Origin: Candidatus Methylomirabilota bacterium
GTDB lineage: Bacteria; Methylomirabilota; Methylomirabilia; Rokubacteriales; CSP1-6
Reading direction: 5' to 3'
Assembly (NCBI GenBank): GCA_046726415.1
Contig: JBKPAK010000176.1
Span: forward strand, 1 to 23,202
DNA: 23,202 bases
Shown: piece after piece, positions 1-23,202 of the stretch
How the letters are laid out: each line of letters starts with the position of its first letter
Position numbering within the stretch: the stretch's first letter is position 1
Translations under genes and position numbers: made by a program
The notes under the pieces: generated by a model
What the model was told of the DNA's origin: nothing
Databases searched by the model: none
Seen by the model: the letters and a program-made list of their open reading frames with translations, nothing else

Positions 1-152
1 TTTAGGTCGCGCCCTTCACGCTGAACGGCTCACCCACCGAACGACAACATGAGCATGTGACCCGTCCCGTCATGCACTCCACGTTAGGGCGGCGACGCCC
101 GGCCGTCAAGGCTCCCCGAGTCACCGCCGGCGAAGGAAGCGCGCCTCCGCCT

Positions 153-818
153 TCATCGCGGCGGCGCCCCCGCGGGCGACTGCTTTTGCTGCTCCGAGCG
201 CCATCTGATCGTGGCGAGATCGGGACGCCCGAGGCGCGTCCGCTTCAGTTCCGCGAAGTTGCCATAGCGCACCAGCCATGACGTGTGGCGCCAGAGCGCC
301 ACGGCATCCTCGTCGTTGGGCAATATGCTGATGACCGGCCCGAAGATCTCCGGCCCGGCGCCGCCATCGAGCACGAGCGTGGGCACCCCGAAGCCGTGGT
401 TCTTCTCCACCAGGGCTCGATGCTCCGCCAGGACGGCGTCCCAGGTCGAGGGATCCCCCAGGGCGCTGTCAGCAAGAGCCGGGCGAAGGCCCGCCGCCTG
501 AAGCGACTCGCGGACAGCGGCCACCATGTCGTCCGGAGGCGGCGGCTGTTCCCAGATGCGTTTGCCGAGCGCCGCGTAGAAGGGGCCAATCGCCTTGGAC
601 CCCTGGCTCTCCCGGATGGCGATCGCGGTGCGCAACGCGGGTCCGGACCGCGGCTCGAGGTCGCGGACATCCTTCCCCGCCGGGAGGTTGATGACTTCCA
701 GCGAGAAGATGCCCCAGTCGAGCTCGATCTCTCCCAGCTCCTCGACACGTCGGGCCCACCGCGACGTCTGGTAGCACCACGGACAGGCGGGATCGAAGTA
801 GAATTTCACCTGGTCCAA
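153..818 (-). CDS. DsbA-like thioredoxin-fold oxidoreductase (Rv2466c / HCCA-isomerase-like)
   Basis: N-terminal FYFDPACPWC (CXXC) and GFGVPT cis-Pro loop. Start re-called to TTG at 818, which follows a GAAGGAGG RBS; the ORF track starts in frame at 881. Confidence 0.85.
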   Translation of the reverse strand: MDQVKFYFDPACPWCYQTSRWARRVEELGEIELDWGIFSLEVINLPAGKDVRDLEPRSGPALRTAIAIRESQGSKAIGPFYAALGKRIWEQPPPPDDMVAAVRESLQAAGLRPALADSALGDPSTWDAVLAEHRALVEKNHGFGVPTLVLDGGAGPEIFGPVISILPNDEDAVALWRHTSWLVRYGNFAELKRTRLGRPDLATIRWRSEQQKQSPAGAPPR

Positions 819-1015
819 GAACGTCCCTCCTTCTCGGCCCGCCGCGAGTCCTTCAAGGCCTGTCGCGGGCCAGTTGCCCATGGTAGTCCCGAGTCCGGGT
901 GCAGCTCAATGGCAGACCCTCACTGACGCTGACAGCGGCGGGCGAGTCTTACACGGCGACTGGCAGAGAGCAACGGGAGCAGGCCGGCGGACCGGCCCGC
1001 TCCCTGGGAAGTCGA

Positions 1016-1456
1016 CTACTTCGGGCCCCTCTTGGTAAAGGACACCGAGAGGGGCCCGACATCATCGTGGCCGAAGCCCGATAGGACGATCGCCCCATCA
1101 GGTGCCTCTTGAACGTCCAGAGTGCCGGTCGCGAAGGCACGGTCCTGACTCGGTCCCGTGCGGGCCGTTCGCTTGGCGACGATCTGGCCGTCGACCACGC
1201 TCAACGTTCCCGAATTGGTGATGTCGCTGCCGATGATGATCATCCTGTAGGTGTTGTCGGGATTGATCGTCAAGTTCGCGGGTGTCGCGTTACCGCCCGC
1301 GTCGGTATAATACCCGGTGTATTTCCCCACAAGCTTCGGAAGGATCGACGCGTCCACCGGCTTCGAATGCATCTTGGACGCGCACCCGACGACCACGATC
1401 CCGAGCAACCCCAGCGCAACACTGCCGACCATCGCGCGAAACGCTAGCCCCTTCAT
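1016..1456 (-). CDS. Putative lipoprotein of unknown function (146 aa)
   Basis: Basic N-terminus, hydrophobic stretch and lipobox-like VVGC; GGAGGGA RBS upstream; the mature region appears beta-strand-rich. Confidence 0.75.
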   Translation of the reverse strand: MKGLAFRAMVGSVALGLLGIVVVGCASKMHSKPVDASILPKLVGKYTGYYTDAGGNATPANLTINPDNTYRMIIIGSDITNSGTLSVVDGQIVAKRTARTGPSQDRAFATGTLDVQEAPDGAIVLSGFGHDDVGPLSVSFTKRGPK

Positions 1457-1540
1457 GAGATCCCTCCTGGACTACGAAGTGACTTCCTGCGGCCCCCGAG
1501 CAACCACCCTCAACCGTTGCGAACCCGCTACTTGGAGGGG

Positions 1541-1569
1541 ATTATAGGGAGTAGCCCCCTGTTTCGGAA
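1541..1569 (-). promoter_or_regulatory. Candidate sigma70 promoter for the lipoprotein gene
   Basis: Perfect TATAAT on the minus strand (1541-1546) within an AT-richer patch; weak -35 TTCCGA 17 bp upstream. Confidence 0.5.
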
Positions 1570-1651
1570 GAAGAAATTGACACGGAGACGCACCGCGACT
1601 CGGGAGACTGCCGACCCGCCACCCCCAGGATTGCCCGGGAAATCAGGCGTC

Positions 1652-2299
1652 TCAGACAGGTCCGTCGCGCCCGGGGCTGACGGCGAGGCCGTCGAGATGG
1701 ACGATACAGTTCAGCAGTCGCACCCGCCACGGTGTCGGGCCTTCCACGATCGTCAGCGAGGTGTTCTCCCAGCGGAGCGGTACCCCCTCCCCCCAGGGCA
1801 GGAGGAGGTGCCGCGCGGCCAGCGAGCGACATACCAGTCCGTGGGTCACCACGGCGAGTGGTCCAGGTTTCGCCGCAGCGGCCATCTGCAGCACTGTCCA
1901 CGCCTGGTCGACGCGCCTGTGGAACGCCTTCCAGGTTTCGCCGTTGGGCGGAGCATAGTTGAGCGCGAACAAATCGAAGTCGAGGTCGGCGTAGGGCGTC
2001 CCGCGGATGTCGCCGAAGCTCCGCTCCTGCAGGAGCGGCTCGTACTGGAGGGCCGCGCCGGTGGCGCGGCGCAGGTATTCGGCGGTGGTCGCCGCCCGGG
2101 CGAGGTCACTCGAAAGGATGCCGGCAATGCCCTCTCGGGCCAGGCGCGCCGCGAGTCGCTCGGCCTGAACTAGACCGCGGGGCGAGAGCGGCGAGTCCGG
2201 CATCTGAACGATGCGGTCGGCGTTGCCGACGGTCTCGCCGTGACGGATGAGGAAGATCGTGCGCGGGCGGGTTGGCGGCACAGCGGTCTCATCGCTCAC
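1652..2299 (-). CDS. Histidine phosphatase / phosphoglycerate mutase family protein
   Basis: LIRHGET catalytic motif, SSDLARA, LQERSFG, GETW and VVTHG. Start re-called to GTG 2299 (track gives 2341). Confidence 0.9.
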   Translation of the reverse strand: MSDETAVPPTRPRTIFLIRHGETVGNADRIVQMPDSPLSPRGLVQAERLAARLAREGIAGILSSDLARAATTAEYLRRATGAALQYEPLLQERSFGDIRGTPYADLDFDLFALNYAPPNGETWKAFHRRVDQAWTVLQMAAAAKPGPLAVVTHGLVCRSLAARHLLLPWGEGVPLRWENTSLTIVEGPTPWRVRLLNCIVHLDGLAVSPGRDGPV

Positions 2300-2399
2300 G
2301 GAAGTGCAGTATCGCACGCGAGATCCTCGGGCGCCGGCCAATGCGCTATGCTAACCGCCGTCGGGCGGCCTGCTCAGGCGCCCGTGCCAGGAGGCCGTC

Positions 2400-2720
2400 A
2401 TGTTCTTCGAGCTCCGGCAGTACCACATCCGCCCGGGACAGCGCGAGAGTTGGGTGAGGTGCATGGAGGAGGAAATCATTCCATTCCAGGTCAAGATGGG
2501 CATGGTCATTCTCGGCAGCTTCGTTGGCGAGGAGGATGAAAGCGTCTACGTCTGGATTCGGCGCTTCGACAGCGAGCCGGAGCGCAAACGCCTTTACGAC
2601 GCGGTCTACCAGAGCGACTACTGGAAGAACGAGATTGCCCCCAGGGTGCCCACGATGATCGACCGCGAGCAGATCAAGGTCACCCGCCTGGTGGCCACGC
2701 CCCACTCAGTCATTCAATAA
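2400..2720 (+). CDS. NIPSNAP family protein
   Basis: MFFELRQYHIRPG start, YVWIRRF and C-terminal LVATPHS are typical of NIPSNAP; AGGAGG RBS. Confidence 0.88.
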   Translation: MFFELRQYHIRPGQRESWVRCMEEEIIPFQVKMGMVILGSFVGEEDESVYVWIRRFDSEPERKRLYDAVYQSDYWKNEIAPRVPTMIDREQIKVTRLVATPHSVIQ

Positions 2721-2796
2721 TCGAACCGCCCCGCCTCGTCGAGGCGCCGGGGCAGGGGCGCCGCGTGTCGTCACCGCTGCCGACCGCCGCGCCAGG

Positions 2797-2873
2797 TCGA
2801 GGAGCGCCACGGCTACGCCGGGGCGCGACGAGCGCCGGGGGGCTTGGGGGGCCCTCTCGAGGCCCCCCATCTA
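2797..2873. repeat. Intergenic double-hairpin repeat (REP/MITE-like), copy 1
   Basis: GCGCCACGGC-TAC-GCCGGGGCGC (2804-2826) and TGGGGGGCC-N7-GGCCCCCCA (2845-2869) between convergent genes; related sequences at 10251 and 16001. Confidence 0.7.
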
Positions 2874-2874
2874 A

Positions 2875-3624
2875 TCAGTGCACGCTGGAGCCGCCGTCCA
2901 CCAGGATCGTCTGTCCGGTGATGAAATCGCTGTCGTCGGAGGCGAGGAAGACCAACACCCCGACGACGTCGTCGGGTGTCTCCGCTCGCTTCAGCATCCG
3001 CATCTGGATGTTCGCCTGCTTCCCCTCCTCGGGCATGTTCTGCTCGTTCTCGCCGCTCAGAGTGAACCCGGGGGCGATGGCGTTCACCCGAATCCCCACG
3101 TCGCCGAGCTCGCGGGCGAGTGAACGCGTGAATCCCACCACCCCACCCTTAGATGTCGTGTAGTGGATGTAGTTCGGGATGCCCTTGAAGAAGGTCCCCG
3201 AGGCGATGTTGATGATCTTCCCCTTGCCCTGCGCCTTCATGGCCGGAAACACCGCGCGCGCGCACAGGAAGAGCCCGCGCAGATTGACCGCCATCACCTG
3301 GTCCCACTCCTCGACGGGGATGTCCATGAACGAACGGCGCTTGAGGGTGGCGTAGAGGGCCGCGTTGTTCACCAGGACGTCGACGCGGCCAAATCGCGCG
3401 AGGGTCTCGGTGGCGAGGCGCTGCGTGTCCTTCTCCCGCGACACGTCGCACTCGACGCCCAACACCTGGGCGCCACGGGCCTCGATCTCCTTGACCGTCG
3501 ACTTCGAGTCGGCGATGTCCGCCACCACGACGCGAGCCCCTTCCGCCGCCACCCCCAGGCAGTACGCTCGGCCGATGCCTTTGGCACCTCCCGTCACGAT
3601 CATCACCTTGTCCTTCAGGCGCAT
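2875..3624 (-). CDS. Short-chain dehydrogenase/reductase (FabG-like, 249 aa)
   Basis: TGGAKGIG, NNAA, YTTSK (YxxxK), RVNAIAPG and DGG motifs; ATG 3624 preceded by GGGAGGA RBS. Confidence 0.93.
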   Translation of the reverse strand: MRLKDKVMIVTGGAKGIGRAYCLGVAAEGARVVVADIADSKSTVKEIEARGAQVLGVECDVSREKDTQRLATETLARFGRVDVLVNNAALYATLKRRSFMDIPVEEWDQVMAVNLRGLFLCARAVFPAMKAQGKGKIINIASGTFFKGIPNYIHYTTSKGGVVGFTRSLARELGDVGIRVNAIAPGFTLSGENEQNMPEEGKQANIQMRMLKRAETPDDVVGVLVFLASDDSDFITGQTILVDGGSSVH

Positions 3625-3674
3625 GGCTTCCTCCCTCGGCGCGGCGTCTGGCCCGCCGAGCGCCGACGGCAGCT

Positions 3675-4703
3675 TCACGGCACGCGGCCGGTCAGATCCA
3701 ACACCTTGCCCGCTCGCAACACCGTGATCGTGTAGGTTTTCCCTGACGCGAGGCTCCCGAGTCGCTCGCGGATCTTCACGAGGTCGCTCACCTCGCCGAT
3801 GGCAATCCCATCGATTCTCAAAATGATGTCGCCCCCGACGGTGTACGCCTGACCGCCGATGGTCGCCTTCATGTCTCCGCCCCGGACATCCGCCCGCCCC
3901 GCCGGCGAGTGTTTGGCCACGACGGTGACGAGGAAGCCGACCGTTTGTGGAACGTTGAAGAGTGCCGCCAGCCGGCCGGAAACCAGCTCGCCCTCCATTC
4001 CGCTCCAGAACGAGTGCTTCTCGAGGAGGAACTGCTTGGCGGTGTTGATCGTCACCACGAACCCGAGCCCCTCGCTGCCCCCGCTCTTCGAGATGTTGTG
4101 ACTGACGATGCCGATGACCTCGCCCGCCATATTGAACATCGGTCCGCCGGAGTTCCCGGTATTGATGACGGCGTCGGTCTGGAAGAACTCCGCCATCGGC
4201 ATGCGGCGATACACCGAATTGGGGGCCCAGCGCGCGCTGATGAGGCCCGTGGTGAGCGAATGGCTCAAACCGTAGGGAGCGCCGATCACGATGACCGGAT
4301 CGCCGACGCGCACGGTGTTGGAATCGGCCAGGGTGGCGACCAGGACCCCCTTGGGAACGCGTTCGAGCTGAAGGAGCGAGAGGTCCGCGGCCGGCTCTGA
4401 CGCGATGACCCTCGCCTTCACGACCTCGCCGCCGATGAACTCGACGCGGATCTCGTCCATCGCCTGCACGACGTGCGAGGCGGTCATGATCTTGCCGTCG
4501 GCCGAGATGAGCACCCCTGAGCCCGTCTCGCTGAAGTTGACGAGACCGCTGCCCACGTCGGGAGCGTCTTGGCCCCGGGCTCGGATGACCACGACCGAGG
4601 GATTCACCCGGTCGAAGACCTGGCCCAAGGTCTGCGCCCTGGCCGGCGCCGGAAGCAAGAGCAGCGCGCAGGTCGTCACCATCGCCAGCACGAGGGTGCG
4701 CAC
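3675..4703 (-). CDS. HtrA/DegP-type trypsin-like serine protease with a single PDZ domain
   Basis: Signal peptide, GSGVLI, TASHVV (His), ADLSLL (Asp), QTDAVINTGNSGGP (Ser), and a C-terminal GDIILRIDG PDZ motif; AAAGGAG RBS. Confidence 0.93.
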   Translation of the reverse strand: MRTLVLAMVTTCALLLLPAPARAQTLGQVFDRVNPSVVVIRARGQDAPDVGSGLVNFSETGSGVLISADGKIMTASHVVQAMDEIRVEFIGGEVVKARVIASEPAADLSLLQLERVPKGVLVATLADSNTVRVGDPVIVIGAPYGLSHSLTTGLISARWAPNSVYRRMPMAEFFQTDAVINTGNSGGPMFNMAGEVIGIVSHNISKSGGSEGLGFVVTINTAKQFLLEKHSFWSGMEGELVSGRLAALFNVPQTVGFLVTVVAKHSPAGRADVRGGDMKATIGGQAYTVGGDIILRIDGIAIGEVSDLVKIRERLGSLASGKTYTITVLRAGKVLDLTGRVP

Positions 4704-4742
4704 GTGAATCTCCTTTCCGAAGCCCGTCTCGGACGCCGAAGC

Positions 4743-4946
4743 CTACACCTCCTTGGCGCGCGCCAGTGCGGTGGCCGGATCCACCCCGGCGCGGGCGACA
4801 ACCCAGCAGGCGAGCGGCGCGGCCCACCGCTCTGAAGCATGAGCCGCGTGCCCGGCCAGCGCGAGCAAGGTCTCGACGGTGGCGTCGTCGGGCGGCGCGA
4901 CCTCGAGCGCGGCGGCGAAGGCATCGAGCCACTCGCGACCGGTCAC
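4743..4946 (-). CDS. Small helical protein, DUF6457-like (67 aa)
   Basis: EWLDAFAAAL...LLALAGHAAHASERWAAPLACWVV pattern recalled from DUF6457; start placed at GTG 4946 inside the 4743..5081 ORF. Confidence 0.7.
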   Translation of the reverse strand: MTGREWLDAFAAALEVAPPDDATVETLLALAGHAAHASERWAAPLACWVVARAGVDPATALARAKEV

Positions 4947-5046
4947 GAAGACACTCTCTCGCCGGCACCGACGGGCTCGACGCGGGCGCGGACGTGCTTG
5001 CCCCAGGGTGTGCCGGCTCGCCCGCCGGTCAGCTCGTTGGACGCCG

Positions 5047-6207
5047 TCACAGGCCAGCCGCGCGCGGGTAGAGCCGGGCACAGTTGTCCCAGAGAATCTT
5101 GGCCTTGGTCTTGTCGCTCACGCCCTCGAGGCGTACGAATTCGTCGATGGCCTCGGGGAACAACCCGTCGGAATGCGGGTAGTCCGTGGACACGACGATG
5201 CTATCATCCCCGACCGCCTCCACCACCTGCTTGAGCACCTTCTCGTCGGCGTCGGTGGCGATGTAGCACTGGCGATGGAAGTACTCGCTCGGCAGACCCT
5301 TGATCTGCACGTCGGAGCCGGGGCCGAACTTCTCCCACGCCTCGTCCAGGCGCCAGAGCCACCACGGCAGCCATCCGCAGGTGCCCTCCAGAAACGCGCA
5401 GCGCAGTCGCGGATGGCGCTCCAGCACCCCGCCGGCGGCCATGCTCGCGAAGGCGAACATCAGCTCGACGGGATTGCGGCCGGCCACTCCGATGACCCGA
5501 CCGTTCGGGTGATCGAGATAGCGCCGGGCGATGTCGTCGCGCAAGGAGGATTGCCCCGTCGGGTGGAAGCCCACGGGCACCCCCAGCTCCTCGACGGCGT
5601 CCCAGAGGGGCTCGAACTCGGGATCATGGATGTGGCGCCCATTGATCGGATTGGGGTTGCCGATGACGGCCACCGCCCCCAGCTCGCGCACGGCGCGGCG
5701 CGCCTCGCGGGCCGCGCCGGCCGGGTCGTGGAAGGCGACCTGCGCCGCGAACTTGAGCCGCTGCGGACTGTACTGGCAGTAGTCGTGCGTCCAGTTGTTG
5801 TGCGCGCGAGCGAGTGCTTCGGCCACGCGCGGATCGAGATCATCATGCATGAGCACCTGTCGGCCGCGCGTGCCGTAAAGGATGGCCACGTCGATCCCCT
5901 CAATGTCCATCGCCTGCACGTGGCTCTCGGCATCGTAGCCGCGCGCGTGAGCAACCGCGCAGTGCGGGTGCCGCTGACTGGCGCGCCTGAACAGGTCGGC
6001 GCCCGCGGCGGCCGTCCGCGCGCGCTTGGACATCTCGCCGAGGGCCAGCTCGCCGATCTGGATGACCGGCTGATTGGGCGACAGCTCGGGCCGCCGCTCG
6101 AACTTCGGCGCGAAGCGCTTGAACGGCTCGTCCAGATAGCGTTCCCAGAGCCCATCCGGCTCCATGGTGTGCAGATCGCTGTCCATGACCTTGAACCCGT
6201 TCTTCAT
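5047..6207 (-). CDS. Amidohydrolase_2 family metallo-hydrolase/decarboxylase
   Basis: N-terminal DSDLHTMEP, PVGFHP, GGVLERHPRLRCAFLEG and STDYPHSD motifs; GGGGGGAAGG RBS. Confidence 0.92.
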   Translation of the reverse strand: MKNGFKVMDSDLHTMEPDGLWERYLDEPFKRFAPKFERRPELSPNQPVIQIGELALGEMSKRARTAAAGADLFRRASQRHPHCAVAHARGYDAESHVQAMDIEGIDVAILYGTRGRQVLMHDDLDPRVAEALARAHNNWTHDYCQYSPQRLKFAAQVAFHDPAGAAREARRAVRELGAVAVIGNPNPINGRHIHDPEFEPLWDAVEELGVPVGFHPTGQSSLRDDIARRYLDHPNGRVIGVAGRNPVELMFAFASMAAGGVLERHPRLRCAFLEGTCGWLPWWLWRLDEAWEKFGPGSDVQIKGLPSEYFHRQCYIATDADEKVLKQVVEAVGDDSIVVSTDYPHSDGLFPEAIDEFVRLEGVSDKTKAKILWDNCARLYPRAAGL

Positions 6208-6231
6208 GACCTTCCCCCCCTTGGCCCGTCC

Positions 6232-7209
6232 TCAGGCCGCGACGGTGAGCGAGATCCCGAGTGATTCGAGGCTGGGCGCGACGCGGGGGGTGAGAAGGCC
6301 GATCCGCTGGAGATTTCGGACGAGCGAGGTGTGAAGGTCGCGCCGGAACAATTTGCGAAACGTCGTCTCGTCGCCGCCGGCCGCTCGCTCGCGTCGGAGC
6401 CGCTTGATCTCATCGATCTCGGCGCGGGTGAATCCCAGATCCTCGTACGCGGGGAGCGGGAAGATCCCAGTCAGGGTCCGAACCAGCGCCCACACCGCGA
6501 AGTCCTCCATCTCGCGCCGCTCGGCCTCGGTCGCCTCGGTCACCACCGCGGGCAGCGACAGCATGCCGAACCCCATGTGACGCGCCTCGTCCTGAAGGAT
6601 CCGCCGGCACACCTCGCGGAGGATGTCGTCTTTCGACGTCTCGGCGAGCATCCTGAACAGCGACACCGCGAACGTCTCCGCGACGAGCTGGAGGCCGATC
6701 GTCTTCAGGTACCACGCGGAGGTGCCTAGCAGCGTGTCAAAGATCTCCTTGACGTTGCCGGCGAGCGGGTACGGCCGCCCCTCGAGGCGCAGACCGAGGT
6801 ATCGATGCAGCACCTCGTTGTGCCGGGCCTCGTCGACCACCTGCGTCGCCTGAAAGAGCTTGGCATCCTGCCCGTGCACGTTCTCGACCATCTGGCTGCA
6901 CACAAGCATGGCGCCATGCTCGCCGTGGACCAGCGTCGACAGGCGCCACCGGGACACGCTCCGATTCAGCTCGATCTTCTGGTCGCCGGAAAGGCGCTCC
7001 CAGAACCTCGTGCCGTGAATGTCGACGAGGTCGTCGGCGATCAGGCCGCCGTCGCCGCCGAGGGGACGTGCCCAGTCGATGTCCGTCGCCGCGTTCCACT
7101 GATCGCGCTTGGCCTGTTCGTAGAGACGCGCCATCTCCGGGTGCTCTCCGTCGTAGCGGTGGCGGAAGTACGCCGTGTTGCTCGTGTCGATGAGGTGACC
7201 CAGCTCCAT
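6232..7209 (-). CDS. Ferritin-like diiron carboxylate protein (AurF-like oxygenase candidate)
   Basis: Duplicated E...DEARH motifs (HGEHG / DEARH / AETFA / DEARH); ATG 7209 has a GGAGGT RBS, with an alternative GTG at 7260. Confidence 0.85.
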   Translation of the reverse strand: MELGHLIDTSNTAYFRHRYDGEHPEMARLYEQAKRDQWNAATDIDWARPLGGDGGLIADDLVDIHGTRFWERLSGDQKIELNRSVSRWRLSTLVHGEHGAMLVCSQMVENVHGQDAKLFQATQVVDEARHNEVLHRYLGLRLEGRPYPLAGNVKEIFDTLLGTSAWYLKTIGLQLVAETFAVSLFRMLAETSKDDILREVCRRILQDEARHMGFGMLSLPAVVTEATEAERREMEDFAVWALVRTLTGIFPLPAYEDLGFTRAEIDEIKRLRRERAAGGDETTFRKLFRRDLHTSLVRNLQRIGLLTPRVAPSLESLGISLTVAA

Positions 7210-7266
7210 GCGACATACCTCCGTGGCAGAATGGACGGTCTGGCCGGCCGAGGCGTTCACGGGCGC

Positions 7267-7296
7267 ACGCTAGCAGGCGGCCAATCGCCCTGTCAA
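7267..7296 (-). promoter_or_regulatory. sigma70 promoter for the diiron protein-amidohydrolase pair
   Basis: TTGACA (7291-7296), 18-bp spacer, TAGCGT (7267-7272) with a TGn extension. Confidence 0.65.
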
Positions 7297-7411
7297 CGCG
7301 GCAGCCACATCAGTTGTCGTCGACACGACGGGCCAGACCACGCGTCGACGAGACTCCATCCCATCACTTCCGAACAACACCACTCGCCATCTCGCGTGTC
7401 GTCGACCGACC

Positions 7412-8209
7412 TCACCGCGGCGGGCGCAGGAAGTCTCGCACCATCCGAGCGACGGTCTCGGGTTGCTCGAGATGGGGAGCGTGTCCAGCGTGATCCACGC
7501 TCTGTAGCCGGGCGCCGGGAATGCGCCGCGCGAACTCATCGGCGTAGACGGGCGGTACCAGGCGGTCGTCTTTGCCCCACACGAGCAAGGTGGGCGCCTT
7601 GATGCGGTGGACGCGCTTCTTCAACCCCTTGTCCGGAAGCGGCCAGATGAACTTCCCGGTGGCGCCCATGGCCCACATGAGCCGGATGCGGGCCGCCGCG
7701 ACAGCGCTCGGTTCTTCCGACACCCCGAACATCCGCCGCGCGGCATCACCGTCGGGATCGCCGAAGATGTGGCGGCGAAGCTCGCCGGGCTCGAGCAGCA
7801 TCCAGTTGACGATCGGATCGGCGTCGCGCCAGAACCCGAGCGGGTCGATCAGTACCAGGCGGCGAGCGCGGGCGGGGTTCGCCGCGGCCACTTCGCAAGC
7901 CACCATCGCCCCGAAGGAGTGGCCGACGAAAGCCGCGTCGTCCAGTCCCAGCGCGTCCAGCAGCTCGTCGTAACAGAGGACGAGATCCCACAGACCGTCG
8001 AGGTGGTAGATGTCGTCCGGCGCGTCCGGAGTCGTCCCCGGATGCTCCGGAGCATGGACGGTAAACGTCCTCGCCAGCTCGTCGAGAAACAGATCCCAGG
8101 TCAGACCCCACGGGCCATGGAAGAACACGACGGAGGGCCCACTGCCCTTCGACAGTACCCTGATGCGGACCCCGCCCTGCCAGACCGAATACGTGTGTGC
8201 CTGGGTCAT
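7412..8209 (-). CDS. Alpha/beta fold hydrolase
   Basis: FFHG oxyanion motif, GHSFG nucleophile elbow, WGKDDRLVP (Asp) and AGHAPHLEQP (His); ATGA overlap with the upstream LLM gene. Confidence 0.92.
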   Translation of the reverse strand: MTQAHTYSVWQGGVRIRVLSKGSGPSVVFFHGPWGLTWDLFLDELARTFTVHAPEHPGTTPDAPDDIYHLDGLWDLVLCYDELLDALGLDDAAFVGHSFGAMVACEVAAANPARARRLVLIDPLGFWRDADPIVNWMLLEPGELRRHIFGDPDGDAARRMFGVSEEPSAVAAARIRLMWAMGATGKFIWPLPDKGLKKRVHRIKAPTLLVWGKDDRLVPPVYADEFARRIPGARLQSVDHAGHAPHLEQPETVARMVRDFLRPPR

Positions 8210-9462
8210 GCTCGACCCGCCCCGACCGAGGCGGCCAGCGACGGAGTCACCGCGTCTCGGAGCCGTTCAGGCCACCAGTGATTCACCCAGCCCTCATCGT
8301 CCCAGGTGTCGCGCAGGTGCGGCAGGACCTCACCGGCGAAGAGGTCGATGTTCTGCAGAGTGAGTTCGTGCGGCATGGAGCCGATCTGCAAGAGGACCAT
8401 GAGGTTTCCCACGCGCAGACCCTGGATGACCTCTTCCTTGATCCGGTCCCTGACGGTGGCCGGGCTCCCGGCGATGACATACCCGCGCTCCACGAAATCG
8501 CGATAGCGGAGCTCCTTGGGATTCTCCGGACGGCGCACCGGATTGGCCACGCTCGCCACGAGGCTTCGGTAATCCTGGTTCCCCGGCGGGGAGAACCACG
8601 GGCCTGGGACATGCAGACACTTGTGGTAGAAGTACTCGACGTGCCGCGCATACTGTTCCTCGGCGCGCGCATCGGTCTCGGCCACCGCCACGAGCTGCAG
8701 GAACCCCGCGCGGTAGGGATTCGCTTCCTTCCCCTTCTCGGACACCACTCGCCAGTATCCCTCCATCATCGCCCTGGCCGATCGGGCGCCGGAATAGCTG
8801 AGGAAGCAGTAGCAGACGTCGTTGTCGGCGGCGAAGTCGAAGGTGCTGATGCTGCCCGAGCCCGGCACCCATACTGGAGGGTGCGGCGCTTGGATGGGGC
8901 GCGGCCACAGGTTCACGTTCGCCAGCTGATAATAGCGGCCATTCCACGCGAAGATCTCCCGGGCCTGCCAGGCCTTGAGGGTCAGGGCAAACGCCTCCCG
9001 ATAGCGCTCCCGATGCTCCATGGGTGTGATGCCATAGCAGAGGTTCACGTCCATGGGGCTGCCCAGCGGCAGGCCGGCCACCAGCCGCCCACCGCTGATG
9101 CAGTCCAGCATGGCGTACTCTTCGGCCACGCGAATGGGCGGATTGGAGGTAGGAAGGGTGGCCCCCATCTGGACGATGGCGACATTGGTGCCATTCGTGA
9201 GCTTGGCCAGGACGCTGCCCATCAGGTTGGGACTGGGCATGAACCCGTAGGCGTTCTGGTGGTGCTCATTGGTGCAGACGCCGTCGAACCCGCGGCGCGC
9301 CGCGTACAGCAACTCGTCCAGAGTCCAGTTGTAGTACTGCCCCACTCGACTGGCATCAGCCAGCTCCCACCACGGGGGCGTCACCCAGACCGATTGGTAG
9401 CGTTTTTCGAAATCCGCGGGGAGTTCCCGATGCGGCATCAGGTGAAACGCGCTGATCTTCAT
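8206..9462 (-). CDS. LLM-class (luciferase-like) flavin-dependent oxidoreductase
   Basis: GFDGVCTNEHH, PIRVAEEYAMLDCISGGRLVAG, WPRPIQAPHPPVWVPG and IAGSPATV motifs; start re-called to ATG 9462. Confidence 0.92.
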   Translation of the reverse strand: MKISAFHLMPHRELPADFEKRYQSVWVTPPWWELADASRVGQYYNWTLDELLYAARRGFDGVCTNEHHQNAYGFMPSPNLMGSVLAKLTNGTNVAIVQMGATLPTSNPPIRVAEEYAMLDCISGGRLVAGLPLGSPMDVNLCYGITPMEHRERYREAFALTLKAWQAREIFAWNGRYYQLANVNLWPRPIQAPHPPVWVPGSGSISTFDFAADNDVCYCFLSYSGARSARAMMEGYWRVVSEKGKEANPYRAGFLQLVAVAETDARAEEQYARHVEYFYHKCLHVPGPWFSPPGNQDYRSLVASVANPVRRPENPKELRYRDFVERGYVIAGSPATVRDRIKEEVIQGLRVGNLMVLLQIGSMPHELTLQNIDLFAGEVLPHLRDTWDDEGWVNHWWPERLRDAVTPSLAASVGAGRA

Positions 9463-9575
9463 GGAAGTTGCCTCTCTCGACCCCTCAGGGCCGGTCCGGG
9501 CCACGCGGCTCGGCCTCGTCGTCGCGAAGGATCAGGTCGCGTTCCTCGGGAGGGCGATGCCCGAGGCGGCGCGGT

Positions 9576-9644
9576 GTTCGCATTTCAGAATAGCGTTCCG
9601 TATTTGGTCCCGACCACTATACCGAAGCCCGCGCTCCCTGTCAC
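9576..9644 (-). promoter_or_regulatory. sigma70 promoter with downstream tandem operator-like sites for the LLM-hydrolase operon
   Basis: GTGACA (9639-9644)-N17-TATAGT (9616-9621); downstream GTTCGCATTTCAGAAT (9576-9591) and GTTCCGTATTTGGTCC (9595-9610). Confidence 0.6.
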
Positions 9645-9679
9645 GCGTGGGCTGCGCATGAACGAGCGCTCGACACCGA

Positions 9680-10210
9680 CTACGTCCGGCCTGATCCGAC
9701 GAGATTGCCCTTCTTATCAAGGGACAGACCCGTCGCCTTGGCCTGCTCCAGGACCTTCGGCGACCAGACCACGCGCCCCGCGTCCGTCCCGCCGAGGACC
9801 GCCATGAGGTACGCGTCATCCGGGCCGGCGTTGCGGAAGCCGCGCATCACCCCGGGAGGCACCGAGATCGTGTCCCACGGCTCGAGCACGATCTCCTGTT
9901 CGCCTTCATTACCCCAGTACACCGCCCACCGCCCGGAGAGCGCGATGAACACCTCGACCGTCGGGTGCGCGTGGAGCGCCGCACCCTTGCCCGGACCAGC
10001 CTGGACCAGGGCGAGGTTGAAATCCTTGGCGTCGGTGATCGCTGGGTTCAGGGACGCATCCTCCGTGACGCCGTGCCCGATCACGTTGAAGATCTTGCGC
10101 TCGTGGCAGGGGATCAGGGCGTCGACGAATGCCTGGCTGCTCGACTTGAGCTCCTTGAATCGGGCCACGCGCTTCTGCATGTCGGCCATCGAAACCTGAC
10201 GCGTCTTCAT
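9680..10210 (-). CDS. Cupin domain protein
   Basis: GAALHAHPTVEVFIALSGRW (HxH...E) and WDTISVPPGVMRGFRN cupin motifs; GAGGAGG RBS. Confidence 0.88.
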   Translation of the reverse strand: MKTRQVSMADMQKRVARFKELKSSSQAFVDALIPCHERKIFNVIGHGVTEDASLNPAITDAKDFNLALVQAGPGKGAALHAHPTVEVFIALSGRWAVYWGNEGEQEIVLEPWDTISVPPGVMRGFRNAGPDDAYLMAVLGGTDAGRVVWSPKVLEQAKATGLSLDKKGNLVGSGRT

Positions 10211-10250
10211 GTCTTCCTCCTCGAGCGAGCGATCGCGCGCCCGTCCAGTG

Positions 10251-10289
10251 AGATGGGGGCCCCGAAACGGCCCCCCACCACCACGCTCG
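10251..10289. repeat. Intergenic hairpin repeat, copy 2
   Basis: AGATGGGGGCCCCGAAACGGCCCCCCA...CGCTCG resembles the reverse complement of 2830-2872. Confidence 0.65.
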
Positions 10290-10419
10290 AATCATCCCGC
10301 ACCGGCGCGGCCATTGTACTCAACCCGCCGCGCCTCTTGGCATTCCCCCCAAGCTGTGATACCAGTGCTCGCGCTCCAGTCTCGCTCTCAGCGATCAGCC
10401 CGACAAGGGAGGACAGGCG

Positions 10420-11688
10420 ATGACGCGGAACCCTATCTGTAGTCGCGCGGTGGTGGTGATCGCTCTCCTGGTCGCTCTCTCATCGTTGGCCAGCGCCGGC
10501 CCCGTCGGCGCCGCCGACCCGATCAAGATCGGCTTCGGCATGGGACTCACGGGAGGCCTCGCCGCGCAAGGCAAAGCCGCGCTCCTGTCCATGCAGCTCT
10601 GGAAAGAGGACGTCAACAAGAAGGGCGGGCTCCTCGGTCGGCCGGTGGAGCTCGTGTACTACGACGATCAGTCCAAACCAGCAAGCGTGCCCGGGATCTA
10701 CGCGAAGTTGCTCGACGTCGACAAGGTCCATTTCGTGGTGTCCGGGTATGGCACCAACCTGATCGCGCCAGCCATGCCTTTGGTGATCGAGCGCAAGCTT
10801 GTTTTCCCGGCCCTCTTCGGGCTCGCCAACAATGAGAAGTTCAACTACCCGGGCTACTTCCAGATCATGCCGGCCGGGCCGCGCCCCGCGCTCGACTGGA
10901 CCGGCACGTTCTACGAGGTTGCCGCCAAGCAGACCCCGAAGCCCCAGACGGTGGCCATCGTCGGCGCGGACGCCGAGTACCCGCACAACGCGATGGCCGG
11001 CGCCCGGGAGAACATCAAGCGGCTGGGATTCAAGGTCGTCTACGACAGTACGTATCCCCCGACCACCGTCGATTTCACGCCGATCGTCCGGGCCATCAAG
11101 GCGCTCGACCCCGACATCGTCGCGGTGTACTCATACCCGCCGGATACCGCCGGGATGATCCTCGCCGTGCACGAAGTGGGCCTCAAGCCAAAGATGTTGG
11201 GGGCGGGAATGGTCGGCACTCAATTCGCTTCGTTGCTGACCAAGCTCGGTCCGAAGCTCAACGGCATCGTCAACTTCGACTTCTGGGTCCCCGAGCCGAC
11301 GCTCAAGTTCCCGGGGATCGACGACTTCCTGAAGCGCTACCAGGCGCAAGCCGTGAAGGAGGGGGTGGATCCGCTCGGGCACTACCTGCCGCCGTGGGCG
11401 TACGCTTACGTGCAGGTGCTGGGCCAGGCGGTCGAAGCGACCAAGAGCCTCGACCAGCAGAAGGTCGCCGAGCACATCCGCAAAGCGGAGTTCGACACGA
11501 TCATCGGCAAGGCCAAGTTCGGGGCCAACGGCGAGTGGATCCATTCGCGCGTACTGCAGGTTCAGTACCAGGGCATCGAGACGACCGACGTCGAGCAGTT
11601 CAAGCATCCCGGGAAGCGCGTGGTGCTGTACCCGGAGCAGTTCAAATCCGGCAATCTGATCTATCCGTACGCGAAGGCACTGAAGTAG
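10420..11688 (+). CDS. ABC transporter substrate-binding protein (LivK/HAAT family, aromatic-compound type)
   Basis: Signal peptide, PIKIG, GGLLGRPVELVYYDDQS and DFTPIVRAIK motifs; GGGAGGA RBS. Confidence 0.93.
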   Translation: MTRNPICSRAVVVIALLVALSSLASAGPVGAADPIKIGFGMGLTGGLAAQGKAALLSMQLWKEDVNKKGGLLGRPVELVYYDDQSKPASVPGIYAKLLDVDKVHFVVSGYGTNLIAPAMPLVIERKLVFPALFGLANNEKFNYPGYFQIMPAGPRPALDWTGTFYEVAAKQTPKPQTVAIVGADAEYPHNAMAGARENIKRLGFKVVYDSTYPPTTVDFTPIVRAIKALDPDIVAVYSYPPDTAGMILAVHEVGLKPKMLGAGMVGTQFASLLTKLGPKLNGIVNFDFWVPEPTLKFPGIDDFLKRYQAQAVKEGVDPLGHYLPPWAYAYVQVLGQAVEATKSLDQQKVAEHIRKAEFDTIIGKAKFGANGEWIHSRVLQVQYQGIETTDVEQFKHPGKRVVLYPEQFKSGNLIYPYAKALK

Positions 11689-11705
11689 CCCGCGTGCGAT
11701 GCCTC

Positions 11706-11728
11706 GGAGGGGGGCTCTGCCCCCCTCC
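11706..11728 (+). repeat. GC-rich stem-loop between the SBP and permease genes
   Basis: GGAG(G)nC-TCT-G(C)nTCC inverted repeat of about 10 bp just after the SBP stop codon, with no poly-U tail. Confidence 0.65.
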
Positions 11729-11800
11729 TGAACCTCCCTCCCTCGGCGTCGCCGGCCTCGCCGACGCGTGCAGGAGTGAACCTCACCCGAGGCGACTTTA

Positions 11801-12673
11801 ATGGTCTCGCTCGATCTTCTCCTGAATGCCCTCGTCGCCGGCATCCTGCTGGGCGGGTTCTACGCCGCCGTGAGCCTCGGCATCTCCATCGCGTTCGGGC
11901 TGCTCGACATCGTCAACATCGCGCATCCCGTCTTCGTGATCCTCGGCTCGTACGTGGTCTACATCATGAACGTGCGCTTCGGGTTCGATCCGATCCTGAC
12001 CGGCGTGCTCTTCACGCCCGTTTTCTACGCGCTCGGCGTCGTCCTCTACCGCGTCTACTACGCGAGCTTCGAGCGCCAGGGCGCGGAATCGCTGCGCGGG
12101 CTCGTGTTCTTCTTCGGCGTGCTCTTCATCGTCGAGGTCTCGTTGCTACTCGCCTTTGGCGTGGACTACCGGCTGGTCGAGGCCCGCTACATCGGAGAGT
12201 CGCTCCACGTTGGGCCGGTCGGGATCGCCTTCAGGTTGCTCGTGCCGTGCGCGGTCGGCGTCGCCCTGACCGGCGCGCTCTCCTTGTTCCTCTCACGGAC
12301 GTTCTACGGCCGCGCCATCCAGGCGGTGGCGCAGGATACCTTCGCGCTCCGGCTGATGGGCGCCAACCCGTTCAAGGTGAAAGACGTCGCCTTCGGGGTC
12401 GCCATCGCCACCGCTTCGCTCGCGGGGGCCCTCCTGATCATGATCGGCCCGGTCGAGCCCGCGATGAATCGCGAATACATCGGACGTGTCTTCGCCGTCG
12501 CGGTCCTGGGCGGGATGGGCAGCATCGGCGGCACTCTCGTCGCCGCGCTGATCCTCGGGGTGGCCGAGAGCTTGACCTCCACGTTCTCGGGGCCGTCGTG
12601 GTCCGTGGCCGTCTCGTTCGGGGTGCTCCTGCTCGCGCTGGCCGTGCGGCCGGCTGGCCTGTTCGGGCGATAG
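11801..12673 (+). CDS. HAAT ABC transporter permease (LivH-like)
   Basis: LGISIAFGLLDIVNIAH, RTFYGRAIQAVAQD, LGGMGS and RPAGLFG motifs; highly hydrophobic. Confidence 0.93.
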   Translation: MVSLDLLLNALVAGILLGGFYAAVSLGISIAFGLLDIVNIAHPVFVILGSYVVYIMNVRFGFDPILTGVLFTPVFYALGVVLYRVYYASFERQGAESLRGLVFFFGVLFIVEVSLLLAFGVDYRLVEARYIGESLHVGPVGIAFRLLVPCAVGVALTGALSLFLSRTFYGRAIQAVAQDTFALRLMGANPFKVKDVAFGVAIATASLAGALLIMIGPVEPAMNREYIGRVFAVAVLGGMGSIGGTLVAALILGVAESLTSTFSGPSWSVAVSFGVLLLALAVRPAGLFGR

Positions 12674-12675
12674 AC

Positions 12676-13620
12676 GTGCCCGGACGCGCGTTTGCGCTCG
12701 TCGCCGTCGCGGTGGTCGCCGCGGGCGTGCTCACCGCCAAGCTCGGCTTCAACCAGTACTACTACTTCGCGGCCTATGTCGTCCTCCAATACATCGTGCT
12801 GGCCACCGCGTGGAACATCCTCGGCGGCTACACGGGCTACGTGAACTTCGGCACCCCGGCCTTCTTCGCCCTCGGGGCGTACACCGCGGTCGTGCTGATC
12901 AAAGCGGTGAAGGCGCCGTTGCTGGCCCAGCTCGTGGCCGGCGCCGTCGTCTCGGGCGTGCTCGGCCTCGCCATCGGCTATCTGACGCTCAGGCTGCGCG
13001 GCGTCTACTTCTCGATCGCCACTCTCGCCCTGGCCGTCGTGCTGCAAACGATATTCGTCAACTGGGAATACACCGGCGGGGCGCGGGGCTTCACGGTCGC
13101 GCGCCCGGCCACCGCGCCCCTGGTCGGGAACTACGTGCAGTTCCTCTTCGTCGTGATGCTCGCGCTGGCGGTGGTGGCCGTGGCCACCGCGCGGTGGATC
13201 GAGCGCTCCTGGATCGGGCGCGGGCTGGCGGCTATCCGCGACAACGAGGAGGCCGCCGAGTGCATGGGGGTCCCGACGCTTCGGCTGAAGCTGCTGGCGA
13301 CGACGGTGAGCGGCATGTTCATGGGCCTGGCCGGCGCGCCCTTCCCGTATTACGTCACGTTCGTCGAGCCCACCTCCGTGTTCGACCTGAACTACGCGGT
13401 GAACAGCCTGGCCATGCCGATGATCGGGGGCAGCACGACGTGGATGGGGCCCGTCATCGGCGCGGTCCTGCTCGGCACCGCGCAGCAGGTGGCGACGGTG
13501 ACGATCTCCTCAGCGCTGAACCTCCTGCTCGTCGGGGTCATCCTGGTGGCCTTCGTGATCCTGGCGCCCGAAGGCATCGTGGGGCTCGTCCGGCGGCTCG
13601 CCCGGCGGAGCCACGCGTGA
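12676..13620 (+). CDS. HAAT ABC transporter permease (LivM-like)
   Basis: WNILGGYTGYVNFG, LRLRGVYFSIATLA, AIRDNEEAAECMGV and PEGIVG motifs; GTG start at 12676 inside the 11776..13620 ORF. Confidence 0.92.
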   Translation: MPGRAFALVAVAVVAAGVLTAKLGFNQYYYFAAYVVLQYIVLATAWNILGGYTGYVNFGTPAFFALGAYTAVVLIKAVKAPLLAQLVAGAVVSGVLGLAIGYLTLRLRGVYFSIATLALAVVLQTIFVNWEYTGGARGFTVARPATAPLVGNYVQFLFVVMLALAVVAVATARWIERSWIGRGLAAIRDNEEAAECMGVPTLRLKLLATTVSGMFMGLAGAPFPYYVTFVEPTSVFDLNYAVNSLAMPMIGGSTTWMGPVIGAVLLGTAQQVATVTISSALNLLLVGVILVAFVILAPEGIVGLVRRLARRSHA

Positions 13621-14339
13621 GCGCGGACGCCTTCCTGGACGTCCGCGAGGTGACCAAGCGCTTCGGGGGCTTCCAGGCGCTCAGCGCGGTGCGCCTCCGC
13701 ATCCGGCAAGGCGAGCGCTTCGGCCTCATCGGTCCCAACGGCTCGGGCAAGACGACGCTGATCAACTGCATCAGCGGAACGCTCCGCACCGATGGCGGAC
13801 GCATCCTCTTCGAAGACCAGGACATCACGGCGCTTCCGGCGTACCGGAGGACACGCCTGGGGATCGCTCGCAGCTTCCAGATCCCCAAGCCCTTCACCAG
13901 CATGACGGTGCTCGACAACCTCCGCATCCCCATCGAATACGCCAGGCAAGGCCACCACGACGGCGTGGTCGACGAGGCGATGGCCATCCTCAAGCAGGTC
14001 GGGCTGGCGGCGAAGGCCCGCGTGCCGTCCGCGGCGCTCACGCAGATCGAGATGCGGAAGCTGGAACTGGCGCGGGCCATGGCCGCCCGCCCGAAGCTGT
14101 TGGTCTCAGACGAGGCGATGGCTGGGCTGTCGAGCGCCGAGGTCGACGACATCCTCGCCATCCTCTTTCAGCTCAACGAGCGCGGGATCACGATCATCAT
14201 GATCGAGCACATCATGCGCGCGGTAATGCGGTTCTCGGAGCGCATCGCGGTACTGGACGCCGGCGAGAAGATCGCCGAAGGGCGGCCCGAGGAGATCCTG
14301 GCCAACGAGCGCGTCGAGCGAGCGTACCTTGGCGAATAG
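13617..14339 (+). CDS. ABC ATP-binding protein (LivG-like)
   Basis: GPNGSGKTT, GIARSFQ, LELARAM, SDEAMAGL and IEHIM motifs; GTGA overlap with livM. Confidence 0.93.
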   Translation: MSADAFLDVREVTKRFGGFQALSAVRLRIRQGERFGLIGPNGSGKTTLINCISGTLRTDGGRILFEDQDITALPAYRRTRLGIARSFQIPKPFTSMTVLDNLRIPIEYARQGHHDGVVDEAMAILKQVGLAAKARVPSAALTQIEMRKLELARAMAARPKLLVSDEAMAGLSSAEVDDILAILFQLNERGITIIMIEHIMRAVMRFSERIAVLDAGEKIAEGRPEEILANERVERAYLGE

Positions 14340-14359
14340 GAGCGCAGGGGAAGGTCGGG

Positions 14360-15088
14360 GTGGCCACTAGGCTCGTGCTCCGCGGCGTGGAGGCGGGCTA
14401 CGGCGCCGTGCGCGTGCTCCACGGCGTATCCCTCGAGGTCAACGAGGCCGAGACCGTCTGTCTGCTCGGCACCAACGGCAACGGCAAGAGCACCCTCATC
14501 AAGTGCGTCATGGGTATCGTGCGGCCGGAGAGCGGCGAGATCTTTCTCGAGCGGGACGGTCAGCGGATCGACCTGATCGGCCGGTCACCAGAGGAGATCG
14601 TCAACCTGGGCGTCACCCTCGTGCCCGAGGGACGCCGTCTCTTCCCGAAGCTCACGGTAGAGGAGAACTTGCTCCTCGGCGCCTTCCGCCCCGCCGCCCG
14701 CCAGGACATCGGTCGGAACCTCGCCTTCTGTTTCGAGACGTTCCCGCTGCTGCAGAGCCGCCGGAAGCAGCTCGCGGCCAGCATGAGCGGCGGCGAGCAA
14801 CAGATGCTCGCCATCGGTCGCGCCCTCATGGCCGCCCCGGCCATCCTCCTGGTCGACGAGCCCTCGGTCGGGCTGGCGCCGGTGCTGGTGAGCCGCGTGA
14901 TCGCCAAGATTCGCGAGCTCAAGGAGCGGTACCACCTCACCGTCCTCATGGCCGAGCAGAACTTCAATCAGGCTATCAAGATCGCCGATCGCGGTTACGT
15001 CATCGTGCACGGGCAGATCGCCTTCGAGGGCCGGACGGAGAACCTGAGCGAACACGAACTCGTGAAGAAGTACTATCTCGGCGTGTAA
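14360..15088 (+). CDS. ABC ATP-binding protein (LivF-like)
   Basis: GTNGNGKST, VPEGRRLF, MSGGEQQML, DEPSVGLAP and EQN motifs. Confidence 0.94.
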   Translation: MATRLVLRGVEAGYGAVRVLHGVSLEVNEAETVCLLGTNGNGKSTLIKCVMGIVRPESGEIFLERDGQRIDLIGRSPEEIVNLGVTLVPEGRRLFPKLTVEENLLLGAFRPAARQDIGRNLAFCFETFPLLQSRRKQLAASMSGGEQQMLAIGRALMAAPAILLVDEPSVGLAPVLVSRVIAKIRELKERYHLTVLMAEQNFNQAIKIADRGYVIVHGQIAFEGRTENLSEHELVKKYYLGV

Positions 15089-15111
15089 GCTACCAGAAGG
15101 GGGACGGTGCC

Positions 15112-15972
15112 ATGCCCGATTTCACCGAGAAGACCCTGACCGACGAAGTGCTCCGCAAGCTCGAGGCGACCGCTGACCCGCGACTCCGCCGCATCATGCA
15201 GGGTCTCACCCGGCACCTACACGACTTCGTCCGCGAGGTGCGATTGACCGAGGACGAATGGTTCAGGGCGATCCGGTTTCTCACCGAGACCGGGAAGAAG
15301 TGCGACGACGCCCGCCAGGAGTTCATCCTGCTCTCCGACACGTTGGGCGTCTCGATGCTCGTCGACGCCATCCACCACCCGAAGCCCGAGGGCGCCACGG
15401 AGACGACGGTGATGGGGCCCTTCTACCGCGGTGGCGCTCCCGAGCGTTCCCTCGGCGAGAACATCGCTCACGACACGCCTGGCGATCCCACCTTCGTCAG
15501 CGGCCGCGTCGTCGATCCCCATGGGAAGCCGGTTCCGGGCGCTGTCGTCGACGTGTGGCAGGCTGCGCCCAATGGACTCTACGAGGGACAGGATCCGGAG
15601 ATGCCGGCGTTCAATATGCGGGGCAAGTTCCGCACCGATGCGGCGGGCCGCTACCACTTCCGGACCGCGAAACCGGCGAGCTACCCGATCCCGATGGACG
15701 GCCCCGTGGGCGACTTGATGCGGGCGGTTGGGCGCCAACCCTACCGGCCGGCCCACATCCATGCCATCGTCTCTGCTCCGGGCTACGCGACCCTGACCAC
15801 GCATTTCTTCGTGCAGAACGACCCGTTCATCGACGCGGACCCCGTGTTTGCCGCGAAGAGCTCACTGATTGTCCCCTTCGTCCGTCACGACGACCTCGCC
15901 GAGGCCGTCGCCCGGAAGACCACTACGCCGTTCTACACGGTGGATTTCGACTTCGGTCTGACGCCCAGGTGA
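15112..15972 (+). CDS. Intradiol ring-cleavage dioxygenase (hydroxyquinol/catechol 1,2-dioxygenase type)
   Basis: RQEFILLSDTLGVSMLVD N-terminal domain, GPFY, NGLY, YPIPMDGPVG and RPAHIH (Tyr/Tyr/His/His iron ligands); ATG 15112 after AAGGGGG. Confidence 0.92.
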   Translation: MPDFTEKTLTDEVLRKLEATADPRLRRIMQGLTRHLHDFVREVRLTEDEWFRAIRFLTETGKKCDDARQEFILLSDTLGVSMLVDAIHHPKPEGATETTVMGPFYRGGAPERSLGENIAHDTPGDPTFVSGRVVDPHGKPVPGAVVDVWQAAPNGLYEGQDPEMPAFNMRGKFRTDAAGRYHFRTAKPASYPIPMDGPVGDLMRAVGRQPYRPAHIHAIVSAPGYATLTTHFFVQNDPFIDADPVFAAKSSLIVPFVRHDDLAEAVARKTTTPFYTVDFDFGLTPR

Positions 15973-16000
15973 GCGCCGCGCGCGCCGTCGCCAAAATCCG

Positions 16001-16025
16001 AGCGCCATTTCGGGTCCCCCCACAT
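16001..16025. repeat. Degenerate copy 3 of the intergenic hairpin repeat
   Basis: Reverse complement ATGTGGGGGACCCGAAATGGGCGCT matches the left arm and loop of copy 2; the right arm is missing. Confidence 0.5.
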
Positions 16026-16981
16026 TACTTGATGGCCTGAGGGTTGATCGGCGACCCGGTGCCGCGCGCGATCACCAGTGGCGGCGCGCAGAAAAAGAAC
16101 TCGTACACGCGGTCGGCCGCGCAGTCCTCCGCGAGCTCCTTCAGATAGAATATCTCGCCGTGCACGATCCCGATCGCCGGGATCGTGACCCAGTGCCACG
16201 GCTGGAAGACGTCCGGCCCCGTGTCATTCGGCCGGACCTCGATTCCCCACGTATCACTGCAGATCGCCGCGATCTGCCGCGCATGGATCCAGTCGACGGT
16301 CTCGAAGGCCAAGCCCGGGGCAGGGCCGCCCGCATACCCCCCCCATTCGCCCTTTTCGAGGCGGTCCTCCATCTGTCCTGTTCTGACGATCACGAAGTCG
16401 GCTCGGCGCACCTCGACGCTCTCGGATCGGGCCGCCGCCTCTAGGTCGGCGATGGTGATCCCGTAGCCGTCGGGCAGGCACGCCACGCCCTTGTCGCGCG
16501 CCACGTCGAGGAGCACCCCTCGGCCCACCATCTTATTGGAGAACTTCTCGATGCCATTCCGGTGCGCACCGCGGCTGTCGACGAGCGTGGCGGGGTAGCC
16601 GTTCCACATCCGGTCGCCGAGAAACACGTGCGAGAGCGCATCCCACTGTGTGGCGGCTTGGGTCGGCAGGTTGATCGCGTCGTCCGCATAGCGGAGGCCC
16701 GGCGTCACGTCGTGCTTGCCGGCCACCGCGTCGGTACCGGTGGCCAGCATCTGGTGGATGGGGTTCCAGCGCCCACCGAAGAGGCCGCGCTGCGGCCCGT
16801 TCTCGTCGAGGTTGAGACCGAGCCGGAAGACCTTCCCTTTTCGCACCAGCCGCGCGGCGTTGACGATGTCCTCGGGAGTCACGTAGTTGAGGACGCCGAG
16901 TTCGTCGTCCGGGCCCCACTTGCCCCAGTTCTTCAGCGCCTCAGCCTTCTTGAGCACGTCGTCCTTCGTCAGCTTTGGCAT
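16025..16981 (-). CDS. Cyclase family (kynurenine formamidase-like) metal-dependent hydrolase
   Basis: NWGKWGPDDELGVLN, TQAATQWDALSH, GRGVLLDVA, IVRTG and GTGSPINPQAI motifs. Confidence 0.9.
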   Translation of the reverse strand: MPKLTKDDVLKKAEALKNWGKWGPDDELGVLNYVTPEDIVNAARLVRKGKVFRLGLNLDENGPQRGLFGGRWNPIHQMLATGTDAVAGKHDVTPGLRYADDAINLPTQAATQWDALSHVFLGDRMWNGYPATLVDSRGAHRNGIEKFSNKMVGRGVLLDVARDKGVACLPDGYGITIADLEAAARSESVEVRRADFVIVRTGQMEDRLEKGEWGGYAGGPAPGLAFETVDWIHARQIAAICSDTWGIEVRPNDTGPDVFQPWHWVTIPAIGIVHGEIFYLKELAEDCAADRVYEFFFCAPPLVIARGTGSPINPQAIK

Positions 16982-17030
16982 GATCCCCTCCACGTCATCG
17001 GTGCCTGGGCAGGCGGCGTCGCGCGCGGTC

Positions 17031-17966
17031 TCAGCCTCGCGTGCTCGACGGCGCCTGGGCGGCGGCCGCCTTCACGTAGCGCGCGATCTCGGCGTGGGTG
17101 GCGAACCACACGCCGGCGTGGCCGCGGATGTACTCAATCAGCCGCTCGAGGAGGGTGATGCGCGAGCGGTGGCCGATGATGTGGGGGTGCATGGTCAAGA
17201 GGAACAACCCGCTCTCCGCGCAGGCGCCGTCGAACTCGGCCTTGAAGATCTCGAGCACCGCCGAGGGCGGTGTGTAGGGTCGCAGGCCCGAGAAGCGGTC
17301 CATGTTGAAGTAGATCGCGTCGTCGCGGATCCACTCCACTGGCAGCTCGACCACGCCGGTCGGCTCGCCGTCCTCGACTAGCTCGTACGGATCGTCGTCG
17401 GCCATCAGCGAGGAATCGTAGAGGAGCCCCATCTCGCGCGAGATGGCCAAGGTATGCGCGCTGAAGTCCCAGGACGGCGTGCGGAGCCCCACCGGGCGCA
17501 TGCCGGCAATTCGCTCGAGCGTGTCGGCGGCCCTCTTCTGGAGGTCGCGCTCGGACGCGGACGGCAGGATGCTGTTGCGCTCGTGAATCCAGCCGTGGAT
17601 GCCAATCTCGTGGCCCGCGTCGACCACGCGGCGCTGCTCGTCGGGATAGAGCGCGGCGATCACCGCGGGGACAAAGAACGTGGCCGGAATGCGGTGCCTT
17701 TCGAGGAGGGCCAGGATGCGCGGGACGCCTTGCCGGGAGCCATACTGTCCCTGGGAGAGCTTGCCGGGCGACGTCTCGCCCTCGCGCAGGGTCCCGCTCT
17801 CATGGTCGGAGTCGAATGACAGGGCCACCGCCACCCGCGCGCCGTCCTTCCACTGCTGGGGCCTCAGCGAGCGCCCGGCCCTAACCTTGCCGACGATGCC
17901 ACGCCAGGTCTCCTCCGGCCACTGCCACGGCAACACCTGGGCACTCTTTCCTTTCTTGGCGCTCAT
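17031..17966 (-). CDS. CE4 polysaccharide deacetylase family (PuuE/HpPgdA-like cyclic amide hydrolase)
   Basis: SFDSD, ATFFVP, HEIGIHGWIHE, RTPSW, YDSS and TMHP motifs; no signal peptide; AAGGAGG RBS. Confidence 0.9.
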   Translation of the reverse strand: MSAKKGKSAQVLPWQWPEETWRGIVGKVRAGRSLRPQQWKDGARVAVALSFDSDHESGTLREGETSPGKLSQGQYGSRQGVPRILALLERHRIPATFFVPAVIAALYPDEQRRVVDAGHEIGIHGWIHERNSILPSASERDLQKRAADTLERIAGMRPVGLRTPSWDFSAHTLAISREMGLLYDSSLMADDDPYELVEDGEPTGVVELPVEWIRDDAIYFNMDRFSGLRPYTPPSAVLEIFKAEFDGACAESGLFLLTMHPHIIGHRSRITLLERLIEYIRGHAGVWFATHAEIARYVKAAAAQAPSSTRG

Positions 17967-18158
17967 CGTTCGCCCTCCTTTCGCCTGCCCGATCTGTGCG
18001 CGCTTTCGCGCGTCGCGTACGCTCGGGGGCTAGTCTATCCTGCGCCGGCGACAACCCGCGCCGCCCGCGCGGACGAGGCAGGTCACCTCACGGTCCCATT
18101 CCCCATCCGGGTGATAGGGTGAGACGGCAGGAGCAGCGCCGGCATAGAATCGTCTCAC

Positions 18159-19055
18159 ATGAGGCGTCGTGGCCAATACGTGGCGCTGGCCCTGGGACTC
18201 TACACGGGCGTTCTCGGAGGCTGCGTCGGCACGACTGCCCACCAGTCCATCGCGACGAGCGAGCCCGATGGCACCTCAGAGCACATTCCCGCCGCGGTGA
18301 CCAAGCCCGATGGGGCGGGTCCGTTCCCCGCGATCGTGATCATGCACGATTGTAGTGGGCTCGGTCCCGCCTCCAGTGGCGCCCCGGCCCGCTGGGCGCG
18401 AGAACTCGTGGGGCAGGGATACGTCGTCGTCATCCCGGACAGCTTCACGACCCGAGGCCACGCCGGCGGCGTGTGCACCGACGCGTCTCCCAGCCGGAAT
18501 GACGTCAGTCCTACTCGGCGCGTCCGCGACGCGTACTGGGCGCTCGCCTATCTCCGGGCCTTGCCGTACGTCGATGGACGCCGCGTGGGCCTCATGGGCG
18601 GCTCGCACGGCGGGACGACGACCTTGGCCTCGATGCTCGCGCCGGAGAGCGACTCGGAGCCGCTCGCCCAGGACCGGCGCCGGGGCTTCGCCGCCGCGGT
18701 GGCGCTCTATCCGGCGTGCGGGGCGCGCTCCAGAGCCTGGCGCTCCCCTGCTTCCGGCGTGTACAAACCCATCGCGCCCTTGCTGATCCTCATCGGAGAG
18801 AAGGACGACTGGACGCCGGCCGAAGCCTGCCGGACGCTGATCGAAGCTTCCCGGGCCGCCGGCTATCCGGTCGCGATCAAGGTCTATCCAGGGGCGCACC
18901 ACTCGTTCGACAGCAACAATCCGGTGCGCTACGTGGCCGCCCGCGTCAACGCGAATTCGCCCACCGGGCGCGGCGCCACCACCGGCGGCGATCCTCAGGC
19001 CTGGGCCGACAGCGTCCAGGAGGTCGTGGCGTTCTTCGGCCAGCACCTCAAGTAA
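18159..19055 (+). CDS. Dienelactone hydrolase family protein, probably an exported lipoprotein
   Basis: LGGC lipobox-like signal, GGSHGG, IGEKDDWTP and YPGAHHSFD (Ser-Asp-His triad). Confidence 0.85.
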   Translation: MRRRGQYVALALGLYTGVLGGCVGTTAHQSIATSEPDGTSEHIPAAVTKPDGAGPFPAIVIMHDCSGLGPASSGAPARWARELVGQGYVVVIPDSFTTRGHAGGVCTDASPSRNDVSPTRRVRDAYWALAYLRALPYVDGRRVGLMGGSHGGTTTLASMLAPESDSEPLAQDRRRGFAAAVALYPACGARSRAWRSPASGVYKPIAPLLILIGEKDDWTPAEACRTLIEASRAAGYPVAIKVYPGAHHSFDSNNPVRYVAARVNANSPTGRGATTGGDPQAWADSVQEVVAFFGQHLK

Positions 19056-19192
19056 GGACTGGCCGCTCCGTGGTCACACCCCGCGGGGGCCACGGTGCCA
19101 AGCGGCAGAAGGCGGGGACGGGTATGATCCGGACGGAGCGAGCCGATCCGGCGTGGCGCAACGACTCATTCCAGTGCGACGGAGGAGAAGAC

Positions 19193-20098
19193 ATGGCCGT
19201 GTCCGTAGGATTCATCGGTGTCGGGAACATGGGCAACCCCATGGCGGGCAACGTGTTGAAGGCCGGCTTTGCCATGACCGTCTTCGACAAGAACTCGCAA
19301 GCGATGGCCAACCTGGTCCAGGCCGGGGCTCGCGGTGCGGCCTCGGCAGCGGAGCTGGTCGAGCGGTCCGAGATCGTGCTGACATGCCTGCCGGCCTCTC
19401 CGGATGTCGAGGCCCTCTACCTGGAGCCCGGCGGCTTGATCGAGCGTGCCAAACCGGGAACGATCCTCATCGATCTGAGCAGCGTCCTTCCCTCCACACC
19501 GCGCAAGCTCGAGCCTCGCGCGAAAGCGCGCGGGGTGCACTTCTTGGAGGCGCCGGTGAGCGGCGGTGTCAGCGGAGCCCGGGCCGCCACCTTGGCCATC
19601 ATGGTGGGTGGTGATCCACAGGTCCTGGAGCGCGCCCGGCCGGTGCTCCGCGCCATCGGGCCGAACATCTTCAGTGTGGGACCGGTCGGGGCCGGCAACA
19701 CCGTGAAGGCGATCAACAACATGATGGCCTGCGTCAACTCGCTGGCGATGATGGAAGGCGTGGTGCTCGGCGTGAAGGCCGGGCTCGACCCGATGACGAT
19801 CTACGAAGTGGTCAAGGCGAGCAGCGGCGGCAGCAAGGCCCTCGAGCGCATCCCCACCGCGCTGGTCCCGCGCAAGTTCGAGCCCGGCTTCAAGGTGCAA
19901 CTAATGAACAAGGATCTCGACACGTTCAACACCATCGCCAAGGAGCTGCACGTGCCGGTCAGCTTCTCCAACGTCGCCCAGCGCTACCAGCAGGCGGCGA
20001 TGGCGGCCGGCCTGGCCGACTACGACACCAGCGTGGCGGTGACGATCATCGAGCGCCTGGCGGCGGTGGAAATCCCCAAAGGATCGGCATCGAGCTGA
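19193..20098 (+). CDS. Beta-hydroxyacid dehydrogenase (3-hydroxyisobutyrate dehydrogenase / tartronate semialdehyde reductase family)
   Basis: GFIGVGNMG, FLEAPVSGG, IMVGG, KAINN (catalytic Lys) and KDL motifs; GGAGG RBS and TATGAT at 19123-19128. Confidence 0.93.
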   Translation: MAVSVGFIGVGNMGNPMAGNVLKAGFAMTVFDKNSQAMANLVQAGARGAASAAELVERSEIVLTCLPASPDVEALYLEPGGLIERAKPGTILIDLSSVLPSTPRKLEPRAKARGVHFLEAPVSGGVSGARAATLAIMVGGDPQVLERARPVLRAIGPNIFSVGPVGAGNTVKAINNMMACVNSLAMMEGVVLGVKAGLDPMTIYEVVKASSGGSKALERIPTALVPRKFEPGFKVQLMNKDLDTFNTIAKELHVPVSFSNVAQRYQQAAMAAGLADYDTSVAVTIIERLAAVEIPKGSASS

Positions 20099-20186
20099 GA
20101 GCGATCGACCAAGGGGCGGCGACCTCGGCCGGCGCCCGCGCAGCGCCTCTCGCGGCCCAAATGCCGAGGGCCGTCCTAGTGCGCGC

Positions 20187-20570
20187 TCAGGCCGGACGGC
20201 CGTCCGATGGCTCGGGGAACAGTTCCGGACCCCACGAGCGGTGCGCCGCGGCATCGGCCGGAAGGAATCGGAAGCCTGCGCTCATCGCGAAGGATCGGTC
20301 GATATCTGAATCGCCGATGTGGTAGTACGCGGCCGCCGCGAAGCGGGCCTTGACGTCCGCGAGCCGATGCTTCAGCACCGTGAAGTCGACCTCGATGTGG
20401 AGCTGCTCCCACAGCGCCTGCTGATAGCGGATCGTGCGATCCGAGCAGCTCCCGATGAAGTACCCCAACCGCTGGGCCTGCCGTACCAGCGCGATGGGGA
20501 CAATGCCCGGAGGCTCGCCGATCTCGAGCGTTCCGTCGATGTCGAAGCTGACCAGCGTCAGCCTACTCAC
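20187..20570 (-). CDS. Minimal (capless) HAD-superfamily phosphatase, 127 aa
   Basis: Motif I FDIDGTL, motif II SCSDR, Lys in LKH and motif IV IGDSDID; GTG 20570 overlaps the upstream TGA (GTGA), with an alternative ATG at 20594. Confidence 0.82.
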   Translation of the reverse strand: MSRLTLVSFDIDGTLEIGEPPGIVPIALVRQAQRLGYFIGSCSDRTIRYQQALWEQLHIEVDFTVLKHRLADVKARFAAAAYYHIGDSDIDRSFAMSAGFRFLPADAAAHRSWGPELFPEPSDGRPA

Positions 20571-21199
20571 AGCCCGGGCAATCCGTGGGTCCATGTCGGA
20601 AGCGGCGGATGCTGGCTCACCAGTCGGCCTTCGCGATAGACGGCGACGATCCGGTACGGAGCGTCATAGGAACTGTTGTCGATGACGTAGGCCTCGTCGA
20701 CGATCGCGATGGCGGCTCGGAGATTCGCCAACGTCCTCGGAAAGCGCGCATGCAGCTTCTCGGTCGGGACATCATGACCACCATGGCGGACGCGCTGCTG
20801 TACGCGGGCGGCGGCGAGGAGGGGGCTGTCGAGGCCGATGAACACCAGGAATATCGCGAACCCCCGGGTTCGCGCGTGGTCGAGAAACCCCAGCTTGGCG
20901 CGGGCGGGGTCGGAGAATACCGTCTCGGTGCAGAAGGAGAGACTCGCCTCCAGGAACGCCAGCCGCAGTCGCTCGGCCTCTCGGAAGGCGCGGCGGTCGA
21001 TGTCATCGGACGGGGCGGTCGGCTGGACTCTGCGCAGAAGGCGGGCGATGCGGTCGGCATTGACATACGGCAGTCCCAGCGTCTCGAGGTACTCGTCGAA
21101 GAACGTAGTCTTCCCAGAGCCGTTGGGGCCGGCGAGGAAGATCAGCACGGGCCGAGCGGCCCGGGCCGCCCGGATCGATGCCGCCGGATCAGCCCTCAC
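20567..21199 (-). CDS. Zeta-toxin-like P-loop kinase/ATPase (COG4185/AAA_33-like)
   Basis: LAGPNGSGKTT Walker A, YVNAD, ETVFS, RVQQRVRHGGHDVP lid and IDNS motifs. Confidence 0.88.
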   Translation of the reverse strand: MRADPAASIRAARAARPVLIFLAGPNGSGKTTFFDEYLETLGLPYVNADRIARLLRRVQPTAPSDDIDRRAFREAERLRLAFLEASLSFCTETVFSDPARAKLGFLDHARTRGFAIFLVFIGLDSPLLAAARVQQRVRHGGHDVPTEKLHARFPRTLANLRAAIAIVDEAYVIDNSSYDAPYRIVAVYREGRLVSQHPPLPTWTHGLPGL

Positions 21200-21615
21200 G
21201 ATCGCCGGGTCGATGCCTTCCTTCTGGCCGGCACAAAGCGGCGGCCCTCCAGGCGGCCCGGCGTCCGGGTCCCGTCGGCCTGGATCTCGACGATCATGTC
21301 GGGATGCTCCGGGTCCGCAGTGTACAGCGGCGTCCCCGTGGCGCGAATGCGCGCCTTGACCTTCTTGCGATCTCCGTCGTCGACGAGCCGCGCCAGAAGA
21401 TCGTGCACCTCTTCACGGGGAACGAAGGTCGGCATCGGCACGGCCAGGCCGGCTCGCTTGAGGAGCAGCACGTCGCGATAGGCCACCATCACTTCCACGG
21501 CTCGGCCGAGCGTCGCCCAGTGCTCGATCTGCGCGGTGGCCGAACGATGCGTTCCGTGGGCTTCCTCTCTGGCCAGGGCCAGCAGCCGATCCGAGACTTT
21601 CACGGGCGATGGCAT
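21196..21615 (-). CDS. ParD-like (RHH) antitoxin with C-terminal extension
   Basis: PVKVSDRL...A......RSATAQIEHWATLGRAVE is the ParD_like signature; AGGAGG RBS; GTGA overlap with the kinase gene. Confidence 0.82.
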   Translation of the reverse strand: MPSPVKVSDRLLALAREEAHGTHRSATAQIEHWATLGRAVEVMVAYRDVLLLKRAGLAVPMPTFVPREEVHDLLARLVDDGDRKKVKARIRATGTPLYTADPEHPDMIVEIQADGTRTPGRLEGRRFVPARRKASTRRS

Positions 21616-21631
21616 CTGGGCCTCCTGGTTG

Positions 21632-21670
21632 GGTAGCTCTTTGCTACTATCATGGTAGCACTTTACTACC
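21632..21670. promoter_or_regulatory. Nested palindromic operator overlapping the promoter of the antitoxin-kinase-phosphatase operon
   Basis: GGTAGC-TCTTT-GCTACT (21632-21648) and GGTAGC-ACTTT-ACTACC (21654-21670); minus-strand CATGAT -10 candidate in the centre. Confidence 0.75.
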
Positions 21671-21823
21671 GCGGGGGCCGAGGGGCAACCGGCGCACGCC
21701 TGTCGCTCCGTGCCCAGCGCGCCGGACGGCCCATCGCCGGTGGCCCCAGCCGCCCCGCCCCACGGTCACCCCCGGCCGGCCATGCCACAATACGTCTGGG
21801 GGAACGATCGAGGGGAGGAGCGC

Positions 21824-22984
21824 ATGCGATTGAGTCTAGCCTACGAGATGCAGCGGCCGGTAGTCGATGATCACGCGGTCATCGAAGAGACCATCGAACA
21901 GTGCGTGCTGGCCGACCAGATGGGGTTCGACACTCTGTGGTTCGTGGAACATCACTTTCTCACCAGCTTCTCGATGTCGCCGTGCCCGGAGGTCCTCTTC
22001 GGGGCACTCAGTCGCCTGACCAAGCGCATCCGCCTGGGTTTCGGCGTGGTAATCCTCCCCTACCACCACCCCGTTCGGGTGGCCGAGCGCGTGGCCATGG
22101 TCGACCACATGTCCGGCGGACGAGTCGAGTTCGGGACCGGGCGGTCGGCTCCCTACGAGCAGATTGGGATGGGCATTGACCCGCGGAACACGCGCGCCAT
22201 GTGGGAAGAATCCCTCCGGATGATTCCGCGGATTTGGGAGGACGGCCAATTTTCGTGGGAGGGCCAGTTCTGGAGTGTCCCGCCGCGCGACGTTCGTCCC
22301 AAGCCCTATCAGAAGCCACATCCCCGCATCTGGGTCGCCGCCTTGCAGCCGGCCACGTATCGGCTGGCCGCCGAGACGGGCATTGGCGTGATGGCGCTCA
22401 GCGTCGCCGCTCCCTCCTACCTTGCCCCCCACATCAAGGAGTACAAGGAGCGGGTCCGCCACGCGAAGCCGGTCGGCAAGGTCATCAACGACCAGTGGCT
22501 GAGTGCAACCATGGGCCTGTGTGGCCGCGACAACCAGGCCGCCCGTGAGCTGGCCGCCAAGTCGCTGCGAACGTTCTTCGGGCCGGACCGCCCGTATCTG
22601 AAGGATCAGACCCACCTCTATGAGCAGCTCGTCGAGTCGTGGGGAGGCGTGCCGGAGCACTTGACCGCCAACTTTGCCCGCTACCTGAAGAGGGACGGCG
22701 CGGCCGGCGCGCCCGAGGTGGATCTGTCCGGCGGATCTGGACAGATCGCCTCTGCCCTCTGGAATCAGATCGACGCCGACACTCTCGTCGACCGCGGCGT
22801 TCTCGTGGCTGGCGATCCCGAGAGCTGCCTCAAGAGCATCGCCATCCACGAAGCGGCGGGTGTCGACGAGTTGCAGTTCCTCATGGCGACCGAGACGGTG
22901 GCGCACGAGAAGGTGATGTCGTCCATCGAGCTGTTCGGCAAGTACGTCATCCCCGAGCTGAAGAAGAGGACGGCGACGGTTTAG
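21824..22984 (+). CDS. LLM-class (luciferase-like) flavin-dependent oxidoreductase
   Basis: GFDTLWFVEHHF, HPVRVAERVAMVDHMSGGRVEFGTGR, PKPYQKPHPRIW and GDPESC motifs; ATG 21824 with GGGGAGGAG RBS. Confidence 0.93.
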   Translation: MRLSLAYEMQRPVVDDHAVIEETIEQCVLADQMGFDTLWFVEHHFLTSFSMSPCPEVLFGALSRLTKRIRLGFGVVILPYHHPVRVAERVAMVDHMSGGRVEFGTGRSAPYEQIGMGIDPRNTRAMWEESLRMIPRIWEDGQFSWEGQFWSVPPRDVRPKPYQKPHPRIWVAALQPATYRLAAETGIGVMALSVAAPSYLAPHIKEYKERVRHAKPVGKVINDQWLSATMGLCGRDNQAARELAAKSLRTFFGPDRPYLKDQTHLYEQLVESWGGVPEHLTANFARYLKRDGAAGAPEVDLSGGSGQIASALWNQIDADTLVDRGVLVAGDPESCLKSIAIHEAAGVDELQFLMATETVAHEKVMSSIELFGKYVIPELKKRTATV

Positions 22985-23202
22985 GACGAAGCGCCCTCCT
23001 TGTCGGTCAACGGCACGATGGCGTAGAACCGCGGTTGGTCTCCTACCACTCGCGTGATGTGCCCCTGGCCAGTCAGGTCTTCGGCCAGCACCACGTCACC
23101 CGGCCCGACGCGCGCGACCGTGCCATCGCCCACCTCGATTTCCGCGATCCCTGACAACGAGATCGAGTACTGCCTCCTGGGCGCACAGTGCCAGTCCAGC
23201 AC
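22981..23202 (-). CDS. Small cupin-like protein, 5' truncated by the window edge
   Basis: DWHCAPRRQY...LSGIAEIEVGDG...PGDVVLAEDLTGQGH pattern; its stop codon overlaps that of the convergent LLM gene. Confidence 0.78.
   Translation of the reverse strand: MLDWHCAPRRQYSISLSGIAEIEVGDGTVARVGPGDVVLAEDLTGQGHITRVVGDQPRFYAIVPLTDKEGASS

Follow-up and report, generated by a model that had tools for sequence, protein, structure and literature searches.

The window, by which we mean the whole 23,202-nt stretch of DNA that was analysed, carries near its right-hand end a chain of three open reading frames on the minus strand, identified from the ORF listing and by reading the sequence. They encode an antitoxin, a zeta-like P-loop kinase and a small HAD-superfamily protein. 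The features of the locus are:

21632-21669, minus strand: operator, two tandem 16-nt imperfect palindromes of the GGTAGTAAnnnGCTACC type
21621-21626, minus strand: Shine-Dalgarno sequence AGGAGG, 5 nt 5' of the antitoxin ATG, read from the sequence
21196-21615, minus strand: antitoxin gene, 139 aa, ATG start
20567-21199, minus strand: kinase (toxin) gene, 210 aa, GTG start
20187-20570, minus strand: HAD gene, 127 aa from GTG (135 aa from an alternative ATG at 20594)
20567-21670, minus strand: two-gene toxin-antitoxin (TA) cassette of operator, promoter, antitoxin and kinase, delimited by DNA homology to other genomes

Organisation of the locus

The two gene junctions are both 4-bp GTGA overlaps, in which the antitoxin TGA (21198-21196) is merged with the kinase GTG (21199-21197) and the kinase TGA (20569-20567) with the HAD GTG (20570-20568). 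A preliminary description of this DNA had proposed three minus-strand genes chained and translationally coupled by two such overlaps, with one ribosome-binding site before the first gene and a palindromic operator upstream. All of this agrees with our reading: both stop/start overlaps are present, AGGAGG occupies 21626-21621, and the tandem palindromes lie just beyond it. GGAGG-like motifs are found at the equivalent place before the antitoxin in orthologues, and the next gene upstream of the antitoxin is a divergent luciferase-like monooxygenase. The HAD protein begins 7-9 residues before its DIDGT motif in 10/10 relatives, which favours the GTG at 20570 as the start codon.

The operator copies (21632-21647 and 21654-21669) have a start-to-start spacing of 22 nt and form the sole conserved block 5' of the antitoxin ATG in eight aligned orthologous loci. 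The operator overlaps the likely −10 region of the cassette promoter, and its palindromes are presumably bound by the ribbon-helix-helix (RHH) domain of the antitoxin. A consensus scan of 19900-21900 retrieved no promoter or terminator, a result that is uninformative at the 67% GC of this genome. No more than 0.12 of the sampled words occurred in RNA-labelled sequencing runs; the runs that contain the stretch have it in DNA-type contigs.

The genome is a metagenome-assembled genome of 352 contigs, and many short contigs of related organisms match only the region encoding DIDGT (20523-20560) and then diverge, as they might if the kinase/HAD junction were an assembly chimera. The junction is, however, crossed by contigs of two public runs, a 1616-nt contig of run X4 spanning 20100-21594 and a 1233-nt contig of run X2 spanning 20523-21750; one of the two may derive from the source sample, which leaves at least one that is independent. 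The arrangement is therefore no artefact of a single assembly, and we regard a chimeric origin as extremely unlikely.

The kinase and its antitoxin

The kinase matches the Pfam family Zeta_toxin (PF06414; E = 6e-9, 36.1 bits against a cut-off of 22.3, profile positions 12-183 of 199) and scores slightly higher with AAA_33 (E = 7.4e-10, 39.7 bits against a cut-off of 27). Its Walker A motif, AGPNGSGKT, occupies residues 23-31 (GPNGSGKT, 24-31), and D49, E92, R132, G141-H142 and D174 are invariant, D49 in 26 homologues. From its position and from PMC6362051, we infer that D49 is equivalent to zeta D67. Sequence-only searches of the PDB were dominated by generic P-loop matches, with gluconokinase and dephospho-CoA kinase outranking PezT, and the kinase profile gave only weak similarity to PezT (E = 0.0041). 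Since these searches did not single out zeta toxins, a fold search was needed. In the resulting comparison of the structural model (pLDDT 93.2), the ten top-ranked PDB matches, with E values from 1.3e-7 to 1.4e-6, consisted entirely of AvrRxo1, PezT and zeta structures. Of 8000 candidates scored, at least 2436 are homologues with E ≤ 1e-5, and close homologues are annotated as "zeta toxin family protein" or "predicted ABC-type ATPase"; a search for literature pairing COG4185 with a toxin found none.

In canonical zeta and PezT toxins, a GTXR motif that follows the conserved glutamate is the UDP-GlcNAc-binding motif (PMC6362051). This motif is absent after E92 of the kinase, where the sequence reads T-V-F-S-D and, across the family, T-[TV]-[FL]-[SGA]. 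Because GTXR is missing, the target of the kinase is probably not UDP-GlcNAc.

The antitoxin matches a single Pfam family, ParD_like (PF11903; E = 2.6e-12), over residues 4-42 of 139, corresponding to an N-terminal RHH domain, and resembles neither epsilon nor PezA in sequence. Together with the Pfam matches and the zeta fold of the kinase model, this bears out the gene identities first assigned to the pair, a ParD_like antitoxin and a zeta-like P-loop kinase. The C-terminal part of the antitoxin (about residues 43-127) is also conserved and ends in a DGTRxxGRLxxRRFVP motif; 21 columns are invariant in an alignment of 32 sequences. A model of the antitoxin:kinase complex seats residues 43-127 on the kinase and scored 0.75, as compared to 0.05 for the best control, the mark for such scores being attained by 116 of 157 solved complexes and by 2 of 215 mismatched pairs. 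Between model runs the contacts agree to 76% or more, with a partner pLDDT of at least 72. The model thus supports binding of the kinase by the C-terminal part of the antitoxin.

The two genes travel together. The antitoxin lies directly upstream of the kinase in 5/5 close genome orthologues (71-78% identity; two of these loci, L015 and L016, had identical match statistics) and in 41/43 metagenome homologues, and the orthologous loci keep both the antitoxin/kinase GTGA overlap and the operator. At the DNA level, genomes G023 and G029 match the window from 20567 or 20565 to 21670 with 76% identity, and nothing beyond. The genes found 3' of the cassette in 20 loci are mutually unrelated, including GlxRS, cupin and GntR genes, transporters and other TA pairs, and the distribution of the cassette among relatives is patchy.

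An alternative view of the pair is that the kinase is a housekeeping or regulatory small-molecule kinase of a metabolic module, with the ParD_like protein as merely its transcriptional regulator or inhibitor, in which case a neighbouring phosphatase would be less surprising. The absence of the UDP-GlcNAc motif and the rank of gluconokinase and dephospho-CoA kinase in the sequence-only searches would fit such a role. Against it stand the ten best structural matches, all to zeta-family toxins, the Zeta_toxin match above its cut-off, and the obligatory conserved partner with an RHH domain and a putative autoregulatory operator, which is typical of type II TA systems. The varying context is that of mobile cassettes, the patchy distribution points the same way, and the same architecture is toxic in mycobacteria (PMC6362051, PMC5728571). 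We therefore consider a metabolic module unlikely, and favour a TA pair.

The small HAD gene and its genomic contexts

The third protein carries the complete set of HAD motifs (DIDGT, GSCSDR, K67 and GDxxxD), and 40 sequences show little or no variation at D10-I-D12-G-T14, S41/S43, K67 and G86-D87...D91. Its model (pLDDT 91.2) shows a HAD fold of alternating strands and helices over 127 aa with no cap insert. The model resembles the capless HADs KdsC/YrbI, HisB-N, MDP-1, the phosphatase domain of T4 Pnkp and the lipin/Pah core (probability 1.00, TMq 0.5-0.68), from which it differs in sequence, with identities of 13-23% and E values of about 4e-4 or weaker. A PDB profile search gave one weak match, 3mpo (E = 0.13). 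By sequence the HAD protein comes closest to the uncharacterised family DUF7124 (PF23439), the only Pfam family matched, at E = 2.2e-5 and 25.1-25.3 bits, under the 27-bit cut-off; NCBIfam gave a weak HAD-IIB match. Of 40 members of the HAD family, 35 match DUF7124 at E ≤ 0.01, the strongest of them at 3.7e-9; the family is better taken as a relative of DUF7124 than as a clear member. DUF7124 reportedly appears in a haloarchaeal oxidoreductase study. With motifs I-IV in place, no cap and capless HADs as the best fold matches, the earlier assignment of a capless DxDxT HAD is upheld by the model, and we consider the protein a capless (C0) phosphatase-like member of the HAD superfamily, with putative activity.

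A comparison across genomes separates this gene from the pair upstream. No HAD gene lies downstream of the kinase at any of the 5 genome loci or of the 27 metagenome loci whose downstream sequence is 400 nt or longer, and the five genomes with the closest cassettes (G023, G029, G030, G045 and G047; completeness 82-97%) have no HAD match anywhere in the genome. Conversely, the HAD gene is present in 10/60 relatives, with neither antitoxin nor kinase at any of those 10 loci, and neither was found within ±4 kb of the HAD gene at 80 further loci. After removal of 5 duplicates, the other HAD loci examined amount to 85 distinct ones, and the antitoxin or kinase occurs at 0/85 of them.

The HAD family comprises at least 551 loci. 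Those 85 belong to Rokubacteria and Dehalococcoidia and stand behind varied metabolic genes, among them genes for TauD, SGL lactonase, CoA-transferase, amidohydrolases, acyl-CoA dehydrogenase, luciferase-like monooxygenase, and thiolase-like and ChsH2-like proteins. GTG-AGY is the native start of the HAD gene, which frequently shares a 4-bp overlap with the enzyme gene before it, whichever that is; by nominal start, such an overlap is seen at 9/80 HAD loci. The overlap at GTGA thus comes with the HAD gene itself and does not mark a tripartite module.

DNA homology draws the same boundary. A homology block with genome G001 covers window positions 20186-20570 and ends at the HAD start codon, and the cassette block (20567-21670) abuts it exactly at the common GTGA. 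A search for an empty site with window positions 17000-23202 in two same-genus genomes found no pre-insertion site; in both of these genomes the genes of the window lie on different contigs or at distant places, and the gene order therefore fits a cassette moving to the HAD gene as well as a HAD gene moving to the cassette.

In five Rokubacteria loci an LLM orthologue (90% identical) lies convergent to the HAD gene, and at locus L074 a cupin gene is directly upstream of it. These LLM and cupin positions suggest local reshuffling in genome G000. A scenario of local rearrangement was dropped, as no single parsimonious path could be derived.

Unrelated TA cassettes stand directly upstream of the HAD gene at 2/85 other loci: Phd/ParE in a same-genus genome (L002), and Unstab_antitox, DUF4258 and a YgiT finger in a Dehalococcoidia genome (L091). 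This is somewhat above a rough base rate taken from the TA counts of G000 alone (7.6 Mb, with 17 PIN matches, 2 ParE matches and 1 full zeta match). Of the three mutually unrelated TA cassettes thus found before a HAD gene, each in a different lineage, two run their last ORF into its GTGA start. We hold it improbable that the small HAD gene is a preferred landing site for TA cassettes, or a gene that they tend to capture. If it were, and the counts were not due to chance, the HAD protein might be of use to carriers of TA systems, for instance by removing a phospho-metabolite induced by stress while the toxin keeps the cell in stasis; alternatively, the GTG-AGY start and promoter region of the HAD gene might be a recombination hot spot. 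Either way, the HAD gene of this genome would have been placed under TA autoregulation.

The preliminary description had gone further and read the three genes as one tripartite module, in which the HAD protein dephosphorylates the product of the toxin and so adds a reset or resuscitation layer, or which serves as a three-gene defence module. Several observations are in its favour: in this genome the three genes make up a single operon with translational coupling, no catalytic motif of the HAD protein is missing and its HAD fold is modelled with confidence, the kinase/HAD junction is present in independent contigs, two other HAD loci are also preceded by a TA cassette, and a lineage-specific functional link would be compatible with the comparative data. 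Yet the HAD gene is beside the cassette at none of the other loci compared and is missing from the five closest carriers, the pair is absent from all 85 other HAD loci, and the HAD start brings its own GTGA overlap, which is also formed with unrelated upstream enzymes. The ParE- and DUF4258-type toxins found before the HAD gene do not belong to kinase families, which leaves no common substrate logic for an eraser. With PADLOC, the kinase drew no more than generic P-loop noise and neither the antitoxin nor the HAD protein drew a match, giving no support for a known defence system. Among the papers listed on zeta toxins and phosphatases in TA systems, none describes a HAD third component, as far as titles and the openings of abstracts go. 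While the gene identities, the coupling and the operator of that description stand, the role of the HAD protein as a functional third component does not, and we consider it very unlikely. The cassette at 20567-21670 is instead very probably a self-contained type II TA system of the non-canonical PezAT-like type, adjoined by an independent HAD gene that is no eraser subunit.

Relation to known systems and proposed mechanism

The pair most closely recalls the toxin Rv0366c and antitoxin Rv0367c of M. tuberculosis and a Mycobacterium sp. MHSD3 pair of like architecture, for which PMC6362051 and PMC5728571, respectively, report experimental evidence of toxicity and of neutralisation. In these systems, as here, an upstream antitoxin of about 120-140 aa, of which only the N-terminal half is ParD_like (PF11903, RHH), precedes a short kinase of about 195-210 aa that is scored by AAA_33 and Zeta_toxin and carries GPNG[AS]GK[ST] followed by Asp, Glu, Arg and His, with GTXR absent. 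This likeness rests on common Pfam families and on motifs quoted in PMC6362051. By its sequence, then, the pair is probably a TA system of the non-canonical PezAT-like kind, consisting of an antitoxin with a ParD_like N-terminal and a non-ParD C-terminal part and of a short zeta-like toxin. It differs from Rv0366c/Rv0367c in its phylum, Rokubacteria/Methylomirabilota, and in the fusion of the cassette to a downstream HAD gene; the 2019 survey places the type largely in Corynebacteriales (PMC6362051).

Epsilon/zeta of pSM19035 and PezA/PezT of S. pneumoniae share with the pair the predicted fold of the toxin (the ten best matches include 2p5t, 1gvn and 3q8x), its Walker A motif and catalytic Asp, and an upstream protein antitoxin that is predicted by the complex model to cover the region of the nucleotide site. 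Compared with these systems, the present toxin is a shorter protein without GTXR, and the antitoxin has an RHH DNA-binding domain in place of the HTH of PezA or a separate omega repressor. The locus does not have the epsilon/zeta/omega layout: there is no separate omega or epsilon, the sole upstream gene being the RHH-fused antitoxin. The best structural match of the kinase model was AvrRxo1-ORF1 of Xanthomonas (4z8t_A; E = 1.3e-7, TMq 0.64), whose partner ORF2 is Arc1. AvrRxo1 is likewise a zeta-family kinase with a substrate other than UNAG, namely NAD. It differs in its larger size (target chain about 330 residues) and additional domains, in being a secreted type III effector, and in having a partner unrelated to ParD_like.

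We propose that the N-terminal RHH domain of the antitoxin sits on the tandem palindromes at the antitoxin's own promoter and would thereby repress the operon, while the C-terminal two-thirds of the antitoxin, according to the complex model, may wrap the kinase at the P-loop helix and the R132/R136/GGH region and so block it. Upon loss of the antitoxin, the zeta-fold kinase would use ATP to phosphorylate a small-molecule target and bring about growth arrest, by analogy with its relatives. On this view the cassette ended up flush with the first codon of a small resident HAD gene, GTGA being common to the two. In this genome the HAD gene is predicted to be co-transcribed with the toxin gene and translationally coupled to it, and the precise start/stop fusion makes its expression from the TA promoter almost certain. 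The adjacency of cassette and HAD gene is then very probably a positional accident, the HAD gene being an independent, widespread gene that usually trails metabolic genes.

The loss of the tempting hypothesis of a kinase with its eraser matters little beyond annotation. It illustrates that a perfect 4-bp start/stop overlap is no proof of functional partnership, since the overlap here belongs to the native start of the downstream gene. The analysis also delineates a widespread, uncharacterised family of minimal HAD proteins (DUF7124-like). To judge from sequence, the type of TA system that joins an RHH/ParD_like antitoxin to a short zeta-kinase, described from Corynebacteriales, is abundant in soil Rokubacteria, and the cassette with its conserved operator offers a clean model for finding the substrate of zeta toxins that lack GTXR.

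Organization of the locus and its control region

The locus comprises three genes and a control region, all on the minus strand:

21632-21647 and 21654-21669 (-): tandem imperfect palindrome GGTAGTAAnnnGCTACC, two 16-nt copies, repeats 22 nt apart, upstream of AGGAGG
21626-21621 (-): Shine-Dalgarno sequence AGGAGG, 5 nt ahead of the antitoxin ATG
21196-21615 (-): antitoxin, 139 aa ORF
20567-21199 (-): P-loop kinase, 210 aa ORF with a GTG start
20187-20570 (-): HAD-like protein, ORF read from a GTG, with an alternative ATG at 20594

Reading of the ORFs confirmed both GTGA stop/start overlaps exactly where the preliminary description had placed them, and its gene identities proved correct. The antitoxin matches the Pfam family ParD_like, over residues 4-42 only (E = 2.6e-12), and the kinase matches both AAA_33 (E = 7.4e-10) and Zeta_toxin (E = 6e-9) over the curated cut-offs. 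The sole Pfam match of the HAD protein is a sub-threshold one to DUF7124, along with a weak NCBIfam match to HAD-IIB. PADLOC returned nothing beyond P-loop noise for the three proteins. When eight orthologous upstream regions were aligned, nothing but the tandem palindrome stood out as conserved, so it very probably represents the operator to which the ribbon-helix-helix antitoxin would bind.

The divergent intergenic region between this putative operator and a monooxygenase gene also contains a 24-nt GC-rich inverted repeat (21671-21758; arms 75% complementary, 40 nt apart). The remaining genes of the window encode ordinary metabolic and transport functions, with no mobile-element genes among them.

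Separate conservation of the pair and of the HAD gene

The three genes had been proposed to form a tripartite toxin-antitoxin (TA) or defence module, in which the HAD protein erases the phospho-product of the kinase toxin. Counting the neighbours of kinase homologues upheld the antitoxin part of this proposal but not the HAD part. Close kinase orthologues (71-78% identity) were found in five relatives, with the antitoxin directly upstream in all five and the HAD downstream in none (two of these loci, L015 and L016, have identical hit statistics); nor was there a HAD match anywhere in the genomes of these relatives, which are 82-97% complete. Among the 54 metagenome kinase loci returned, 43 were true homologues (at least 43% identity), 41 of which had the antitoxin upstream, and the HAD was absent from all 27 loci whose downstream sequence extends for 400 nt or more. 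The genes downstream of the kinase vary across 20 loci, and include Glx-tRNA synthetase, cupin, racemase, GntR regulators (three loci), Xre/RES and BrnA TA genes, and transporters.

The ParD_like/zeta cassette adjoins further TA genes at two of the metagenome loci, Xre-MbcA/RES in L119 (3963-4861) and BrnA in L125 (2135-2776), an arrangement that suggests small TA islands.

HAD homologues (56-80% identity) were present in 10 of 60 relatives, all belonging to the same family (10 of 36), and in none of the 24 searched genomes from other families. No kinase or antitoxin lies within ~1.5 kb in any of these ten HAD loci, two of which are truncated by a contig end. Scanning genome_contigs retrieved at least 551 stretches encoding a HAD relative, and neither partner was found in the 4-kb flanks of the best 80; five of these duplicate records among the ten, giving 0 of 85 distinct loci with either gene. 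The HAD gene usually trails metabolic genes or points away from an MFS transporter gene. These counts lend no support to the tripartite kinase-eraser interpretation, the pair and the HAD each being conserved without the other. Because both sets of counts show them apart, the pair (with its operator, 20567-21670) is a two-gene cassette moving between contexts, and the HAD an independent gene.

The HAD family is widespread in Rokubacteria and Dehalococcoidia/SAR202 (loci L037-L116). Its members are usually ~115-130 aa long and encoded last, after catabolic enzyme genes of various kinds; in Dehalococcoidia the preceding gene is often a thiolase-like, ChsH2 OB-fold or luciferase-like monooxygenase gene. 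Two longer Dehalococcoidia frames (L110:3992-4534, 180 aa; L113:3992-4702, 236 aa) may carry C-terminal extensions or fusions.

The HAD protein itself (127 aa) is capless, with motifs I to IV invariant or nearly so in 40 sequences; a GSCSDR motif is also invariant in the family. Its model (pLDDT 91.2) best matches capless HAD phosphatases (lipin/Pah core, AQ2171, HisB-N, MDP-1, KdsC/YrbI and the T4 Pnkp phosphatase), to which its sequence identity is weak (13-23%). DUF7124 is matched at E<=0.01 by 35 of 40 members, and the family is DUF7124-related, without a characterised member.

The kinase and antitoxin as a pair

The kinase model is confident (pLDDT 93.2, pTM 0.90), and toxins of the zeta family (AvrRxo1-ORF1, PezT and zeta) take all ten top places among its PDB matches, at E 1.3e-7 to 1.4e-6 and TMq 0.57-0.68. 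The Walker A residues A23, G24, N26, G27, G29 and K30 are invariant in 26 homologues, as are D49, F89, E92, L128, R132, G141, H142, R152, N159 and D174. The GTXR motif, which binds UDP-GlcNAc in zeta/PezT, is absent, E92 being followed by TVFSD. According to the description of M. tuberculosis Rv0366c in PMC6362051, GTXR is missing there too, and its residue set (GPNGAGKS, Asp36, Glu75, Arg116, His122; section 6) corresponds to the invariant set of our kinase, as compared by the motifs described. PMC6362051 and PMC5728571 describe pairs of a ~120-130 aa antitoxin, ParD_like/RHH in its N-terminal half, followed by a short AAA_33/zeta-like toxin, and both report a toxic effect from which the upstream gene rescues; judged by Pfam families and motifs, this is exactly the architecture of the window pair. 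The 2019 survey places the type mostly in Corynebacteriales (PMC6362051, section 13). In the present data it is plentiful in soil Rokubacteria: of 8000 candidates scored, at least 2436 are kinase homologues at E<=1e-5, named "zeta toxin family protein" or "predicted ABC-type ATPase" at source.

The modelled antitoxin:kinase complex scored 0.75 (best control 0.05), a mark that 116 out of 157 solved complexes attained, as did 2 out of 215 mismatched pairs (contact agreement between runs at least 76%, partner pLDDT at least 72). Antitoxin residues 43-127 are placed on kinase residues 32-44, 123-139 and 176-182, surrounding the P-loop helix and the R132/R136 region. The model supports binding of the kinase by the antitoxin.

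The junction between the cassette and the HAD gene

Contigs from public soil runs were mapped onto 20100-21750. Two of them cross the kinase/HAD junction, a 1616-nt contig from run X4 (20100-21594) and a 1233-nt contig from run X2 (20523-21750), one of these runs possibly being the source sample of the window. Many short contigs match the conserved DIDGT region only and then diverge, which fits related organisms with other genes upstream of the HAD. DNA of the same-genus genome G001 matches 20186-20570, a block that covers the HAD and stops at its start codon; two other relatives (G023 and G029) match 20567/20565-21670, from the kinase stop to the operator, and the two homology blocks overlap by GTGA alone. 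Both protein ends at the junction are native (kinase, …GLPGL-stop; HAD, V-S-R-L/V-T-L-V-S-F-D-I-D-G-T).

Many HAD orthologues start with GTG-AGY, and a TGA is therefore built into the HAD start. In 9 of 80 loci (nominal start used) this TGA ends a Pfam-confirmed upstream enzyme gene: TauD (two loci), SGL lactonase (four), acyl-CoA dehydrogenase, Amidohydro_2 and glyoxalase. The 4-bp coupling is thus a habit of the HAD gene and no mark of a tripartite system.

An empty, pre-insertion site was not found in two same-genus genomes, in which the window genes are spread over different contigs. The window also carries a luciferase-like monooxygenase (21821-22984, +) and a terminal cupin gene (22981-23202, -). 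Monooxygenase orthologues (86-90% identity) are convergent to the HAD and overlap its 3' end in five Rokubacteria loci (L053, L064, L071, L072, L075), and in L074 the gene directly upstream of the HAD is a 90%-identical cupin orthologue. Because the three genes are neighbours in the window's own genome as well, but differently ordered, the surroundings of the TA cassette seem to have been reshuffled locally.

Two other HAD loci have an unrelated TA cassette directly upstream on the same strand (2 of 85; the screen covered 54 candidate upstream ORFs). In G001, a Phd/ParE pair (L002:1483-2582) separates the HAD from the divergent MFS gene that usually adjoins it, as in 11 other loci, and the 132-aa ParE ORF has a C-terminal extension of ~45 aa ending in the GTGA start of the HAD. 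In a Dehalococcoidia locus (L091:3152-4345), the HAD is separated by Unstab_antitox, DUF4258 and YgiT-finger genes from the ChsH2-like gene found ahead of it at other loci. Given how sparse TA matches are in the window's own genome (17 PIN, 2 ParE and one full-length zeta in 7.6 Mb), from which the base rate is taken, this frequency may be slightly above chance, and at most suggests that the spot ahead of the HAD is a permissive or preferred insertion site. Since those toxins are not kinases, the pattern lends no support to an "eraser" role. The locus is a further example of an already known kind of TA system, joined through its position to a resident phosphatase gene with which it has no relation.
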